A stretch of DNA of 64,000 bases from Candidatus Magasanikbacteria bacterium RIFOXYC2_FULL_42_28. Its GTDB lineage: Bacteria; Patescibacteriota; Patescibacteriia; Magasanikbacterales; GWA2-37-8. The notes beneath the pieces are model-generated. The model was not told the DNA's origin and searched no databases. It worked only from the letters and a program-made list of their open reading frames with translations. The DNA lies in the NCBI GenBank assembly GCA_001784435.1, contig MFQZ01000009.1, positions 11,324 to 75,323 on the forward strand. Direction: 5' to 3'. Position 1 is the stretch's first letter. Each line of letters begins with the position of its first letter. This document shows, in pieces, positions 1 to 64,000 of this stretch. The position numbers were made by a program, and so were the translations under genes.

Positions 1-1654
1 GGACGGTAGTGCCATTAACATCCGTACCAACAACTGTAGGTACAATATTATTAGCAGTTGTAGCCCCATCAGCCTGCACATCAATGGCAGAAAAAGTAAG
101 CGCATAACGATCATCATTGCCACCATATGGCGAACCACCACCCAAAGTCGCGCGCGCAACTATTGATTTATTTGTACCTTTTGGAATTGTATATGAGCCA
201 CCACTAAATTTACCAGAATGAAAAACGGCATTACCCGAAGCATCAACCAAAACCGGACCGGCAATTTTGGTAGTCCCGGAATACAAATTAATTTCATTTA
301 TTATATCGCGAGCATTAACAGCGCCTTCAATCGCATTAGCAAAAATACCATCTACATTCTCGTCTATATAAACATGTAGCGTCAAATTTGTTAGCCGAAT
401 ATCTTCGTTTGTGCCAGCTGACAAAAGTAACCCGAGGGAGTCAATACCAGCCGAACCATCATTTATCACCGTTCGAGTTACCGGCGTCGCGGAACGAACA
501 ATAGTGAGACTGCCACTTGGTGGAACAGGCGGAGGCATGCATGCTCCACCTTTACACGTATAACCACTGGCACAAGCTACTTGTGTAGAGCTAGCGAACG
601 TATTAAAACACATTTGCTCTGAAACCGTAGTGGTGTTGACACATGAATCATAATTAGTAGTAAAGACCGTGCCTCCAACACTAATAGAAACCGAACTACT
701 GACCATAGTATTAACCCCGCCATCGCCATCCGTACAAACAATCGGTTTACAAGCACCGGCCACACAGACATCATGAAAAGCACAGGAAGTTGTAACATAA
801 GAAACCGACGAACCGAAACCACAAACTGCTTCTAGCACTCCAATTGAAGGAGTAGACGTAGAAGCACATTTATCCGGCAACGAACTCAAAATATTTCCAT
901 TATTCAAATCAACCACCTTAGCCACCGATGATATATTTACATTACCACCATCAATATCAATACATTTCTTTACCGGGCTATAAACACAACGACCGACACT
1001 ACAACTAAACCCATCCGGACAAGATAACGCAGTTTTAGAAATAACTCCGCCACTACAAGTACCTTCCGAAACTCTACCAGAACCGGTACAAGTGTCCAAA
1101 GTGGAAGAAATCATCCTACCGCCGGACCATAAGGATGTTAGATTTTGACTAATTAAATTCAACCCACCGTCAGGATCAGAACAACCATTCACACACTTAC
1201 CCCCAACTTTTTTCATTCGCGTCGGGCTATAACAAGAATAGGTATAATTACTTGAACCGGAACAACCATTATTAAAATTTTCTGTTAAAGAAATTCCATT
1301 GGCCAGTTGACGACAAGAGCCATTAACGTAAGAATCGGTAAAAGATTTGCTGGTAATGGCGCCAACGCAAGGAGCGCGCCAAATTAAGCGAAAAGTGTTA
1401 TTATTTAGACAAACATAGGTATAACCTTTTCCAGCCGTACAACTATTTAAATATTGCCGTTCCGTGGCCACGCCACCGGCAACAGCGCTACACGATGTTA
1501 CGGTCAAATAAGTTGTTGGTGGTCTAATAGGCGCGACTGCCAAAGCCACATTGCCGGCAACAGCCAAAGCCAAAGTCGCCACTGCCAATTTTAATTTCGT
1601 GACGCTACCAGTTTTTACCAGCGTCATTGTGCCCATTGTGTCGGCTGTGTCCAT
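1..1654 (-). CDS. Cysteine-rich repeat secreted/surface protein (N-terminal 551 aa; gene runs off the window start)
   Basis: Hand translation of the minus strand from ATG 1654..1652 shows no stop through position 1. It is absent from the ORF track because it is open at the window edge. The N-terminal hydrophobic anchor is LKLAVATLALAVAGNVALAVA, followed by repeated ~50-aa Cys-rich modules (C..DxDGG..N..C). Confidence 0.55.
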   Translation of the reverse strand, partial: MDTADTMGTMTLVKTGSVTKLKLAVATLALAVAGNVALAVAPIRPPTTYLTVTSCSAVAGGVATERQYLNSCTAGKGYTYVCLNNNTFRLIWRAPCVGAITSKSFTDSYVNGSCRQLANGISLTENFNNGCSGSSNYTYSCYSPTRMKKVGGKCVNGCSDPDGGLNLISQNLTSLWSGGRMISSTLDTCTGSGRVSEGTCSGGVISKTALSCPDGFSCSVGRCVYSPVKKCIDIDGGNVNISSVAKVVDLNNGNILSSLPDKCASTSTPSIGVLEAVCGFGSSVSYVTTSCAFHDVCVAGACKPIVCTDGDGGVNTMVSSSVSISVGGTVFTTNYDSCVNTTTVSEQMCFNTFASSTQVACASGYTCKGGACMPPPVPPSGSLTIVRSATPVTRTVINDGSAGIDSLGLLLSAGTNEDIRLTNLTLHVYIDENVDGIFANAIEGAVNARDIINEINLYSGTTKIAGPVLVDASGNAVFHSGKFSGGSYTIPKGTNKSIVARATLGGGSPYGGNDDRYALTFSAIDVQADGATTANNIVPTVVGTDVNGTTV

Positions 1655-1705
1655 ATATTTTAAAGTTAATCCCATAAAAATGGGTAATAAATTTAATTTG
1701 CGTAT

Positions 1706-1736
1706 ATTATAACACAAATGCCCCCCCCCAGCACAA
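1706..1736 (-). promoter_or_regulatory. Candidate sigma70 promoter of the 1..1654 gene with a G9 homopolymer in the spacer (phase-variable?)
   Basis: Read on the minus strand the sequence is TTGTGC-t-GGGGGGGGG-catttgtgt-TATAAT. The extended -10 TGtTATAAT is at 1706-1716, the -35-like TTGTGC at 1731-1736, and C9 at 1721-1729 on the plus strand. The spacer is 19 nt, which is suboptimal and changes with tract length. Confidence 0.4.
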
Positions 1737-1801
1737 TGAATTTTAAACAAGACGGTGGATAACTTTTTTTGATACTAAAATTTCTACATTAAAAAATCAA
1801 A

Positions 1802-2161
1802 CTAAAACGGCACCTCATCTTCAAGCACTTCATCTAAAGTCGTAGAATTCATACACCGACCATCATAACAAATCGGCAATTCGGTCGGACAAGTAAATAC
1901 CGAACTGGAAACAACTGGCATTGGTGAATTTGGGGCGCAATAATATTCCAATAAATTTCTATCATCTATACACTCATCTCTTTCGGTGGATATCAAAGCA
2001 TCGTTGAGATAACTTTTTGTATAACCTCGCTCACCTAAATTTTTGCCTGTATCTAAATCTTGACAACGGTGGACATTAATTGGAGTCGTAGTATTTACAC
2101 ATGCACCATCTACACAAAAAGGAGCACCAGCCGGGCAACGATACATACTATAATTAGCCAT
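1802..2161 (-). CDS. Small cysteine-rich protein, translationally coupled to the upstream gene
   Basis: ORF track 1802..2245. The likely true start is MANYSMYRC at 2161, where the ATG overlaps the TAA of the upstream gene (ATGGCTAA). It has repeated C..DG.C motifs and no obvious signal peptide. Confidence 0.4.
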   Translation of the reverse strand: MANYSMYRCPAGAPFCVDGACVNTTTPINVHRCQDLDTGKNLGERGYTKSYLNDALISTERDECIDDRNLLEYYCAPNSPMPVVSSSVFTCPTELPICYDGRCMNSTTLDEVLEDEVPF

Positions 2162-2947
2162 ATATAGAAGGGCCGCTATAAGAACCGGCTGATTCAAACA
2201 ACATGGCCTCGATATCACTGCTATGCGCCAAAGTGGTGGTACCAACTAAACAATATTGCTCATATACAGCTCGATCGCCAGCGCACCAATCAACGCGTGG
2301 GGGCTCAAGATCAAAATGACTACCAAAACCCATTTCATAGTTGACTGCTTCTCCCTTGTAGTACAGATTCGCCCCACCATCACTATCGCGACACCGCCGA
2401 TGTTCAGGCGGATAACTAGTTAAACATTTTCCATGATAACAACCATAGGGAAGACAACGGTGTGTTGTGGTGTTAATGTCAGTGCCGGCAGTATTACAAG
2501 ATGCCTCAACTAAATCAAAAAAATTTTTACAAACATCCGCCACAGATATTCCGCCTATTACAGTAGAAGTGCCAGCAACACTATAATCATAACCACTTGG
2601 GTTATCTTCGTCAGTATTTATACAACTCACCCGACATGACCTAGAACACACCTTGTATGATTTGACCGATTCGCAAGAGTAATAATTTGATTTCTCACGT
2701 GGTGATTTAGTACGACATCTGTTATCTAAAAAAACTGGTGCACCGGAAAATGATGAGCGTCTTATATAAATTCCGTGTAACGCTGTAGTGCAAGACGCCA
2801 CCTTATATTTTACACAACCACTCATCGGAATAATTTTTGCTGGTGTAACCGCCAACACCGCCACATTCGCCGCGAGTAGCGCGAACGTCGCAACCATTAA
2901 TTTAGTATAAGTAATCGTGCTGGTTTTAACGGATGTGACAGTTTCCA
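2154..2947 (-). CDS. Cysteine-rich secreted protein
   Basis: ORF track 2154..3035. The probable start is METVTS at 2947, followed by a signal peptide (MVATFALLAANVAVLAVTPA). The mature part is rich in Cys pairs. Confidence 0.5.
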
Positions 2948-3016
2948 TATTTTTTTCATCAGTAATTAATTTTGAAAAAAGCATAAAAAATTTATTAAAG
3001 AAGGCCAGAGTCAGCC

Positions 3017-4114
3017 CTACTCCGTCTCCCGCCAATCACCAACCACTTTTTTAATATCATCACTATCCACCACGAGCACCCCCATCGCCTCGGCCTGCTT
3101 TTCCAAATCCTCGCGCCGTTTGGTTAACGCCTCGGATTTTTTAGCATAAATTTTGCGATCTAATTCTTGAATTTCACTCCATAATTTAGCGGCTTCGGGA
3201 TATTTTTCACTGGCGGTTTTAAATAAGATGGCCGGCACATCGGGGTGGACATGCGACACTTTCACCATCGCACCCGATTCATCAACCACATCCAACGCCT
3301 TGTCCGGCAAACGACGCGACACAATATATTTTTGCGATAGTTTCACGGCCGCGTCAATCGCGGCATCGGTAAATTCCACTTTGTGAAATTCGCGATAGCG
3401 GTCTTTGACATTTTTTAAAATGCCGATGGTCTCGGCCTCGGTGGGCTCCCTCACTTCTACCGGCTGAAACCGACGTTCCAAACTGGCATCGGTTTTAATA
3501 TATTTTTCATATTCTTCCGGAGTGGTGGCGCCAATCATTTGTAAATCCCCGCGCGCCAAAGCCGGTTTTAAAATATCAGAAAAATTTACCGCGCCTTCGG
3601 TGCCATGCGACTGAATGATAGTATGAATTTCATCAATAAATAAAATTATCCGCCGATCAGCCCGACAAACTTCGTCAATAATTTTTTTCGCGCGCTCTTC
3701 AAATTCCCCGCGATATTTGGTACCAGAAAGCAGACCGGCGACATCCAATGATAACAACCGGTCGCCCTGTAAATGTTCCGGTACTTGTTTTTTAACAATT
3801 AAAGACGCGAGCCCTTCGACGATGGCAGTTTTGCCCACGCCCGGCGCGCCAATTAAAATGGCGTTGTTTTTTTCCCGACGCGACATCACCTGCGCCAAGC
3901 GCGTAATTTCATCTTCGCGCCCCACGACCGGATCCAAACGATTGGCCGCGGCCAAAGCAGTGAAATCCACGGTAAAAGTGGCCAGTATATCCGCGCCACC
4001 TTTTTTAAAACTGAATCCACCGCCTTCTTTGCCTTTTTTAGTGGCAAAATAAATTAAGCCGATGACAACCGCTATTAACGGGCCGACAAAATATGAATTT
4101 AACATAAATACCAA
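3017..4114 (-). CDS. Membrane-anchored AAA+ ATPase with a single Clp/Hsp100-type D1 domain
   Basis: An N-terminal TM helix is followed by VVGREDEITRLAQVMSRREKNNAILIGAPGVGKTAIVEGLA (the ClpA/B/C D1 Walker A region), Walker B IILFIDEIH, and a coiled-coil tail. It has no D2 domain. Confidence 0.7.
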   Translation of the reverse strand: MVFMLNSYFVGPLIAVVIGLIYFATKKGKEGGGFSFKKGGADILATFTVDFTALAAANRLDPVVGREDEITRLAQVMSRREKNNAILIGAPGVGKTAIVEGLASLIVKKQVPEHLQGDRLLSLDVAGLLSGTKYRGEFEERAKKIIDEVCRADRRIILFIDEIHTIIQSHGTEGAVNFSDILKPALARGDLQMIGATTPEEYEKYIKTDASLERRFQPVEVREPTEAETIGILKNVKDRYREFHKVEFTDAAIDAAVKLSQKYIVSRRLPDKALDVVDESGAMVKVSHVHPDVPAILFKTASEKYPEAAKLWSEIQELDRKIYAKKSEALTKRREDLEKQAEAMGVLVVDSDDIKKVVGDWRETE

Positions 4115-4121
4115 AAAATGA

Positions 4122-5108
4122 TTAATCTTTTTTTGCTTCTGATTCAGATAGTTTTTCCCGCGCCCCTACTGCGTCAAATACCGGTTTTACATCCGGATCA
4201 TCTAAATCCATCCCTTCAATTTTACTGCGCACGATGGCGTTCCAAACATCAGTCTCACTCATTTTTAAATATTGGGCCATACCAACAATTACTTCATCCA
4301 AAAATTTTCTTTCCTTTTTATAACCATCATTAACCTCCAAAATATCCAGAACATCCTTAACCGTTTGGGGAGCATATGTTTCCCCATGGCAACGCAATAA
4401 ATACTTTTTCATTATGTCCCTAGTCAATCGTTCAGTAACAGCCTCATCAAACAATCTAAACCTCGAACTTGAAGAGCCCTGAGTTCTATCGTGTTCTGAA
4501 TAACCCCCTCTTGATTTACCCAAACGCACCGGCACCATACCATCTAACATATGTTCTATCACCCAAGCCGCCGCTCTTTTAACTATTGAATCAATCTTTT
4601 GTTCTTCTAAGAGATTATATGAAATAGCGTGAACTTTTTCGTGAATCATTGTATGTAAAACATTAGCAAACATCAAATTCTCATCAACAATCAAATGTCC
4701 TTTTGTTTTTTGCTTTTGACCGCCCTGAATCCAGGCCTTCGCAACCAAAAGCTTGGCATCCAAAAAAATTTTATTAGCGTGAGGGGAATAAAATCCATCA
4801 AAAGCGCTCCCACTTTCTTCCAGCTTTTTAAAATCTTCCACTACAACTTCGGCTTCGTTAAAATTTAATTTCTCTGGACTAACACCACTTTTCGCGCCAA
4901 TTTCTTCAAAAATATTTTGCAGTTCAACCATATTAACTCGTGACAAAAATTCCTCAACCGCTTTTGACCACACCTCAAATGAGCTCCTGTCTGATTTTTC
5001 AGTAAATAATCTTTCACGAACCGGCTCCTCTGCTTGGTCAAGCAAAGTTTGAAATCTTTCCGGTTGCATTGGCCGGCCACGAAAATCAATTATCTCTCTC
5101 GGACTCAT
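4122..5108 (-). CDS. Hypothetical protein with an HExxH zinc-metallopeptidase motif
   Basis: 328-aa ORF containing HTMIHEKVHAISYN. It ends 8 nt upstream of the AAA+ gene on the same strand. Confidence 0.45.
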   Translation of the reverse strand: MSPREIIDFRGRPMQPERFQTLLDQAEEPVRERLFTEKSDRSSFEVWSKAVEEFLSRVNMVELQNIFEEIGAKSGVSPEKLNFNEAEVVVEDFKKLEESGSAFDGFYSPHANKIFLDAKLLVAKAWIQGGQKQKTKGHLIVDENLMFANVLHTMIHEKVHAISYNLLEEQKIDSIVKRAAAWVIEHMLDGMVPVRLGKSRGGYSEHDRTQGSSSSRFRLFDEAVTERLTRDIMKKYLLRCHGETYAPQTVKDVLDILEVNDGYKKERKFLDEVIVGMAQYLKMSETDVWNAIVRSKIEGMDLDDPDVKPVFDAVGAREKLSESEAKKD

Positions 5109-5189
5109 AAATATAATAAATCAAAACAACATCACTATAATACCATATCTTGCCTTTTTCCACAAAATATGGTAAATTTACCGCAAAAT

Positions 5190-6440
5190 ATGCCATTTTT
5201 TAATTTACAACACACCGACAACCGCGCCCGCGCCGGCGTTCTCCATACTGCTCATGGCGATATTGCAACGCCTTGCTTTATGCCCGTCGGCACCCAAGCC
5301 ACTGTTAAAACTTTGGATTCTTTGGATTTGGAAAATTTAAACGCGCCAATAATTTTAGGAAATACTTACCACTTGCATTTGCGTCCGGGCGAAGATTTGA
5401 TTGACACGGCCGGTGGATTACATAAATTTATGAATTGGAAACGACCGATTTTGACTGACTCGGGTGGATTTCAAGTTTTTTCACTTGGTCTACAAAAGGA
5501 CACCAAATTGTCATTTCGAACCGAGCGTAGCGAGCGTGAGAAATCTCCATCCGGTAAACAATACAATAATGGAGATCCCTCGCTTGACGCTCGGGATGAC
5601 AGCAAGAACGGCAACGAAAAACTCGTAAAAATCGACGACGACGGCGTTACCTTCCGCTCGCACATTGACGGCTCTACCCATCGCTTTACCCCCGAATCCG
5701 CCATTGAAACTCAACACAAACTCGGCGCCGATATAATCATGGCTTTTGACGAATGCACACCTGATCGGGCTTCGCCTGGCTACGCCCGACAAGCCATGGA
5801 ACGAACACATCTTTGGGCCGAGCGCTGCATTACTGAACACAAAAAAGAAACTAACCGCCACGGCTACCCCCAATTTTTATTTGGCATAATCCAAGGCGCC
5901 AACCATCAGGACTTACGCGAAGAATCTGCGAAATTTATTTGCGCGCAAGATTTTGACGGCATCGCGGTCGGCGGTGAATCTATCGGCTACAATATGGAAG
6001 CCACTGACGAAATTTTAAAATGGGTGCACCCGTATTTACCAACTAATAAACCACATTACGCAATGGGGATGGGGCTTGATCCAGCTGATTTACTCGTCGC
6101 GGTTGAAAATGGCATTGATATGTTTGATTGCGTCGCGCCGACACGATTGGCTCGGCATGGAATGATATTTACAAAAACAAAAGATAAAAGTGGTAAACAT
6201 AGAATGAATATAAAAAACAGTAGTTTTGCTACTGATTTTAGTCCGATTGAGCTGGATTGCACTTGTCACACCTGCCAAAATTACACGCGCGCGTATATCC
6301 ATCATTTATTCGCGGCCGAGGAGATGACCGCCATGCGCCTGACATCCATTCACAATTTACATTTTATGGTAGATTTGATGAAACAAACACGCGAGGCAAT
6401 TTTAAATAATAATTTTGCGGAATTTAAGAAAAATTTCTAA
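5190..6440 (+). CDS. tgt: Queuine tRNA-ribosyltransferase with a ~30-aa repeat-derived insertion
   Basis: MPFFNLQHTDNRARAGVLHTAHGDIATPCFMPVGTQATVK, ILTDSGGFQVFSL, and a C-terminal zinc site CTCHTCQNYTRAYIHHLF. The start is chosen by N-terminal similarity to Tgt (M-x-F-x-L...GRAR). Confidence 0.85.
   Translation: MPFFNLQHTDNRARAGVLHTAHGDIATPCFMPVGTQATVKTLDSLDLENLNAPIILGNTYHLHLRPGEDLIDTAGGLHKFMNWKRPILTDSGGFQVFSLGLQKDTKLSFRTERSEREKSPSGKQYNNGDPSLDARDDSKNGNEKLVKIDDDGVTFRSHIDGSTHRFTPESAIETQHKLGADIIMAFDECTPDRASPGYARQAMERTHLWAERCITEHKKETNRHGYPQFLFGIIQGANHQDLREESAKFICAQDFDGIAVGGESIGYNMEATDEILKWVHPYLPTNKPHYAMGMGLDPADLLVAVENGIDMFDCVAPTRLARHGMIFTKTKDKSGKHRMNIKNSSFATDFSPIELDCTCHTCQNYTRAYIHHLFAAEEMTAMRLTSIHNLHFMVDLMKQTREAILNNNFAEFKKNF
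5508..5596 (+). mobile_element. RPE-like palindromic repeat (family 1), complete copy inserted in-frame in tgt
   Basis: The copy reads TTGTCATTTCGAACCGAGCGTAGCGAGCG...GAGAAATCTCCATCC...AATGGAGATCCCTCGCTTGACGCTCGGGATGACA. Both hairpin ends are present, and it translates as KLSFRTERSEREKSPSGKQYNNGDPSLDARDDS. Confidence 0.6.
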
Positions 6441-6466
6441 GTTTGATTACACAAGCGTAATCAAAC
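6441..6466. repeat. Perfect palindrome GTTTGATTAC-ACAAGC-GTAATCAAAC (family 3), immediately after the tgt stop
   Basis: 10-6-10 inverted repeat. An identical copy lies at 7180-7205 and variants at 7294-7320, 46963-46988 and 47037-47060. Confidence 0.6.
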
Positions 6467-6580
6467 TGGTGGTTTCGCTCGCCACACAACTTTATCCCAG
6501 AAAGACACTCTTGGCCGTTCGGCCTAGGTTACGCTTTCTGAAATAAAGTTGCGCGTCGAGCTCTATGGTGCATAAAACAA

Positions 6581-7048
6581 ATGAATATGAATATAAACTT
6601 AATCTGTCTAGGCAAACCCAAAGAATCCTACTGGCGCGAGGCCGAGGCCGAATACTTAAAACGGCTTTCTTCAACGTGCAAAATCACCATTCGCGAGCTA
6701 AAAGAGAGGAGTTTTAGCGAAAAAGATGACCCGACCACGATTAAACTACAAGAAGCCGAACTAATTAAAAACGAACTAAAAAATACCAAAACCGGCCCAA
6801 TTTTGGTGCTTTCAGAAAATGGCCAACAATTTTCTTCAACAAAATTTGCCGAAATATTCAAAAATTCCGCTAATTTTACACTAATTATCGGTGGACCGCT
6901 GGGATTAGATGAATCAATTATTAAACTGGCGGACAAAGTAATTTCACTGTCTCCCCTAACTTTTACCCACCAAATGGCGCGAGTGGTGCTGTGGGAGCAG
7001 GTTTATCGGGCGCAGATGATAAATAGCGGGCGAAGATATCATTATTGA
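6581..7048 (+). CDS. rlmH: 23S rRNA (pseudouridine1915-N3)-methyltransferase, SPOUT family
   Basis: 155 aa. IIGGPLGLDESII...SLSPLTFTHQMARVVLWEQVYRA matches the RlmH/YbeA C-terminus. Confidence 0.8.
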   Translation: MNMNINLICLGKPKESYWREAEAEYLKRLSSTCKITIRELKERSFSEKDDPTTIKLQEAELIKNELKNTKTGPILVLSENGQQFSSTKFAEIFKNSANFTLIIGGPLGLDESIIKLADKVISLSPLTFTHQMARVVLWEQVYRAQMINSGRRYHY

Positions 7049-7055
7049 CGAGCGA

Positions 7056-7176
7056 AATGTCAAATTTCCAATTTCCAATGTCAAACCAAATCCAAATTTC
7101 AAATAACAAATACCGAATTTGACATTTTTACTTTGACATTGATTGGAAATTGGAAATTTGGATTTTGAAATTATCA
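7056..7176 (+). repeat. Long palindromic AATTTCCAATTTCCAATGTCAAA...TTTGACATTGGAAATTTGGATTTTGAAATT element (family 2)
   Basis: ~120 bp imperfect hairpin starting 8 nt after the rlmH stop. Four other copies occur at 12119, 19341, 43964 and 62441. Confidence 0.7.
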
Positions 7177-7179
7177 CAA

Positions 7180-7205
7180 GTTTGATTACACAAGCGTAAT
7201 CAAAC
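7180..7205. repeat. Family 3 palindrome GTTTGATTACACAAGCGTAATCAAAC
   Basis: Identical to 6441-6466. It brackets the rlmH and family 2 element segment. Confidence 0.6.
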
Positions 7206-7247
7206 TGTGGATAACTCTGGGTATAAGTCGCCTTTTCTGTGGATAAC
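7206..7247. promoter_or_regulatory. Two perfect DnaA boxes (TGTGGATAA, the reverse complement of TTATCCACA)
   Basis: Boxes at 7206-7214 and 7239-7247, 33 bp apart, followed by an AT-rich stretch at 7260-7380. Confidence 0.5.
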
Positions 7248-7395
7248 ACTTCGCTAATTTTAGCCAAAAAATATTTTCGGCAATAAAAAACTAAATTTGT
7301 ATACACAAGCGTATACAAATTTTTTGATATTTTAAACACTTTTAATCAATAATTTGGCTAATATATAACAAAAACTGCTCGCCTGCCCCACCCCC

Positions 7396-7424
7396 TTGAC
7401 AAAACTATAAATATGTGCTATAAT
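7396..7424 (+). promoter_or_regulatory. Consensus sigma70 promoter (TTGACA-17-TATAAT)
   Basis: TTGACA at 7396-7401, a 17-nt spacer, and TATAAT at 7419-7424. Confidence 0.6.
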
Positions 7425-7430
7425 ATCTTT

Positions 7431-7760
7431 GTAGTTCATTCTACAATTCAAGTTTCACTTCTGTGAAACACCCTCACGAAACTGCCATTTATGACAAGAA
7501 ATGGACTTATCACTGTAAAAACTTCAAAAAACAGCTAACAGTGATAATCCGCACTTCTTGCCTGGTATCCCCAATTTTACATTCGTCTGCGTTTTCCGCG
7601 ACAAATGTCCGGGGTAATACCTCTCAGGTGGTCGGAGGGTAACTCTGTCCGATGATTGACATTTTTCCCTAACGGGATTGATATCTCGTCGCGATGGTTT
7701 TACTAAAGGGCTAGAGCCTTAAAATTATTTTTATCGGGTCACTATGCCCTTTTTTTAATC
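7431..7760 (+). ncRNA. Long (~330 nt) structured 5' leader or ncRNA candidate upstream of the VIT-like transporter (riboswitch-like?)
   Basis: No ORF longer than 15 aa. It contains GC-rich paired segments (GTCCGGGGTAATACC...GGTCGGAGGGTAAC...GTCCGATG), a palindrome GTTTCACTTCTGTGAAAC, and ends in a hairpin plus T7 run (GCCCTTTTTTT at 7746-7757) just before the start codon. Confidence 0.25.
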
Positions 7761-7786
7761 CAATTTTTTTGGTATACTTATCTCAT

Positions 7787-8263
7787 ATGAAACCATCACT
7801 TCTCACCGGCTTTAGTTTTGGCCTAACCTCGGCCACCATCACCACTCTGGGGCTAATGGTTGGTTTGCAGTCCGGCACTAATTCCAAATTGGCGGTTTTG
7901 GGTGGCGTCCTGACTATCGCCATTGCCGATGCTTTTTCCGATGCGCTTGGGATTCATATTTCCGAAGAATCCAAGCTGGACAGTAACGCTAAGCACATCT
8001 GGGAAGCAACCGCATCCACTTTTTTATCAAAATTCTTATTCGCGTTAACTTTTTCCATACCATTTTTCTTTTTGTCATTAACCACGGCCGTTATCGTCAG
8101 CATTATTTGGGGCATAGTACTGCTGGGAGTGTTTAGTTATCATATCGCCAAAGCGAACGGCGCCCGGCCCGGCCCGGTCATTGTTGAACATTTGGGAATC
8201 GCCACGGCCGTTATTATTATCACCCATTTTGTCGGTAAGGCGATCAACACCTTTTTTGGATAA
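7787..8263 (+). CDS. VIT1/CCC1-like (DUF125) polytopic membrane protein, putative Fe2+/Mn2+ transporter
   Basis: GFSFGLTSATITTLGLMVGL and IAIADAFSDALGIHISEESKLD resemble the VIT-family motifs GANDGLVSTASLV and SMAxGEYVSVSSQ. It has 4-5 TM helices. The ATG at 7787 is preferred over the track's TTG at 7769. Confidence 0.4.
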   Translation: MKPSLLTGFSFGLTSATITTLGLMVGLQSGTNSKLAVLGGVLTIAIADAFSDALGIHISEESKLDSNAKHIWEATASTFLSKFLFALTFSIPFFFLSLTTAVIVSIIWGIVLLGVFSYHIAKANGARPGPVIVEHLGIATAVIIITHFVGKAINTFFG

Positions 8264-8285
8264 TAAAAAAAGACACGGGTGGCTA

Positions 8286-8314
8286 TTGACTACCAAAACG
8301 AAATATCGTATAAT
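8286..8314 (+). promoter_or_regulatory. sigma70 promoter TTGACT-17-TATAAT
   Basis: TTGACT at 8286-8291 and TATAAT at 8309-8314. Confidence 0.5.
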
Positions 8315-8350
8315 CTCTCAATAAGAGCGGACGACCTCTAACTTTAATTT

Positions 8351-8737
8351 ATGACAAAAACTACTTACACTAAAGAATTTTTAGACAAAATAAAAAAATC
8401 CCTCACTGCCGAAAAGGCGCGTTTAGAGGCGGATTTAGCTAAATTCACTACCAAAAATACTCACACTTCCGATGATTACGACAGCACCTTTCCGTCTTAT
8501 GGCGATAAGGAAGATGAAAACGCCAACGAAGTCGCGGACTACGCGGCCAATTTAACTTTGGAGGACTCTTTGGAAAAAACCTTACGCGATGTCAACCAAT
8601 CGCTTGATCGCTTAAAAAAAGGCACCTACGGCGTTTGCAAATACTGCAAAAAGGAAATTGGGATAAAACGTTTAGAAGCGCGCACTACTTCCAGCGCCTG
8701 CGTGGAATGCAAAAAAGCGATTACCCAAGAAGTTTAA
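8351..8737 (+). CDS. DksA/TraR-family C4 zinc-finger protein
   Basis: An N-terminal coiled-coil region is followed by a C-terminal zinc finger, GTYGVCKYCKKEIGIKRLEARTTSSACVECKK (CxxC-17-CxxC). Confidence 0.65.
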   Translation: MTKTTYTKEFLDKIKKSLTAEKARLEADLAKFTTKNTHTSDDYDSTFPSYGDKEDENANEVADYAANLTLEDSLEKTLRDVNQSLDRLKKGTYGVCKYCKKEIGIKRLEARTTSSACVECKKAITQEV

Positions 8738-8742
8738 ATTAT

Positions 8743-9180
8743 ATGTGGAGGCAAAAATCCCTGACCATAATTTTGGCGGGATTTTTTTTGTCACTGGACC
8801 AATTTCTAAAATACCGCGCACTGGGCGCTTGGCCGGAAAAAATTCTGTTAAACAAATTCTTCGGCTGGCAACCGTTTTTAAATGACGGCGTGGCGTTTGG
8901 TTTGCCCGTGCCAATGGTGATTATTACGGTGATGTCAATTTTGATAATCGCGATGTTTGTATTCTTGTTGACACGCGATGATAAAATAAAAAACAATTTT
9001 GGGATTTTTGCTTGCTTATCAATTGCCACCGCCGGCGCGCTCTCCAATTTAATTGACCGAATAATTTACGGACACACCGTTGATTATATTTTAATTTTTA
9101 CGGGGATTATTAATTTAGCGGATGTTTTGATTGTGATGGGGGTGGGTGGCTATATTTGGTATAAGAAAAACGATAAATAG
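8743..9180 (+). CDS. lspA: Lipoprotein signal peptidase (signal peptidase II)
   Basis: NDGVAFGLP, ATAGALSNLIDRIIYGHTVDYI and NLADVLIVMGV match the Lsp signature blocks. The start is at MWRQKSLTIILAGFF (8743). Confidence 0.8.
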   Translation: MWRQKSLTIILAGFFLSLDQFLKYRALGAWPEKILLNKFFGWQPFLNDGVAFGLPVPMVIITVMSILIIAMFVFLLTRDDKIKNNFGIFACLSIATAGALSNLIDRIIYGHTVDYILIFTGIINLADVLIVMGVGGYIWYKKNDK

Positions 9181-9204
9181 ATACCTTTTAATTTCCAAAT
9201 CCAC

Positions 9205-9304
9205 TTGTCATTCCGACAACGAAGGAGGAATCTCTATCCCGTTGGCTATTGCAGGCCAAATGGAGATCCCTCGTCGGATGCGAATCCTCACTCGGGATGA
9301 CAAA
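9205..9304 (+). mobile_element. RPE-like palindromic repeat (family 1), intergenic copy
   Basis: TTGTCATTCCGACAACGAAGGAGGAATCTCTATCCC...CAAATGGAGATCCCTCGTCGGATGCGAATCCTCACTCGGGATGACAA. Confidence 0.65.
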
Positions 9305-9348
9305 AAACGCTTGGTAACCAAAAAATAATTAGTTAATTTTCAACAACT

Positions 9349-10857
9349 ATGTTTTTCAAACTCCAAACCGCCGCCACCGTCGGCCTAGACGCTCGCCCCG
9401 TTGATGTAGAAGTAGACATCAGCAAAGGCCAAACGATGTTCAACATCGTCGGCCTCGCCGACACATCCATCAAAGAAGCGCGCGACCGCGTCCATTCGGC
9501 TTTGAAAAATTCCGGATTTAATTATCCGTTTAATTTTCGGATTTTAATAAATTTAGCGCCGGCGGATTTACCAAAAGAAGGCACGGGCTATGATTTGCCG
9601 ATAGCGGTTGGACTGATTGCCGTGTCGCAAAACATCGCTTTGAATACCGCGGACTCCTTGCTCGTGGGACAGTTGGCATTGGACGGTGCCGTGCGCCACA
9701 CCCCCGGGATTTTACCAATGGCGGTGTATGCCAAATCCGCCGGTTGTCGCGCCTTGTATGTGCCGGCAATGGACGCGCCCGAGGCGGCGCTCGTGCGGGG
9801 TCTGACAATTTATCCGGTCAAAAATTTAACGCAGATAATGGATCATTTAACCGGCAAAGATTTAATCGCGCCCTATGTGGCCGAAGCACCAGCGCCATTT
9901 ATCGCGGACGCGGGCGGGTTAGATATGAGCATGATTAAAGGCCAAGAATTCGCCAAGCGCGCGTTAGAAGTCGCGGCCGCCGGTGGCCATAATATTTTGT
10001 TGTCCGGCCCACCCGGTTCGGGAAAAACTTTGCTCGCCCGCACTTTGCCTTCTATCTTACCACCACTACTCACTGACGAAGCATTAGAAATTACCAAAAT
10101 TTATTCTATCGCTGGCCTGTTGCCATCTGGTTTAATTATGGAACGACCATTTCGCGGACCACACCACACCATTTCGCATGTCGCGCTTGTGGGCGGTGGA
10201 AGATGTCCGCGCCCGGGCGAAATTTCACTGTCACATCGCGGGGTTTTATTTTTAGATGAATTTCCGGAATTTCCGCGCACAGTTTTGGAGGCGCTCCGCC
10301 AACCTTTGGAAGATGGTCAAATTACCATTGCCCGCGCGCACGGCTCTTTAACTTTTCCCGCGCGTTTTATTTTAGTGGCCAGTCAAAATCCGTGCCCCTG
10401 TGGCTACAATTCGGACCCCGACAAGGCCTGCACTTGCTCATCAGCGCAAATTTCCAATTACACGCGCAAAATCAGTGGACCGATTTTGGATAGAATTGAT
10501 TTACAAGTAGAAGTCCCCCGCGTGCCGTTTGAAAAATTATCCGATTCGTCTTTGGCCGAATCATCGGCCGTGATTGCCGAGCGCGTGCGCGTGGCGCGTG
10601 ACCGCCAAACCGAACGACTGGCCAACACCAAAATTTTAACCAACAGCGAAATGGGTAATGCCGAAATTCGCGCTCATTGCCAATTAGACAAAGAATCCGT
10701 GGCGCTACTCCGTAGCGCGGTTGACCGCTTACATTTATCCGCGCGAGCGTATGGCCGAATTTTAAAATTGGCCAGGACGATTGCAGATTTGAATGCGCGT
10801 GAGAATATTGAGGTGGTGGATATTGCGGAGGCGCTACAGTATCGGGGGAAGGAGTAA
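9349..10857 (+). CDS. comM: Mg-chelatase-like AAA+ ATPase, YifB/ComM family
   Basis: 502 aa. It has an N-terminal Lon-like domain, Walker A GPPGSGKT, VLFLDEFPEF, and a C-terminal Mg-chelatase subunit ChlI domain. Confidence 0.85.
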   Translation: MFFKLQTAATVGLDARPVDVEVDISKGQTMFNIVGLADTSIKEARDRVHSALKNSGFNYPFNFRILINLAPADLPKEGTGYDLPIAVGLIAVSQNIALNTADSLLVGQLALDGAVRHTPGILPMAVYAKSAGCRALYVPAMDAPEAALVRGLTIYPVKNLTQIMDHLTGKDLIAPYVAEAPAPFIADAGGLDMSMIKGQEFAKRALEVAAAGGHNILLSGPPGSGKTLLARTLPSILPPLLTDEALEITKIYSIAGLLPSGLIMERPFRGPHHTISHVALVGGGRCPRPGEISLSHRGVLFLDEFPEFPRTVLEALRQPLEDGQITIARAHGSLTFPARFILVASQNPCPCGYNSDPDKACTCSSAQISNYTRKISGPILDRIDLQVEVPRVPFEKLSDSSLAESSAVIAERVRVARDRQTERLANTKILTNSEMGNAEIRAHCQLDKESVALLRSAVDRLHLSARAYGRILKLARTIADLNARENIEVVDIAEALQYRGKE

Positions 10858-10870
10858 ATAAAATTTCAAA

Positions 10871-10969
10871 TTGTCATTTCGACGACGAAGGAGAAATCTC
10901 TATCCCAATCGATTACCAATGGAGATCCCTCGTCCCGACTAAGTCGGGAGTCCTCGCTCGGGATGACAA
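10871..10969 (+). mobile_element. RPE-like palindromic repeat (family 1), the fullest copy
   Basis: TTGTCATTTCGACGACGAAGGAGAAATCTCTATCCCAATCGATTACCAATGGAGATCCCTCGTCCCGACTAAGTCGGGAGTCCTCGCTCGGGATGACAA, 13 nt after the comM stop. Confidence 0.7.
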
Positions 10970-10971
10970 AA

Positions 10972-10996
10972 ACCGCCAAACGACTGGCGGTTTTTT
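10972..10996 (+). terminator. Rho-independent terminator hairpin (CCGCCAAACGACTGGCGG + T6)
   Basis: A GC stem followed by TTTTTT. Confidence 0.5.
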
Positions 10997-11039
10997 CAAT
11001 TGGGGATAACTTCTACTAAAATGTCTTGTGTGTGTGTAG

Positions 11040-11350
11040 ATTAACTGATACCATAAATCTTACCGGGCCCCGTGCAACGCACGGACTTTCCCCGGAGGAG
11101 GAACGAAGCTATGGCGACCAAACACGAGCACCGGCAGAAGACCTACGCGAAGAAGAAGGCCCAGATCAAGAAGATCGACGGCGACACCCGCACGACGAAG
11201 ACGACCGCCTAGCTCATCTCGCCGAGCAAAGTGGTCAATGCCCTCAAACACCCCCGCGGGGCCAACGCCCCCAACAAGCCGAACCATTCGGCTGGCTCGC
11301 TTTTCTGGGGGCTGTCGCTCTTTTTTTTCATCGCTCCCACCCAAGCGCTC
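11040..11350. other. GC-rich (~60%) islet with a Shine-Dalgarno-led 33-aa basic mini-ORF (11111..11212)
   Basis: GGAGGAGG lies 7 nt before ATG, and the ORF reads MATKHEHRQKTYAKKKAQIKKIDGDTRTTKTTA. The composition contrasts with the flanks. The 121- and 94-aa track ORFs here look like GC-driven artefacts. Confidence 0.2.
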
Positions 11351-11475
11351 AGGCCCCCTACATTTTTCAAAATACTATAATAGTGTTGTGAAAAGTATCA
11401 TTGGCCTGAGAAAAAATGTCTGCCTCCGAAAATTAAAAATATCTGCCAAATAAGGCGGATATTTTTTGTTAACAG

Positions 11476-12036
11476 TTATTTAGCCATCGCCAACTGCGTC
11501 GGCACGGGCACAATTTCCGGATAATAAACCTCTACAACCAAACGCTTCACCCCAAACTTCATGGCTTCAGCGCGGGTGGTATCTAACCAAATGTCAAAAC
11601 GTTCACAACCATATTTTTTATTCATCCGGTCAGAAACACGGAGTACCAAATTCTTGTCATATTCAGGGATCTTCACAGCGGTATTATGTTTCAAACAGTT
11701 ATTGGCAATCATGCCATCATATACCTGCTCGCCCCAAGCGGCCGTAAACGGATCATCGTCGGTTTGGCCCTTCGTGCTGGTATAAGCCGTAATTACCCCA
11801 TTTATTGTATAACTTGGCTTTTTATCAATATACGGGTAAAACATGCGGTCGGCCTGGGTTTGGCTTAAAACATGGTTTTTGTCGGTATTTTGGCTAATAT
11901 CAGCCAAAACAGTGGTCGGAATGACAATTTGCCACAAAATAGCGCCCAACATAGCCAAATTATAGGCAATATTGGTATACTTGTGGTTGTTTTTTGGCTT
12001 AAATAACATATTTTTAGAAATTAAAAAGGATACCAT
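11476..12036 (-). CDS. 3D-domain (RlpA/MltA-like double-psi beta-barrel) protein, membrane-anchored
   Basis: TSTKGQTDDDPFTAAWGE...LRVSDRMNKKYGCERFDIWLD shows the three conserved Asp of the 3D domain. The start is MVSFLISKN (12036), because the track's N-terminus runs into the family 2 repeat. Confidence 0.55.
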   Translation of the reverse strand: MVSFLISKNMLFKPKNNHKYTNIAYNLAMLGAILWQIVIPTTVLADISQNTDKNHVLSQTQADRMFYPYIDKKPSYTINGVITAYTSTKGQTDDDPFTAAWGEQVYDGMIANNCLKHNTAVKIPEYDKNLVLRVSDRMNKKYGCERFDIWLDTTRAEAMKFGVKRLVVEVYYPEIVPVPTQLAMAK

Positions 12037-12118
12037 ATACCGGTACCCCTGATTTGCTAACTGAATAGTATAGCACAAATTGGCATTTTTGTCAAGATGA
12101 GGTATAATATCCCTGAAA

Positions 12119-12228
12119 TGACAAATGTCAAATTTCCAATTTCCAATCAAATCCAAATTTCCAATATCAAATTAGACATTTTGATTTTGACATTGATTTG
12201 ACATTGGAAATTTGGATTTTGAAATTAT
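12119..12228 (+). repeat. Family 2 long palindromic element
   Basis: TGACAAATGTCAAATTTCCAATTTCCAATCAAATCCAAATTTCC...TTTGACATTGGAAATTTGGATTTTGAAATTATCAC. It lies in the divergent intergenic region and ends 6 nt before the pbp start. Confidence 0.7.
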
Positions 12229-12234
12229 CACCCC

Positions 12235-15126
12235 ATGCCCATCCCACAGTTACGTCCCCGCAAAACTAGAACTTACGGTATTCTGGGTGATTCTCCTCGC
12301 CGTAATTTTTCGTTTTTAAAAAAATTCCGTTTCCCGCGCTTTTGGCAACGACGCGAAGGTAGTCGCGGTTGGTTAAAAAAATTAATTAAGCCGGCCATCG
12401 CTCTTTTGGCACTTGGTATTATTAGTATTACGGCTATGGTCGCTTGGGTGAGCAGAGATTTACCAGATCCAAATAATTTATCCGGCCGACAAATCGCGCA
12501 AAGCACCAAAATTTACGACCGCACGGGCGAACATTTGCTTTACGAAATTTATCAAAACCAAAAACGCACTACCGTGGAATTAAATCAAATTTCTCCCTGG
12601 GTGGCGAAGGCAACCGTGGCGGTGGAGGACCGATTATTTTACGAACATAGTGGCGTGCGCATAGTCAGCATCATTCGCGCTGGCATAAACAATTTGCTCG
12701 GACGCAGCGCCGGTTCGGGCGGAGCGTCAACTTTGACACAACAATTTATTAAAAACGCCGTGGTCGGCGATGAACATAGTATTTTCCGAAAAATTAAAGA
12801 GGCGATTTTGGCATTGCGACTGGAACGCAAATACAGCAAAGACGAAATCATGAAAATGTATTTGAACGAGGTACCCTATGGTTCCACTAATTACGGTGTG
12901 GAATCAGCGAGTCAAAGTTATTTTAAAAAACCCGCTTCCGAATTAACCTTACCCGAAGCCGCGACGCTCGCCGCGATTGTAAAAGCGCCCACTCGTTATT
13001 TAAACAATCCGGAATCATTACGCGACCGACGTGATTTGGTTTTGCGTTTAATGTTTGATCAGGGAATGATTACGGAGAACGAAAAAACCGAGGCGCAAGA
13101 TTCCGCTCTACGCCTATATCGCAATATCGGCATTATGGAAGCGCCCCATTTTGTCTTATATGTTAAGCAATTGTTAGCCGAACAATTTGGTGAAAGTTTG
13201 GTTGATACCGGCGGACTAAAAATTATCACCACGCTCGATTATGACAAGCAAATCTCCGCGCAAAATATTATAAAAGAACAGGGCGACAAATTCGCCAAGG
13301 ACTCCAACGCCAACAACGCGGCGCTCGTGTCAATTGATCCTAAAACCGGTGAAATTTTGGCAATGGTGGGATCACGCGATTTTGCCAATGAAGAAATTGA
13401 CGGCCAATTTAACGTGGCGATTTTAGGGCGACGTCAACCTGGGTCGTCATTTAAACCGTTTGTGTATTTGGCGGCATTTGAAAAAGGATACACGCCCGAA
13501 ACCGTGCTCTATGACACCATCACCAATTTTGAACAGCGCGCCAATGGCGACGATTATATTCCTAAAAATTACGATGGCAAAGAACACGGACTGTTAACGA
13601 TGCGCACGGCTTTGCAAGGATCGCTTAATATTCCGGCGGTCAAAACCTTGTATTTGGTGGGGCAGGAAAAAGTGATTGATATTGCCAAACGTTTTGGCTA
13701 TACCACTTTGACTGCCGACAAAGTAAAAAATGCCGGCTTGAGTTTGGTATTGGGTGGGGCGGAATTAAATTTGTTGGAACACACCGCGGCCTTTGCCACG
13801 CTCGCCAATAACGGCGTCTATCATAAACCGACCAGCATTTTGAAAGTTACTAACCCCCAAGAAGAAACTTTATTTGAGAAAAAAGAAAACGTGGGCGTCG
13901 AGGCGACAACGCCGGAATTGGCCGCGCTCGTCAGTAATGTTTTAAGTGACAATAACGCGCGCGCATATATTTTTGGCTTAAACAATAATTTAGTGTTACC
14001 GGACCGACCGGTCGCGACCAAAACCGGCACGACCAATGACAACAAAGACGCTTGGACAATGGGGTATACGCCCGCGCTTGCTACGGGTGTGTGGGTGGGC
14101 AACACTATCCCCACGCCAATGAAAGCCGGGGGCAACACTTTGGCCGGAACAATCTGGAATAAATTCATGCGCACAAGCACAACAAATATGCCGGTAGAAA
14201 ATTTCCCCGAAGCGCCAACCAGCACCGCGACCAAACCGATTTTGCGGGGCGCGTCCGGTGGTATTATTTTGAAAATAAATTCCGTGAATGGTAAAATCGC
14301 GGTATCTACCACGCCCGAACATTTAATCGTGGAGAAAAAATATTTGCTACCGCACGATATTTTACATTATGTGATAAAAGACGACCCTGCCGGACCGATA
14401 CCAATGAGCCCGGCCGATGATCCGCAATACAGCCGGTGGGAAGATGGCTTGCGCGCTTGGATTGAAAAATCCGTGGCCGCGGGCGAGCAATTAACTTTGG
14501 AAGAACCGCCGAGCGAATTAGACAATAATCAATCACCGGAATTAGCGCCCATTGTCAAAATTATCACCCCTATCAATGGCCAAATTATTACCAACCGCGA
14601 ATTGTACTTGGAGGCAACCGCTTCGGCTCCGCGCGGGATCAGTCGTGTTACTTTTCTGATTGATGGCGCGCCGGCCGGAACGGTTAATGCTCCACCGTTT
14701 GTGGTAAATTATCAAGCCAAAATTTTAGAAAATGGCCAACATGTTTTGCGCGCTTATGCCGAAGATGATATGGGGAACAGCGCGGTAGCCGAACAACTAT
14801 TTGTATTGGACGCGCCCCAGGGGCCACCGGAATTTGTTTGGGCTGAAAATGATAATTTAAAATTAGAAGCGACTGATTTCCCGCGCGCGCTAAAAATAAA
14901 AGTATACCGCTGGAACGAAGTTAAGGACTTGCGTATATTTTTATACAGCGCCGGCCCCACCAAATATATTTACAATTTCAAACCAAACGAAGACAAAGCC
15001 GAAAACGGCCAATTAAACTTTGAATGGAACACCTATCCGGGCGCGGGCAACTACCAAATTAAGGGGGTGCTGACCGGTAGTGATGGGCAGACAACGGAGC
15101 AAACGCTCGCGGTGACGGTGGAATAA
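12235..15126 (+). CDS. Class A penicillin-binding protein (glycosyltransferase + transpeptidase) with a C-terminal Ig-like extension
   Basis: GT motifs EDRLFYEHSGV and GASTLTQQFIKN. TP motifs SSFKPFVY (SxxK), SLN and KTGTT. The C-terminal ~250 aa form a beta-rich extension. Confidence 0.85.
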   Translation: MPIPQLRPRKTRTYGILGDSPRRNFSFLKKFRFPRFWQRREGSRGWLKKLIKPAIALLALGIISITAMVAWVSRDLPDPNNLSGRQIAQSTKIYDRTGEHLLYEIYQNQKRTTVELNQISPWVAKATVAVEDRLFYEHSGVRIVSIIRAGINNLLGRSAGSGGASTLTQQFIKNAVVGDEHSIFRKIKEAILALRLERKYSKDEIMKMYLNEVPYGSTNYGVESASQSYFKKPASELTLPEAATLAAIVKAPTRYLNNPESLRDRRDLVLRLMFDQGMITENEKTEAQDSALRLYRNIGIMEAPHFVLYVKQLLAEQFGESLVDTGGLKIITTLDYDKQISAQNIIKEQGDKFAKDSNANNAALVSIDPKTGEILAMVGSRDFANEEIDGQFNVAILGRRQPGSSFKPFVYLAAFEKGYTPETVLYDTITNFEQRANGDDYIPKNYDGKEHGLLTMRTALQGSLNIPAVKTLYLVGQEKVIDIAKRFGYTTLTADKVKNAGLSLVLGGAELNLLEHTAAFATLANNGVYHKPTSILKVTNPQEETLFEKKENVGVEATTPELAALVSNVLSDNNARAYIFGLNNNLVLPDRPVATKTGTTNDNKDAWTMGYTPALATGVWVGNTIPTPMKAGGNTLAGTIWNKFMRTSTTNMPVENFPEAPTSTATKPILRGASGGIILKINSVNGKIAVSTTPEHLIVEKKYLLPHDILHYVIKDDPAGPIPMSPADDPQYSRWEDGLRAWIEKSVAAGEQLTLEEPPSELDNNQSPELAPIVKIITPINGQIITNRELYLEATASAPRGISRVTFLIDGAPAGTVNAPPFVVNYQAKILENGQHVLRAYAEDDMGNSAVAEQLFVLDAPQGPPEFVWAENDNLKLEATDFPRALKIKVYRWNEVKDLRIFLYSAGPTKYIYNFKPNEDKAENGQLNFEWNTYPGAGNYQIKGVLTGSDGQTTEQTLAVTVE

Positions 15127-15227
15127 TTTTAAAATAAAAATTTTGCAATATTTCTATAACCAAAATGGACTTCTAAAAAAAATTAAGGTATAATATCACC
15201 AACAATTTATTAATTAATTTATCATCT

Positions 15228-15647
15228 ATGATAAATCTGCAAACGGTGGAAAACAAACTCCACCACCCACACGTCGGCCTGCTCCTCACTCGCGTTGCGC
15301 TCGCACTCGTATTTATTCACGCCGGCTGGTTAAAAGTGACCGACATGGATATGGTGCTAACCGGATTCGCCTCCATGGGCTTTCCGGCATTTTTGGCTTA
15401 CTTTGTGTCCTATGCCGAGTTAATCGGCGGTGTTGCCCTGCTACTGGGCTTGGGGGTGCGCTACGTTGGTATCGTGCTCGCAGTTATTATGCTTGTGGCC
15501 ACGAAAGTTCTGTTTGGTAATGGCTTTGGTTTGATGGGGGGCGGTTACGAATACACCCTCATATTAATGTTATTATTGATAGCGGTGGTTACGACCGGTC
15601 CGGGAAAATATTCAGTAGAACAAATGATGAAAAAATCGGCGGTTTAA
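15228..15647 (+). CDS. DoxX-family membrane protein
   Basis: 139 aa with 4 TM helices and LLLTRVALALVFIHAGWLK, as in DoxX. Confidence 0.65.
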   Translation: MINLQTVENKLHHPHVGLLLTRVALALVFIHAGWLKVTDMDMVLTGFASMGFPAFLAYFVSYAELIGGVALLLGLGVRYVGIVLAVIMLVATKVLFGNGFGLMGGGYEYTLILMLLLIAVVTTGPGKYSVEQMMKKSAV

Positions 15648-15662
15648 AATTTTTTTATAACT

Positions 15663-15696
15663 AAAAATATCCCGACTTAGTCGGGATATTTTTTTG
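15663..15696 (+). terminator. Terminator hairpin AAAATATCCCGACTTAGTCGGGATATTTTTTT
   Basis: A perfect hairpin plus T-run. The loop CCCGACTTAGTCGGG is related to the internal hairpin of family 1 repeats. Confidence 0.6.
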
Positions 15697-15712
15697 TAGT
15701 AAAAAACTCAAA

Positions 15713-16828
15713 CTACTGCCGTATCGGCATCACAATATACAAATAACTCTCATCTTTCTCCGGCGCGAGTACGCACGGGCTGTCGGCGTTAATCATCTTC
15801 ATGTACACCCGCTCACCGCGGATGCCATTGAGGCCATCCAACAAATAGCGATGGTTTAAGTTGATATTATTTTCTTCACCCACAATATCCGCGCTAATTT
15901 GGGAACTATATTCGCCGGTTTGGGTGGACGATGACGCGAGCGCGACGCTCTCGCCGGCGAATTTAAATACTACCGCATTAACACCGGTCGTAGAAAACAA
16001 ACTGGCGGCTTTTATTTCTTTGGTTAACTGCGCCAAAGACATACCAGCAGTAGTTTTAAAATCCTTGGGAATAATTTGAGTGTAATCCGGATATTTTCCG
16101 TCCACTAAACGCGACACTAATTGCGCGCCATCGTAATGAATCACTAATTGATTTTCATTAATTAAAATCCGCACGTTTTTTTCCGCTTCTGAGCTGGCCG
16201 CGGATAATAGATGATGGATTTCTTGCGCCGTGCGTCCAGGCACAATTGCTGAAAATGATTCTTCGCCTTGGGTTAATTTAATTTTTTTCTCGGCCAAGCG
16301 ATAACTGTCGGTGGAGGCCATGACAAGCCCTTTAAAACCTTCGGGGTTAAATGAGAAAAACACCCCGGATAATTCCGGACGAATATCGTTGCGCGCGAGC
16401 GCGGGGGTAACTTGCGCCAAACCATTTTTAAAATCTTCGGCTGACACGGTAAAACCATGGCCGTCTTTACTTTGAGGAACAACCGGGAAATCATCGGCCG
16501 GCGAACCCTTAATTTTGGTAGTGGCGCGATCACAGGTTACCACCAGTTCATTATTTACCAACTCCAAATCCACTTTTTCACCCGACAAGAAATTTACAAA
16601 ATCGGCCAATGTTCGTGCCGGCACGGTAAACTGACCTGGCTCATCCACCTTGGCTCGCAAATACGCCACCATTGCCAATTCTAAATTAGTGGCGACTATT
16701 TCCACGGTTTGGGTGTCGGCTTTAATTAAAACATTTCCCAAAATCGGCAGATTAATATTTTTTCCCGCTATCCCACCCACGAGAGATAACACGAGCGCTA
16801 AATTGTCCTTGGTGCATGATAATTTCAT
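15713..16828 (-). CDS. dnaN: DNA polymerase III beta sliding clamp
   Basis: 371 aa in three-domain beta-clamp layout. The N-terminus MKLSCTKDNLALVLSLVGGIAGKNINLPILGNVLIKA is typical. Confidence 0.9.
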   Translation of the reverse strand: MKLSCTKDNLALVLSLVGGIAGKNINLPILGNVLIKADTQTVEIVATNLELAMVAYLRAKVDEPGQFTVPARTLADFVNFLSGEKVDLELVNNELVVTCDRATTKIKGSPADDFPVVPQSKDGHGFTVSAEDFKNGLAQVTPALARNDIRPELSGVFFSFNPEGFKGLVMASTDSYRLAEKKIKLTQGEESFSAIVPGRTAQEIHHLLSAASSEAEKNVRILINENQLVIHYDGAQLVSRLVDGKYPDYTQIIPKDFKTTAGMSLAQLTKEIKAASLFSTTGVNAVVFKFAGESVALASSSTQTGEYSSQISADIVGEENNINLNHRYLLDGLNGIRGERVYMKMINADSPCVLAPEKDESYLYIVMPIRQ

Positions 16829-16832
16829 ATAA

Positions 16833-17088
16833 TTTATTTATTTTTTGGTAGTGTATTGGTTTATTATATCTAATTAATAGTAATAATAAGGGTGGGGATA
16901 GTGGGGATAATTTCGTTTTTTATTTTATCTTAGCCAATTTAGGAGTGGATAATTTTTTTTATTTTTTAATAACTATGATGTGAGTTTGGGGATAACTATT
17001 TGGGTTTGTTTATTTTAAAAATTTGGTGGGGATAGAGGTGTGAGGGTGGGGATAAACTATACGAGTTATCAACAAAGTTATACACAAT
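16833..17088. promoter_or_regulatory. oriC-like region: cluster of six or more DnaA boxes (TGGGGATAA / GTGGATAA) with an AT-rich unwinding stretch
   Basis: GGTGGGGATAGTGGGGATAA, AGTGGATAA, TTGGGGATAA and GGTGGGGATAG...GGTGGGGATAA lie between dnaN and dnaA. An AT-rich stretch is at 16905-16980. Confidence 0.6.
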
Positions 17089-18462
17089 CTAAACATTATT
17101 AATGTATAATTTTTGCTTAATTAAGTCAATCTCTTGCTTTAATTTAATATCATTTTCTACCTCTCTTTTGATTTTTTCATAAGCATGCATAGCGGTAGTG
17201 TGGTCGCGTCCGCCCAATTCGTCACCAATGGTGGGAAACGAGGTTTTTAATTCTTCGCGCAACATAAACATGACAATTTGGCGCGGGTTAGACAAGCGCT
17301 TTTCCCTATTTTTACTGGTAATTTCATCAAAATTCACATTATAAAACTCACAAACAGCATCAATTACTTGGCGAGGAGCCACCGCATGGCGCATGGAACC
17401 GACAGATAGGCCGGTTAAGAGTGTTTTGATTGATTCTTCGTTTGGTTCCAGGTGTTTTAGGTCGTGGTAAGCGATAATTTTGTTAAGCGCGCCTTCTAAT
17501 TCGCGGATATTGCTTTGGATGGACAGGGCGATTAATTTAATTAATTTTTCTTCTAAAGGAAAGTTTTTTTCAATGGTTTTTTTTCCTAAAATCGCTACGC
17601 GGGTTTCAAAATCAGGCGCCGCCACATCCACGATCATCCCCCACTCAAAACGTGATTTTAAACGGTCTTCCAAGGCCGGAATGGCTTTGGGTGGTCGGTC
17701 AGAAGTTAGGATTACTTGTTTGTTGGCTTGGTGCAGTTCATTAAAAGTGTGGAAAAATGATTCTTGGGTGCCGTCTTTGCCGGCGATAAACTGGATATCG
17801 TCAATTAACAGCGCGTCGGCGGTCCGATAATGATCTTGAAAATTTTTGGCCTCGCCCCCTTTCATTGACGAAATGTAATCATTGGTGAATTTTTCCGCGC
17901 TCACATAGACAATTTGATAATGGGGATTTTTTTTGATTATTTCATTGCCGATTGCTTGGAGCAGGTGGGTTTTGCCTAAACCAACGCCACCGTAGATGAA
18001 AAGCGGGTTGTAGGCCTCGCCCGGGCGATTAGAAACAGCTTGGGCGGCCGCAAACGCGAGCTCAGTGCCACGGCCGACCACAAAATTATCAAAACTATAT
18101 TTGGGATTAAGAGTAAAGCCACCGCTAGTTGGTGTGGTTGCCGGTTTGGTTACGGTCTCGGGTGGTATTTCGGTGTTGGGGGCGGGCGCGGCGCAGGCCT
18201 CGGCAATATTTTTGATGCTATCTATTTTGTATTCTAATTTTTTAATCGGTTTTTCTGTTACTCTTTCTAATGATTTGATAATATGATGATGATATTTTTT
18301 TTCAATCCAGGCCTGGCTGAATGTGCTCGGAACGCAAACCACTACCTGGCCTTCTTGCAGGGTGGTAATGCCGGTATTTTTAAACCAAGTGTTAAAATTG
18401 GCCTTGGAAACCATTAATTCCAGTTCGGCGAGGACGGCTTGCCAGATTTCAAGGTTATTCAT
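17089..18462 (-). CDS. dnaA: Chromosomal replication initiator DnaA
   Basis: GGVGLGKTHLLQAIGNE, the Walker B/sensor regions, and a C-terminal DNA-binding domain ending in the HTH. Confidence 0.95.
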   Translation of the reverse strand: MNNLEIWQAVLAELELMVSKANFNTWFKNTGITTLQEGQVVVCVPSTFSQAWIEKKYHHHIIKSLERVTEKPIKKLEYKIDSIKNIAEACAAPAPNTEIPPETVTKPATTPTSGGFTLNPKYSFDNFVVGRGTELAFAAAQAVSNRPGEAYNPLFIYGGVGLGKTHLLQAIGNEIIKKNPHYQIVYVSAEKFTNDYISSMKGGEAKNFQDHYRTADALLIDDIQFIAGKDGTQESFFHTFNELHQANKQVILTSDRPPKAIPALEDRLKSRFEWGMIVDVAAPDFETRVAILGKKTIEKNFPLEEKLIKLIALSIQSNIRELEGALNKIIAYHDLKHLEPNEESIKTLLTGLSVGSMRHAVAPRQVIDAVCEFYNVNFDEITSKNREKRLSNPRQIVMFMLREELKTSFPTIGDELGGRDHTTAMHAYEKIKREVENDIKLKQEIDLIKQKLYINNV

Positions 18463-18570
18463 AGAAAAATCATTTATAGTGTTCGTATTTTACCATGAAA
18501 ACAAAGTTATCCACAACCACGGATAATTCCGTTTTTTGGCTTAATTGGGGATAAGTTGGGGATAAGTGTT
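18463..18570. promoter_or_regulatory. Second DnaA-box cluster upstream of dnaA (TTATCCACA at 18507-18515, TGGGGATAA x2 at 18546-18565)
   Basis: A perfect consensus box plus two variants. This is the typical dnaA autoregulatory/origin arrangement. Confidence 0.55.
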
Positions 18571-18617
18571 ATAATATCAAAATATAAATATCAAAAATCA
18601 AAATTCGACCGTTGGGC

Positions 18618-18646
18618 TTGACAAAACCACAAAAATGTGATATAAT
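18618..18646 (+). promoter_or_regulatory. sigma70 promoter (TTGACA-17-TATAAT) for rpmH-rnpA-yidD
   Basis: TTGACA at 18618-18623 and TATAAT at 18641-18646. Confidence 0.6.
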
Positions 18647-18677
18647 AAAGGGGTGATTATTAAAAATATTCAAAAAT

Positions 18678-18854
18678 ATGGTGAAACGTACATATCAGCC
18701 AAAGAAACGCAAACGTTCTAAATCCCATGGTTTTAGAAAACGTATGAAAACCAGCGCCGGTCGGGCGGTTTTGGCTCGTCGTCGTGCCAAAGGACGCAAA
18801 AAATTAACTGTTTCCGATGAAAAGAAAGGCAAATTGTTGCGTAAAAGCCGTTAA
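18678..18854 (+). CDS. rpmH: 50S ribosomal protein L34 (with a C-terminal extension)
   Basis: [45 protein letters not shown]..., 58 aa. It is not in the track because it is under 60 aa. Confidence 0.8.
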
Positions 18855-18934
18855 AATTACTAAAATTAGCGAAAAATCCGGTTTTATGCCGGATTTTGTT
18901 TTTGGATGGTGTTTTGTGTGGTATAATATAATAT

Positions 18935-19339
18935 ATGTTAACCGATCAATATCGTTTAAAAAAAGTGCGGGATTTTAATATGCTCATGGAGCGTGGACGC
19001 TGGGCAGGCGGGGCGCTTTTTACAGTTAAATGGCTTAAATTAGCGGACCCTGGCATCAGATTGCCAAAGGCAATCGGTGCAGGGCCAGAATTGAAAAAAT
19101 TTATAGAGCAATTGCGTTTTGCTTTTGTGGTGGGTTTGAAGGTGAGTAAAAAGGCGGTTGAGCGCAATCGCTTGAAACGTCAGATGCGGGAGGTTGTTAG
19201 ATTGATGATTAAGGATGGGCGAGTTAAAAGCGGGTTTTATGTGATGGTGGTAGCGAAGGGCGAGGCGCTGGGGAAAGAGTATGGTAAAATTGAGAAAGAA
19301 ATTGAGGGTTTATTAAAGAGGATCGGCGTGGCAAGTTAA
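18935..19339 (+). CDS. rnpA: Ribonuclease P protein component
   Basis: 134 aa, basic, located just after rpmH. The RNR-like motif KKAVERNRLKRQMRE is present. Confidence 0.75.
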   Translation: MLTDQYRLKKVRDFNMLMERGRWAGGALFTVKWLKLADPGIRLPKAIGAGPELKKFIEQLRFAFVVGLKVSKKAVERNRLKRQMREVVRLMIKDGRVKSGFYVMVVAKGEALGKEYGKIEKEIEGLLKRIGVAS

Positions 19340-19340
19340 T

Positions 19341-19452
19341 AATGTCAAATTTCCAATTTCCAATGTCAAATCAAATCCAAAGCTCAAATTACGAATTTGA
19401 CATTTTGATTTTGACATTGATTTGACATTGGAAATTTGGATTTTGAAATTAA
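19341..19452 (+). repeat. Family 2 long palindromic element
   Basis: AATGTCAAATTTCCAATTTCCAATGTCAAATCAAATCCAAAGCTCAAATTACGAATTTGACATTTTGATTTTGACATTGATTTGACATTGGAAATTTGGATTTTGAAATT. It starts 2 nt after the rnpA stop and ends 1 nt before the yidD ATG. Confidence 0.7.
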
Positions 19453-19453
19453 T

Positions 19454-19711
19454 ATGCTTGTAAAGAAAATATTGCTGATTCCGCGCGTGGTAGTTTTATT
19501 ATTTATTAGATTATATCAGAAAACAATATCTCCTGATCATGGCATTTTTAAAAATTTATTTCCACATGGGTATTGCCGGTTTTATCCTACCTGTTCTGAA
19601 TATGGTTATCAGGCGATAAAGAAAGGGGGGTTGGTGGTGGGTGGTTTAAAAACTATTTGGAGAATTTTGCGGTGTAATCCGTGGAATAAAGGCGGGGTGG
19701 ATTTGCCATAG
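19454..19711 (+). CDS. yidD: Membrane protein insertion efficiency factor YidD
   Basis: [39 protein letters not shown] is the YidD/haemolytic-domain signature. The ATG at 19454 is used because the track's start lies inside the repeat. Confidence 0.8.
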
Positions 19712-19821
19712 TTATAGTTGTCAAAATATCGCTTTAATGTTAAACTGAAAACAGTTTAATTTTTATTAAAAGCCCGCCCAGACACCCCGGGCTTGCCCGA
19801 GGTCGGGCTTATTTATCGGGT

Positions 19822-21069
19822 ATGAAAACTAAATTTTTCTTAGGATCTTTGGCAATTGTTATCTCGGCATTATTATGGAGTTTAGATGGCACCTTTTTAC
19901 GACCGGGGTTATTCTCTTTGCCGTCGCCATTGTTGGTATTTTTGGAACATACATTAGGATTTGTGGTGCTCGCGCCTTTTTTATTTATTTACCGTAGCCA
20001 ACTAAAAGAAATTAATAAAAAATCATGGGCTGCGATATTTTGGGTGGCGTTATTCGGGGGGGCGCTTGGCACCACTTTTTTTACCAAGGCGTTATTTGCT
20101 ACCGGGTTCGTCGATATCTCCGTGGTAATTTTATTACAAAAATTCCAACCGATTTTCGCGATAATTTTAGCGGCGATATTTTTGCGCGAACGGTTTCCGC
20201 GTGAGTTTTATGCTTATGCCGGCTTGGCAGTTGTGGCCGGATATTTTGTTACTTTTAAAGATCCGTTTATTGTGTCCGGTATTTGGAGCGCGCCCGCCCT
20301 GGCGGCGGTATTTTCGCTTTTGGCCGCGTTCGCGTGGGGTTCATCTACGGTGTTTGGTAAATATTCTTTGAAAAATTTAAATCACGGTCTGCTCGCGGCT
20401 TTGAGGTTTGGGTTAACGGTTTTGATTATGGTTTTCCCGGCGTTGTATTTTTATGGCACGGGAGTTTCGGCAGTGGCGGGCAAACAATGGTGGACACTCA
20501 TTACGATTGTATTCAGTTCCGGCGCGGTGGCGATGTTTTTGTATTATTGGGGATTAAAAAAAGTGCCGGCATCAGTTTCAACTTTGTGTGAATTAGCGTG
20601 GCCGGTGTCGGCAATTATTTTTGATTATTTTTTGAACGACAATGTTTTATCAACCACGCAAATTTTGGGCGCGTTTGTTTTAGTACTTGCGGCCTATCGC
20701 GCGACCGCGTTAAATCAGCCGATAACTTTTACCGGTAAAGTTTTGCCCGGGCAAGGCAAAGGCGAAGAGGTGGGCGCGAAGACCGCGAATTTAGATGTCG
20801 CGCTCGCGGCTAAATTACCGCCGGGTTTGTATGATTGTGTGGTAACAACCGAAGCCAAGGCGGTTTATAGTGGGTTACTGTATTATGGATATAATTCGTT
20901 GTCACAAAAAGATTGCTTGGAAGTTCATCTGTTAAATTTTTCCGGTGATTTGAAAGGGCAAGAAATTACCGTTACCACCAAAAGGTTTTTGCGCCTACCG
21001 AAAAAATTTAATTCGTTGGATGGGTTGAAGGCGAAGGTGGAGGAGGATTTGAAAAAGACCAAAGAGTAA
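19822..21069 (+). CDS. EamA/DMT-family transporter fused to a C-terminal riboflavin kinase domain
   Basis: The N-terminal ~290 aa contain 10 TM helices in EamA-like repeats. The C-terminus GKVLPGQGKGEEVGAKTANLDV...PPGLYDCVV...CLEVHLLNFSGDLKGQEITVTTKRFLRLPKKFNSLDGLKAKVEEDL matches the riboflavin-kinase motifs G.V..G.G.G...G.PTAN, P.GVY and EVHLLDF..DLYG..I.V.F...IR.E.KF. Confidence 0.6.
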   Translation: MKTKFFLGSLAIVISALLWSLDGTFLRPGLFSLPSPLLVFLEHTLGFVVLAPFLFIYRSQLKEINKKSWAAIFWVALFGGALGTTFFTKALFATGFVDISVVILLQKFQPIFAIILAAIFLRERFPREFYAYAGLAVVAGYFVTFKDPFIVSGIWSAPALAAVFSLLAAFAWGSSTVFGKYSLKNLNHGLLAALRFGLTVLIMVFPALYFYGTGVSAVAGKQWWTLITIVFSSGAVAMFLYYWGLKKVPASVSTLCELAWPVSAIIFDYFLNDNVLSTTQILGAFVLVLAAYRATALNQPITFTGKVLPGQGKGEEVGAKTANLDVALAAKLPPGLYDCVVTTEAKAVYSGLLYYGYNSLSQKDCLEVHLLNFSGDLKGQEITVTTKRFLRLPKKFNSLDGLKAKVEEDLKKTKE

Positions 21070-21083
21070 AAACAAAATAAAAA

Positions 21084-21114
21084 TACGCCTGAATAAAATC
21101 CGGCGTATTTTTTT
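21084..21114. terminator. Bidirectional terminator hairpin (ATACGCC...GGCGTAT + T-run)
   Basis: A stem-loop between convergent genes. Confidence 0.45.
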
Positions 21115-21123
21115 ATAGAAGTA

Positions 21124-22035
21124 TTATTTACAAAACGATTCGCCGTCCGGTTTGGCACCATCGTTGACGCGGAGGTTGTATCTGGAAGTGTAAACTGTTT
21201 TTAATTCCGGCGCGAAATAATCATAGGGGCAGACGGCGGTGGTGTGGATTGTGCTCCAATTAAGTTTGGAGTCGTCGGCGTATTTATTTTTTGTCGCGGA
21301 GTTGTAGAGGCCAAAATCCCAGTTGCCAGCGACGTTTGTTCCAGTGGTGTAACCAATTAAATCTCCGGCTTTGAAATCAACCTTATTTTTTATTTGCTGG
21401 TCGCGGCTGTCGCTCGCCGGTTCAGATAGGAAAACATCTTTTATTGTTTGGATTGGGTCGGTGATATGCATCAAGCGCAATGTTACCTCACAACTGACTT
21501 GGAAATCCAATCGGTATGGGCCCTGCACGTAATACGCGCCAGTAACCAAAGTCATATCGGTGGGGGCGTAGAGAGGCACTTTGGTGTGGTCGGTTTCAAT
21601 GTAGCTGTGGGTTTTTAGTTCTGTGCCTACGAAATTTGGCGGGATGACGATGTTGATTATTTTTGAGGTATCGGTTAAATGATGGGTAAAAATCGGATTG
21701 GGATTATTGGCACAGGAATTGCCGGTAATTTTTTTGATTATTTGTGTGATTGGATTGGTTGGTGGAGTTTTGATTTCGATTGAGGCAGTGGTTTTAGTGG
21801 AGGTAGCAATTGGCGGGATGGTGATGTTGATATTTTGGATATTTTGTTTTGACGGTGTTATTTTTATTTCAGCGGTTGGTGTTTCCGTTTGTGAGGTTGT
21901 CGGGGTGGCAATTTTCGGTGTGTTTTTGGGTGGATTGACAATACTGTGGTTGTCTATGATAAAGGTTTTTACAGCTCTGATGCCGATTAGTATGGCTACG
22001 ATTAGTAAGAGCGCGATAGTTTTGGTATTTTTCAT
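21124..22035 (-). CDS. Hypothetical secreted/membrane-anchored protein with a Thr/Pro/Ile-rich linker
   Basis: 303 aa. It has an N-terminal TM, a low-complexity TPT linker, and a C-terminal globular domain ending in a cysteine (FCK). Confidence 0.35.
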   Translation of the reverse strand: MKNTKTIALLLIVAILIGIRAVKTFIIDNHSIVNPPKNTPKIATPTTSQTETPTAEIKITPSKQNIQNINITIPPIATSTKTTASIEIKTPPTNPITQIIKKITGNSCANNPNPIFTHHLTDTSKIINIVIPPNFVGTELKTHSYIETDHTKVPLYAPTDMTLVTGAYYVQGPYRLDFQVSCEVTLRLMHITDPIQTIKDVFLSEPASDSRDQQIKNKVDFKAGDLIGYTTGTNVAGNWDFGLYNSATKNKYADDSKLNWSTIHTTAVCPYDYFAPELKTVYTSRYNLRVNDGAKPDGESFCK

Positions 22036-22253
22036 AAAATTTCCACGATTTTGTTTTTAGATTTTTCTCCGGAGATTATTTTAATTCGGCTTTTTGGGGT
22101 TTGGTATTCTTTGCTTAATAATTTAATCAGCGCCTCATTGGCCGCGTTATCTACCGGCGGGGCGGTTAATTTTACTTTAATGACGCCGTCGGCCATCGGG
22201 CCGATGATTTCGTTTTTACTGGAGCGGGGGATAACTTTTATTTTTAGTTTCAT
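22032..22253 (-). CDS. DUF167/YggU-family protein
   Basis: KIKVIPRSSKNEIIG...IKVKLTAPPVDNAANEALIKLLSKEYQTPKSRIKIISGEKSKNKIV. The start is at MKLKIKV, because the track's N-terminus comes from the adjacent repeat. Confidence 0.6.
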   Translation of the reverse strand: MKLKIKVIPRSSKNEIIGPMADGVIKVKLTAPPVDNAANEALIKLLSKEYQTPKSRIKIISGEKSKNKIVEIL

Positions 22254-22262
22254 ATTTTTTCG

Positions 22263-22305
22263 TTTGTCATTTGTCATCCCGAGCGCAGCCGAGGGATCCC
22301 TTAAA
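22263..22305 (+). mobile_element. Family 1 repeat, solo half-copy (TTGTCATCCCGAGCGCAGCCGAGGGATCCCTTAAAC)
   Basis: It matches the left arm of the 22610-22712 copy. Confidence 0.5.
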
Positions 22306-22591
22306 CCCATTCTGCGCTTAAATCTTTCCAATGCGGATTGATTTGTTTAATTAAAAATTCTTTTTTGTCTCGACGCCAACTCTTTAACTGTTTCTCTCGG
22401 GTTATCGCCGTGTTGATATCTTGATAGTGTTCATAAAAAACTAGTCTGCCAACATCATATTTTTTTGTAAATCCTTCAACTAATTTTTGTTTATGTTCAG
22501 AAAGTCGTTTTTCTAAATTATTTGTAACGCCGGTGTATAGCGTGCCACTATCACTTGCCAATATGTAAACATAATAATTGTGCTGTTTCAT
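22301..22591 (-). CDS. GIY-YIG nuclease-domain protein (UPF0213-like)
   Basis: YYVYILASDSGTLYTGVTNNLEKRLSEHK is the GIY-YIG core. The start is taken at MKQHNYYVYIL. Confidence 0.65.
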   Translation of the reverse strand: MKQHNYYVYILASDSGTLYTGVTNNLEKRLSEHKQKLVEGFTKKYDVGRLVFYEHYQDINTAITREKQLKSWRRDKKEFLIKQINPHWKDLSAEWV

Positions 22592-22609
22592 AGATTTGTA
22601 AATGTGATC

Positions 22610-22712
22610 GTCGTTTGTCATTCCGAGCGTAGCCGAGGAATCCCTTAAACTTATTATTGTACAAATACTATCTGTAAGGGATCCCTCCGCTCGCTAAGGC
22701 TCGGTCGGGATG
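22610..22712 (+). mobile_element. Family 1 repeat (variant subtype with both arms)
   Basis: TTGTCATTCCGAGCGTAGCCGAGGAATCCCTTAAAC...TAAGGGATCCCTCCGCTCGCTAAGGCTCGGTCGGGATGACAAG. Confidence 0.6.
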
Positions 22713-22720
22713 ACAAGCGA

Positions 22721-23554
22721 TTAACCCCGTATTTTTTTCAAAATTGCCAGATCTTTTTCAACTTTATCATGATCAGTTTCTAAATAGAAATTAATATTTT
22801 GTAATCGTTTGTCAGTTAATAATGCTTGAAATCCCTTCAATCCAATTAGGCCGTCACCGATATGTTCGTGGCGATCTTTTTTCGCGCCGAGTTCTACTTT
22901 AGAATCATTGCAGTGCGCCATTTTTAATTTATCAAGACCGATTATTTTATCAAATTTTTTGAGAGTGGTGTCAACTGTTTCGGGTGTGCGGCAATCATAA
23001 CCGGAGGCAAACGCGTGTTCGGTATCGTAACACACACCGATGTCATATTTTTTTAATTTAGGGTGATAAATAATTTCCGCGATTTCTTCAAAAGTGTCGC
23101 CGATAATTTCGCCGGCGCCGGCGGCAATTTCAATTAAAAATTGCGTTTCGCCTTTGTATCCTTTTAACATTTCCGCCAAGTCCTGTGCCACTTGCGCCAA
23201 TCCCAAATCGTGTCCCAAATCTTTGTAACTGCCGAGGTGCGCCATTAAATATTTGGCGCCCAGAAGCGACGCCCGTTCCAATTCTTCGCGCACAATTTTA
23301 ATAGAGCCAAATCTAATGCGATTATTAGCAGAGGCAAAATTGATAATATACGGCGCGTGCACCGCCCATTCTTTTTGATTAAATGCTTTACACCGATCTT
23401 GAAATTCTTTACCAATACTCTCAGTTATTGGTGGGGTAAATCCGCCCTGAGGCGAGCGTGTAAACATTTGAAAAACTTCGCAACCTAAATTAGCCGCGTT
23501 TTGCGGGGCGTTGGTAATCGCGCCGGCAATGGAAACGTGTGCGCCAAAAAGCAT
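22721..23554 (-). CDS. nfo: Endonuclease IV (AP endonuclease family 2)
   Basis: 277 aa xylose-isomerase-like TIM barrel. AVHAPYIINFAS, metal-binding His/Asp/Glu are spaced as in Nfo, and HCNDSK is present. Confidence 0.8.
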   Translation of the reverse strand: MLFGAHVSIAGAITNAPQNAANLGCEVFQMFTRSPQGGFTPPITESIGKEFQDRCKAFNQKEWAVHAPYIINFASANNRIRFGSIKIVREELERASLLGAKYLMAHLGSYKDLGHDLGLAQVAQDLAEMLKGYKGETQFLIEIAAGAGEIIGDTFEEIAEIIYHPKLKKYDIGVCYDTEHAFASGYDCRTPETVDTTLKKFDKIIGLDKLKMAHCNDSKVELGAKKDRHEHIGDGLIGLKGFQALLTDKRLQNINFYLETDHDKVEKDLAILKKIRG

Positions 23555-23575
23555 ATGGTTGTTACTTGGGGTACT

Positions 23576-24310
23576 TTACAACTTTTCCCAAATTAATTCA
23601 AATATAATTTTAAAAGTGTTGGCTAAATGATGGCTTGTGATCACAGTACCAAAAATAGGTTGTTCCAAAGTGAGTAGCGCGATGTTGTTGTCCCAAATCA
23701 ATATATCAGTTGGCTGGTCGCGGTATTTTTCCGGCAGAAATTTAAAATTATACATACCGCCAATTATTTTTTTGGTCTCTTCGGTGGCGCGCTGCCGGGA
23801 TGCGCCGGTTACTATATCAATTAGAGCGATATTATTTTCTTTTACTTTTTGTTCAAAATATATCAAAAAATCGCCTTCCAATTTTGATAATAAATTTGTG
23901 GACCCAAAGGCGTAAATTTTTTTGTCATTAGTCGTCAGAGATGATAAATAAATTTCTTTAACTTGTTCCCAGCCGTCAAAAAACAATACCCGTGGTTTAT
24001 TTTTGTTGGTGGTGTATAAAGCACGCAAGTCCGGGAGCATTTTTTCCAGATCAATTTTTTGTTTTTCCCAGTTTAAGATTAGCGCCTGCGGGTCGGCCGC
24101 CAAATAAACCTTGCGTTTACGAACTAATTCCGATTTCACCAGTCCGCGATTTTGCAAAGAGCGCAATACATTATAGGCGTTGGTGCGAGCGATACCAGTG
24201 CCAAGCGCGATTTGGGGCGGGGTTGATTGGCCTTGCCCAAGCAGATATAAGTAAATGTCAGCTTCATTATCGTTTAAGTCGGCGTTTTTTAGTTGGGTTT
24301 TTAGGTCCAT
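23576..24310 (-). CDS. TrmB-family HTH transcriptional regulator
   Basis: The N-terminal EADIYLYLLGQGQSTPPQIALGTGIARTNAYNVLRSLQNRGLV is TrmB-type wHTH. It is divergent from the ABC transporter operon. Confidence 0.55.
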   Translation of the reverse strand: MDLKTQLKNADLNDNEADIYLYLLGQGQSTPPQIALGTGIARTNAYNVLRSLQNRGLVKSELVRKRKVYLAADPQALILNWEKQKIDLEKMLPDLRALYTTNKNKPRVLFFDGWEQVKEIYLSSLTTNDKKIYAFGSTNLLSKLEGDFLIYFEQKVKENNIALIDIVTGASRQRATEETKKIIGGMYNFKFLPEKYRDQPTDILIWDNNIALLTLEQPIFGTVITSHHLANTFKIIFELIWEKL

Positions 24311-24428
24311 ATTAGATAATTGTCAATTTTATTTATATCATATTTTATCTATATTGTCAAATAAAAATTACTTTGTAAGTTAAAAAGGTATAGATAATAT
24401 TGACAAATGCTGGTTTTTATGTTATAAT
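24311..24428 (+). promoter_or_regulatory. Divergent control region: three AGATAAT(A)TTGACAA-like operator repeats and a consensus promoter TTGACA-17-TATAAT (24400-24428)
   Basis: AGATAATTGTCAAT (24313), CTATATTGTCAAAT (24349) and AGATAATATTGACAAAT (24392). TTGACA is at 24400-24405 and TATAAT at 24423-24428. Confidence 0.45.
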
Positions 24429-24512
24429 TTAATGTTTAAAACTATTTTTTAATTAATTTCTCGCTATTAATGGTCATTTAATTTGGCCGTGGCGGGAGGA
24501 AAGACAAAATAT

Positions 24513-25514
24513 ATGAGTAAGAAATTAATAGCGGTAGCGGTATTGGTAGCGGTAGCGATATTTGGCGGGTGGAGGTTATTGGGCGGCAATAAGCAGTCCA
24601 ATTCGCCGATCACCTCGTTGCCCAAGGTGAAAATCGCGATGGTAACTTTTCCCGGCTATGGCCCGCTTTATGTGGCCGAGGAAAAAGGTTTTTTTGGCGA
24701 TTTAGATGTTGAGTTGGTGCGGATAGAATCCATTGGTGATATTCGCGCGGCCATGCGCAGTGGTGCAGTTAATATGTACGCGGCCACTTATGACATTTTC
24801 CAATCAACCAAAGGGGTCGCCCCGGAAGGAATAGGTTTTGTGGTGATTGATGAGTCGCACGGCGCTGATGGCGTGGCCGTGGCCGGTGGAATTAATTCAG
24901 TCGCGGATTTGCGCGGTAAAAAAGTTGCCGCCGAACCCGGATTCCCGCCGTATTTAGTGTTGCAGTATTTACTAAATAAAGAAGGGATGACTTTGGCTGA
25001 TTTGGATTTTCAAGATATGCCGACGGTTGATGCCGGCAACGCGTTTGCGGCCGGGAAATTATCAGCTGCCGGTATTTATGAACCGGCCTTGTCTGCGAGT
25101 GTGGCAGCACATTCGGGCGCTAAGGTATTGGCGAGTAGCGCTGATGTTCCCGGTTTAATTCAGGATTTGCTTTTTGCCGATGAAAAGTTTACCAAAGAAA
25201 ATCCTCAGGTCTTAGAAAAGGTGGCTGACGGTTATTTTAAAGCGCTTGATTATATTAACACCAACCATGATGACGCGTATCAGATAATGGCGAAGGCCTT
25301 TGGGGTGAGCGTGCCGGAAATGGAAGATTTCAAAACCGGCGTTAGCTGGGTAAGCAAAGAAGAAAACAAAAAATTATTCAACCAAGCAAGCGATGTTAAT
25401 GTTTTTAAGACATACGACATTGTTTGTGAATTGTTGAAGAAAAATGGCGATGCCGATGTCTGTTTGCCGGCCGCGGCAAAATTAACAGAGGAAATTATTA
25501 ATAATATCAAGTAA
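24513..25514 (+). CDS. ABC transporter substrate-binding protein, NMT1/SsuA/ThiY-like
   Basis: A signal/TM segment is followed by KIAMVTFPGYGPLYVAEEKGFF. The ATG at 24513 follows GGAGG, whereas the track uses an upstream TTG. Confidence 0.65.
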   Translation: MSKKLIAVAVLVAVAIFGGWRLLGGNKQSNSPITSLPKVKIAMVTFPGYGPLYVAEEKGFFGDLDVELVRIESIGDIRAAMRSGAVNMYAATYDIFQSTKGVAPEGIGFVVIDESHGADGVAVAGGINSVADLRGKKVAAEPGFPPYLVLQYLLNKEGMTLADLDFQDMPTVDAGNAFAAGKLSAAGIYEPALSASVAAHSGAKVLASSADVPGLIQDLLFADEKFTKENPQVLEKVADGYFKALDYINTNHDDAYQIMAKAFGVSVPEMEDFKTGVSWVSKEENKKLFNQASDVNVFKTYDIVCELLKKNGDADVCLPAAAKLTEEIINNIK

Positions 25515-25515
25515 T

Positions 25516-26280
25516 ATGGACCTTGGCCCGATAAAAATTAGTAAGAAAAACTTACCTTTGATAGTGTCGCTATTATTTTTGTCGGGCCTATGGTTTTTCG
25601 TTACCGAAACTACTCGCATAGTTAATCCTTTATTTTTACCGTCGCCGGTAAAAGTGGCGACTGCCCTTAGCGGATTGATAACCAATGGTTTGAGCGCTGA
25701 TGTATTTGCCACTGTGGGCCGAGTCGCGGCGGCGTTTGTGCTGTCGGTGTCTTTGGCTTTGCCAGTCGCACTTTTGATGTCAGAATCAAAATTCTTTCAG
25801 CGCCTGTTTACTCCTTATCTGGATTTTATTCGCTATATCCCGGTGCCGGTTTTGATTCCTTTGGCAATACTTTTTTTTGGCATCGGTGAAACCGCCAAAA
25901 TTGTTCTACTTTTTGTTGGGACTTTTTTCCAAGTAGCGCTTCAATTTGAAGTTGATTTAGATGATGTTCCGGTGGATTATTTTGATTTGGCGCATTCGCT
26001 TAATTTTTCTTTTTGGCAACGTTTAAAAATGAAATTATTGGCCGCCGCTCCGGAAATGTACAATAATATGCGCATCTCGCTCGGATTAAGTTGGTCGTAT
26101 GTGGTAATAGCGGAGCTTGTGGCCGCACCCACCGGCATTGGGCATATGATCAAAGAGGCGCAAAGATTTTCACTAACCGCTGATGTTTATGTGGGTATAC
26201 TGTTGATGGGGCTGGTTGGTTTTTTGTCGGATTATATTTTTCGGAAAAGTTATTTTAAATTATTTCCTTACAAAAATTAG
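25516..26280 (+). CDS. ABC transporter permease (BPD-transporter fold, SsuC/TauC-like)
   Basis: 254 aa with 6 TM helices and the EAA-like loop region. Confidence 0.7.
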   Translation: MDLGPIKISKKNLPLIVSLLFLSGLWFFVTETTRIVNPLFLPSPVKVATALSGLITNGLSADVFATVGRVAAAFVLSVSLALPVALLMSESKFFQRLFTPYLDFIRYIPVPVLIPLAILFFGIGETAKIVLLFVGTFFQVALQFEVDLDDVPVDYFDLAHSLNFSFWQRLKMKLLAAAPEMYNNMRISLGLSWSYVVIAELVAAPTGIGHMIKEAQRFSLTADVYVGILLMGLVGFLSDYIFRKSYFKLFPYKN

Positions 26281-26282
26281 TT

Positions 26283-27854
26283 ATGAGCGGAATTAGTGTT
26301 CAAAAATTAAATAAAAATTTTGGAGCGAAAAAAGTGTTGGAAGACATTTATTTTGAAGTAGAAAATGGTGAAGTCGTCGCCATCTTAGGTCCGTCTGGTT
26401 GCGGTAAGACGACACTGCTCAAATGTATTTTGGGTTTGGAAAAATCGGACAGTGGAGAAATTTTTGTCGGTTCCACGCGACTGACCGAGTGGTTAAAAGA
26501 TAATCGCATCGCTTATGTTCCCCAAAAGTACGCCAATTTTAATTATTTGACTGTTGCTCAAAATATTTTGGCGGCTCTAAATGGACAAGAATTAAACCTG
26601 GATAGCCTGGTTGAAAGTAGTTTAAAAAATGTCGGATTGGATAAATTTAAAACATCATATCCCGGGCAGCTTTCGGGCGGGATGCAACAGCGGCTGGCTT
26701 TGGCGCGCGCGCTCGCCTCGGGTGCCGGTATTATCGCTTTTGATGAGCCGTTTAGTTCTTTGGATGTGGAGACGCGCCAGCAAATGCAGGAATTAATTTT
26801 AGAATCTCGTTCGGATAATAAGAAAACGATGTTGTTTGTAACGCACGATATTGAAGAAGCGATATTTTTAGCGCGCAAGATCGTGGTGATGGGGACGAAA
26901 CCCGGCGTAGTTAGAGAAATTATTGATGTGCCGTTTAATTATCCCCGCCCATCATCTTTGCGGTTTGATGAAGAGTTCCAAAAAATTCGCCGGGCGCTGT
27001 CATTTATCGTGCGCTCGGAAGGGATTAAGGGTAAACTTTCCGAAGGTGAGCCGATCGTTGGTCGCTCTCATAAAATCGGACTTTATTATTGGCCGGGCAA
27101 TAGCCCATTTTTTTACGCGCAAGAACGCGGTTGGTTTGAAAATGATTTATTACCGGTCGAGTTTATTTCTTTCAGCGATAATCGCCAGAAAATTGATTTT
27201 TGGAAGTCCGGCAAAATTGATATTTTAAATGTTACCATTGATACCGCGCTTAGATTAAAAAAGGAAATACCGGATACGGAAATTATTATGGGTCTTAATA
27301 TTTCTCGTGGTGGCGACGCGCTTATTAGCCGTGATCCGATAAGTTCGGTAAAGGAAATTAAAAATAAACGGGTGGCTTTGGAAAAAGATGAGATCAGCGA
27401 GTTTTTCTTGCGTTATGTCTTGTATAAAAATGGCATGAATTTGGAGGATGTGATAGTGGCGGATATGAAGGGAGATGAAATCGGCGCCGCTTTAATAAGC
27501 GGTCGGGTTGATGCGGCCGTTTTGTGGGAGCCGTGGCTTTCCAAAACATTGGAATTGTCGCGCGCGCATGTTGTCGCAACCAGCCGTGATTTTTCAGTTT
27601 TCGCGGATGTTTTAGTGGCGCGAAAAAGTTTCGCGGAAGAAAATAAAGAAGAGATTCAAAAAATAAAAATGATTTGGCAGAAATCCGTTGACGCTTATTA
27701 TTTAAACAAACAAGATTTTACGCGCGCAGTCGCGCCCGCCGTGGGGCTAAGTGCTCGGGATTTGGCCAGCCAGCTTGAGTTAATTGAATTTTTTGATGGT
27801 GGGACTAAGCGGGTACTGGAAATTGGCGGGGAGATTAAAGACATGATGAGATAA
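26283..27854 (+). CDS. ABC transporter ATP-binding protein fused to a C-terminal NMT1-like substrate-binding domain
   Basis: GPSGCGKTT, LSGGMQQRLALARAL and IIAFDEPFSSLD, followed by a ~270-aa domain (IGLYYWPGNSPFFYAQERGWF...) resembling the periplasmic SBP of the same family. Confidence 0.7.
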   Translation: MSGISVQKLNKNFGAKKVLEDIYFEVENGEVVAILGPSGCGKTTLLKCILGLEKSDSGEIFVGSTRLTEWLKDNRIAYVPQKYANFNYLTVAQNILAALNGQELNLDSLVESSLKNVGLDKFKTSYPGQLSGGMQQRLALARALASGAGIIAFDEPFSSLDVETRQQMQELILESRSDNKKTMLFVTHDIEEAIFLARKIVVMGTKPGVVREIIDVPFNYPRPSSLRFDEEFQKIRRALSFIVRSEGIKGKLSEGEPIVGRSHKIGLYYWPGNSPFFYAQERGWFENDLLPVEFISFSDNRQKIDFWKSGKIDILNVTIDTALRLKKEIPDTEIIMGLNISRGGDALISRDPISSVKEIKNKRVALEKDEISEFFLRYVLYKNGMNLEDVIVADMKGDEIGAALISGRVDAAVLWEPWLSKTLELSRAHVVATSRDFSVFADVLVARKSFAEENKEEIQKIKMIWQKSVDAYYLNKQDFTRAVAPAVGLSARDLASQLELIEFFDGGTKRVLEIGGEIKDMMR

Positions 27855-27895
27855 AAAATAACGGCTCATAATTTTTTCGGTTGAGTACAAAACAA

Positions 27896-27924
27896 ATAAT
27901 ACCGCCAAATTTGGCGGTATTATT
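27896..27924. terminator. Bidirectional terminator (AATACCGCCAAATTTGGCGGTATT)
   Basis: A perfect hairpin between convergent genes. Confidence 0.5.
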
Positions 27925-27939
27925 ACTTATAATTTAATT

Positions 27940-28974
27940 TTACACCTCACTGATCACATCAAATCCTTTAAAACTACCGGTCAAAGCCAAGCCGATAATT
28001 TTTCCGGAACACAGCCCTTTGTTTTTTATTTTTTCCGCCACGGCGTTTAGGGTTGCGCCCGACCCAACGGCGTCGTCTATCAGCAAAATATTTTTGAATT
28101 TGCGATTGTCATCCACAAAAATAGTACGACGAGCGTTTTCTACGCGGTCGGACAATTTTGACAATGATTTTTGCGGTACCGCGACATCGGATACAGTTTT
28201 TACCAAGTTCAATTGGGGCAAACTGAAATTAAGAATAGTAGCAAATTCTTTTTGAAACTGAATTTGTCTTGGCACGGTGGGCGGAATAAATCCCAGAGCG
28301 TCAATTTTATTTTCCTCTATTAAACGCGTCAGGCGCGCGCGGGTGAGTGCCACTACCATTTTAATCAGTTCTTTATTTTGAGTTTGTTTGGCGTGCAACA
28401 GCAGGGTGCCGAGTTTGGTTTTGCCAAATCTTTCAATGCTGTAAAAATCAAAATAATAAACTTCATCCAAGAAAATTTGCGGAAAAGTGTTTTGAAATTT
28501 CGTTAGCCCGCTAATTAGGCCATCGCGTTTATGTTGATTATATTTTTGCAGTGTCGTTTGATATTCACGCGCGGTTTTTTCTAGAGGCAAATTGTTTTGT
28601 CGGCAGAATTGCGCGAAACCGGATAGGCCGGGCATAAAATTTCCTGCGGATGAGATAAGCAGGTAGTTATCGTTGATGAATTGCAGGAGTGGTTTATCGT
28701 TTATAGATTCTGCCGCAGTCAAGGTTGGTTCGGCCAGGTGATAATAAACTTTCGGTGGTCGTCCCGATTTAGCTATTTTTTGGGTTGATAGCAATTTGTT
28801 GAGGTGTTTGTAAAGGGCCTGGTGACTAATACCAAAAAAACGCTTCATTTCGTTGATTGAAGCCGTATTTTTTTCTTTCAAATAAGCCATTATTTTGTCG
28901 CCAGTGGTATGTTCTTGGTTCATAGTTGCAGGTTGAATATCAACTATCATATCACAATAACCAAAAATTGTCAA
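27940..28974 (-). CDS. HTH-domain protein with a C-terminal phosphoribosyltransferase (PRT) fold (PurR-like / ComF-like)
   Basis: The N-terminal wHTH is INEMKRFFGISHQALYKHLNKLL. The C-terminal PRPP-binding loop is ILLIDDAVGSGATLNAVAEKI. Confidence 0.45.
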   Translation of the reverse strand: MTIFGYCDMIVDIQPATMNQEHTTGDKIMAYLKEKNTASINEMKRFFGISHQALYKHLNKLLSTQKIAKSGRPPKVYYHLAEPTLTAAESINDKPLLQFINDNYLLISSAGNFMPGLSGFAQFCRQNNLPLEKTAREYQTTLQKYNQHKRDGLISGLTKFQNTFPQIFLDEVYYFDFYSIERFGKTKLGTLLLHAKQTQNKELIKMVVALTRARLTRLIEENKIDALGFIPPTVPRQIQFQKEFATILNFSLPQLNLVKTVSDVAVPQKSLSKLSDRVENARRTIFVDDNRKFKNILLIDDAVGSGATLNAVAEKIKNKGLCSGKIIGLALTGSFKGFDVISEV

Positions 28975-28978
28975 GTAT

Positions 28979-29010
28979 TAAAAAATCCGCTAGTTTTAGC
29001 GGATTTTGTG
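28979..29010 (-). terminator. Terminator hairpin AAAATCCGCTAGTTTTAGCGGATTTT
   Basis: A stem-loop downstream of tig. Confidence 0.45.
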
Positions 29011-29018
29011 TGTAATTA

Positions 29019-30302
29019 TTATTTTCCAACCACCTTTTCTTTTAAATATTCCACCACCTTACGATTTTGAACGGTGACAGCGAGCATATCCAGCACCTCC
29101 GGGCGTTTGAGGGCATCTTCCACTTTATCATCGCCTTTATACGCGGTGCGAATGGCCTCTTTTTCTTTTTCAATTTCGCTTGGCTCCACTTTGATGTTAT
29201 TATCTAATGCCACTTGGCGGGAGACCAGCGCGGCTTTGACGCGAGTGATCGCGCGCTCTTCAAAATCCTTGAAAATTTCGTCTTCGGTTTTTTTCAAGTC
29301 CTTTAAATATTTTTCCATATCAATACCGGCGCGTTCTAAGTCGGCTTTTAATTCGTTAAACATTTTATGTTTTTCCGTGCGCATTAATACTTCGGGCAAT
29401 TCGCCAAACTCGGCCACTTCAATAATTTTATGTAAAATTTCTTCTTCCAGACGTTGGGTTTCTTTTTTCTCGGCTTCGGCGGTTAAATTTCCGTGTAATA
29501 ATTTTTTTAATGTTTCCAAATCGGTTTGGCCCAAGCCCTTGGCGAATTCGTCGTCAAGTGTTGGGTATTCCAAAGTATAAATATCTTTTACTAATACTTC
29601 AAAATCAATATCCTTGCCGGCCAGATGTTTTTGATAATGATCGGCCGGGAATTTCAAAGTAAAATTTTTCTTGTCATCTTTTTTCAAACCGACAATTTGC
29701 TCGGCAAAGCCCGGGATATAGTGGGGCTCGGATAAATATACTTGGTGGTTGGGGGCTTGCCCGCCTTCGACCGGCACTTTGTCAATAAACATATTCATGG
29801 ACACGACCGCTTTGTCGGCGGTAGTGGCGACGCCGTCTTTTAACACCTCTTTACCGCGCATTTTTTTCAAATTATCCAAAACGTCATTCAACTGTTTGTC
29901 TCCCACTTTCACTTCTTTTTTAGCAATTTTAATGGTCGCAAGATCCGGTAATTTTAGCGAGGGGAAAAGCGCGACTATGGCTTTGAAAACAAAATCATTG
30001 CCCGGTGCCATTTTTTCCAAACTGATTTCCGGCATGCCGACCGTGGTTAATTTTTCCGCCACGACCGCGGTGTGGAAATTTTTCTCCACGATGATTTGCA
30101 TCGCCTCTTCCAGAATTTTAATTTCGCCGATTTGTTGTTTGACAATATCATAAGGCGCTTTGCCCGGGCGGAAGCCGTGAATAGCGGCGCGTAAGGATAT
30201 GCGCGTAGCGGCGTCTTCCATATCTTTTTTGTAATCGGCAACCGCGACAGTGATGATGAGTTCGGCTTGGGATTGGGGGAGGAGTTTTAGGGTGTGGGAC
30301 AT
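29019..30302 (-). CDS. tig: Trigger factor
   Basis: 427 aa with the GFRPGKAP ribosome-binding signature and a PPIase-like middle domain. Confidence 0.9.
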   Translation of the reverse strand: MSHTLKLLPQSQAELIITVAVADYKKDMEDAATRISLRAAIHGFRPGKAPYDIVKQQIGEIKILEEAMQIIVEKNFHTAVVAEKLTTVGMPEISLEKMAPGNDFVFKAIVALFPSLKLPDLATIKIAKKEVKVGDKQLNDVLDNLKKMRGKEVLKDGVATTADKAVVSMNMFIDKVPVEGGQAPNHQVYLSEPHYIPGFAEQIVGLKKDDKKNFTLKFPADHYQKHLAGKDIDFEVLVKDIYTLEYPTLDDEFAKGLGQTDLETLKKLLHGNLTAEAEKKETQRLEEEILHKIIEVAEFGELPEVLMRTEKHKMFNELKADLERAGIDMEKYLKDLKKTEDEIFKDFEERAITRVKAALVSRQVALDNNIKVEPSEIEKEKEAIRTAYKGDDKVEDALKRPEVLDMLAVTVQNRKVVEYLKEKVVGK

Positions 30303-30314
30303 AGTGTTAATTTA

Positions 30315-30362
30315 AAATGTAAATATCAAAATGGAAAATGACAAGTTAAAATTAAAAATAAG
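30315..30362. repeat. AT-rich AAATATCAAAATG...ACAAGTTAAAATTAAAAAT repeat (family 4)
   Basis: Near-identical to 35918-35975. Related ATATCAAAA units occur at 18571-18610 and in-frame in polA (36836-36870, 38694-38725). Confidence 0.45.
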
Positions 30363-30459
30363 TGATTGAAGTTTAACCGATTTTTTGGAAAAAGTCAAGT
30401 TTAACAGGTCTTTTCTTTTTAAAATCTTTATGATAGGGTAATTGGTGAAAGGAGGGCGG

Positions 30460-30621
30460 ATGAAATATTTCGCCCAATGGTATGATCCCGTTTTGGCCGC
30501 TTCTGTTGTAGGTGGCGTCGTGTTCGGCGTTGCCGGCAGTGTTGTGGTCGCAACTGCGGTCGGCTTGGTGGCAGGGGCCGGATTTCTCGGCCTGCTCATC
30601 AAGCACGATTCCAACCGTTAG
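30460..30621 (+). CDS. Small hydrophobic protein (53 aa) in a GC-rich islet
   Basis: AGGAGGG lies 5 nt upstream. The ORF reads MKYFAQWYDPVLAASVVGGVVFGVAGSVVVATAVGLVAGAGFLGLLIKHDSNR and is under 60 aa, so it is not in the track. Confidence 0.35.
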   Translation: MKYFAQWYDPVLAASVVGGVVFGVAGSVVVATAVGLVAGAGFLGLLIKHDSNR

Positions 30622-30644
30622 GAGGTTTTGTGTTAACCGATTTT

Positions 30645-30773
30645 ATGGTACCGTCTGATGACATGCTGATCCCGTGCGCGACGATCATCGGTGTACTCAT
30701 CGGCGTACTCATCGCGTGGTTCGTCGTGGCGGGAGATGTTCGCCCTGTCTCTCGTCGTCCGCAGTCCAAGTGA
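30645..30773 (+). CDS. Small hydrophobic protein (42 aa), second gene of the mini-operon
   Basis: AGGAGG lies 13 nt upstream. The ORF reads MVPSDDMLIPCATIIGVLIGVLIAWFVVAGDVRPVSRRPQSK and is followed by the hairpin GGGGCGAAG...CTTCGCCCC. Confidence 0.35.
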   Translation: MVPSDDMLIPCATIIGVLIGVLIAWFVVAGDVRPVSRRPQSK

Positions 30774-30835
30774 CAGCCAACCTTTCACGGGGCGAAGATT
30801 TGAGGACCTTCGCCCCTAGTCCTAAATTTAAAATC

Positions 30836-30866
30836 ATCCCGACTAAGTTGGGATGATTTTTTTGTT
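30836..30866. terminator. Hairpin AAAATCATCCCGACTAAGTTGGGATGATTTTTTTG
   Basis: The same CCCGACTAAGTxGGG core as the 15663 terminator and the family 1 internal hairpin. Confidence 0.5.
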
Positions 30867-32080
30867 TAAAGTAATGGGATAAAAAGTTCGTTGGTTTTTT
30901 CGTTGTTGTCAACCCCGTTAAAATATAAACAATAAGTCGCGGAATTCGGGTAGTCCAGCTTAAAAGCAGTGGGCAGGCGGCACTTGCTTTGGTTGGATTT
31001 TATTTCCAAGGCGATATTTTGACCATTGCCGATGTCTAAAATAAAATCCACTTCATTCTGATTTTTATCTCGCCAATATTGAGGTGAATATTTGTTTTTG
31101 ACAAATTGCATGTAGGTGGCGTTTTCCAAGAGTGGGCCGTTATCGGCGCGTTTATCAAAAATTTGAAAATTATTAATAATGTGATTGCGCAAGCCGGTAT
31201 CAAAAAAATAAACTTTTTGATTTTTTACTATTTCTTTTCTTTTGTTATTATAAAATGGGCGGATTAAACTGATGATGTAGGTCTTGCTAAGAAAGTTTAG
31301 GTATTTTTTTAAGGTATGATAGGCGAATTCGGATATTTCCGTCAGTTCTTTATATTCAATTAAATTACCAGTTTGCAGAGCTAGTGCTTTGATTAATTTC
31401 CCTAATTTATAATCATCCACTAACCCCAAAATATCCTTTACATCTCTTAAAAAATAAGTGTTATAAATATTTTTTAGCACTTCCTTTTTTTCGGCCTCTG
31501 TTTTTGATAATATTACCGCCGGGTATCCACCCCAAATCGCGTATTCTTCAAAATATTTTTTTAAAATTATATTTTGCTCGGCAGTCAAAGAATAATTTTT
31601 AGTGTTTTCCCAATCAATTTTATTTTTAGTATAGATACTGCAATATTTAGGGTCGCGACATTGCAAATACTCTTCAAAATTGAATGGCAACATTTCTAAA
31701 ACAAACACTCGGCCGACCAGAAATTTGGCCGCCTTGATAGTAAGATCAAGTGCTGACGAGCCGGAAATAATTATTTTGGTAGGATGTTCGTCGTAGATAT
31801 ATTTTAAAAGCTTTCCGCCGTTTTTAGCATACTGGAATTCATCAATAAAGACATAATCGTTGCCAGCGATGTGGGTACTAATAAATTCTTTGATATTTTT
31901 CTCAAATAAATTAAGCGTGTCTTGATCTTCAAATGTTAAAAATACCGCTTTTTTTAAATCGTTATAAATTTTTTTAATAGTGGTAGTTTTACCGCATTGG
32001 CGGGGGCCAATAAGCGCGATTATTTCCGGTCTTTTTAAATACCCAATAATCTCGGCTTCTATTTTTCGCTTAATATACAT
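30866..32080 (-). CDS. AAA+ ATPase (AAA_14 + DUF4143 type)
   Basis: The Walker A is IALIGPRQCGKTT, the Walker B is YVFIDEFQY, and the C-terminal domain is typical of the COG1373 family. Confidence 0.65.
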   Translation of the reverse strand: MYIKRKIEAEIIGYLKRPEIIALIGPRQCGKTTTIKKIYNDLKKAVFLTFEDQDTLNLFEKNIKEFISTHIAGNDYVFIDEFQYAKNGGKLLKYIYDEHPTKIIISGSSALDLTIKAAKFLVGRVFVLEMLPFNFEEYLQCRDPKYCSIYTKNKIDWENTKNYSLTAEQNIILKKYFEEYAIWGGYPAVILSKTEAEKKEVLKNIYNTYFLRDVKDILGLVDDYKLGKLIKALALQTGNLIEYKELTEISEFAYHTLKKYLNFLSKTYIISLIRPFYNNKRKEIVKNQKVYFFDTGLRNHIINNFQIFDKRADNGPLLENATYMQFVKNKYSPQYWRDKNQNEVDFILDIGNGQNIALEIKSNQSKCRLPTAFKLDYPNSATYCLYFNGVDNNEKTNELFIPLL

Positions 32081-32159
32081 AAAATTAAGGTTACTACTCT
32101 AAAATTGACTTGTATGTTAATTATAGAGTATGCGGTGATTATTGTCAATAGTTGGTGTT

Positions 32160-32491
32160 TTGGTTTGACAGAGAGAGAGATGTTTGATAGATTTTAGGGG
32201 CGAGATGGAGAAAGGGAGGGTATATGGAGCAGCACTTTGTTTTGTCAGAAATGGAGGATGTAGATGTTTTTAGGTTTTCTCCGAATTTTTATGGCCAAAG
32301 GCCAAAGGAGGTGTTGTTCGGGTATGCAAGGTTTAACGCCTTGCATCATTTGCTCGACGATTGGCGTGCTCGTCTTCAAGGTGGCAGTTCCGCCACCTCG
32401 GATACGGACGCGACCTAACAGGGGGTTTCCATCTCGCACCCCCAATTATTTAAAATCACCCGCCGAATTGGCGAGTGATTTTTTTGTTTGA
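32160..32491. other. GC-richer islet with overlapping mini-ORFs; best candidate is 32324..32491 (55 aa, AAGGAGG-led)
   Basis: GGCCAAAGGCCAAAGGAGG is followed by ATG MQGLTPCIICSTIGVLVFKVAVPPP... The alternative is 32224..32418, which follows GGGAGGG. The coding frame cannot be decided by eye. Confidence 0.2.
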
Positions 32492-32499
32492 ATTTATTT

Positions 32500-34485
32500 T
32501 TATTTCATGAGCAATCCCACAATTAAAAGCGCCATAATATTCGCCACTTTAATCATCGGGTTAATCGCCGGACCAGCCGTGTCCTTGTAGGGGTCGCCAA
32601 CCGTGTCGCCGGTTACCGCGGCTTGATGAGCAAACGATCCTTTGCCTCCATAATTTCCTTTTTCAATATATTTTTTCGCGTTGTCCCAAGCGCCACCACC
32701 AGTTGTCATTGAGATTGCGACAAATAATCCGGTGACGATTGTACCAATAAGTAATCCACCCAACGCGGCAATTCCTAAAGTGTAGCCGACGATAATCGGA
32801 GCCAACACCGGAATCGCTGCCGGTAAAATCATTTGACCGATTGCGCCTTTGGTCACGATATCCACGGCCTTGCCATAATCTGGCTTGGCAGTACGTTCCA
32901 TGATACCGGGAATTTCTTTGAATTGGCGACGAACTTCTTCGACAACTTTACCCGCGACTTTTCCGACTGATTCCATTAACAATGCGCCGAAGAAGTATGG
33001 GAGTAACCCACCAATAAATAATCCAGCTAAAACTTTTGGATCATTAATTAAAAATTGGAATGTGTCTGGTAATTTATGAGTGAAGTCAGCGAATAAAACT
33101 AACGAAGCCAACGCGGCCGAACCGATTGCATAGCCTTTTGTCACCGCTTTTGTGGTGTTGCCAACCGCGTCCAATGGATCAGTGATGTCGCGTACAGATT
33201 GTGGCAATTCCGCCATCTCGGCAATACCGCCGGCGTTGTCAGTGATTGGGCCGTAAGCGTCAATTGTTACTACTATACCAGTCAAAGACAACATACCCAT
33301 CGCAGCGACAGCCACGCCATAAATTCCAGCGAAGTGATAAGCGCCAAGCATACCAGCAACGATACATAATACTGGCAAAGCAGTTGATTTCATTGAGACC
33401 GCTAAACCGGCAATTACGTTTGTGCCATGTCCGGTTTCAGAGGCTTTGGCAATTTGTTTTACCGGGCCATATTTAGTCGCGGTATAATATTCAGTAATCC
33501 AAACCATCGCGGCTGTCAAAACTAAACCGATTACCGCGCAGAAGAAAATATTGTTTGCGGTGTAACCAACAAGGTCGCCCATTAACCATTTGGTGGCTGG
33601 ATAAAATCCGATCAAAGCCAAAACGCCAGAAGCGCCTAAACCTTTGTACAAAGCGTTCATCACGTTTAAATCTTTGCCCAAGCGAATGGCAAAAGTTCCA
33701 ACGATGGAAGCGATAATAGAAATACCGCCGAGCACGAGTGGGTAGACAACGGCTTTTTCATTCCCAACAAATAAAATTCCACCCAAGATCATAGCAGCGA
33801 CAGCTGTGACAGCATAAGTTTCAAATAAATCCGCGGCCATACCGGCGCAGTCGCCAACATTATCACCGACGTTATCGGCAATTACGGCCGGGTTGCGTGG
33901 GTCATCTTCTGGAATTCCTTTTTCTACTTTACCGACAAGGTCGGCGCCCACATCAGCGGCTTTGGTGAAAATACCACCGCCGATACGAGCGAAGACAGAA
34001 ATTAAACTTCCGCCAAAACCTAAACCAATCAAAGCGGATAAATCTTTGGTTAATAAATAAAATCCGGACACGCCGAGCAAGCCTAAACCCACGACCAGTA
34101 AACCAGTAATTGAACCACCGCGAACCGCGACGTTCATCGCTTCTTTAAAACCGGTTTTAGCAGCTTCGGCCGTGCGGACATTGGCGCGCACCGAGACACT
34201 CATGCCGATGACGCCAGCGACTCCGGACAACACCGCTCCGACTACAAATCCGAAACCGGTCATCCAATCAACGAATAATCCGATTAATAAAAAAACTAAA
34301 AACGCGACATAAGCAATAGTTTTGTACTGGCGTTTTAAATAAGCATTGGCGCCGTCTTGAATGGCGCGAGCGATTGCTTTCATCCGGTCGTCTCCAGCCG
34401 GAAGTTTGTTAATCCAGTAAACTAAAACACCGCCATAGATAATGGCGATAAGCGCGGGCAAAAGCGCGAACAGGACTACGGTCAT
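32500..34485 (-). CDS. hppA: Membrane-bound H+/Na+-translocating pyrophosphatase
   Basis: 661 aa with 15-16 TM helices. [20 protein letters not shown] and [18 protein letters not shown] are diagnostic. Confidence 0.9.
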
Positions 34486-34589
34486 ATTTGGCTAGGTTAA
34501 GATTTAAAACACCTGCTTGGGACAGGTTGAAGGGTTGATTTATACCGTATTTTATGCTAAAATAGGTCAACAGTCAAGTGGCGTAAGTT

Positions 34590-35915
34590 ATGAAAAATAT
34601 AATTTTGTTAAAGACCTTGCGCGCGCTTATATATAGTAAGCGTGTTTTGTGGTGGTTGGGGTCGGGTTTTGGGCGAGTTTTAGGTGTTATTTTTATTCCG
34701 GTGCATCGGGTTTTTGGGTGGGGACATTATAAAATCGGGTATTTTTTTAAAAGAACCGGCCTGACTAGCAGTGGCGCTTGGTGGTTGCGTCGGAGTGTGA
34801 TGCAAATGGCGGTATTTGTGGTGGTGATTGTTTTGGCTATGCCCCAAACCAAATTATACGCTAAACGCGATATCTCCACCGTTGGTCAAGATAGTCTGGC
34901 TTTTCGTTTGACCAGCCCGGAAGAAAAATTTTCTACTGAGGACATTATTGTTGTCAGTGATAATTTTACGCCTGATGTTAATCGGCAAGCCGGGGTAGTT
35001 GAGGCCGAAATGTTTTTACCCGGCAATGTGTTTGATGCTTGGCAAGATCAGGAATTATCCGCGATCGTAGCCGGAGGTACCGCTTTTGGCAAGCCGATTT
35101 TGTTGCCGGGCGGACATAGTTTGGCCAATAGCACGCGTACCGAGCCGGTGGAATATATTATTGAAGCCGGTGATAATTTGGGCAGTATTGCTAATCGGTT
35201 TGGCGTGAGTTTGGCAACAATTTTATGGGAGAATAAATTAACGGAAAGATCAATTTTACGTTTGGGACAAAAAATTATTATCTTGCCGGTAACCGGCGTC
35301 ACTCACAAAGTGGTCAAAGGCGATGTGGTGAGTAAATTAGCCAAGACCTACCGGACCGAAGAAACAAAAATTATTGAATTTAATAAGTTAGAAGAAAATG
35401 GCGGTGGTTTGGTAGCGGGCAATTTTATAATTATTCCCGATGGCGTGAAACCGGCATCAGCGGTTCCGGCTTCCGCTCGTATTACTCCGACGGTTGGTAA
35501 TGTGACGCGACCGCCGGCATCAGCCGCCGCGCCGACTGCTTCCGGTTTTGTTTGGCCGGCCGGTGTTCGTGTCATAACGCAATATTATAATTGGAATCAT
35601 CACGCGATTGATATTGCCGGTGGTAATTTTAAGACGCCAATTTACGCGTCTAAGGCCGGCACGGTAGTAGTTTCGCAATGCGGTTGGAATGGCGGTTATG
35701 GTTGTTATGTTACTTTGGATCACGGCGGTGGTGTTCGGACAATTTATGGGCATAATTCTAAATTATTGGTTAGTGTTGGCGATTATGTTGGTACTGGCGA
35801 AACCATCGCGCTCATGGGCAATACCGGTAATGTGCGCGGTAAGACCGGCATTCATTTGCATTTTGAAGTATTGGTGAATGGGGTGAGGAAGAACCCGTTG
35901 AGTTATGTGAAGTAA
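34590..35915 (+). CDS. LysM-domain M23 peptidase (cell-wall endopeptidase)
   Basis: Two LysM domains (YIIEAGDNLGSIANRFGVSLATI, HKVVKGDVVSKLAKTY). The C-terminal M23 domain is HHAIDIAG...GHNSKLLVSVGDYVGTGETIALMGNTG...HLHFEV. Confidence 0.8.
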   Translation: MKNIILLKTLRALIYSKRVLWWLGSGFGRVLGVIFIPVHRVFGWGHYKIGYFFKRTGLTSSGAWWLRRSVMQMAVFVVVIVLAMPQTKLYAKRDISTVGQDSLAFRLTSPEEKFSTEDIIVVSDNFTPDVNRQAGVVEAEMFLPGNVFDAWQDQELSAIVAGGTAFGKPILLPGGHSLANSTRTEPVEYIIEAGDNLGSIANRFGVSLATILWENKLTERSILRLGQKIIILPVTGVTHKVVKGDVVSKLAKTYRTEETKIIEFNKLEENGGGLVAGNFIIIPDGVKPASAVPASARITPTVGNVTRPPASAAAPTASGFVWPAGVRVITQYYNWNHHAIDIAGGNFKTPIYASKAGTVVVSQCGWNGGYGCYVTLDHGGGVRTIYGHNSKLLVSVGDYVGTGETIALMGNTGNVRGKTGIHLHFEVLVNGVRKNPLSYVK

Positions 35916-35917
35916 AA

Positions 35918-35975
35918 AAAATATCAAAAATTAAATATCAAATATCAAAATGACAATTTAAAATTAAAAATTTAC
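35918..35975. repeat. Family 4 AT-rich repeat
   Basis: AAAAAATATCAAAAATTAAATATCAAATATCAAAATGACAATTTAAAATTAAAAATTTACAG. Confidence 0.45.
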
Positions 35976-36033
35976 AGTAATGCGTTTGGGCTTGAAAATT
36001 TAAAGATTATCTGATATTGTGTAATCATAAAAT

Positions 36034-36108
36034 GGTACCGTGGCCAAGTAGTAAGGCGAAGCTCTGCAAAAGCTTTATGCGTGGGTGCAACTCCCACCGG
36101 TACCTCCA
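36034..36108 (+). tRNA. tRNA-Cys (GCA)
   Basis: The acceptor is GGTACCG/CGGTACC, the anticodon stem AAGCT/AGCTT, the loop CTGCAAA (U33, A37) and the discriminator U73, with CCA encoded. The T-loop TGCAACT is atypical (G at position 55). Confidence 0.6.
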
Positions 36109-36187
36109 AATCCGTCTTTTGTTTAGGCGGATTTTTTGTTTGCTAAAATAAGATTTTAGAGGTAAAATATAGCCACAAAATATATCT

Positions 36188-38905
36188 ATGAAGAAACTTG
36201 TTATTATAGATGGGAACGCAATAATACATAGGGCCTATCACGCCATTCCGCCCATGAACACCAAAAACGGGATGATGGTCAATGCGGTGTATGGGTTTAC
36301 TTCCATGTTGTTGCGCGTTTGGAAAGATTTAAAGCCGACACATATTGCCGTCACTTTTGATATGCGCGGTCCGACTTTTCGGCATGAAAAATTTAAGGAA
36401 TACAAAGCCACGCGCGTGAAAGCGGATCAGGAATTGTATGATCAGATTCCTTTGGTGCACAATGTTGTTCGTGCTTTTAATATTCCGATTTATGAAAAGG
36501 CCGGTTATGAGGCCGACGATGTGATTGGCACGGTCGCTCGCATGGTAGAAAATAAAAAAGAGGTTGAGACGTATATTGTGACGGGTGATAAAGATACTCT
36601 ACAGTTGATTGAGCCAGGGGTGAAAGTTTTTACCTTGCGTAAAGGGATGAGTGATACGGTAATTTATGATGCCGAGGGTGTAAAAGAAAAATTTGGATTT
36701 TTACCGGATAAAATGGTGGATTACAAAGCGCTGGCCGGTGATGCGTCGGATAATATTCCGGGGGTGCCGGGGGTGGGAGAGAAGACGGCGACAGATTTGA
36801 TTCAGAAGTTTGGGGGGATTGATGAGATTTATGATAATATCAAAAATCAAAAATCAAATATCAAAGATATTAAGGCGGGTGTCTTGAAAAAATTGATTGA
36901 CGGCGAAGAGTCGGCGCGGATGAGTTTTGAACTTGCGACGATTGACCGCAATGTTCCGGGGGTGGATTTTAAGTTGGAAGATTGCGTGGCAAAAGAATTT
37001 GACCGCGAGAAAGTGGTTAAGATTTTTCAGGAGTTGGAGTTTATGTCGTTGTTGAAGCGTTTACCCGGCGAAGCATTAGCGAAGACGGGGTTGCCGGGGG
37101 CGAGTGGGGATGGAGATCCCTCGCTTGACACTCGGGATGACAAACAAAAAAAAGTCCGAGCGAAATTTAAAGTTGATGAAATAAAGACAAAAGATGAAGT
37201 TGAGAAATTAGTTGAGCAGATTCGTAAAACAAAATCATTTGCCTGCCGTGAGGCCACGGCTGGACGTGAAGTTTATAATTCAGAATTGTTTGGTGTGGCG
37301 GTTATTGTTTCTGGCGCCGGATATTTTATTAGTGAAAAATTATTAAAAGAATTTTTGCCGGTATTTGAATTTTCGGATTGTGAATTCGTTGGTCATGATT
37401 TAAAACAGTTAATCAAAATTTTAAAACTGCAGGGCGTGGAAATAAAAAATAAATTGTTTGACACGATGATCGCGTCGTATCTGCTGGAACCGGGCAGTCG
37501 GGCGCATGACAGCGCCAGTATTGTTTTGAAAGTGTTAGGCCAAGAATTACCAGCCGGTGCCGGGCAGAATAGTTTGTTTGGGGCGGATATGCTTGCGGTA
37601 ACACAAGAATTATACCAACTATCTTTGGCGGCCGAAAAATTAAAAAAAGAATTAGTCGCGATTAGCGATTTTGGTTTAATGGAAAAAATAGAGATGCCAC
37701 TTTTGCCGGTCCTCGCGCAAATGGAATTAAACGGTATTGCCGTGGATTTAAAATTACTACAAAAATTATCCGAACAAGTGACGGCGGAAATTAAAACCGT
37801 GAGCGCGACTATTTTTAAATTGAGTGGAACGGAATTTAATATCTCGTCGCCGACACAATTGCGCGAAGTGCTGTTTGAAAAAATGGAAATTCCAGTGGAA
37901 GGAATTAAAAAAGGCAAAACCGGTTTGTCCACTTCTGCCGAACAGTTAGAAAAATTGCGCGGTCAACACCTAATCATTGAACATATTGAAAATTATCGCG
38001 AATTGGAAAAATTGCGCAATACCTATATTGATGTTTTGCCGACTTTGATAAATAAAAAGACCGGTCGGATTCACACCACTTTTAATCAGGCGGTCGCGGC
38101 GACTGGGCGCCTGTCATCGTCTGATCCAAATTTACAAAATATTCCCATTCGCACGGAGTTGGGGCGCAAGATCCGCAAGGCCTTTGTGGCCGAAGATGGC
38201 AATGTGCTTATTTCCGCCGATTATTCGCAAATTGAATTGCGCGTGGTGGCATCACTCGCCGAGGATAAAAAAATGATGGAAATTTTTGAGGCTGGTTTGG
38301 ATATTCACGCGGCGACAGCAGCGGCGATAAATCATGTGGATTTAAAAGATGTTACCAAGGACATGCGTCGCGCGGCCAAGGAAGTAAATTTTGGCGTGTT
38401 GTATGGCATGGGCGCATATGGCTTGGCTTGGCGGGCCGATATTCCCCAGTGGCAAGCCAAAGATTTTATTGATAAATATTTTAGTGAATTTAGTGGTGTG
38501 AAAAAATATTTAGACGCGACTTTGGAATTTACCAAAAAAGAGGGATACTGCGAAACACTGTTTGGTCGGCGCCGGTATATTCCGGAATTAAACGCCAGCA
38601 ACCACCAATTGCGGATGGCCGGCGAACGGATGGCGATTAATCATCCGATTCAGGGGACGGCCGCGGATTTGATTAAGATGGCGATGATAGAAATATCAAA
38701 ATGTAAATATCAAAATGAAAAATTATTGAGCGACGATGTGCGAATGATATTACAAGTGCACGACGAATTGGTGTTTGAAGTAAAAAAAGAATTGGCTGAT
38801 GAAGTCGGTAAAAAGGTAAAAGAAATTATGGAGGGTGTGGCCAAATTGCGCGTGCCGATTGTGGTGGAGGTGAATGTTTCTAAAAGTTGGGGGGAGATGA
38901 AATAA
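36188..38905 (+). CDS. polA: DNA polymerase I (5'-3' exonuclease, 3'-5' exo-like and polymerase domains)
   Basis: 905 aa. The polymerase motifs are RRAAKEVNFGVLYGM (motif B) and QVHDELVFEV (motif C). The N-terminal FEN-like domain is present. Confidence 0.9.
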   Translation: MKKLVIIDGNAIIHRAYHAIPPMNTKNGMMVNAVYGFTSMLLRVWKDLKPTHIAVTFDMRGPTFRHEKFKEYKATRVKADQELYDQIPLVHNVVRAFNIPIYEKAGYEADDVIGTVARMVENKKEVETYIVTGDKDTLQLIEPGVKVFTLRKGMSDTVIYDAEGVKEKFGFLPDKMVDYKALAGDASDNIPGVPGVGEKTATDLIQKFGGIDEIYDNIKNQKSNIKDIKAGVLKKLIDGEESARMSFELATIDRNVPGVDFKLEDCVAKEFDREKVVKIFQELEFMSLLKRLPGEALAKTGLPGASGDGDPSLDTRDDKQKKVRAKFKVDEIKTKDEVEKLVEQIRKTKSFACREATAGREVYNSELFGVAVIVSGAGYFISEKLLKEFLPVFEFSDCEFVGHDLKQLIKILKLQGVEIKNKLFDTMIASYLLEPGSRAHDSASIVLKVLGQELPAGAGQNSLFGADMLAVTQELYQLSLAAEKLKKELVAISDFGLMEKIEMPLLPVLAQMELNGIAVDLKLLQKLSEQVTAEIKTVSATIFKLSGTEFNISSPTQLREVLFEKMEIPVEGIKKGKTGLSTSAEQLEKLRGQHLIIEHIENYRELEKLRNTYIDVLPTLINKKTGRIHTTFNQAVAATGRLSSSDPNLQNIPIRTELGRKIRKAFVAEDGNVLISADYSQIELRVVASLAEDKKMMEIFEAGLDIHAATAAAINHVDLKDVTKDMRRAAKEVNFGVLYGMGAYGLAWRADIPQWQAKDFIDKYFSEFSGVKKYLDATLEFTKKEGYCETLFGRRRYIPELNASNHQLRMAGERMAINHPIQGTAADLIKMAMIEISKCKYQNEKLLSDDVRMILQVHDELVFEVKKELADEVGKKVKEIMEGVAKLRVPIVVEVNVSKSWGEMK
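37109..37144 (+). mobile_element. Family 1 repeat half-copy embedded in-frame in polA
   Basis: ATGGAGATCCCTCGCTTGACACTCGGGATGACAA translates as GDGDPSLDTRDDK, in the linker between the 5'-exo and 3'-exo-like domains. Confidence 0.55.
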
Positions 38906-38908
38906 ATT

Positions 38909-39046
38909 ATGATTATCTATCTATCCGGCCCCGACACCTTTCGGAGTCGGCAATATTTAAAAGAACAAGTGGAGAAGCTTAAAATTGCCCACTACTACGA
39001 TGGATACGAGAAAATTTTAGAAGATATTTTGGCTAATATATAATAA
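38909..39046 (+). pseudogene. Truncated duplicate of the holA 5' end (45-aa remnant)
   Basis: MIIYLSGPDTFRSRQYLKEQVEKLKIA matches MIIFIHGPDTFRSRQYLKEQVEKFKIA of holA at 43001. The two are ~90% identical at the DNA level over 83 bp, and the copy starts 3 nt after the polA stop. Confidence 0.6.
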
Positions 39047-39120
39047 AAATCGTCCTCTTGACAATTAGTATACTCATAAGGTATAATACTCACGAGTATA
39101 CTAATTAAAGTATCTATCAT

Positions 39121-40536
39121 ATGTCATTTATAAATCGTGAACAAGAGTTAAAAATGCTAAATGAAAAATGGCAATCAAATATCGCTCAGTTTTTTATTAT
39201 TTATGGTAAACGCCGCGTTGGCAAGACTGAGTTGATTAAACAATTTATCAAAGACAAACCAGCGTTATATTTTTTAGCCGATAAGCGCACGACGGCGGAT
39301 CAATTGCGGGAGCTGGGGCAAATAGTGGGAAATTATTTTAAGGATGAAATTCTGATTAGCAATGGTTTTAGTGATTGGTTGGAAGTATTTCTATATTTAA
39401 AAACAAAGACAATCACCGAACCTTTGATTTTGGCGATAGACGAATATCCGTATTTGGTTGAAAATGATAAATCCACCAGTTCGCTTTTTCAAAAGGGTTG
39501 GGATGAATATTTAAAAAATACTAAAATATTTTTGATACTGTCCGGGTCCAGCATCGCCATGATGGAATCGGAAACGCTGAACCAAAGCGCGCCGTTGTTT
39601 GGCAGGCGTACCGGTCAAATTTTGGTTGACCCATTAAATTTTTTGCAATCGCGCCAATTTTTTCCAGAGAAAAATTTTTCTGATTTTTTAAATATCTACA
39701 CTATTACCGGTGGCATGCCGGCGTATTTGAAACAGTTTGAAGAGGGCGCGGGAATGTCCGAAGAGATTAAGAATAAAATTTTTAACAAAACCGCTTTTTT
39801 ATACAACGAAGTGGAGTTTACCCTGAAAGAAGAGTTGCGTGAACCAAAAAATTATTTAGCAATTTTGCGCGCCATTGCACTCGGGAAAAGAAAGTTAAGT
39901 GAAATTGTTAATGAAGTCGGGATGGACACAGCCGCCACCAACAAATATCTTTCGGTGCTTATTAATTTGCGTTTGGCGGAACGGGAGGTGCCGGTAACCG
40001 AGAATAAGCCGGAGAAGTCGCGACGCGGTTTGTATAAAATTTTGGATAATTTTTTTGGATTTTGGTTTCAATATATTTTTCCTTATAAAAGTTATTTGGA
40101 AATGGGCAATTATAATTATGTTTTGGAGAAAATGTTTAGCGGTTTAAAATATAATGATAAGGTTAATTCCGGTTTCAAACTTATTGTCGCGCAAGTTTAT
40201 GAACGCGTCGCGATTGAATTGCTGCCCGCTTGGCAAGATAAAATTTTCTCGTTTGAGCGCGTTGGTCGTTATTGGGACAATAATCAAGAAATTGATGTGG
40301 TGGGGATAAGTTTGCCGGAAAAGAAAATAATTTTCGGTGAGTGTAAGTGGTCCGAAAAACCAGTGGGGACAGATATTTATGAAGAATTAAAAAAGAAAGC
40401 GGAAAAAGTGGAGTGGAATTTGGGCGATAGAAAAGAATTTTATATTTTATTTAGTAAGAGTGGTTTTACCGAGGCAATGATAAAAATAGCGAAGAGCGAA
40501 GGTGTGTTTTTAGTGGAGAAGGATACTATGAAGTAA
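39121..40536 (+). CDS. AAA+ ATPase (archaeal-ATPase/DUF234 type)
   Basis: The Walker A is IIYGKRRVGKTEL and the Walker B LAIDEYPYLV. The C-terminal DUF234-like domain is present. Confidence 0.65.
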   Translation: MSFINREQELKMLNEKWQSNIAQFFIIYGKRRVGKTELIKQFIKDKPALYFLADKRTTADQLRELGQIVGNYFKDEILISNGFSDWLEVFLYLKTKTITEPLILAIDEYPYLVENDKSTSSLFQKGWDEYLKNTKIFLILSGSSIAMMESETLNQSAPLFGRRTGQILVDPLNFLQSRQFFPEKNFSDFLNIYTITGGMPAYLKQFEEGAGMSEEIKNKIFNKTAFLYNEVEFTLKEELREPKNYLAILRAIALGKRKLSEIVNEVGMDTAATNKYLSVLINLRLAEREVPVTENKPEKSRRGLYKILDNFFGFWFQYIFPYKSYLEMGNYNYVLEKMFSGLKYNDKVNSGFKLIVAQVYERVAIELLPAWQDKIFSFERVGRYWDNNQEIDVVGISLPEKKIIFGECKWSEKPVGTDIYEELKKKAEKVEWNLGDRKEFYILFSKSGFTEAMIKIAKSEGVFLVEKDTMK

Positions 40537-40652
40537 AGATAATTATCCAACAAAAAACCAACAGTGATAAGCCGTTGGTTTTTTGTTATCTTCTTGGTAC
40601 CAACAAGAATGGTGCGCACGGGGTGAAGACGGTGCGCGCGTCTGTGGGGTGG

Positions 40653-41195
40653 TCAAAATGCATATGACACCCCGGGTTGAAAGAGCAAGGTCCAGATGCC
40701 GGTGCCGAGCGTGGTGCCCGGGCCGACCACGAGCGCCAGTGACAAGCCGTTGCCGATTTTGACACTGGTGCCGAGTCCGCCACCGATGAAGTGGGAGTGG
40801 GGTGTGTTGTTGTACCAGTAGTTAAACTGGTACACGACCGAGGTGCTCACTCCGACTCGATCGGTGAGCGCGTATGACACTCCGATTCCAGCGCGTGGGG
40901 CAGGACGGAAGGTGTCATTCGGCGTTTTGAAGCCGATGAGGGCGGACACACCGAAGTTATTCGGCAGTTTCCACCCGAGCGACAGGTGGAGCCGGGTGGA
41001 AACCTCGCCTGGGGAGGTCGCACCGTCTTTAAAGACGATGATCATCCCTTCGGCCATCGCCACCGAGACGCTCGGAGTGGTCGGGTTGGGCTCTTCACCG
41101 GCGTTGGCGCACATTGAGATCATCAAAACTCCGATGATGGTTACCAGCCAGATCATTCCACCCGTCAGAAAACAAGTTTTCGCCATCCTATTCAT
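40653..41195 (-). CDS. OmpW/OmpA-like small beta-barrel outer-membrane-type protein (GC-rich, likely foreign)
   Basis: The signal peptide is MNRMAKTCFLTGGMIWLVTIIGVLMISMCANA. Alternating amphipathic beta-strands end in ...FQPGVSYAF (an aromatic beta-signal). GC is ~56% against a ~40% background. Confidence 0.45.
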   Translation of the reverse strand: MNRMAKTCFLTGGMIWLVTIIGVLMISMCANAGEEPNPTTPSVSVAMAEGMIIVFKDGATSPGEVSTRLHLSLGWKLPNNFGVSALIGFKTPNDTFRPAPRAGIGVSYALTDRVGVSTSVVYQFNYWYNNTPHSHFIGGGLGTSVKIGNGLSLALVVGPGTTLGTGIWTLLFQPGVSYAF

Positions 41196-41336
41196 CTCAC
41201 CCTCCTTTTTGTAGAAGAACCTGCCGAGACCATCTCGACTTAGCATTATATCATAAAATAATATACATGTCAAGGGTTATTTGGCTAATATAAGGCAAAA
41301 AGTAGTCAAGTTTGTAATGATTAAACTAAAATTATC

Positions 41337-41365
41337 TTGACTTTTTTGGCTTTGTTTACTATAAT
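41337..41365 (+). promoter_or_regulatory. sigma70 promoter TTGACT-17-TATAAT
   Basis: TTGACT at 41337-41342 and TATAAT at 41360-41365. Confidence 0.5.
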
Positions 41366-41402
41366 ATTATTATCATAAAAATTATGACAGAAGTAATAAA
41401 AT

Positions 41403-42956
41403 ATGATTGAAAATCAATTAAAACAGTTGGGTTTTGGTAAAAATGAAATTAAAATATATTTGGCTTTGTTTGAATTAGGCAAATGTAAGGCGCATGAGGT
41501 AATTGTTCATACTGGTTTGCATCGCAATATTGTGTATCAAGATTTAGAGGATTTAGTTAAGCGGGGGTTGGTGACAAAAACTGAAGTTAAAAATGTTTTT
41601 GAATACAGCGCCAATAATCCCGAGGCATTAGTAGAGGAATTTGAAAACAAAAAAGAAATATCGCAAAAAATCGCCGAACAGTTAAAAGAAAAACAAATTG
41701 AAACACCGCGCGAGGTGGCGGTGTATGAAGGGGTGGATGGTTTGAAAAAAAGCCGAGCCAAAATTTTAAATTATCAATCCGGTGATGAAGTTTTTATTTT
41801 TGGCGCTGATTTAGAACCATCAATGGAAAAAGTAATGCGTAAAATTCACAAAAAACGCGAGGATGCTGGGATTAATATGAAAATTTTATACGACCAAAGC
41901 GCTAACAAATCGGATGTTGCTTGGCGTAATACATTGGAGCATAGTAAAGCAAAATTATTGCCATTTAGTCAAAAGTTTCCAATTTGGTTTGCTGGTATTG
42001 GAGAGCATTTGGAAATTGGTATACCACAACATAACAATCCCTTAATTTTTAATATTCGCAACCAAGAAGCAGTTGATGGTTTTAAAACTTTTTTTGATTA
42101 TTTTTGGAATCAAGAAAGCATAAGTTACCAAGGGATAGATGAAGTAGAGTCGGCCTATAATGAAATTTTGGAAAATTCGAGTAATGACCAGGATGTTGTG
42201 ATTTTTGCAGCTAAGCCAAGCGAGCAGAGAAGTTCTAATTTTAATTTAGAGTGGAATAAGCAATTGCGGAAAAAAGTTAAACGTTTGCGTTTGTTATATT
42301 ATGGCGCAAATGAAATTAATATCAGTAGGGCAAAAGAAATGTTGGACGTGGGCGCAGAAGCAAAAGTGAGTGGCACTAGCCAGTCGCTTCCAATTTCTAC
42401 AATTATTGCTGGTGATGTTGTGTTAACGGTGGTTTGGGATAAAAATCCAGCTTGTTTTAAAATAAAAAATAAAACAGTAGCTGATTCTTTAAAAAATAAT
42501 TTTGAATTATTGTGGAATCAGCAGGTTGGTGTTGAATCTGGCTTAGATCCATTGAAAAATATTATTTATGAAATGTTAGATGAATTAAATTCTGGGGAAG
42601 AGTATTGCGTGCTGGGTGCTTCGTATGGCCATGAGACCGGCGGGGTTCAAGAATTGTATGATAAATTTCATACCGACAGAATTAAAAAAGGTGTAGTGAC
42701 GAAAATGTTAGTTTATCGTGAATCATTTGAGCGGATAAAAAAACGGTTTGAGAGATGTGGTGATCAGTTTGGCAAAGTAAGCCAGTTGAAACAATATGGG
42801 TCTGCGCCGAAAATACCTATGCAAATTAATTTATATAATAACAAGGCATTTATAATTTTTTATGGCGAGGCTCCAACTGTAATTAAATTTAATCGGCCGG
42901 AATTTTTTGCCGGGTTTAAAACTTATTTTGATGAGCTGTGGAGAAAGGGTGGATAA
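41403..42956 (+). CDS. TrmB-family regulator, long form (paralogue of 23576..24310)
   Basis: The N-terminal NEIKIYLALFELGKCKAHEVIVHTGLHRNIVYQDLEDLVKRGLV is TrmB wHTH. A duplicated C-terminal sugar-binding-like domain is present. Confidence 0.55.
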   Translation: MIENQLKQLGFGKNEIKIYLALFELGKCKAHEVIVHTGLHRNIVYQDLEDLVKRGLVTKTEVKNVFEYSANNPEALVEEFENKKEISQKIAEQLKEKQIETPREVAVYEGVDGLKKSRAKILNYQSGDEVFIFGADLEPSMEKVMRKIHKKREDAGINMKILYDQSANKSDVAWRNTLEHSKAKLLPFSQKFPIWFAGIGEHLEIGIPQHNNPLIFNIRNQEAVDGFKTFFDYFWNQESISYQGIDEVESAYNEILENSSNDQDVVIFAAKPSEQRSSNFNLEWNKQLRKKVKRLRLLYYGANEINISRAKEMLDVGAEAKVSGTSQSLPISTIIAGDVVLTVVWDKNPACFKIKNKTVADSLKNNFELLWNQQVGVESGLDPLKNIIYEMLDELNSGEEYCVLGASYGHETGGVQELYDKFHTDRIKKGVVTKMLVYRESFERIKKRFERCGDQFGKVSQLKQYGSAPKIPMQINLYNNKAFIIFYGEAPTVIKFNRPEFFAGFKTYFDELWRKGG

Positions 42957-43000
42957 AGTGTTTTGCATAACATTGGGGAACATATTATAATGAGCTTACT

Positions 43001-43963
43001 ATGATTATATTTATACACGGCCCCGACACCTTTCGGAGCCGGCAATATTTAAAAGAACAAGTGGAGAAATTTAAAATTGCCCGCGATCCACAGGGGTATA
43101 ATGTTGTGTTTGCGGACGCGGTGAGCGACGAGCCGGGGAAAATTTTAGGGGAGATTTCCAGCGCGCCGTTTTTGGCAGATAAGAGAATGATTGTTGTAGA
43201 AAATATTTTGGCATGCAAGGATAAGGATTTTATGGCTACGCTCATTGAAATGGTAAAAAATAATAAAGTGCCGGAAAGTAATGTTGTTTTGTTTTGGCAA
43301 GGCGAAGATAAATCAAAAATAAAAGAAGTGGATGAATTGGATAAATTATTGAAAAAAGAAAAATACGCGAAAGAATTTGATATGTTAACGGGCGCGCAAT
43401 TGTCCGTTTGGATAAAACAGGAATTTGTTAAATCAAAAGCGACTGTCAGTATGCCGGCGTTAAATTTTTTGGCGCAGAACGCGGGTGGTGATATGTGGCG
43501 ATTGTCGTCTTTAATCGCGCAATTGTCGGCCTATGCCACTGGGCGCGAGGTCGGCGTGGAAGGTGTAAAATTATTTTTGGATGAAAAGGTTGATGATAAT
43601 GTTTTTAATATGGTGGAAGCGGTCGTGTCGGGCAATCGTAAGCAGGCGTATAAATTATTAACCGAGCAAAGGCGGTTAGGCGAAGAGGACGGAAAATTAT
43701 TTGGTTTGATATTGTGGCAATTTCGGATTTTGGTGAATTTAAGGTCGTTGTTTGAAACTGAAGATAATTTAACGGCTGATCAAATGGCTAAACAACTTGG
43801 TTTGCATCCGTTTGTCGTGAAAAAGAATTTGGCACTGGTAAAACGAATGAGCTCGGCACGCTTAAAAGAAATTTACGAGATGCTTTTGGATATTGATAAA
43901 AAAATAAAAACCGGGCGGGGGGACTTGGGGTTGTTGGTTGATGTGCTGGTGGGACGCTTATGA
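43001..43963 (+). CDS. holA: DNA polymerase III delta subunit
   Basis: 320 aa with the HolA N-terminal fold IFIHGPDTF...FLADKRMIVVEN and a C-terminal helical domain. Confidence 0.75.
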   Translation: MIIFIHGPDTFRSRQYLKEQVEKFKIARDPQGYNVVFADAVSDEPGKILGEISSAPFLADKRMIVVENILACKDKDFMATLIEMVKNNKVPESNVVLFWQGEDKSKIKEVDELDKLLKKEKYAKEFDMLTGAQLSVWIKQEFVKSKATVSMPALNFLAQNAGGDMWRLSSLIAQLSAYATGREVGVEGVKLFLDEKVDDNVFNMVEAVVSGNRKQAYKLLTEQRRLGEEDGKLFGLILWQFRILVNLRSLFETEDNLTADQMAKQLGLHPFVVKKNLALVKRMSSARLKEIYEMLLDIDKKIKTGRGDLGLLVDVLVGRL

Positions 43964-44066
43964 ATGTCAAATTTCCAATTTCCAATGTCAAATCAAAGCC
44001 AAAATGACAAATTTGACATTTTTATTTTGACATTGATTGGAAATTGGATATTTGGATTTTGAAATT
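43964..44066 (+). repeat. Family 2 long palindromic element
   Basis: It starts immediately after the holA TGA as AATGTCAAATTTCCAATTTCCAATGTCAAATCAAAGCC...TTTGACATTGATTGGAAATTGGATATTTGGATTTTGAAATT. Confidence 0.7.
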
Positions 44067-44101
44067 AGTAAAGTCAGACACATACAGAAGCTTGAGTTTA
44101 A

Positions 44102-44131
44102 AACAAAAAATCTCCTTGGCAGGAGATTTTT
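44102..44131. terminator. Bidirectional terminator AAAAAATCTCCTTGGCAGGAGATTTTT
   Basis: A perfect 7-bp stem flanked by an A-run and a T-run, between convergent holA and rpsT. Confidence 0.6.
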
Positions 44132-44143
44132 GATTTAAGTAGC

Positions 44144-44398
44144 TTATTTTAACGCATTCACTTTCTTCATCAAGCGCGATAATTTGCGCGTGGCGGTGTT
44201 TTTCTTGATAGTACCGTGCTTAACGGCTTTGCCGAGCGCTTTTTGAGCGATTTTTACCGCTTTTAACGCTTCGGCTTTGCTGGCGGCTTTTAAGGTCGCC
44301 TTGAAACCATCGCGAATGGCGGTTTTTTTGGCGACATTCAGAAGCGCGCGTTTTTTGGCTTGGCGCAAGGCCTTGGCGGCATTTTTTAGATTAGGCAT
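44144..44398 (-). CDS. rpsT: 30S ribosomal protein S20
   Basis: MPNLKNAAKALRQAKKRALLNVAKKTAIRDGFK... is the S20 signature. Confidence 0.9.
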   Translation of the reverse strand: MPNLKNAAKALRQAKKRALLNVAKKTAIRDGFKATLKAASKAEALKAVKIAQKALGKAVKHGTIKKNTATRKLSRLMKKVNALK

Positions 44399-44440
44399 AG
44401 ATAATTAGTTTGAATAAAATTGAGAGTGATTATGCGGTGG

Positions 44441-44469
44441 ATTATATATGATAATGACTAAAAAGTCAA
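44441..44469 (-). promoter_or_regulatory. rpsT promoter (TTGACT-17-TATAAT on the minus strand)
   Basis: AGTCAA at 44464-44469 and ATTATA at 44441-44446 on the plus strand. Confidence 0.5.
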
Positions 44470-44745
44470 GGTTATCCTATAAAGCTGCAGATGGTGGACC
44501 TCGGCCTCTAAAGTCCACCAGTGTCGCGTCGACACGCCTTGGGGCGGCCCGTGCACGCCCCGAATGTCTTTTTGTGTGGCGTTGGCCAGCAAGCTTACCT
44601 GTGGTAAGACAAAATTTGAGAGGACGCATGAGGCATCAACTCAGTAATTTTGTCCCGGCAAGCCCGGACCGGTCGATTGGTCACCCTCCTTGTGCAACCG
44701 CGCGAGCACCATAGAACAGTAGAAGCCGAGGTATTTATATTGTAC
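44470..44745. other. GC-rich (~58%) non-coding block with strong hairpins; unidentified structured RNA or foreign DNA remnant
   Basis: GGGGCGGCCCGTGCACGCCCC, TGGTGGAC...GTCCACCA and GTCCCGGCAAGCCCGGACCGGTCGATTGGTCACC. The 88-aa track ORF is Arg/Pro/Ala-rich and probably an artefact. Confidence 0.2.
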
Positions 44746-44782
44746 AACTATTTAATTTTGTTATCAAAAACTTATCCCCAGC

Positions 44783-45856
44783 TTAGTCATTTTCTTCTAA
44801 TCTCGGCTTATCAAGTGTCAACGGTTCAATCGCTTTTTCTCCATCGGTAATTTTCACCACGTCTTTATCAATTTTATTTAATTCTTTGTAAGCGGTGTTG
44901 TAAGAATTTACCGTAGTCGTTAAATTATTTCCTAATTTTTTAAAATAATCATCATAGGCCATAAGGTGTTTGCCTAATTGTTCCACGCGGTCGCGAATTT
45001 CTTTGGCCGACTCCTCTATCTTCATGGCGCGCAAACCTTGCAAAACAGTTTGTAAATATGCCAAGAATGATGTTGGTGAAACAATTATCACGTGCCTTTC
45101 TTTAAAGGCATATTCAATTAAATCATGCGTATTTACTTTGACCGCACCAACTTGATTGATAAGTAAATCATAATAAATTCCTTCGGCCGGGATGAACATA
45201 AATGCGAAATCCATGGTGTTTTCCTTGGGTTTGATATATTTACTGGTTTCGTCAATGCGATTTTTTAAATCATTTTTAAATATTTTTTCCAATTCAATTC
45301 GGCGCGTCGGATCACGCTCTTCCACAATGCGATTATAGTTTTCCAAACTGAATTTGGAGTCAATTGGTATGACTTTGTCTTTTACAAAAACAGCGGCGTC
45401 CACGATGTCGCCGTCCGTAAATTTATATTGCATTTGATAACTGCCGGGCGGTAAAACATTTTTCAAAACATTTTCCAAATAATATTCCCCGAGGATGCCA
45501 CGCTGTTTTGGATTTTGTAAAATATTTTCTAAGTTTTGTAATTGATCGGCAAAGCCAACGACTTGGCGATTGGTCTCGTCTAACTTGGCGAGTCGTTCGG
45601 TAACGTCGGTAATTATTTTTACACTTTGGCCGTGTTGTGATTGTAACGCTTGGTGCATGCTTGCTTGCGTGGCGTTAACAATTTTATGGGTGTCGGAAGT
45701 TTTCTGGTCAATTAAGCGCGACAGATCCTGAATTTGGTTTTGGAGCATTAGGAGCGATTGGGTGTTTTCGGGTGGTTTGGGTTTTTTGGAATTGAAAATT
45801 AAAATACCCAGTCCAACGGCGATAATTAATAGTAAGATTATAATCCAAATGTCCAT
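44783..45856 (-). CDS. rmuC: DNA recombination protein RmuC
   Basis: An N-terminal TM helix is followed by a long coiled coil and the C-terminal RmuC nuclease-like domain (FAFMFIPAEGIYYDLL). Confidence 0.8.
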   Translation of the reverse strand: MDIWIIILLLIIAVGLGILIFNSKKPKPPENTQSLLMLQNQIQDLSRLIDQKTSDTHKIVNATQASMHQALQSQHGQSVKIITDVTERLAKLDETNRQVVGFADQLQNLENILQNPKQRGILGEYYLENVLKNVLPPGSYQMQYKFTDGDIVDAAVFVKDKVIPIDSKFSLENYNRIVEERDPTRRIELEKIFKNDLKNRIDETSKYIKPKENTMDFAFMFIPAEGIYYDLLINQVGAVKVNTHDLIEYAFKERHVIIVSPTSFLAYLQTVLQGLRAMKIEESAKEIRDRVEQLGKHLMAYDDYFKKLGNNLTTTVNSYNTAYKELNKIDKDVVKITDGEKAIEPLTLDKPRLEEND

Positions 45857-45882
45857 ATTATTTTTTGGCTAATTCAAAATTG

Positions 45883-45954
45883 TCTCCTCACCAGGAATTG
45901 AACCTGGATCTAGACGTTAGGAGTGTCTTATTCTATCCGTTGAACTATGAGGAG
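45883..45954 (-). tRNA. tRNA-Arg (CCU)
   Basis: On the minus strand: CTCCTCA-TA-GTTC-AACGGATA-GAAT-A-AGACA-CTCCTAA-CGTCT-AGAT-CCAGG-TTCAATT-CCTGG-TGAGGAG-A. CCA is not encoded. Confidence 0.75.
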
Positions 45955-46576
45955 AAATGATTTTGTTGACCTGTGTATTTATAGCAGAAATTTTCTTAAA
46001 AAGCAACCCAGCTTTCTTGACCCTAACTCGACACATGCCAAACTTAAGTTTTCCGATTTTTTTGCCTTTAAGTACATTTATACTTACATTGTCCCACAAA
46101 TCCAGTTTAGTAATGGTTGACCAATGGCGAATGCACGCGTCTTTGTCCAGATCTTCATAAATTCTAATTGAAATCTTAAAATCCAAATCTTTTACGTGAA
46201 ATTCAGTTCGCAATATATCCATAAATACTGCCACCATTTTTGAATCGGTGTTTGAGAAACTGAAGTCGCTTTTACTTCCCTCTGCCCAATATAATGCGCT
46301 GGCGAAAAGCATTCTTTCCCGATGGCTTAATTCAGTGAGTGTTGTAGTTGCGTGTAAGATGGCTTTGTCCCAATTTCTCTCGGACATGATTTTGCTCGCA
46401 TTTCTACGCGCCAGCCAGCGTTGTTTAAATTCAGGCAAAATAGTAGTATTTTTTGAAATTCGCCACGCAGTTGCACGATTTACTCCCAAGATTTGGCTAA
46501 TCTCAGGCATACTTCGGCCGTGTTTTCTTAATTCGACAATTTTATCTTTTATTTCTTGTTTGATTAGTTTCGACAT
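45917..46576 (-). CDS. HTH + LAGLIDADG-like (single-motif) homing-endonuclease-family protein
   Basis: The N-terminal HTH is ELRKHGRSMPEISQILGVNRATAWRI. Downstream, LFASALYWAEGSKSDFSF resembles the LAGLIDADG/EG motif. The 3' end of the ORF overlaps the first 38 nt of tRNA-Arg. Confidence 0.4.
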   Translation of the reverse strand: MSKLIKQEIKDKIVELRKHGRSMPEISQILGVNRATAWRISKNTTILPEFKQRWLARRNASKIMSERNWDKAILHATTTLTELSHRERMLFASALYWAEGSKSDFSFSNTDSKMVAVFMDILRTEFHVKDLDFKISIRIYEDLDKDACIRHWSTITKLDLWDNVSINVLKGKKIGKLKFGMCRVRVKKAGLLFKKISAINTQVNKIISPHSSTDRIRHS

Positions 46577-46763
46577 AATCTATCTTAATTTATTACCTAA
46601 AATGTATTATAGCATGAAATAGCCAAGTAGTCCAAGTGATGTTTGGCTCTTTACAATAGATTTTGGTAATAATATAGGTCTTGATTAATTTGTAAATATA
46701 GTGTATAATTTTATCTAGCGGAATTTGTATTATTATGATAGTGTTTCTGGTTGTAGTTATAAT

Positions 46764-46834
46764 GGGCCCATGGTCTAGTGGTATGACACGGCATTCGCAT
46801 TGCCGGAGCGGCAGTTCGATTCTGCCTGGGTCCA
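46764..46834 (+). tRNA. tRNA-Ala (CGC)
   Basis: The acceptor GGGCCCA/TGGGTCC has G3:U70 and A73. The anticodon loop is TTCGCAT and the T-loop TTCGATT. CCA is not encoded. Confidence 0.8.
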
Positions 46835-46925
46835 CACGGCTTCACTGCGTTACGCCGTGTAAACTACGGCTATTAAATTAAATACAAAGTAGAGTTTACA
46901 GGGCGTAGCCGTAGGCGAAGCCCTG

Positions 46926-46948
46926 GGGATAACTTTGGGGATAAATCA
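46926..46948. promoter_or_regulatory. Tandem GGGGATAA DnaA-box-like motifs
   Basis: TGGGGATAACTTTGGGGATAA, the same variant box as in the dnaA-flanking clusters. Confidence 0.3.
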
Positions 46949-46962
46949 GTTGAAAAGTGGAT

Positions 46963-47060
46963 GTTTGTATACGCTAGCGTAATCAAACTTTAAAAATGCT
47001 CAATTTTGGGCGTTTTTTTGATATATTTAAAATTTGATTACGCTAGTGTAATCAAACGCG
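46963..47060. repeat. Two family 3 palindromes (GTTTGTATACGCTAGCGTAATCAAAC at 46963-46988; TTTGATTACGCTAGTGTAATCAAA at 47037-47060)
   Basis: The same arms as the 6441/7180 copies with a different 6-7 nt centre. Confidence 0.5.
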
Positions 47061-47146
47061 CTAGTTCAGGTGTAGTTTTTCAGGTTTTTGTGGTTATATT
47101 GCGTGATTTTTGTTTAAAGGTTTGGTTAGGATATGGCGCTCACAGT

Positions 47147-47245
47147 GTTTCATGTGAAACAAATGGTTTTTACTTTATATTTAGCCAATTTATCTATTAA
47201 ATCACGAAAATACTGCAAAAATGTTTCATGTGAAACGTTTTTGTT
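47147..47245. promoter_or_regulatory. Two copies of the palindrome GTTTCATGTGAAAC, 85 bp apart (candidate operator pair)
   Basis: Copies at 47147-47160 and 47232-47245. A related GTTTCACTTCTGTGAAAC lies at 7452-7469. Confidence 0.35.
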
Positions 47246-47458
47246 GGTCCAATATGGTAATTATCAACCTATTATCATTTGGCAAGTAAAAAATATTTTT
47301 CTTAAACTCTGATCATTTAAATTTTTTTAATGGTATCACCGGTGTCCTTGATGCCAAGTTTTGGAAAATTTATTTTATAAAATTAGCTTACCCCGACGCT
47401 GTCGGTCGGGGTCAATTTGATCTTGCGATCAGATTGAAAGTTATACACAGTTTTTTAT

Positions 47459-47487
47459 AAGAAAAAAATTAGATTGTGTGCTATAAT
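47459..47487 (+). promoter_or_regulatory. Extended -10 promoter (TGcTATAAT) for the 47534 gene
   Basis: TGTGCTATAAT at 47477-47487, with a weak -35. Confidence 0.35.
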
Positions 47488-47533
47488 ATAATAAATAATA
47501 AGTAAAAGGAAATTAATTTTTTACATTAAAGCT

Positions 47534-49837
47534 ATGTTTCAGAAACAGTTGGCAAAATTTTTTGAGTTTGGGTCGTATATTTTATTGTTGTTATCAGTAT
47601 TGTTGGTGCCGATGGCCATTGATAACCAGCTGGTGAATTCGTATATCATACCAAAACAGTATGTATTAGGGGGATTGGTTTTGCTCGCGGCATTATTTTG
47701 GGCGGCGCGGGCGGTAGTAACTAAAAAGGTTTCTTATATTCAATCATTTGCCGACAAGCCCTTGATTTTATTTCTGTTAGTCGCTTTACTCACGGCAATT
47801 TTTTCTGCCAATCGTAGCAGTTCGTTTTTAGGAGTGGCTGATTATTATATTTTGAGTTTTGCGTCTTTTGTGGTTTCGGTGCTTTTTTATTTTTTAATTG
47901 TTAATCATTTCACCACGGCCAAACGTTGGCGTCTCGGCGTTGATTTGACGGTATTAGTTGGTGGTGTTTCGGCAACGTTATTTTTATTGCGCACTGTTTT
48001 TAATTTTGATGTTTTGTCTAAGTTGGGGATCTCGGCCTGGAATCTGATTGACCCAACTAACACCGCGTTTGGAATTTGGCTCGTTGCTATTTTTATGCTT
48101 TCGGCCGGTCAATTAATCAAGAAAAATTGTCCGGTCGGTCGGTCGTTGTTTAATTTTTTTGTGGCTTTGCTCGCGGTGGCGTGTCTCTTAACTTTAGGGT
48201 TTGATGTTTTGTGGTGGGTGTTGTTGATTGGTTTAGCGTTGCTGTTATTGTTAGGTGTAACATTTTTGCGTGAAGCGCGTTTGGGGTGGTTGACGGTTTT
48301 GTTTGCTCTGCTTGTTACCGATATAATTTTTATCACTTTTAATTCGCCTAAAGTTTTACAGACCAGCGTGCCGGTAGAAGTGGCGCTGGGCGCGCGACCA
48401 TCTTGGGATGTTACCAGCGCGACGCTTGGAGGCGGGGTAAAGAGTTTTCTTTTGGGTTCCGGTTTGGGTACTTTTGGCGTGGATTTTTCTCGTTATCGCA
48501 GTGTGGATTTTAACAACGACCCAGTCGCGTGGTCATTGCGTTTTAATCAACCGTTTAATACTTTATTGGCATTTTTGTCAGAGGGCGGGTTGTTGCTGGC
48601 GTTGGCGTTTGTTTTTGTGGTGGTCTTTTTCTTGGGGCATATTTTGTATGTCTGGCTTGGGCAAAGAGCGGAAGTAATGTTTGGCGGGTTGTCCGGAGAT
48701 TTGGGTTGGAAGTCCGGAGATTTGCGGTTTGAAATATTTTTAGTGTCTTTGGTTTGGGTGCTACTGACTATTTGCACGGGGTTTGCTTTTTTTGGACAAA
48801 GTTTGTGGTGGTTGTGGTGGTTTTTGCTTGGACTTTCCGCCAGCGGTTTGGGTTTTATTTATTCTAAGGCACATAATTTGCGCGAGTGGGAAATAGAAGA
48901 CGCGCCGCAATATAGCTTGTCCTTTTCTTTTATTTTAGTGGTATTGTCAGCCGGGATTGTAATGTCGGGGGTGATTGGGGCGCGAATGTATATGGCGGAA
49001 CGAGCGTACGCGGTCGCGGTTAGAGCCGATGATTTGGATACAGTAGAAATAAATTTAAAAAAGGCGATTAGTTTGCGTGATAATTACAGTGTTTATAATT
49101 TTTATATGGCGCGCTTGTTTTTGTCTCGGGCGGTTGAAGCCAGTAAAAATTCCAATCCAGACCCCGCGGTAATAAGCGCGCTTATGAGTAACGCGGTAAA
49201 TACCGCTCGTCGCGCTACCGATATCGCGCCGGCATCGGTGGGGTTGTGGGAAAATTTAGCCACGATGTATGAAAACGCGGCAGTGATAGTGCCGGAAGCG
49301 CGTGATTGGGCGGTGAAATCTTGGATGAAATGTACTGAATTAGAGCCCACCAACCCGGTCTTGTGGTTGCGACTGGGGAATAATTATTTGGCGAGCGGGA
49401 ATAACGAAGACGCGAAGAAAAGTTTTGAGGAGGCGATAAAATTAAAATCTGATTATGTCGTCGCGAGCATTTCTTTGTCGCAGATTTATGAGACCGAACA
49501 GAATTTTGAAAAGGCGGTTGAAATATACGAAAAAATTATGACCATAGCCGGCAATAACGCGGAGGTGGCTTATAACTATGGTCGTTTGTTGTATAACCGC
49601 AATGCCAAAGGTGATCGCGACGGGGCCGAACAGATTTGGCTAAAAGTGATTGAAGCGCAACCGAATTTCTCCAATGTTTTGTATAGTTTGGGGATGTTGT
49701 ATGAAACGCGTGGCGATAAATATAAAGCGTTAGATTATTATTATCAAGTAAAAGAATTAAATCCGGATAACAAAGATATCACAGCGAAGATTAAATCACT
49801 CGTCGGTGTACCGGTGGCTGAAGTCAATAAAAAATAA
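47534..49837 (+). CDS. O-antigen-ligase-like (Wzy_C) polytopic membrane protein with C-terminal TPR repeats
   Basis: ~12 TM helices with a large periplasmic loop are followed by TPR-like repeats (AEVAYNYGRLLYNRN...VLYSLGMLYETRGDKYKALDYYYQ). Confidence 0.6.
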   Translation: MFQKQLAKFFEFGSYILLLLSVLLVPMAIDNQLVNSYIIPKQYVLGGLVLLAALFWAARAVVTKKVSYIQSFADKPLILFLLVALLTAIFSANRSSSFLGVADYYILSFASFVVSVLFYFLIVNHFTTAKRWRLGVDLTVLVGGVSATLFLLRTVFNFDVLSKLGISAWNLIDPTNTAFGIWLVAIFMLSAGQLIKKNCPVGRSLFNFFVALLAVACLLTLGFDVLWWVLLIGLALLLLLGVTFLREARLGWLTVLFALLVTDIIFITFNSPKVLQTSVPVEVALGARPSWDVTSATLGGGVKSFLLGSGLGTFGVDFSRYRSVDFNNDPVAWSLRFNQPFNTLLAFLSEGGLLLALAFVFVVVFFLGHILYVWLGQRAEVMFGGLSGDLGWKSGDLRFEIFLVSLVWVLLTICTGFAFFGQSLWWLWWFLLGLSASGLGFIYSKAHNLREWEIEDAPQYSLSFSFILVVLSAGIVMSGVIGARMYMAERAYAVAVRADDLDTVEINLKKAISLRDNYSVYNFYMARLFLSRAVEASKNSNPDPAVISALMSNAVNTARRATDIAPASVGLWENLATMYENAAVIVPEARDWAVKSWMKCTELEPTNPVLWLRLGNNYLASGNNEDAKKSFEEAIKLKSDYVVASISLSQIYETEQNFEKAVEIYEKIMTIAGNNAEVAYNYGRLLYNRNAKGDRDGAEQIWLKVIEAQPNFSNVLYSLGMLYETRGDKYKALDYYYQVKELNPDNKDITAKIKSLVGVPVAEVNKK

Positions 49838-49850
49838 GCGGAATTAATTT

Positions 49851-50489
49851 ATGCGTAATTTTTTGGCAATAATTTTAATCGCGCTTGGGCTTGTGGTTGA
49901 CCCGGTTATTTTGCGCGCGGCGATGTCGTCCACGGATTATTATATTTACGCGGATGATTTTAGTATGGGCGGTGGTTTGAGTACCGGTGGCGAATATAGT
50001 TTACAAGATACGATTGGTCAATCGCCGGTCGACGCAATTAGTGGTGGTAGTTATGCTTTAAGCGCCGGGTATCAATTTCAAACGCTTGGAACAATCAGCA
50101 TGTCAATTTCCAGTTCGTCGTTGAGTTTGGGGACGTTGTCTGCCACGGGCGCGTCGTCAACAGCCGAGACCACGGTTACGGTTATTACTGATTCTGCCAG
50201 TGGGTATGTTTTATCGGTTTCAGATGTAAGTGGCGAAAGTTTAACGCCGGTGGCCGATGACGCGGTGGATGGTAATGGTGATTCCGAGGAGTATGGGTTG
50301 GCGGTGAGCGGGAGTGACGCGGATTTTGCGACCGATGAACCGGTGGCGACCAGTTTAACATTGGCTTCCAATTCTGAAATAGCCAATGGTAACGCGACCG
50401 TTTTGACTTTTAAGGCAATTCGCGGGGTGTCTTCTACCGCCGATACCTATAGCCAGAGTATTACACTTTCGGCAGTGGCGAATTTTTAA
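49851..50489 (+). CDS. Secreted Ser/Thr-rich hypothetical protein
   Basis: A signal peptide is present, and the sequence is Ser/Thr/Gly-rich with no Cys or Trp. Confidence 0.35.
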   Translation: MRNFLAIILIALGLVVDPVILRAAMSSTDYYIYADDFSMGGGLSTGGEYSLQDTIGQSPVDAISGGSYALSAGYQFQTLGTISMSISSSSLSLGTLSATGASSTAETTVTVITDSASGYVLSVSDVSGESLTPVADDAVDGNGDSEEYGLAVSGSDADFATDEPVATSLTLASNSEIANGNATVLTFKAIRGVSSTADTYSQSITLSAVANF

Positions 50490-50539
50490 TCCCGCTTCGC
50501 CTTTGGCTACGCAGGACAAGTGCCTGATTTAATAGTTTA

Positions 50540-51418
50540 ATGGTCATGAAAAAAATTTTCTTAATTATTTTACTGGGGATTTTGGCACCGACTTTGGGGG
50601 CGCGCGCCTTTTCTTTAAGTCCATTGAAATATATTTTTTCTGTGGAACGTGGTGAAAGCACGGTGATTACAGTAACTCTAAATAATTATGAATCCGGGGT
50701 GATTGCCTTGGAGCCGGCGGTGGTGGGGATGAAAACCGACAAAGCCGGTCGGCCGGTTTATGATAGCACAGCCGAGGTAATTGGTTGGGTAAAGTCGGAT
50801 TGGAATTTTATAAATTTAAAAGAAGGCCAAGGCCAAAAAGTTCATTTTTTAGTTACCGTTCCAGCTGGCGCGTATCCGGGTGATTATTATTTAGGTGTCG
50901 GCGCGAAACGCGTTGCCGGTGTCGGCGCGGTAAGTATCGGTGAGCAACTTTTGACAGTAGTGAATTTGAAAGTGGCTGGAACTGCGCGCGAGGATTTGGT
51001 GGTGAAAAAATTTGAAGTTAGTGGAAAATTTTTTGAAAAAAATAAAAAATTTAATTTGGAAATTGAAAATAAAGGCAATGTGGAAATGCCGATAAGCGCG
51101 GTTTTAAAAATAAGCGATTGGCGTGGGCGGATAATTTTGGAACAGCCGGTTGCGGTGGGAAATAAAATTTTGCCATTAGCATCGCGAGTAGCATCAACCG
51201 ATTTTGTCATTGCGAGGAGCGAAGCGACGCGGCAATCTATCGTGCCGGGTTTGTATCAAGTGGATTTAACAGTTGATTACGGTTTGACTAAACAAAAAAT
51301 TACCGCGGTGGAAAATTTTTGGTATGTGCCAACTTGGACGTTGGGTGTGTTGGTGGGGGTGATTATATTGGTGGGATTAATTATTTTTATTAAAAATAGG
51401 AAAAATTTTGGGTATTAA
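50540..51418 (+). CDS. DUF916/DUF3324-like cell-surface protein with a C-terminal TM anchor
   Basis: A signal peptide is followed by FSLSPLKYIFSVERGESTVITVTLNNYESGVIALEPAV (a DUF916-like start). The C-terminal TM ends in the basic tail KNRKNFGY. Confidence 0.4.
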   Translation: MVMKKIFLIILLGILAPTLGARAFSLSPLKYIFSVERGESTVITVTLNNYESGVIALEPAVVGMKTDKAGRPVYDSTAEVIGWVKSDWNFINLKEGQGQKVHFLVTVPAGAYPGDYYLGVGAKRVAGVGAVSIGEQLLTVVNLKVAGTAREDLVVKKFEVSGKFFEKNKKFNLEIENKGNVEMPISAVLKISDWRGRIILEQPVAVGNKILPLASRVASTDFVIARSEATRQSIVPGLYQVDLTVDYGLTKQKITAVENFWYVPTWTLGVLVGVIILVGLIIFIKNRKNFGY

Positions 51419-51427
51419 ATATTACTC

Positions 51428-54400
51428 ATGTTTAGTCCGAAAAAAATATTTTTTACAATTTTGACAGCAGTGCTGGCGGTTGGTTTATCAACCGCCTCTT
51501 TAGTATTAGCCGAAACGCAAACCGGGGGGTTGACAGTGGGGGTTACTATTGGGAGTGACGCTGTTTGTGGAAATGGCGCGGTTGAAGGCGATGAGGCCTG
51601 TGATGCCGGCAGTAGTAACGGGCTTTGTTCCGCGACTTGTAGTACCAGTTGTACGGTTAAGGCCACGACCGATTGTGGTGGCGGTGGCGATACCGACAAT
51701 TCTCCGACAATTTCCAATGTAACCACTACTCTGATTACGGTTAACAGCGCAACGGTGAGCTGGAACGCGACTGATAACAACGGAATTTCCACCTCCACTT
51801 TTGTTTATGGAATTGATATCAATTATGGCAGTAGTGCGACAATATCAGGTTCCAATCCGTATAGCGTAAATTTATTCGGTTTATCTGCCAACACGGTTTA
51901 TTATTTTCAAATTTCCGTTACTGATACTGGCAGTCATACCGTTGAATCTACTGGCAGTTTTACGACTTTATCAACGGCGGTAGGAGATACCATCCCTCCT
52001 AATATTTTTAATGTTATTGTTTCCCCAATCGGCGTAACTATGGCGACAATTTCATTTGATACCAACGAGTTGACGACAGCGCAAATTAAATTTAGTTCCG
52101 ACTTTTCTTATGCCAGCAGTACGGCCTTGGACGCGGTTTTGGCTACCACACACACAATTTCAGTGCTGGGTTTATGGCCGGATACTACCTATCATTTTCA
52201 AATTATCGCCAATGATGAACCGAATAATACCACCACCACTTTGGATGCTACCTTTACTACTTTGCCGGCGCCGGCCGTGGCCGATGTTGGTCATTTTGAA
52301 TTATCACCGTCATTTGAAGCAATTACTTTAAGTTGGGATTTGCCTGATTCTCCGTATTACGACCATATTATATTAAATCGTCAAGTTACCGGCGATCCGG
52401 CCACATTGGTAGAGTTGCCGGTTGATCCATTGGATAGTTTATTTATCGATTATGGGATTGATTTTAATATCAATTATACCTATACGATTTATGTCGTAGA
52501 TATTTTTGACCAACAAAGCCAAGGGGTATCGGTAAATGGCGAAGTTTTAGCATTTGGTTTAGAGGATTGTGATAACGGTGATGTTGACGATGATGGCGAT
52601 GGTGATGCTGATTGTGGTGATTTAGACTCTTGTTTCTCCCACCCCCACTGTGTAATTGAGGAAGTGTGTCATGATGAAAATGGTGATGGCTTGGAAAATT
52701 GTGATGATCCGAGTTGCGCTGGCAATGCGGTATGTTTAGCATTACACGAAGATGAGATTTGCGGTAACTTGTTTAATGATAACGGCGATGATTTTGAAAG
52801 TGATTGCGAAGACCCTGACTGTGCCGGATTCCCCGACCCGCAATGTGTCCTTTTTGATGTCGTGGCTTGTTCGGACCAGCAAGACAACGATGGCGACGGC
52901 CAAATTGATTTTGGCAATGACACCGGTTGCGTGAGCGCTGGTGATAATGACGAAAGTGACGACACGGTGCCGAGTTTTTTACAGTTGAATGTTAATGATA
53001 TTAAATTTTTTGCCGGTAATCGTCAAATTCCTTTGGCGCCGGTTAATGAAGTGGTGAGCAGTTTGGCTGGTAGTAACTTTACTGTGGCGGTCGCGCCGGC
53101 AATTACTCCCCAGGCAGTTACCTTGGTTTTGGAAGGGGCCACTTATCAGTTTGGCTTTAATGCGGTGGATAATATTTATTATTCAGATTTTACTTTGCCA
53201 TTTGTTGGTGTGCATAGCGCTTATTTAAATATTGATTATGGCAATGGCCAACAGGATAGCGTATTGATTAAAATAAATTGTTTGCCTTGGGGGCAAGTGG
53301 AAAGTGGTGGTGAGCTAATTGCGGGCGTGGAAATGTTTTTGCTTGATACCAATAATGAAAAAATATATTTGGGTGAATACGGTCAAACTAATCCGGTTTT
53401 GACGAGCGCGAGCGGGTTATATGGCTGGTCGGTATTGCCTGGTCACTACCTCGTGCGCGCAAACAAGGAGGGATTTTATGAACGGACTGTTCAAATTTAT
53501 GAGGTAAAAAATAATTCCATTAACGCGAATATTGATTTAATTAAAATGCCGACTAATTGGTTAGGGGCCATAGACGCGGCGCGGGGGTTGGCTCTACAAG
53601 CGGTAAATGATGTTGCCGATAATCCGGCAGTGGAGCAAGTCGCCCAGCAGGTAGTGGCGCCGGTGGCAGTAGGGGTGTCAGCGGTGGGGACGATTTTGGT
53701 GGTGCCGTGGTGGAATTTGTTGGCGCTGTTACGTTTCTTATTTTTACAACCGCTTTTACTTATCGGTCGGGGCAAACGCAAACAGTGGGGCATGGTTTAT
53801 AATTCTTTGAGCAAAATGCCAATTGATTTGGCAATCGTGCGTTTGTTTGACGCGACCACCGGCAAATTGTTGCGTTCGCGTGTTACCGACGAACACGGTC
53901 GTTATGCGTTTATTATGCCACCAGGCAAATATCGTCTGCAAGTGGTAAAAATGAATATGACTTTTCCCTCCGTGTTGTTAGCCGGTATTACGCACGACGG
54001 CAATCGGCCGGATATTTATCATGGTGAAGAAATTATTGTTAATGAAAAAAATGTTTTGATTACGGCCAATGTCCCGCTTGATCCGTCCGGAGATGGTAAA
54101 ACGCCGAAACGGATTTTGCGTGAGCGGTTTTGGCGTAAAGTGCAGTCGGGCGTGTCCGGTTTGGGTTTGGTTTTCACTTTGGTCGCGTTATATATTTCAC
54201 CGCGTTGGTATATGTGGGTTTTGGCCGGGGCGCATATTGGTTTGATGTTGGTATTTAGACGTTTGGCAAAACCAAAAACTGCCAAGGGCTGGGGAATTGT
54301 TTCCGATACTGTCACGAGTAAACCGGTGGGGCGCACGGTGGCGCGTTTGTTTGATACCAAATTTAATAAATTGGTGGCCACCGAAGTTACTGATAAACAC

Positions 54401-54562
54401 GGGCGGTATAACTTTTTGGCCGGTGATAATAAGTATTATGTTACCTATGAGCATGAAAATTACGAGACGACTAAGACCGATGTACTGGATTTAACCGGTA
54501 AAGAAGAGGACGCGATCGCGACAGACGCGAAGTTAAAAAAGAAAGATTTATCCACAGAGTAA
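51428..54562 (+). CDS. Large surface protein with a myxo-type Cys-rich repeat, fibronectin-III-like domains, an Asp/Cys-rich module, CarbopepD_reg-like domains and C-terminal TM segments
   Basis: CGNGAVEGDEACDAGSSNGLCSATCSTSC matches CxxGxxExxExCDxG...C. Three segments resemble Fn3 (VSWNATDNNG.., ISFDTNELTT.., LSWDLPDSPY..). The Asp/Cys module is DCDNGDVDDDGDGDADCGDLDSC. Three DEHGRY/DKHGRY beta-sandwich units are present. Confidence 0.55.
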   Translation: MFSPKKIFFTILTAVLAVGLSTASLVLAETQTGGLTVGVTIGSDAVCGNGAVEGDEACDAGSSNGLCSATCSTSCTVKATTDCGGGGDTDNSPTISNVTTTLITVNSATVSWNATDNNGISTSTFVYGIDINYGSSATISGSNPYSVNLFGLSANTVYYFQISVTDTGSHTVESTGSFTTLSTAVGDTIPPNIFNVIVSPIGVTMATISFDTNELTTAQIKFSSDFSYASSTALDAVLATTHTISVLGLWPDTTYHFQIIANDEPNNTTTTLDATFTTLPAPAVADVGHFELSPSFEAITLSWDLPDSPYYDHIILNRQVTGDPATLVELPVDPLDSLFIDYGIDFNINYTYTIYVVDIFDQQSQGVSVNGEVLAFGLEDCDNGDVDDDGDGDADCGDLDSCFSHPHCVIEEVCHDENGDGLENCDDPSCAGNAVCLALHEDEICGNLFNDNGDDFESDCEDPDCAGFPDPQCVLFDVVACSDQQDNDGDGQIDFGNDTGCVSAGDNDESDDTVPSFLQLNVNDIKFFAGNRQIPLAPVNEVVSSLAGSNFTVAVAPAITPQAVTLVLEGATYQFGFNAVDNIYYSDFTLPFVGVHSAYLNIDYGNGQQDSVLIKINCLPWGQVESGGELIAGVEMFLLDTNNEKIYLGEYGQTNPVLTSASGLYGWSVLPGHYLVRANKEGFYERTVQIYEVKNNSINANIDLIKMPTNWLGAIDAARGLALQAVNDVADNPAVEQVAQQVVAPVAVGVSAVGTILVVPWWNLLALLRFLFLQPLLLIGRGKRKQWGMVYNSLSKMPIDLAIVRLFDATTGKLLRSRVTDEHGRYAFIMPPGKYRLQVVKMNMTFPSVLLAGITHDGNRPDIYHGEEIIVNEKNVLITANVPLDPSGDGKTPKRILRERFWRKVQSGVSGLGLVFTLVALYISPRWYMWVLAGAHIGLMLVFRRLAKPKTAKGWGIVSDTVTSKPVGRTVARLFDTKFNKLVATEVTDKHGRYNFLAGDNKYYVTYEHENYETTKTDVLDLTGKEEDAIATDAKLKKKDLSTE

Positions 54563-54602
54563 TTTTATTAAAAATGTGGTATAATATATGGAAGAGAAGT
54601 GA

Positions 54603-57600
54603 GTGATTATGGCAATTATAGGATTGAAAAATTTATTAAAATTATCAAGCCGAATTTTTGTAATATCCGCCATATTTTTGTCCGCAATTTTTAGTTTATG
54701 GTTATGGCAAAATAGCGCGGTCGCGGCGATCGCGCCATCAGTAATTACTTACCAAGGTAAAGTATTAGTAAGCGGTTCACCAGCGTCATCTACTTTATCA
54801 ATGAAGTTTGTTTTGTATGACTCTTTAACTGGTGGCACTGCGCTCTATACTGCTTCCGGCACTTTGCCAACCACGAGCACAATTAGTATTACTCCTTCCA
54901 GTGGTATATTTAGTGTTGATCTTGGTGGTAGTGGTACAAACACGATTGATCCAACTATTTTTCAAAATAACAGTAGTGTATATTTAGAAGTAACCATCGG
55001 CAGTCAAACCCTTACCCCCCGAAAACAAATCACTGCCGCTCCTTATGCTTTCAACGCTAAATATCTAGATGGTCTCGCCACTTCATCATTCGCCAAACTT
55101 GGATCCAATGAAACGGTTACCGGCACTTGGACCTTTTCGGCAACCACGACTATGGTCACGACGACGGTGAGTGGGAGGTTAGGTATTGGGACGACCACGC
55201 CAGATCAAGCGTTGACAGTGGTGGGGAGTATTAGTAATCCGGTGAATGGGAATTCTGGGATAACAGAAATTGCGACTCTATCAACAGGTAACGACCCGTT
55301 TGCGATATTTGTCTCTGGTCGGTATGCTTATGTGGCCAATTCTGCTTCTAGCACCATGACTATAATTGATATTTCTAAACCAACCGTGCCGGTGCAGGTA
55401 GCAACAGTTTCTGTCGGAAATTCACCGCGTTCCGTATTTGTTTCTGGTCGTTATGCGTATGTTGGAAATTATGGACATGGCACTATATCCATCGTGGACG
55501 TGTCTAATCCATTTTCTCCTGTTGTTGTTGCTACCCAGCAGGATTTGCCGGGTATCCCATCTTCTATTTTTATCTCCGGTCGGTATTTGTATACCACCTT
55601 ACAAGGCCAAGATATCTTGGCGGTTGTTGATATATCAGATCCGCTGACTCCGGTTTTGGCTGCGGCTGTCACTGTCGGTGATTACCCACAATCAGTTTTT
55701 GTCTCCGGTCGTTATGCTTATGTGGCGAATAGAGCATCCGGCACCATTTCTGTGGTTGACATATCTAATCCTTTGTCTCCAGTCCAAATTGCCACGACCT
55801 CTGTTGGTGTTTGGCCTAGTTCTATAGCTGTCTCTGGTCGTTATGCTTATGTGGCCCATGATTCTGATTTGTTTATTTCTGTAGTGGACGTGTCTAACCC
55901 CGCTATCCCAGTTCAAGTGGCTACCACCTCTGTCGGTTTTGTACAGTCGTCCGTATTTGTTTCCGGTCGTTATGCGTATTTTAGCACGGGTATTACTGCA
56001 AATGATTTAGGCAATCTTTCGGTTGTGGATATTTTAAATCCGTTGGTACCGGTTTTAGTGGCAACTACGCCGGTTGGAAAAAATCCACAATCAGTTTTTG
56101 TCTCCGGTCGTTATGCTTATGTGGCTAATGCGGGGCCTCTTGCGGGCAATGGTGGGGAAAATACTATTTCCATCATCGATCTCTCCGGCGCCGAATTTTC
56201 CACCCTAATCGCCCACTCCGCCGAAGTCGGCCAAATCCAATCGCGCAATGACATCATCGCTCAAGGCATAGTTGGCGCCAACAGTTTACAAATCGGCAGT
56301 GGTGGTATCCTCTCTAACGGGCCCATCAGTATCACCGCCACCGATACCTATTCTTACTTCGGCGGTGGCATTACCGCCACCGGCACAGTAACCACTACTA
56401 ATTTGGCGGTCATCGGCAATGCCACTTTTGGTGGCACATTGTCGCTGGGCAATACCGACATCACCGGCAATCTTACTGTCTCCGGCAACGCTACTACCAC
56501 TGGTAATCAAGTAATATCCGGCACACTTAATATTTCCGGCACTTCCACTCTCGTTACCACCACTGCCACTGCCTTAACTGTCACTGGCACATCAACTTTA
56601 ACAAATATTTCATCCACTGGCATTTCCAATCTAGGCACTTTAAACGTTTCTGGCAGTACCATTCTTTCTGGCACATTAAATGTAACCGGCACATCAACTT
56701 TGGCCACTACCACCATTTCCAAATTAACCATTAGCAGTCAAGGTATTATTATTTCCAGTAGCACTCCGGTCGTTACTTCTTCCACTTTGTATAATGTTGG
56801 TGACACCCTTTATTGGAACGGCAACGCCTTATCAACCTCTACTGGTAGCGGTTTGCCGTCTAGTATTGATGGCCAAATTTTATTCTCCGCTGGTTCTACT
56901 TGGACCGCGACTTCGGCGATTAGTATTGTGAGTACAACTGGTAATGTTGGTATCGGTACCACCAACCCAGGTACTTTGCTCACAGTCCACAACACCAATA
57001 TCGCTTCGGCCACTTCTTCCACTTTAAAACAATCATATTTATCAGTTGACCAAATGGCCTTGTCACAATTAGAAGGTGGAGCATATTTTGGCCGAACAAA
57101 AATAAAAAATAATAATTGGGTAGTTCAAGTAGCGGATAATTTTGTTTTGAGTGAGGCACCGTTATCTATGAAGGGTTCGGCTGGTTCGGCTGATGGGGAA
57201 ATTTTAGCAATAGTTTTAGATGGCAATCAAATCGGGCTGTTTTCCGGTTTTGATGCTGATGTTCAATTGGTGGCTAGCGTTCAAAATTGGGAGGATATCG
57301 CGATGTCCGTTGATGGTAAAATTATGTCGGCTGTGATTGATAATGGCGGGATTCATCGTTCCATTGATTATGGCGCCACTTGGGCGACCTCATCCGCTTT
57401 GACAAAAAATTGGACAGGTATTGCAATGTCGGCCGATGGTAAATATCAAACGGCCGTGGCCACCGGTGATAGCGTTTATATTTCTGCTGATTTTGGTGTT
57501 ACCTGGATCGCCAAAGACAGCAGTCGCGCTTGGACCGGTGTGGCCATGTCATCGGACGGTAAATTACAAATTGCCACTGTTTCAAGCACCGGCAATATTT

Positions 57601-60600
57601 ATCTTTCGGTTGATTATGGTAGTACTTGGGTTGCTAAAGCCAGTGCCAATGATTGGGACAGCGTGGTTATGTCGGCTGATGGGCGGGTAGTATTGGCCGG
57701 AGTGAATAGTGGCAATCTTTATCTTTCCACTAATTACGGCTATTCTTGGACAACCACTACCGCTCCGACCGGAGCTTGGAGCGCGGTCGGTATGGATGGC
57801 GATGGTAAATATCAAGTGGCCGGAATTTCGGGTGGGGCGTTATATATATCTGGTGATTATGGTTCCACTTGGGCCACTTCAACGTCAGCTACGAGTGGGG
57901 TTTGGTATGATATTGACGTTACGGCCGATGGCGCTACGGTGGTTGCAACGGACAATGTCGCGGGGTATTATATCAATCAGGCCGATCAGTTTAGTTTAAA
58001 AAATATTGCGATTGGCGCGACTACGGTTGCCAGCGGTTTGGCGCTTGATGTTACCGGTGTTGGTTCTTTTTCCGGTAATTTATCGGTTGGTGGCGGTTTA
58101 ACTGTTACCGGTAATGCTACCAGCACTAATTTTATTGCGACCGGCAATGTTGGAATTGGCACCACAACACTTACCGAAAGATTAAATGTTAAAGGTAATA
58201 TTAATTTGGTCGGCAATCTTAATTTAGCAACCGGTACGATAAAATATTCCGGCAGTAATTTATTGTCAATTACCGGTGGCGCGTCATCAGTTGCTTTAGG
58301 GGTAAATGCCGGGCACAGTGCAACCGGCACAGGTAATGTGTTTGTTGGCAGTGGAGCCGGCCAAAACAATGATTCTGGTTATAACAATACTTTTATTGGT
58401 CTTAATGCCGGGCAGACTAATACCTCATCGGCCGGGAACACCTTTATCGGGGCGACCGCTGGCGCTAGCAACACATCTGGTAGTAGTAATGTCTTTGTTG
58501 GTTCGGGGGCGGGGGGGCTTAACACTACCGGTCTGGGTAATTCGTTTTTTGGTGCTCAAGTGGCCAGTGCCAATACCAGCGGTAGCATTAATTCGTTTTT
58601 TGGAGCCTACGCCGGCATTGCTAATACTGAAGGCGGCAATAATTCGTTTTTTGGAGCATACGCCGGCACTGCCAACATTACCGGTAATTATAATGTATTT
58701 ATTGGCGAATACGCCGGATCAAGTGTTACTTCCGGGTATTCCAATACTTTTTTGGGCGCGCGCTCTGGTTATTTGAATATTATTGGGGCCGGTAATGTGT
58801 TTTTAGGCAATCAAGCCGGTTATAACGAGACAGGCTCTAATAAATTATATATTGCCAATTCCAACACAGATTCGCCTTTGATTTATGGTGATTTTAGCGC
58901 GAGTGCCTTGACGATAAATGGAAGTTTAACGGTGTCATCAACTAACACTTCTACTTTTAATAGTAGCATTAATATCACCAGCGGATGTTTCGCGGTCGGT
59001 GGAAATTGTTTGTCAGACGGCACTACTCTTAATACCACCGTGCTTAATGTTAGTAGTACTCTTACCACCAACAGCACCACAATTTTGGTTGGTAATAATT
59101 ATTTTAATTTTACCGGGGCAAATATTGGTGGAAATGATTATGCGTCTTTATCTATCGGTAATGGCGCATCTTCCACTAACGGAGCGGTAGCAATTTGGGG
59201 TGATACCACGGTTGGGCCAAGATTTATGTTAGTGGCGACCACATCCGCGCCTTCTGCCACTGTTGGCGATAGTCCGATTTTTGTCGTTGATATGACTAGT
59301 GGTTATGCGCGCGTGGATATTGGCAGTACCGGTAACGCCAAATCAGGATTGTTAAGATTATATGATAACGCCGGTGTGAATAAAATTTATTTGAGCGCCA
59401 GTTCTACCGACGGCGATTCGTTTGTGTTGGATAATTTTTTAGTGGGCGCGAATTCCGAGAGTATTGCCAACACTGGTTTTGTTTTAACTAATAACAACAG
59501 TTTATACACCGAAGGCGATTTGGGTGTTAATGGTAATATTTATACCGACGGGGCAATTTATATTTCTGGCACTTCTACTTTGGCTATTACCACTATTACC
59601 GCCTTAACTGTATCTGGAGATGTAACTCTATCTACCTCCACTATCTTTTTAAATAATGTTGGCAGCTTCACCAGCTCAACCGCTTTTATTTTTAATGTTG
59701 CTAATTTTTCTTTGTCTGCCGCTGATAGATATATTTTGTCTTTACGTTCTAATAACGCACCAGTATTTTCCGTCTCCGCCAATGGTGATGTTAATACAGT
59801 AGGTAGTTTGCATGCGTTTTCAGCCACTGTTGGGGCCGATGGTAATCCCGGTGACTTGGCCGAACGCGTTGATATTGCCGTTGATGATATCGCCGAAGCT
59901 GGCGATGTGGTCGTGGTTGATCCAAATAATATTGATACCTATCGCCGTAGTAGTGAGGCATATAGTCAATCCGTGGCTGGAGTAATTTCTACCGCTCCAA
60001 CCATCGTAGTTGGTGATGGTAAAACTGATTACACCGCTGTCATGGCTATGATTGGTCGCGTGCCAGTTAAAATTTCCAGTGAAAACGGCGCGATTAAGCG
60101 TGGTGATTTATTAGTGTCGGCATCGCTTCCCGGTTACGCGATGAAATATAATCCGGAAGATGATAATGGTTTGAAGATGGTGGGTATTGTGGGTGTGGCT
60201 TTGGATAGTTTTGCCGATGTCGGCGGAACCGGGAAAATTATGGCTTTAATCCGCACCGGTTGGGTCAATTCGCGTGGGCAAACTATCAATGATATTAAGA
60301 GTGACTTAGAAACTTTGGCGCAGAGTCAAGGTGTGAATATTAATTCTAATCCAAGTGATTTGACAGTGGAGCCAAGTGGCGGTAATTTGGTGTATAGCAG
60401 TGGTAATTTGAATTTACATGGTGGCAGTTTGTTGGGCGTAGCGGCGATTTCCGGCTTGAATGGTCGGTGGGAAATAAACGCTGATGGTTGGTTTATCACG
60501 CGCGTTGACACCACGAGTGGGCAAAAAGAAATGTATGGTTTGCAATCACCGGCCGCGGAATTTGTATTTTCCAGCTCATCACAGTTGATGAATGGTGAAG

Positions 60601-61106
60601 CGCGGGTTACTTTTGATGTTGCCGCGCAGGAAATTATTGATACGGACGCGATATTAAAAGTAAGTGTAACTTTAACATCGGGCGAAGCAATGGGTGTGTA
60701 TGTAACTGATAAAAATGCGACTGGTTTTACGGTAAAAGAAGTAGGGAATGGCACAAGTAACGCGACTTTTGATTGGGTGGTGGTGGTAAAGCAAAAAGAT
60801 CCCAATACTCCGGTAAGCGCGCCGGTTAGTGAACCAATAATAGACACGCCCGTTTCCTCTGGCGATTCTAGCGGTTCGTCAACCACCTTAACCACCGAAA
60901 CGCCACTGGTTATTGAATCAACCACAACCTCAACTACTGAGCCAGCGCCAGCACCGGTTGAAATCCTAACCCAGGAACCGACTGCCACAGTTGAGCCAAC
61001 ACCAGAAACAACGCCTGTGCCTGAACCAGCGCCGGTAGTTGTTGAGCCCACCCCTGAACCAGCGCCAGCACCGGTTGAAATTCCATCCTCGGAACCAGCA
61101 CCTTGA
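54603..61106 (+). CDS. Giant (2167 aa) cell-surface protein with LVIVD-like propeller repeats, BNR/Asp-box repeats, NxFxGxxAG 14-residue repeats and a Pro/Thr/Glu-rich tail
   Basis: After a signal/TM segment there are ~9 units of VFVSGRYAYVAN...ISVVDISNP (LVIVD-like). Six SxDxGxTW Asp-boxes follow (SIDYGATW, SADFGVTW, SVDYGSTW, STNYGYSW, SGDYGSTW). There are ~12 tandem repeats of the form NVFVGSGAG.., NTFIGLNAG.., NSFFGAYAG... The C-terminus has PAPAPVE/EPTPE repeats. Confidence 0.6.
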   Translation: MIMAIIGLKNLLKLSSRIFVISAIFLSAIFSLWLWQNSAVAAIAPSVITYQGKVLVSGSPASSTLSMKFVLYDSLTGGTALYTASGTLPTTSTISITPSSGIFSVDLGGSGTNTIDPTIFQNNSSVYLEVTIGSQTLTPRKQITAAPYAFNAKYLDGLATSSFAKLGSNETVTGTWTFSATTTMVTTTVSGRLGIGTTTPDQALTVVGSISNPVNGNSGITEIATLSTGNDPFAIFVSGRYAYVANSASSTMTIIDISKPTVPVQVATVSVGNSPRSVFVSGRYAYVGNYGHGTISIVDVSNPFSPVVVATQQDLPGIPSSIFISGRYLYTTLQGQDILAVVDISDPLTPVLAAAVTVGDYPQSVFVSGRYAYVANRASGTISVVDISNPLSPVQIATTSVGVWPSSIAVSGRYAYVAHDSDLFISVVDVSNPAIPVQVATTSVGFVQSSVFVSGRYAYFSTGITANDLGNLSVVDILNPLVPVLVATTPVGKNPQSVFVSGRYAYVANAGPLAGNGGENTISIIDLSGAEFSTLIAHSAEVGQIQSRNDIIAQGIVGANSLQIGSGGILSNGPISITATDTYSYFGGGITATGTVTTTNLAVIGNATFGGTLSLGNTDITGNLTVSGNATTTGNQVISGTLNISGTSTLVTTTATALTVTGTSTLTNISSTGISNLGTLNVSGSTILSGTLNVTGTSTLATTTISKLTISSQGIIISSSTPVVTSSTLYNVGDTLYWNGNALSTSTGSGLPSSIDGQILFSAGSTWTATSAISIVSTTGNVGIGTTNPGTLLTVHNTNIASATSSTLKQSYLSVDQMALSQLEGGAYFGRTKIKNNNWVVQVADNFVLSEAPLSMKGSAGSADGEILAIVLDGNQIGLFSGFDADVQLVASVQNWEDIAMSVDGKIMSAVIDNGGIHRSIDYGATWATSSALTKNWTGIAMSADGKYQTAVATGDSVYISADFGVTWIAKDSSRAWTGVAMSSDGKLQIATVSSTGNIYLSVDYGSTWVAKASANDWDSVVMSADGRVVLAGVNSGNLYLSTNYGYSWTTTTAPTGAWSAVGMDGDGKYQVAGISGGALYISGDYGSTWATSTSATSGVWYDIDVTADGATVVATDNVAGYYINQADQFSLKNIAIGATTVASGLALDVTGVGSFSGNLSVGGGLTVTGNATSTNFIATGNVGIGTTTLTERLNVKGNINLVGNLNLATGTIKYSGSNLLSITGGASSVALGVNAGHSATGTGNVFVGSGAGQNNDSGYNNTFIGLNAGQTNTSSAGNTFIGATAGASNTSGSSNVFVGSGAGGLNTTGLGNSFFGAQVASANTSGSINSFFGAYAGIANTEGGNNSFFGAYAGTANITGNYNVFIGEYAGSSVTSGYSNTFLGARSGYLNIIGAGNVFLGNQAGYNETGSNKLYIANSNTDSPLIYGDFSASALTINGSLTVSSTNTSTFNSSINITSGCFAVGGNCLSDGTTLNTTVLNVSSTLTTNSTTILVGNNYFNFTGANIGGNDYASLSIGNGASSTNGAVAIWGDTTVGPRFMLVATTSAPSATVGDSPIFVVDMTSGYARVDIGSTGNAKSGLLRLYDNAGVNKIYLSASSTDGDSFVLDNFLVGANSESIANTGFVLTNNNSLYTEGDLGVNGNIYTDGAIYISGTSTLAITTITALTVSGDVTLSTSTIFLNNVGSFTSSTAFIFNVANFSLSAADRYILSLRSNNAPVFSVSANGDVNTVGSLHAFSATVGADGNPGDLAERVDIAVDDIAEAGDVVVVDPNNIDTYRRSSEAYSQSVAGVISTAPTIVVGDGKTDYTAVMAMIGRVPVKISSENGAIKRGDLLVSASLPGYAMKYNPEDDNGLKMVGIVGVALDSFADVGGTGKIMALIRTGWVNSRGQTINDIKSDLETLAQSQGVNINSNPSDLTVEPSGGNLVYSSGNLNLHGGSLLGVAAISGLNGRWEINADGWFITRVDTTSGQKEMYGLQSPAAEFVFSSSSQLMNGEARVTFDVAAQEIIDTDAILKVSVTLTSGEAMGVYVTDKNATGFTVKEVGNGTSNATFDWVVVVKQKDPNTPVSAPVSEPIIDTPVSSGDSSGSSTTLTTETPLVIESTTTSTTEPAPAPVEILTQEPTATVEPTPETTPVPEPAPVVVEPTPEPAPAPVEIPSSEPAP

Positions 61107-61144
61107 CGAAATTGAAAGTTGATTGTATAATCTAATTGTTTTTT

Positions 61145-61215
61145 AAGGGCCCGTAGTATAACGGTAATACACGTCCATGGCATGGATGAGTTAAGGGTTC
61201 GATTCCCTTCGGGTC
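61145..61215 (+). tRNA. tRNA-Ala (GGC)
   Basis: The acceptor GGGCCCG/CGGGTCC has G3:U70 and A73. The anticodon loop is ATGGCAT and the T-loop TTCGATT. Confidence 0.8.
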
Positions 61216-61216
61216 C

Positions 61217-61243
61217 ACAAAACTTCCTGTTCAAGGAAGTTTT
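61217..61243 (+). terminator. Terminator AACTTCCTGTTCAAGGAAGTTTTTT
   Basis: A perfect 7-bp stem plus T6, directly after the tRNA. Confidence 0.6.
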
Positions 61244-61255
61244 TTAAAAAATTTT

Positions 61256-62407
61256 ATGTCTTTTTCCATCGGGATTGTCGGATTGCCAAATGTCGGTAAA
61301 TCAACTTTATTTAATGCTTTGACGCGCAGTAAGCAAGCGGACGCTGCCAATTATCCTTTTTGCACTATTGATCCGAATGTGGGCGTAGTCGCGGTTCCGG
61401 ATGAGCGGTTAGCAAAGTTATCCGAAATTTCTAAATCAAAAAAAATTATCCCAACGGTGATTGAATTTGTGGATATTGCCGGTTTGGTAAAAGGCGCGAG
61501 CGAAGGCGAGGGTTTGGGTAATAAATTTTTATCACATATTCGCGAAGTGGACGCCATCGCGCAAGTAGTGCGCGCGTTTTCGGATAGTAATGTTATTCAT
61601 GTGAATAATAAAGTGGACCCAAAGAATGATAGCGAGGTGATTAATTTAGAATTGGCGTTGGCGGATTTACAAGTTGTTACCAAAAGATTAAGCACTGCCA
61701 AAAAAGATACCAAAGGTTCGGTGGCAAAAGACAAAGAAAAAGAAATTGAATTATTGACAAAAATTAATGCCCAGCTCGAGGCCGGCAAACCGGCGCGCGC
61801 GTTAGAATACAATGATGATGAAAAAATAATTTTAAAAAAATTACAGCTGTTGACAGCCAAACCGATGTTGTATGTGGTGAATACTGACGAAGGGGGCGGA
61901 ATTTCACCAATTGTTACTCCGACGACGAAGGAGGAATCTCTATCCCAATTGATTGCCAATGGAGATCCCTCGTCCCGACTAAGTCGGGAGTCCTCGCTCG
62001 GGATGACAACGCAAATAAACGTTTGTGCCAAGTTGGAAGCGGAATTGGCAGATTTGAGTGTGGAGGAAGCCAAAGAATATTTAAAAACTGCTGGCATTAC
62101 CGAAACCGGTTTGGATAAATTAGTTGTCGCCAGTTACAAATTATTGGATTTAATAACTTTTCTAACTTCGGGCGAACCGGAAACGCGCGCTTGGACGGTA
62201 AAAAATGGCGCGAGGGCCCCGGAAGCGGCCGGAGTCATTCACACGGATTTTATCAAAGGTTTTATTAAAGCCGATGTTTGTGACTGGCAAGATTTTGTTA
62301 CGCACCACGGTTGGTCAAAAATAAAAGAAACCGGAAAACTCCGATTAGAGGGAAAAGATTATGTCGTGAGAGATGGAGATGTTGTGTATTTCCATGTTAG
62401 TACCTGA
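61256..62407 (+). CDS. ychF: Ribosome-binding ATPase YchF (Obg family) with a repeat-derived insertion
   Basis: IGIVGLPNVGKSTLFNALT, NYPFCTIDPN and the C-terminal TGS domain (VVRDGDVVYFH). It is 383 aa, against ~363 aa typical for YchF. Confidence 0.85.
   Translation: MSFSIGIVGLPNVGKSTLFNALTRSKQADAANYPFCTIDPNVGVVAVPDERLAKLSEISKSKKIIPTVIEFVDIAGLVKGASEGEGLGNKFLSHIREVDAIAQVVRAFSDSNVIHVNNKVDPKNDSEVINLELALADLQVVTKRLSTAKKDTKGSVAKDKEKEIELLTKINAQLEAGKPARALEYNDDEKIILKKLQLLTAKPMLYVVNTDEGGGISPIVTPTTKEESLSQLIANGDPSSRLSRESSLGMTTQINVCAKLEAELADLSVEEAKEYLKTAGITETGLDKLVVASYKLLDLITFLTSGEPETRAWTVKNGARAPEAAGVIHTDFIKGFIKADVCDWQDFVTHHGWSKIKETGKLRLEGKDYVVRDGDVVYFHVST
61911..62009 (+). mobile_element. Family 1 repeat, full copy inserted in-frame in ychF
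   Basis: TTGTTACTCCGACGACGAAGGAGGAATCTCTATCCCAATTGATTGCCAATGGAGATCCCTCGTCCCGACTAAGTCGGGAGTCCTCGCTCGGGATGACAA is 96% identical to the 10871 copy and translates as IVTPTTKEESLSQLIANGDPSSRLSRESSLGMT. Confidence 0.65.
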
Positions 62408-62440
62408 TTATTCTTATGGAGTTAGAATAAGTATTAATAA

Positions 62441-62549
62441 TTTCAAAATCTAAATTTCCAATGTCAAATCAATGTCAAAATCTTAATGTCAAATTTAGTA
62501 TTTGAGCTTTGGATTTGATTTGACATTGGAAATTGGAAATTTGACATTT
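62441..62549 (+). repeat. Family 2 long palindromic element (variant)
   Basis: TTTCAAAATCTAAATTTCCAATGTCAAATCAATGTCAAAATC...GATTTGATTTGACATTGGAAATTGGAAATTTGACATTTCG, located between convergent ychF and the methyltransferase. Confidence 0.6.
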
Positions 62550-62551
62550 CG

Positions 62552-63742
62552 CTATACTTTTTTGAACCTCCAAATCTCCCGCCCTACTCGCTGTCCCGGC
62601 CGGCCATACAACAAGTATGGCTTTTTTTGTTGAAGCGAGACCGTTTTAAATCCTAAATTATTTATTTCCGATTCGCAATTAATCGTGATCCACTGCCCGC
62701 GTGAAAAAAAACGGGGAATAATAAAAATTACTGTGCCATCTTTTTTTAACAATTTTGTAAACGCGCGAAAAGCATTTAAATACAAGGTTTTTAATTCGCC
62801 AACTTGTAATCGTAACTCGCTTTCGCTTTCACGTCCGGTTAATGGTTTTCCTAAATATGATTCGGTGATGATTGTGTCAATTGAATGGGGTTTTATTTTT
62901 TTCTCTAAATTATCAATATCAATATTGTAAATTGGAAATTGAGAATTGATTGGAAATTTGAAATTTGAAATTGGAAATTGCCGTGCCGTCCACTCCACAT
63001 TTTTTCGTGTATCCGCTATCGCTTTTTCAGATATATCACTCCCGATTAAATTTTTATAACCCAAAATCATCGCCTCGGTCAAAATTGTCCCCGAACCACA
63101 AAATGGATCGAGCAAGGTCGCGTCCAAATCTGCTTGCGCCAAATTTATCATCATCATCGCCAACTTCGGCGGCAACATGCCCGAAAAATCATCGCGTCCC
63201 GGTCGTCCAAAGTCGCGCGCGCCTAATTCTTCAAACGGTTGAATGGCAATTGTTTTGGCCAAAGCAAAACCGTCAGCAGTTTTGGTGATTAAAAACTCCC
63301 GTCCTTTAGTAGTGAGTTGGTTGTGAAATACGGTTGCCGAAGATAACTGGTTATGTTCATCGCTCGGCACATAACGCACTGACAGGCCATTCTTTTTCAA
63401 TTCTTTTTTTATGTCCAAGGCAAATGGCTTAACGCCAATTTGTCCGGACTTATCATATAAACTGATGCCAAAATGGATTTTGCCGGTAATGGTTTGCAGT
63501 TCTGCAATAATTTTTTCTTTTAATTCGTTTTCTGTTAATTCCGAGCCGACCTCTTCGGCGATCTTAATTGTTCCGCCTAAACGTTTAATTAAATCGGTTT
63601 CCACGGCCGTATTAATTTTTAAAATATTTTCCGCCAAAAATTTAACCGCTTCATTTGGTAATTTTAAAACCGTGGTGATTTCCGCCGTGGATATTTCCGG
63701 TTCTCGTCCTAAAACAAACCAAGTGAAATTATTTTTTTTCAT
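62552..63742 (-). CDS. THUMP-domain RNA methyltransferase (Trm14/RlmL/TrmN-like, class I SAM MTase)
   Basis: The N-terminal THUMP-like region is followed by SAM motif I LLDPFCGSGTIL and the catalytic region. The ATG is at 63742. Confidence 0.65.
   Translation of the reverse strand: MKKNNFTWFVLGREPEISTAEITTVLKLPNEAVKFLAENILKINTAVETDLIKRLGGTIKIAEEVGSELTENELKEKIIAELQTITGKIHFGISLYDKSGQIGVKPFALDIKKELKKNGLSVRYVPSDEHNQLSSATVFHNQLTTKGREFLITKTADGFALAKTIAIQPFEELGARDFGRPGRDDFSGMLPPKLAMMMINLAQADLDATLLDPFCGSGTILTEAMILGYKNLIGSDISEKAIADTRKNVEWTARQFPISNFKFPINSQFPIYNIDIDNLEKKIKPHSIDTIITESYLGKPLTGRESESELRLQVGELKTLYLNAFRAFTKLLKKDGTVIFIIPRFFSRGQWITINCESEINNLGFKTVSLQQKKPYLLYGRPGQRVGREIWRFKKV
62925..62990. repeat. 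Family 2 repeat fragment (GGAAATTGGAAATT units) embedded in-frame in the methyltransferase gene
   Basis: AAATTGGAAATTGAGAATTGATTGGAAATTTGAAATTTGAAATTGGAAATT encodes QFPISNFKFPINSQFPIYN on the minus strand. Confidence 0.45.
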
Positions 63743-63993
63743 AGGGTAGTACTGGTAGTGGCGCTGGTCGTGGTAGTGGCATCAGCATAATTAAAAATAT
63801 CGCGCGGATTGGCTGGCCATTCGGTCGTAGTGGATTTTAACAGTAAATTTTTTTGCGCTTGTTCATAAGCCGTGATGTCCACCGCGTCCGTTGACGGCGT
63901 TGATTCCCAGACCGCAATCGCGGCGGTGTTGGAAATCGTAGTATAGATATTACTATAAATGAACCAGATTGAAAATAGCGCGCTACCAAACAT
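63739..63993 (-). CDS. Small membrane protein (84 aa), stop overlapping the methyltransferase start
   Basis: Track ORF with an N-terminal TM MFGSALFSIWFIYSNIY. The gene may start beyond the window end. Confidence 0.3.
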   Translation of the reverse strand: MFGSALFSIWFIYSNIYTTISNTAAIAVWESTPSTDAVDITAYEQAQKNLLLKSTTTEWPANPRDIFNYADATTTTSATTSTTL

Positions 63994-64000
63994 CGCGCCG

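Follow-up and report, generated by a model that had tools for sequence, protein, structure and literature searches.

An in-frame palindromic element in the ychF gene of this Magasanikbacterium is an RPE-like coding palindrome, comparable to those of Rickettsia and new for the CPR. The element was most probably a non-autonomous, MITE-like palindrome (~97–101 nt) that colonised ychF, where it is carried as a tolerated passenger loop, and a candidate GIY-YIG nuclease may mobilise it in trans. Descriptions of in-frame coding palindromes have treated them as peculiar to Rickettsia. If a CPR bacterium shows the same behaviour, they would be a general route by which protein loops evolve, and annotation noise from them would likewise be general. 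The basis for generality is the presence of such palindromes in three housekeeping genes within 64 kb, the recurrent filling of one YchF loop by different subfamilies, and the existence of related copies, also in frame, in other phyla. The analysis covers 64 kb of this genome (hereafter the window, meaning the whole stretch of DNA that was analysed) and short contigs of relatives.

Extent and structure of the element in ychF

The ychF gene (61256..62407, + strand), an essential-type GTPase gene, is intact and encodes a protein of 383 aa (Pfam MMR_HSR1, 1.5e-23; YchF-GTPase_C, 5e-34). The palindromic element lies at 61912..62008 (+), spanning 97 nt between its TG and CA ends. It is stop-free and open in three of the six reading frames, and in the ychF frame it corresponds to residues 219–251 (IVTPTTKEESLSQLIANGDPSSRLSRESSLGMT; codons 61910–62008). 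The original prediction was of a 99-bp copy at 61911–62009 that encodes 33 extra residues in frame; the copy itself and the 33 residues in an intact ORF were recovered, whereas the coordinates were one base off codon phase, because the peptide quoted for them is encoded by 61910–62008. A near-identical intergenic copy near position 10871, likewise predicted, was confirmed by repeat search and alignment: 61909–62009 and 10869–10969 share 94% identity over 101 nt without gaps. This sibling, a member of the same subfamily (10872..10968, +), has the stop codon of a Mg-chelatase/ComM-like gene (9349..10857) on one side and a terminator-like hairpin on the other. Across the span from TG to CA, 91 of 97 positions are identical, and all six mismatches are transitions, five of them non-synonymous and one synonymous as read from the alignment. 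The window contains exactly two occurrences of the 43-nt right arm (shuffle expectation, 0.00).

The ychF copy is an imperfect palindrome with a predicted fold comprising a long hairpin and a side stem (dG −38.9 kcal/mol, z = −3.25). Terminal inverted repeats are present in the element family (TTGTCATYYCGA ... TCGGRATGACAA), with the ends TGTCAT...ATGACA; the ychF copy ends in TGTTAC...ATGACA, and the two changes in its left terminal repeat weaken the terminal stem. The element matches no Rfam family, the Rfam scan of the window having returned only tRNAs. On these grounds, and because the insert is a 33-aa low-complexity peptide, an intein or self-splicing intron was rejected.

Position of the insert in the YchF protein

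The protein has the hallmarks of the YchF/OLA1 P-loop ATPases, namely an NxxE-type G4 motif, a helical domain inserted in the G domain, and a C-terminal TGS-like domain. The motifs G1 (GLPNVGKST), G3 (DIAG), G4 (NTDE, residues 209–212), and G5 (CAK, residues 257–259) are all intact. Alignments were obtained to the PDB entries 8kie_y (5.6e-107), 1jal, and 2dby, and an AF2 model of the protein superimposed on 8kie_y with TM-scores of 0.86/0.90 (Foldseek). Mapped against YchF of E. coli, H. influenzae, and T. thermophilus, the insert falls between G4 NTDE and G5 CAK, within the G domain. It had originally been assigned to the interval between the G and TGS domains, with the helical linker proposed as the site to examine in a structural model; the PDB alignments and the AF2 model contradict this, placing it in the G4–G5 loop, outside both the TGS linker and the helical domain. 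The expectation that YchF would be ~20 aa longer than usual did hold (383 aa vs. 354–361 aa in most close homologues).

The AF2 model was built with 117 sequences and has a mean pLDDT of 75.6 (21 close homologues alone gave an unusable model, with a pLDDT of 40.5). Residues 211–250 have values of ~48–51 and are flanked by confident strands (204–209 and 253–256), and the model points to a site that is surface-exposed and compatible with the fold. We infer that translation of the insert gives YchF a flexible, Ser/Thr-rich surface loop of 33 residues, which the protein tolerates, and that the insert is a selfish passenger rather than an adaptation.

Empty site and age of the insertion

The closest relative (P0002/L001) has a short loop of 20 aa at the orthologous, syntenic ychF locus. 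Thus, an empty site exists, as a comparison with close relatives had been expected to reveal, and the element appears to have been acquired once the P0002 lineage had split off. A loop of 16–20 aa is also found in ~105 of the 120 YchF homologues. The DNA identity of ychF to that of the closest relative is ~85%, compared with 94% between the element and its sibling. These values uphold one part of the proposed recent transposition into ychF, in that the element is younger than the gene. Classical transposition, the other part, is not shown by the data, because there is no target-site duplication and because, relative to P0002, 13 codons (DFKFQNADIGAEV) have been exchanged for P + 33 aa + TQ. 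The suggested search for short duplications at the element boundaries gave a negative result, and by-eye inspection for duplications of 1–10 nt found none at any of 11 copies (CAAY is present on the 5′ side only in eight of the 11). The data are explained no less well by break repair, by gene conversion, or by the import of an allele whose loop was already filled. Entry into ychF may have been a de novo insertion during which the loop was remodelled, or a filled allele may have been the donor in a gene conversion; the lack of a target-site duplication is compatible with both.

Protein-level conservation, in combination with a lack of empty-site alleles in any relative, had been named in the original prediction as a result that would speak against it. 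Conservation is seen instead at the level of DNA: of the six positions at which the sibling differs, five alter the encoded amino acid, and in two relatives (L004 and L005) the elements are identical at 70 of 71 positions while the ychF genes are only ~82% identical.

Other copies in the window

The 64-kb window contains seven or more copies of the palindrome, some full and some partial, some genic and some intergenic, and the copies fold as hairpins with z-scores of −2.4 to −5.3. A diverged intergenic copy of the same family is located at 9206..9302 (+; repeat 9203–9303), with a fold of −43 kcal/mol (z = −5.25). The tgt gene (ORF 5034..6440) contains a full copy of a related subfamily at 5509..5601 (+), in frame, although in a different phase from the ychF copy. 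This copy is part of a 44-aa insert that follows DSGGFQVFSLG and splits the Pfam TGT match into two stretches; residues 153–196 of the product have no counterpart in Z. mobilis Tgt in the PDB alignment. In polA (36188..38905), a right half-element (ATGGAGATCCCTCGCTTGACACTCGGGATGACAA; 37108..37143, +) is in frame within the linker that connects the 5′–3′ exonuclease domain to the 3′–5′ exo-like domain. A further locus (22266..22716, −) comprises a small UPF0213/Slx1-like GIY-YIG gene (22301..22621) flanked by arms that belong to the same superfamily, of which one is a full palindrome (22616–22715) and the other a right arm (22266–22311). The product matches Pfam GIY-YIG (4e-17), its best PDB matches (1zg2 and 1ywl) are both UPF0213 proteins, and no NCBIfam model matches it.

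Repeated occupation of the YchF G4–G5 loop

The G4–G5 loop in these CPR YchF proteins is short and hypervariable, and it is an insertion hot spot: among 117 YchF sequences, it holds the only internal rare-insertion columns. Elements of at least four subfamilies occupy this loop in at least five ychF lineages (the window, P0004, P0005/6/7, P0008/P0060, and P0051), and P0003 contains a half-element. In a YchF tree that was built with the loop masked, the filled alleles are scattered, each nested among empty alleles. The element of L003 was considered as an inverted version of the window copy; this was rejected, as the same orientation gives more matches (71/97) than the reverse complement (65/97).

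Filled alleles of different clades share element-flanking residues, and a single old insertion that recombination has spread, in place of several separate insertions, can account for this. There is accordingly some chance, albeit a minor one, that the element entered the ychF loop once or a few times in some lineage of the Magasanikbacteria and that the filled allele, together with a few codons on either side, was spread by homologous recombination, with the element later overwritten by local copies of the resident subfamily. The shared flanks (xxxGS[SP] before the element and [DSTA][AT](P)QI after it) set the filled alleles of separate clades apart from their empty sister alleles; L007 and L131 are 90% identical gene-wide, yet the entire loop is replaced; immediately 3′ of the element, L003 (0.80) resembles the window more closely than the window's sister, L001 (0.70), does; and competence and pilus genes adjoin ychF in these genomes. 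However, the shared flanks are short and alike mainly as protein (the left-flank DNA of L005 and L007 matches at about half of the positions), and QINV/CAK is not exclusive to filled alleles, being present in some empty ones (e.g., P0036). Furthermore, a second process, element replacement, would be needed to account for four subfamilies and for the 94% identity that the element shares with an intergenic copy nearby.

The repeated occupation of the same loop in several lineages could also be read as adaptation, in which a Ser-rich loop or an mRNA hairpin would be useful (for ribosome contact, regulation, or mRNA stability), and the intact ORF in two assemblies, as well as the weakened terminal stem of the ychF copy, would fit with this. 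We consider such a function improbable, given the excess of non-synonymous over synonymous differences from the sibling, the wholly different peptides of the different subfamilies, the low confidence with which AF2 models the insert, and the lack of an insert in most relatives. Similarly hard to sustain is a single ancient insertion with vertical inheritance and repeated loss, the survivors having been homogenised by gene conversion. Position and reading phase are alike in most carriers, and the half-element in P0003 shows that decay by deletion does happen; but the short loops of ~105 of the 120 homologues, which cover all major clades, are conserved within clades and palindrome-free, the carriers are nested singly among empty alleles, and the subfamilies differ in length and sequence, with the left end of the P0051 element in another reading phase. 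Repeats are a classic source of MAG misassembly, but an assembly artefact or a ychF pseudogene can be dismissed as extremely improbable, because the identical protein is encoded in two independent assemblies (one being L130; contigs of 164 kb and 285 kb), frame and GTPase motifs are intact, and several relatives from unrelated samples have analogous in-frame elements at the same place.

Palindrome arms around UPF0213 GIY-YIG genes

Under the preferred reading, colonisation of ychF by a non-autonomous palindrome, mobility would be supplied in trans, and the arms around GIY-YIG genes suggest a nuclease-linked autonomous partner. The arms of the window gene align with those flanking a GIY-YIG homologue in L133, and the right arm of the ychF subfamily, including its side stem, aligns with the arm beside the GIY-YIG gene of L155; in L046, the order is left arm, GIY-YIG gene, right arm. 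Arms around GIY-YIG genes have TGTCAT at their outer ends, and the two arms covary. Arm 8-mers were detected on both flanks at 40 of 71 GIY-YIG homologue loci, compared with 56 of 485 control windows (11.5%), and the upstream flank scored ≥30 against the reverse-complemented downstream flank at 43 of 64 GIY-YIG loci vs. 33 of 300 shuffled pairs. When the arm motif is the starting point, a GIY-YIG gene is nearby in only 1–2 of 120 loci; the association is visible only from the nuclease genes. Ends matching the palindromes were met only around GIY-YIG genes, and a non-exhaustive transposase search of the window found no transposase-encoding parent IS with such ends.

As a statistical association drawn from sequence, the GIY-YIG link is plausible but unproven. 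The proposed mobiliser, acting on the family in trans, is a small Slx1-like (UPF0213) GIY-YIG nuclease, the gene for which is itself located between the same arms; the nuclease may cut at or near a hairpin or cruciform, followed by repair copying, rather than act through DDE transposition. It could also be a passenger that homes into the palindromes, rather than their mobiliser. A 2006 survey regarded the prokaryotic Slx1-like UPF0213 family as vertically inherited and repair-related, not selfish (PMC1564403). The arm-bracketed UPF0213 genes are a testable candidate for the long-missing mobilising enzyme of coding palindromes, and the bracketing offers a possible function for this widespread, uncharacterised nuclease family.

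The arm motif was found in many phyla, with in-frame copies in a Prevotella GH2 enzyme and an Acidobacteria FtsX/MacB permease. A broader and more tentative proposal is that palindromes of 70–120 nt with TGTCAT ends are the non-autonomous members of an undescribed pan-bacterial class of mobile elements. The autonomous members would be ~400 bp, with a predicted UPF0213/Slx1-like GIY-YIG gene between inverted arms of ~30–90 nt, and would move by structure-specific cleavage and repair copying without a transposase. If true, this would explain why target-site duplications are absent, why flanks are remodelled or co-converted, and why the YchF loop has been filled repeatedly, as well as the many odd in-frame peptides in housekeeping proteins (...VIPSEARDL..., ...LSSRAQSRDL..., ...LGMT...) from the CPR to Bacteroidota and Acidobacteriota. 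Literature searches with the terminal 10-mers of the element retrieved primers only, and those combining CPR with MITE or palindromes, or GIY-YIG with MITE or COG2827, retrieved nothing relevant.

Relation to known palindromic and mobile elements

The Rickettsia palindromic elements (RPE-1 to RPE-8/10) are the nearest functional parallel, as far as their summary in PMC10969869 extends (Ogata et al., 2000, Science 290:347; Ogata et al., 2002, Genome Res 12:808). Like these, the elements described here are palindromic repeats (~100–150 bp) that are both intergenic and intragenic, with several per genome, and are in frame in unrelated housekeeping genes (here ychF, tgt, and polA in 64 kb). In both cases the extra peptides are at fold-compatible sites (translation being inferred here), and a transposase is known for neither. 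The likeness is one of functional class, and because the host belongs to the Magasanikbacteria (Patescibacteria/CPR), the element is not a Rickettsia RPE member by host. Unlike RPEs, the arm motif here occurs in many phyla and one protein loop has been filled repeatedly by different subfamilies. To our knowledge, arms that bracket GIY-YIG genes, as here, have not been described for RPEs.

Other bacterial MITEs are also known to be intragenic and to fuse with ORFs, including ERIC, Coxiella QMITE1, and Anabaena MITEs (reviewed in PMC10969869 and PMC5896051). Such elements resemble the palindromes in being small, non-autonomous, and multicopy, with terminal inverted repeats and occasional in-frame fusions; in contrast, the 11 copies inspected here lack target-site duplications, the non-exhaustive search saw no related IS or DDE transposase, and the candidate partner is a gene for a ~95-aa GIY-YIG nuclease between arms. 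GIY-YIG homing elements (I-TevI type) share with the palindromes a GIY-YIG gene inside repeated, apparently mobile DNA, no target-site duplication, and flanking sequence that may be co-converted. The palindromes differ from them in having no intron or intein, in the placement of the gene between long inverted repeats, and in that most copies are without the gene. The REP/REPIN-RAYT and IS200/IS605-derived systems are similarly palindromic, lack target-site duplications, and rely on a single-copy gene for their mobilisation in trans, as is proposed here. No Y1/HUH transposase was seen, however, and whereas REPs are 20–40 nt with GTAG/CGTC heads (PMC3733652), the units here are 70–120 nt with TGTCAT ends.

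A palindromic element in the coding sequence of ychF

The ychF gene (61256..62407, forward strand; a 383-aa ORF with Pfam MMR_HSR1 and YchF-GTPase_C matches, and E = 5.6e-107 to solved YchF structures in a PDB search) contains an imperfect palindrome with the ends TTGTCATYYCGA...TCGGRATGACAA. A repeat search within the window aligned 61909-62009 with an intergenic copy at 10869-10969 at 94% identity over 101 nt without gaps, in agreement with the near-identity on which the original prediction was based; in a pairwise alignment each of the six mismatches is a transition. Exactly two occurrences of the 43-nt right arm are present in the window, against 0.00 expected from dinucleotide shuffles. 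As a single strand, the element is predicted to fold as a single long hairpin that has a side stem (ychF copy: dG -38.9 kcal/mol, z = -3.25; intergenic copy: -38.4 kcal/mol, z = -3.58). An Rfam scan of the window returned four tRNAs only, and no family for the element. The insert peptide comprises YchF residues 219-251; because these are encoded by 61910-62008, the interval first proposed (61911-62009) holds a real copy that is one base out of codon phase. Misassembly is excluded by an identical ychF gene in an independent assembly (L130).

Alignments to YchF of Escherichia coli (8kie_y), H. influenzae (1jal), and T. thermophilus (2dby) place the insert within the G domain, between the G4 motif (NTDE, residues 209-212; NVNE in E. 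coli) and the strand plus G5 motif (INVCAK; VPVCA in E. coli), and not between the G and TGS domains as had been suggested. An AF2 model built from 117 homologues (mean pLDDT 75.6, pTM 0.69; TM 0.86/0.90 against the YchF-50S structure 8kie_y) was used, a model from 21 sequences (pLDDT 40.5) having been set aside. In this model, strands 204-209 and 253-256 border the insert, which has a block mean pLDDT of ~48-51 and a weakly predicted helix at 225-234; we infer from the model that it forms a flexible surface loop.

Empty site and age of the insertion

The YchF homologues found were Magasanikbacteria/Patescibacteria proteins, and in ~105 of 120 the loop, counted from the NxxE motif up to but excluding [SC]AK, measures 16-20 aa. 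The empty site that was to be sought in close relatives is present in P0002, the closest relative (87% identical), whose locus (L001) has the same gene order as the window. Its loop of 20 aa, LPISDFKFQNADIGAEVIYV, is of a type that recurs in other clades (xxxxDF[KR]LQ...). At the DNA level both alleles have ...ATTTCA, after which the window continues with CCA, the element, and ACGCAA. Because L001 has there 39 nt coding DFKFQNADIGAEV, the event reads as an insertion in which 13 codons were replaced, rather than as a clean insertion.

Since the two element copies are 94% identical and the ychF genes of the window and L001 ~85% identical in DNA, the ychF copy and its intergenic sibling separated after the split of the two lineages. 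Five of the six differences between the copies are non-synonymous in the ychF frame, so that constraint at the protein level is not apparent in the insert. Both copies are preceded by AATTTCA (61900-61906 and 10862-10868), after which the sequence continues with CCA or A, then ATTGT. ATTTCA before the ychF copy is ancestral coding sequence, because it is also present in the empty-site L001; the common 5' flank suggests either a target preference or derivation of the intergenic copy from the ychF copy plus some flank.

A single YchF loop as a hot spot

Palindromes of this superfamily are found in several relatives too, inserted at the corresponding position of YchF and, with one exception, in the same phase. 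P0004 (locus L003) has a 97-nt element that matches that of the window at 71/97 positions in the same orientation vs. 65/97 as reverse complement; P0005/6 (L004) and P0007 (L005) have a 73-nt element (70/71 identical between the two loci, in genes ~82% identical); in P0008/P0060 (L007) the element is also 73 nt long but belongs to a different subfamily (GTCATTCCCGC...); and the 107-nt element of P0051 (L132) represents a further subfamily and is read in another phase at its left end. In P0003, the next closest relative of the window protein after P0002, the DNA of the 22-aa loop (L002, 848-946), CTGGATTCCCGTTTACACGGGAATGACAG, corresponds to the right-hand half of an L007-type element (CTGGATTCCC...GGGAATGACAG); directly past the ychF stop codon there is a full copy, a palindrome of 122 nt (L002, 1322-1443). 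The long loops of P0076, P0072, P0010, P0111, and P0117 look like further candidate cases. In a loop-masked neighbour-joining tree, the carriers are dispersed and every one is nested among empty alleles, and internal rare-insertion columns among 117 aligned YchF sequences are confined to this loop. A tRNA gene is located immediately 5' of ychF in the window (61147-61217), and several database YchF entries (P0036, P0095, P0104) have spurious N-terminal extensions (MAWKRSRVQ.PYGP...) resembling translated sequence of this tRNA; they are artefacts of gene calling and not insertions.

Short target duplications, proposed as a check at the insert boundaries, were not found there, nor at any of the 11 copies examined; CAAY stands just 5' of TGTCAT in 8 of these 11, with no 3' mirror. 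Filled alleles of different clades have flanking residues in common (xxxGS[SP] ahead of the element and [DSTA][AT](P)QI behind it), and their empty sisters have other residues there. This is best seen in L007 vs. L131: the two are 90% identical gene-wide, but 45 nt of loop are replaced by 18 + 73 + 6 nt. Because target-site duplications are missing and the flanks are common across clades, the reading of independent transpositions is complicated. These observations are compatible with break repair or gene conversion recurring at one permissive site, with the import of filled loop alleles by recombination, and with the replacement of one element by another. The underlying observation is confirmed. 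The original interpretation, recent transposition into ychF, is partly supported, as a recent selfish insertion at the DNA level with an empty site in P0002; it requires three corrections (domain location, missing target-site duplication, and replaced ancestral loop codons).

Other copies in the window and beyond

Pattern searches located further copies in the window. Intergenic copies lie at 9206-9302 and at 22616-22715, the latter a full palindrome flanking a GIY-YIG gene, on whose other flank is a partial 46-nt arm (22266-22311), which has 87% identity to its counterpart arm. Two more are in frame within genes identified by Pfam as tgt (ORF 5034..6440) and polA (ORF 36188..38905), so that three conserved housekeeping genes within 64 kb, including ychF, contain in-frame copies. 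In tgt, the Pfam TGT match is broken into two parts, and a 44-residue insert (residues 153-196) directly follows DSGGFQVFSLG; in the PDB alignment, Z. mobilis Tgt has just one residue at this place. This insert includes a full element of a related subfamily (5509-5601), read as …LSFRTERSERE…DARDDS… in a phase different from that of the ychF copy. The polA copy (37108-37143) is a right half-element (ATGGAGATCCCTCGCTTGACACTCGGGATGACAA) in the linker from the 5'-3' exonuclease domain to the 3'-5' exo-like domain of DNA polymerase I. Three of the six frames of the window-type element have no stop codons.

One genome per species was scanned for GATCCCTCG-N5-35-CTCGGGATGACA. The matches listed include Acidobacteriota, Verrucomicrobiota, Gemmatimonadota, Bacteroidota, Planctomycetota, Chloroflexota, Proteobacteria, Omnitrophota, and CPR groups; among the 153 matches listed, several are inside long ORFs, two of them in-frame copies backed by Pfam. 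A GH2 glycosidase of a Prevotella sp. (contig L052) has LSSRAQSRDLS three times, between and within domains, and an FtsX/MacB permease of an Acidobacteriota contig (L062) has an in-frame insert ending ...LGMTS (…RLGMTS…). Because arm-derived peptides occur in Prevotella and Acidobacteriota proteins, in-frame copies of this superfamily extend beyond CPR. A BNR-repeat protein on another Acidobacteriota contig (L089) also has an arm-derived in-frame peptide (…VIPSEARDL…).

Association with a GIY-YIG nuclease gene

The window GIY-YIG gene (22301..22621, reverse strand; UPF0213/Slx1-like, 96-106 aa, Pfam 4e-17; best PDB matches the UPF0213 proteins 1zg2 and 1ywl) is bracketed by superfamily arms (region 22266-22716). 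In a Terriglobia locus found via the arm motif only (L046), a GIY-YIG homologue lies exactly between two arms (left, TTGTCATCCCGAGCG...GAGGGATCTGCAC; right, GTGCAGATCCCTCG...CTCGGGATGACAA). In a nuclease-anchored sample of 80 metagenomic loci, arm 8-mers were present within 200 nt upstream in 49/77, downstream in 51/74, and on both sides in 40/71, vs. 56/485 control windows from the same loci. Upstream sequence aligned to the reverse complement of downstream sequence with a score >=30 at 43/64 loci vs. 33/300 shuffled pairs. The arms measure 30-90 nt, have the outer ends (T)TGTCAT, and covary (GTCATTGC with GCAATGAC; GTCATCGC with GCGATGAC). The right arm of the subfamily in ychF and at 10869-10969, side stem included, aligns with the arm downstream of the L155 GIY-YIG gene, and the arms on either side of the L133 homologue align with the two halves of the 22616-22715 palindrome.

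On the basis of these arm motifs, inverted repeats, and alignments, we propose that the short palindromes may be the two arms of a GIY-YIG-carrying element after loss of the gene. The link is one of association; mobilization by the nuclease is plausible but unproven, and alternatively the gene could be a passenger with a preference for palindromes. A 2006 survey of the GIY-YIG superfamily (PMC1564403) assigned the prokaryotic Slx1-like proteins a vertical inheritance and a link to repair, without mention of repeats around them. No literature tying Slx1-like GIY-YIG proteins to bacterial palindromic repeats was found in the limited library searched.

Comparison with known repeat families

The ychF element resembles Rickettsia palindromic elements (RPEs), repeats whose in-frame insertions in unrelated housekeeping genes fall at sites that the protein fold can accommodate (PMC10969869); the host differs from that of the RPE families proper, and the likeness is one of behaviour. 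Intragenic copies of ERIC and of Coxiella MITEs are looser parallels. With no target-site duplication and no transposase partner seen, the element is not a classical MITE; REP, intein, and intron readings were also rejected. No report of such elements in CPR was found in the literature searched. The ychF insert is an RPE-like coding palindrome in a phylum-level group new for such elements, with a striking hot spot in a single loop.

The window contains a second palindromic repeat family, AT-rich and ~114 nt long (GAAATTTGACATT.../AATGTCAAATTTCC...), at 7049-7173, 12115-12228, 19337-19457, 43956-44071, and 62435-62550, the last directly 3' of the ychF stop codon and before a convergent methyltransferase gene. 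An 83-nt direct repeat (38908-38990 and 43000-43082, 90% identical) at the starts of ORFs 39121.. and 43001.. probably represents paralogous gene starts, unrelated to the palindromes.

Follow-up and report, generated by a model that had tools for sequence, protein, structure and literature searches.

We find that the run of short repeats inside a Trm11-like methyltransferase gene of Candidatus Magasanikbacteria bacterium RIFOXYC2_FULL_42_28 is a heptanucleotide tandem array translated in frame, and we favour reading it as an old, slippage-homogenised microsatellite housed in a loop that is permissive, modelled with low confidence and placed at the border of the Rossmann-like fold. Its position, in the connection between helix αB and edge strand β3, is probably fixed and ancient in the Trm11-like methyltransferases of the Candidate Phyla Radiation (CPR), a radiation of ultra-small bacteria. 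The copy in the window (the whole 64,000-nt stretch of DNA that was analysed) is likely a partly decayed one that extends 4 residues beyond the family norm. The features of the gene are listed below in window coordinates, with the basis of each in brackets.

62552..63742, minus strand: host gene, 396-aa Trm11/TIGR01177-like methyltransferase (ORF list, Pfam, NCBIfam, AlphaFold, Foldseek)
63086..63115, minus strand: SAM-binding motif I LLDPFCGSGT, residues 210-219 (sequence)
62990..62992, minus strand: codon of the conserved Trp251, N-x-x-W at the end of helix αB (W251 invariant in the alignment)
62924..62980, minus strand: degenerate heptanucleotide tandem array, residues 255-273, QFPISNFKFPINSQFPIYN (TRF, translation, model)
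62849..62866, minus strand: motif IV equivalent TESYLG, residues 293-298, at the end of strand β4 (alignment, model)

The host protein combines a THUMP-type N-terminal part with a Rossmann-fold methyltransferase domain and is a 100% match to P0001, a hypothetical protein of the same bacterium. Profile searches return Pfam PF01170 and NCBIfam TIGR01177 but no Pfam THUMP match at E up to 0.1. Its AlphaFold model (pLDDT 88) retrieves archaeal Trm11 (6zxw, 6zxy and 5e71; E 4e-20, TM 0.76) as the top PDB matches in Foldseek, followed by Trm14, TrmN and RlmL. The initial annotation had named the protein a THUMP methyltransferase, a name that the fold supports, with Trm11 structures scoring best, but that Pfam does not. 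Trm11 is the tRNA m2G10 methyltransferase of archaea and eukaryotes. The host protein resembles it in overall fold, motif I and the N-terminal THUMP-like module, yet shares only about 20% sequence identity with it, scores 70.7 bits against TIGR01177, far below the cut-off of 316.55, and carries a T-E-[PS]-Y-L-G motif IV (family consensus T-E-P-Y-L-G) that matches neither the D-P-P-Y of Trm11 nor the catalytic D/N-P-P-Y. The JGI name, 'tRNA G10 N-methylase Trm11', is an automatic annotation, and the m2G10 activity is only predicted.

The array is positioned 372 nt inside the methyltransferase ORF. On the coding strand its first part reads AATTTCC, AATTTCA, AATTTCA and AATTTCC, and the remainder AATCAAT, TCTC, AATTTCC and AATTTAC, i.e., about eight AATTTCC/AATTTCA units in all. 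Tandem Repeats Finder (TRF) reports period 7, 8.6 copies, 77% matches and a score of 58 at 62924-62980, and a 28-nt core (62953-62980) departs at most once from perfect 7-nt periodicity. Allowing up to 2 mismatches, the window contains 29 matches to GGAAATTGGAAATT where 2.46 ± 1.5 are expected, a count that none of 100 shuffles reached; five of the 29 matches fall at 62927-62979. The repeat run noticed earlier inside the gene is thus real and far above chance, and it is indeed read in frame, since the translation carries QFPISNFKFPINSQFPIYN at residues 255-273. With head-to-tail 7-nt units above chance, it is a heptanucleotide simple sequence repeat (SSR). The end first given for it, 62990, overshoots the repeat by a few bases into the region of the Trp251 codon, and its placement just downstream of SAM motif I is right only loosely: the array starts 36 residues on, past strand β2 and helix αB.

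In the AlphaFold model, the array spans the end of helix αB (239-255), a coil (256-270) and strand β3 (271-273), and pLDDT drops below 50 at residues 259-266 within the coil, a low-confidence region in line with the proposal that the repeat is tolerated in a loop. This loop measures 42 aa in the window protein versus a modal 36-38 aa in the aligned orthologues, and its length and pattern are homologous across the methyltransferase family. Of 47 metagenome orthologues, 7 have GC-rich repeat-like insertions here instead. Family-wide, this loop is a hot spot for repeat DNA. In the archaeal and eukaryotic methyltransferases that form Trm112 complexes, Trm112 binds the exposed sheet edge (strand β3 and its surroundings), and such a binding edge would fit the tolerance of the same region in bacteria.

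Syntenic orthologues at 45-80% identity each carry four to five heptamer units, and several of their arrays are perfect. The convergent ychF synteny indicates that these array-bearing genes are orthologues. Their arrays are as follows, by our locus labels.

L001, L086 and L121: (AATTTCC)x4.4
L085: AATTTCC-type x4.7
L006: AATTTCC-type x5
L007: (AAATTTC)x4.7
L009: (ACTTACA)x5
L095: (AGTTACA)x4
L013: (ATTGGAA)x4.7
L049: (CAATTTT)x5
L008: units AAGCTAC/T

The array starts 12-14 nt past the same Trp codon in all array-bearing orthologues except L013, where it starts 6-7 nt past it, i.e., one unit earlier. Its units are lineage-specific, including AATTTCC, AATTTCA, AATTTTC, AACTTAC, AAGTTAC, AATTGGA and others, with AAGCTAT, CTACTCC and AAATCTC as further units of this loop; most read AAnTnnn in a common register, and, as we read the register table, one substitution separates each variant from its neighbour. 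Among 48 orthologues, heptamer periodicity of at least 0.75 per 35-nt segment is found only at residues 250-270 of the window protein, in 7-8 of them, with the exception of a single sequence near residue 200. At the protein level, peptides of at least 8 aa exactly encodable by a heptamer array lie in the loop of 7 of 120 close matches and 9 of 146 representatives of 50% clusters, with just one such peptide outside the loop in this protein-only test. Arrays at a second loop, in L105 and P0132, each belong to single lineages and show that de novo births happen. The phylogeny, a rough NJ tree, fits both ancestral presence with decay and repeated birth at a permissive site.

The peptide FPISNFQFPI, the product of (AATTTCC)x4, stands at the same position in L001, L121 and L006 and recurs in L085 in another register. 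L001 and L006 share 49% protein identity and use the same codon at 45% of identical residues; across the array they have 11 identical codons, for which the expectation is about 0.22^11, and their codon identity there appears to be non-neutral. L085 is the closest relative of the window gene (80% amino acid identity), and its array is more perfect than that of the window. The two are separated by indels of 2 nt, upstream, and of 10 nt, within the array; their registers are shifted by 2 nt, and the 10-nt difference further downstream compensates for the frame change. The pair thus differs in length and register, as SSRs do between close relatives, such comparisons resting here on two pairs (window/L085 and L001/L121). 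A metagenome scan with the window protein as single query found no relatives above 56% identity. The array of P0003 is identical in three independent samples of a species-level cluster (L001, L002 and L086), with no copy-number change seen, so active slippage is inferred, not observed.

Period 7 stands out beyond this gene. In 834 kb of CPR loci we found 19 period-7 arrays, whereas periods 5, 6 and 8-15 gave 0-2. The methyltransferase loop accounts for about half of the 19, and all 19 are in frame. A second, 424-kb set gave 8 period-7 arrays versus 0-2 at other periods, and 500 kb of non-CPR loci contained no period-7 arrays. No other period is over-represented in the CPR loci, and the excess is consistent with a slippage process. 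In ychF, too, one loop behaves in this way: L112 has TCCGAAA x4, L001 has TCCCAAA, and decayed forms occur elsewhere.

Replication slippage or intra-array template switching (concerted evolution) would keep the array repetitive, homogenisation erasing point mutations faster than they become fixed and a replacement unit sometimes sweeping through the whole array. Single-unit slips would shift the frame and be removed, or be rescued by nearby compensating indels. Three properties may explain why the loop tolerates such a sequence: no frame of the units would contain a stop codon, the three readings would be circular permutations of a single 7-aa peptide in which hydrophobic residues alternate, and this pattern would suit a helix end, a turn and an edge strand. 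Two observations could instead reflect selection on the nucleic acid or exchange with dispersed repeats, namely the persistence of AATTTCC at 46-49% protein identity and the presence of its reverse complement in the coding strand of L013.

The first of these alternatives, that the array is selected as a nucleic-acid or peptide signal (a platform bound by a protein whose footprint on mRNA or ssDNA is 7 nt, a site of translational pausing or frameshifting, or a required peptide motif), we regard as unlikely. Copy number is strikingly constant at four to five units, but a constraint on loop length explains this equally well. An identical unit is kept across about 50% protein divergence, and the opposite-orientation unit of L013 occupies the same site; however, most family members (about 93%) have no array and keep only a loose hydrophobic pattern in the loop, the window's own copy is decayed, and units differ so widely between lineages (AACTTAC, AAGCTAT, CTACTCC, AAATCTC and others) that they share no common sequence signal. 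Sites of -1 frameshifting take the slippery form X-XXY-YYZ, which the L007 unit, read in its frame as A-AAT-TTC, fits. This pattern is present in one unit type only, and a programmed -1 frameshift site was rejected as the other units do not fit X-XXY-YYZ in frame. Binding of one cold-shock protein per heptamer, discussed in PMC4679880, speaks for the signal reading.

The second alternative turns on the intergenic repeats that we call Family 2, which are two-armed hairpins of about 110 bp (-33 to -40 kcal/mol, z -5.2 to -6.9) with AATGTCA/TGACATT units alongside AATTTCC/GGAAATT units in their arms. The window holds five copies in 64 kb, all intergenic, and four of the five are separated by 0-33 nt from the stop codon upstream of them. 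They are listed here without strand.

7056..7165: copy starting 8 nt past a stop codon
12124..12225: copy directly upstream of a 967-aa ORF
19341..19450: copy starting 2 nt past a stop codon; hairpin of -39.7 kcal/mol, z -6.9
43963..44070: copy starting at a stop codon
62440..62548: copy between the convergent ychF and methyltransferase genes, 4 nt downstream of the methyltransferase stop codon and not part of the genic array; shares the AATTTCC unit; two-armed hairpin

The initial annotation took the array for embedded Family 2 units. A dispersed piece of Family 2, inserted or gene-converted into the gene and tolerated in frame in the manner of a Rickettsia palindromic element, is favoured by the genic AATTTCC and AATTTCA matching the arm units, by the number and proximity of the copies, some of which have a fully open reading frame, by the 4 aa that the window loop has over the family norm, and by the other repeat insertions that the same loop takes in other lineages. 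The genic segment also resembles the copy at 7056-7165, whose right arm gives a 14-nt exact and a 22/23-nt match (ATTGATTGGAAATT...; manual comparison) that includes a non-heptamer ATTGATT junction. Against it, orthologues that lack Family 2 carry an array, frequently a more perfect one, at this very codon position, and the orthologue check set beforehand went the same way, FPISNFQFPI being found in L001, L121 and L006, which lack Family 2. The genic segment 62900-62990 folds at only -7.2 kcal/mol (z +0.38), i.e., it has one arm and no hairpin, its position is not intergenic, and AATGTCA/TGACATT is absent from it. Own-unit dimers are missing from the 10-20 kb flanks of 7 array-bearing loci, and the Family 2 diagnostic string is absent from all 140 loci examined. 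Nor does the array behave as inserted DNA, since orthologues with loops of 36-38 aa carry positionally homologous arrays or decayed versions of them, in a loop whose length and pattern are shared family-wide. We therefore consider a Family 2 origin improbable and reject insertion for the array as a whole, on the orthologous arrays and the missing hairpin; of the earlier reading, the in-frame repeat and the tolerant loop stand, whereas the Family 2 origin is not supported. The window's extra 12 nt are a AATCAATTCTC extension of the loop, and for these there is some likelihood of gene conversion from Family 2. The Family 2 palindromes themselves are more plausibly a separate, genome-specific elaboration that shares the heptamer unit.

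Two possible roles of the Family 2 elements were also rejected. The elements carry TTGACA strings, yet as promoters or terminators they were not singled out by a simple scan, whose counts lay near shuffle expectation. The array and the downstream hairpin are complementary over 35 nt at 80%, because they share units; pairing between them on the mRNA was discarded, as L085 has no intergenic element between its methyltransferase gene and ychF.

A wider version of the signal idea, to which we give little credence, is that the coding heptamer arrays of CPR bacteria are a maintained 7-nt signal, deliberately housed in permissive loops, and not passive products of slippage; the loops concerned would, just as doubtfully, be those of the methyltransferase, ychF, PolA and an O-antigen-ligase-like protein. 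A protein with a 7-nt footprint might recognise arrays so maintained, or they might serve as a favoured landing site for GC-rich palindromic repeats, which in sister lineages are found in these very loops. If this were true, the arrays would be the entry point that recruits repeat DNA into CPR proteins.

Phase-variable methyltransferases under simple-repeat control are known in other bacteria. A contingency locus here, with 7-nt slips switching the methyltransferase on and off by slipped-strand mispairing, is nevertheless very improbable: a one-unit slip would shift the frame, 7 not being a multiple of three, and SSR-driven phase variation is summarised in PMC4692102, but all of the roughly 25 arrays seen in DNA loci or protein representatives are in frame, with no OFF alleles found, array length is identical in the three independent samples, the tracts are short at four to five units and imperfect in the window, and the sole truncated homologue (L133, an in-frame fusion to a membrane protein and probably a chimeric contig) is broken upstream of the loop and is not a slip.

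Returning to the slippage-homogenised microsatellite, it means that a repeat easily mistaken for a dispersed one inserted into a gene belongs to that gene, as an orthologous feature of long standing. It offers a clean natural example of a non-triplet microsatellite that persists in frame in a conserved enzyme across deep bacterial lineages, its unit turning over while position and length stay fixed. Three questions become testable: what makes 7 the preferred period of bacterial tandem repeats (the polymerase-footprint idea), how a compensated frameshift remodels a protein loop, and where in its sequence a Rossmann-fold methyltransferase can vary freely. For CPR annotation, low-complexity peptides such as FPISNFQFPI, SYKLQVTSYK and NPKSEIRNPK signal heptamer arrays rather than sequencing errors or foreign insertions. 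Our literature searches brought up nothing on heptamer arrays or in-frame repeats in CPR/Patescibacteria, and known systems elsewhere provide the comparison.

Like contingency genes, the array is an intragenic tandem repeat with a unit not divisible by three. Unlike them, it shows no out-of-frame alleles among those found, its tract is short and of constant length, and its host is a conserved, predicted housekeeping-type RNA methyltransferase of free-living or episymbiotic groundwater CPR bacteria. Rickettsia palindromic elements (RPEs) are 100-150-bp palindromic insertions absent from orthologues. RPEs and other miniature inverted-repeat elements have been found inserted in frame in genes (reviewed in PMC10969869). 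The array resembles RPEs as repeat-derived DNA translated in a functional protein, at a surface region away from the active site; however, it is a one-armed tandem that adds only 4 residues, forms no palindrome (z +0.38) and has positional homologues in orthologues. Better analogues of RPEs are the GC-rich inserts in the same loop of L103, L105 and L110, and in the window's ychF.

Tandem heptanucleotides of cyanobacteria are known as STRR. Among bacterial SSRs generally, PMC4692102 and PMC4679880 describe an excess of heptanucleotides, with polymerase slippage proposed; they summarise a 2007 survey in which heptamers were over-represented, and PMC4692102 cites the heptanucleotides of Calothrix PCC 7601. 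Specific cases include GGGAATC in Xanthomonas, GGGGA(T/C)T in Nostoc and TAACTGA in Beggiatoaceae (PMC4692102, PMC4679880), and coding regions favour unit lengths in multiples of three (PMC4679880). Like these SSRs, the CPR array consists of head-to-tail 7-nt units with period 7 in excess over neighbouring periods, its units vary among related genomes at conserved locations, and polymerase slippage is the proposed cause; such SSRs sometimes form inverted pairs, as the Family 2 palindromes of the window do. Whereas known heptanucleotide SSRs are overwhelmingly intergenic, however, the CPR array lies in frame inside a conserved enzyme gene, and it keeps the same codon position at 45-60% protein identity, with four to five units throughout.

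The repeat studied here lies in a minus-strand gene whose 396-aa product is identical to a hypothetical protein of Candidatus Magasanikbacteria bacterium RIFOXYC2_FULL_42_28:

62552-63742, minus: methyltransferase ORF, 396 aa (ORF call)
62924-62980, minus: peptide QFPISNFKFPINSQFPIYN, residues 255-273 of the methyltransferase (translation)
62849-62866, minus: motif IV, TESYLG, not DPPY (sequence)

The protein matches Pfam PF01170 (RMKL-like methyltransferase domain; E 8e-12) and, at 70.7 bits, well under the family cut-off, NCBIfam TIGR01177; its PDB sequence matches are archaeal Trm11 chains. An AlphaFold model (35 homologues, mean pLDDT 88) best matches archaeal Trm11 m2G10 tRNA methyltransferases (E 4e-20, TM 0.76), followed by Trm14, TrmN and RlmL, also THUMP-containing enzymes; the name "THUMP methyltransferase" in the initial annotation is therefore correct at fold level. 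Throughout the CPR family, T-E-[PS]-Y-L-G occupies the position of Trm11's D-P-P-Y, a replacement suggesting catalytic chemistry or a substrate other than m2G formation. Homologues abound in CPR bacteria, with at least 4973 at E ≤1e-10 among the candidates scored, and synteny is conserved, the gene being convergent with ychF. Locus L133 (457-3540) encodes an in-frame fusion of the N-terminal ~236 residues with a large membrane protein, probably the product of contig chimerism or rearrangement rather than of repeat slippage.

On the coding strand the array reads AATTTCC, AATTTCA, AATTTCA, AATTTCC, AATCAAT, TCTC, AATTTCC, AATTTAC. TRF assigns it a period of 7 with 8.6 copies and 77% matches, and the window contains 29 occurrences of motif GGAAATTGGAAATT (≤2 mismatches), compared with an expected 2.5. 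These results confirm the earlier observation that repeat units are read in frame inside this gene. The loop from the conserved Trp251 to motif IV spans 42 aa, compared with 36-38 aa in most family members, so the segment is no clean insertion. In the AlphaFold model, helix αB extends to residue 255 and is followed by coil at 256-270 (pLDDT <50 at 259-266); strands β3 and β4 comprise residues 271-273 and 288-294. In class I methyltransferases the edge strand of the sheet is β3, through which Trm11 contacts Trm112; a bacterial enzyme without this partner would leave β3 exposed and tolerant. The only other period-7 array of ≥21 nt (≤1 mismatch) in the window, an in-frame ATCAAAA array at 36836-36865 encoding DNIKNQKSNIKDIK, lies in the PolA gene (36188-38905, plus).

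Heptamer-like peptides (FPISNFQFPI, FQISNDKFQIK, FSISNSQFSIN and SYKLQVTSYK) occupy the same place in many orthologues, and the DNA behind them is arranged in tandem heptamers, perfectly so in several loci.

Arrays in the methyltransferase loop of orthologous loci
L001, L002, L086, L121: (AATTTCC)x4.4
L085 (closest relative, 80% aa identity): (AATTTCC)x4.7
L006: (AATTTCC)x5
L007: (AAATTTC)x4.7
L049: (CAATTTT)x5
L009: (ACTTACA)x5
L095: (AGTTACA)x4
L008: AAGCTAC/T
L013: (ATTGGAA)x4.7
L003, L087, L099, L010, L011, L020: decayed

When 48 orthologues are profiled in codon alignment, strong 7-nt periodicity is confined to window residues 250-270, save for one sequence near residue 200. A protein-only test, which seeks peptides of ≥8 aa exactly encodable by a heptamer array, was positive in this loop in 7 of 120 close matches and 9 of 146 50%-cluster representatives, with one additional case in a second loop. 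This second loop, between helix PPKLAMMMINL and strand β1, bears heptamer arrays in L105 (1666-1691) and in homologue P0132 (residues 190-198; unit GGAAATT, peptide GNWKLEIGN). In array-free orthologues nothing more than a loose pattern remains, with hydrophobics alternating after an aromatic residue (e.g., YNLKNINANIF), and it looks like a decayed array. GC-rich repeat-like insertions occupy the same loop in 7 of 47 metagenome orthologues. The loop of L130 (about 4517-4620) holds exactly three copies of a 25-nt unit in which AATTTTC is combined with the small GC palindrome CCCGACCGCGGGGCAAGC; at 75 nt and in frame, this is another non-triplet unit held at a multiple of three.

All arrays start 12-14 nt past the Trp codon, one unit earlier in L013, and most units fit AAnTnnn in a common register. 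As read from the register table, single substitutions separate neighbouring variants (AATTTCC, AATTTCA, AATTACA, AGTTACA, ACTTACA/AGCTACA; also AATTTTC and AATATCC). The array registers of the window and L085 lie 2 nt apart, and a 10-nt difference downstream offsets this shift; between these indels the frames differ (ISNFQFPISN against FPISNFKFPI). The frame change does no harm, since in all three frames a heptamer array specifies the same 7-aa peptide, circularly permuted. None of the genic units contains a stop in any coding-strand frame, and AATTTCC, like 15% of AT-rich heptamers, is free of stops on both strands.

The evidence best supports an old heptanucleotide microsatellite that occupies a permissive loop. 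Slippage-type concerted evolution would keep it repetitive, selection would keep it in frame and at 4-5 units, and compensated frameshifts would be occasional; the copy in the window has partly decayed and is longer by 12 nt. Active slippage is an inference, since array length did not vary across three samples. Arrays fall in at least four clades of a rough tree, compatible with both ancestral presence and repeated birth. L001 and L006, at only 49% protein identity, choose the same codon for 45% of their identical residues, yet their arrays have 11 identical codons in common, which fits either homogenisation erasing new mutations or selection. That the array is itself a selected nucleic-acid or peptide signal appears unlikely.

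The initial annotation had regarded the genic units as embedded Family 2 repeat, a palindromic intergenic element. Five such elements of ~110 bp (73% mean column identity when aligned) lie in the window:

about 7056-7165: Family 2 element, intergenic
about 12124-12225: Family 2 element, intergenic, directly upstream of a gene
about 19341-19450: Family 2 element, intergenic
about 43963-44070: Family 2 element, intergenic
about 62440-62548: Family 2 element, intergenic

The left arm reads AATGTCA, AATTTCC, AATTTCC, AATGTCA, AATCAAA..., the right arm is complementary to it, and the elements fold into long AT-rich hairpins (-33 to -40 kcal/mol, z -5 to -7). The copy at 12124-12225 precedes a gene, and the other four start 0-33 nt past stop codons; as a group the elements may be terminator or mRNA-stabiliser hairpins, or MITE-like. 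In some copies one reading frame is fully open. The AATTTCC unit is common to Family 2 and the genic segment, which by manual comparison shares 22 of 23 nt with the right arm of copy 7056-7165. However, the segment comprises one arm only, without the AATGTCA unit, and is unstructured (z +0.38 vs -5 to -7). Family 2 diagnostic strings occur in none of the 140 loci compared, so orthologues conserve the array without the repeat, the very outcome that the initial annotation had named as refuting its reading; in L085 the methyltransferase gene directly adjoins ychF, no element intervening. L001 alone shows an analogous intergenic palindrome, with slightly different units (7265-7365; AATTTTC/AATTTAC/AATTCAC; Magasanikbacteria-like genome), and at seven array-bearing loci, dimers of the locus's own genic unit were not found in 10-20 kb of flanking sequence. 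The Family 2 origin is thus wrong, while the idea of repeat DNA tolerated in a surface loop stands; partial gene conversion from Family 2 is, in our view, improbable. Phase variation is highly improbable, as all arrays are in frame.

Counting arrays of ≥3.7 copies with ≤1 mismatch, 834 kb of CPR loci contain 19 of period 7 and 0-2 for each of periods 5, 6 and 8-15, and 500 kb of non-CPR loci contain none of period 7; in a second set (424 kb) the counts are 8 versus 0-2 for other periods. The methyltransferase loop holds about half of all period-7 arrays. The YchF loop after KPxLYVxNxDE also carries heptamer arrays in L112/L113 (TCCGAAA x4), L001/L086 (TCCCAAA), L118 and L087, decayed versions in other loci, and instead a GC-rich insert in the window, L003 and L102, the latter two related to the window's:

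61256-62407, plus: ychF gene
61892-62011, plus: GC-rich repeat-like in-frame insert of YchF, residues 213-252 (GGGISPIVTPTTKEESLSQLIANGDPSSRLSRESSLGMTT)

Orthologous O-antigen-ligase-like membrane proteins contain three arrays in L007 (16747-18045; CTTATTG, AGTTACA, TTATTCC) and two in L008 (13984-15291; ATACTTT, CAATTTT), two lying at matching positions with different units. In L035, three different heptamer arrays fall inside 320 nt (3691-4008) of an EpmA/lysyl-tRNA-synthetase-like gene (3304-4491, minus).

Our literature search found no paper on heptamer arrays or in-frame repeats in CPR/Patescibacteria. As summarised in PMC4692102 and PMC4679880, heptanucleotide repeats are in excess in bacterial genomes, with polymerase slippage proposed, and the microsatellite account fits both the excess and the proposal. 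In these summaries, the reported repeats are mostly intergenic, coding regions favouring triplet-multiple units, whereas the methyltransferase array is coding; what sets it apart is that it is a heptamer microsatellite held in frame and conserved in position.
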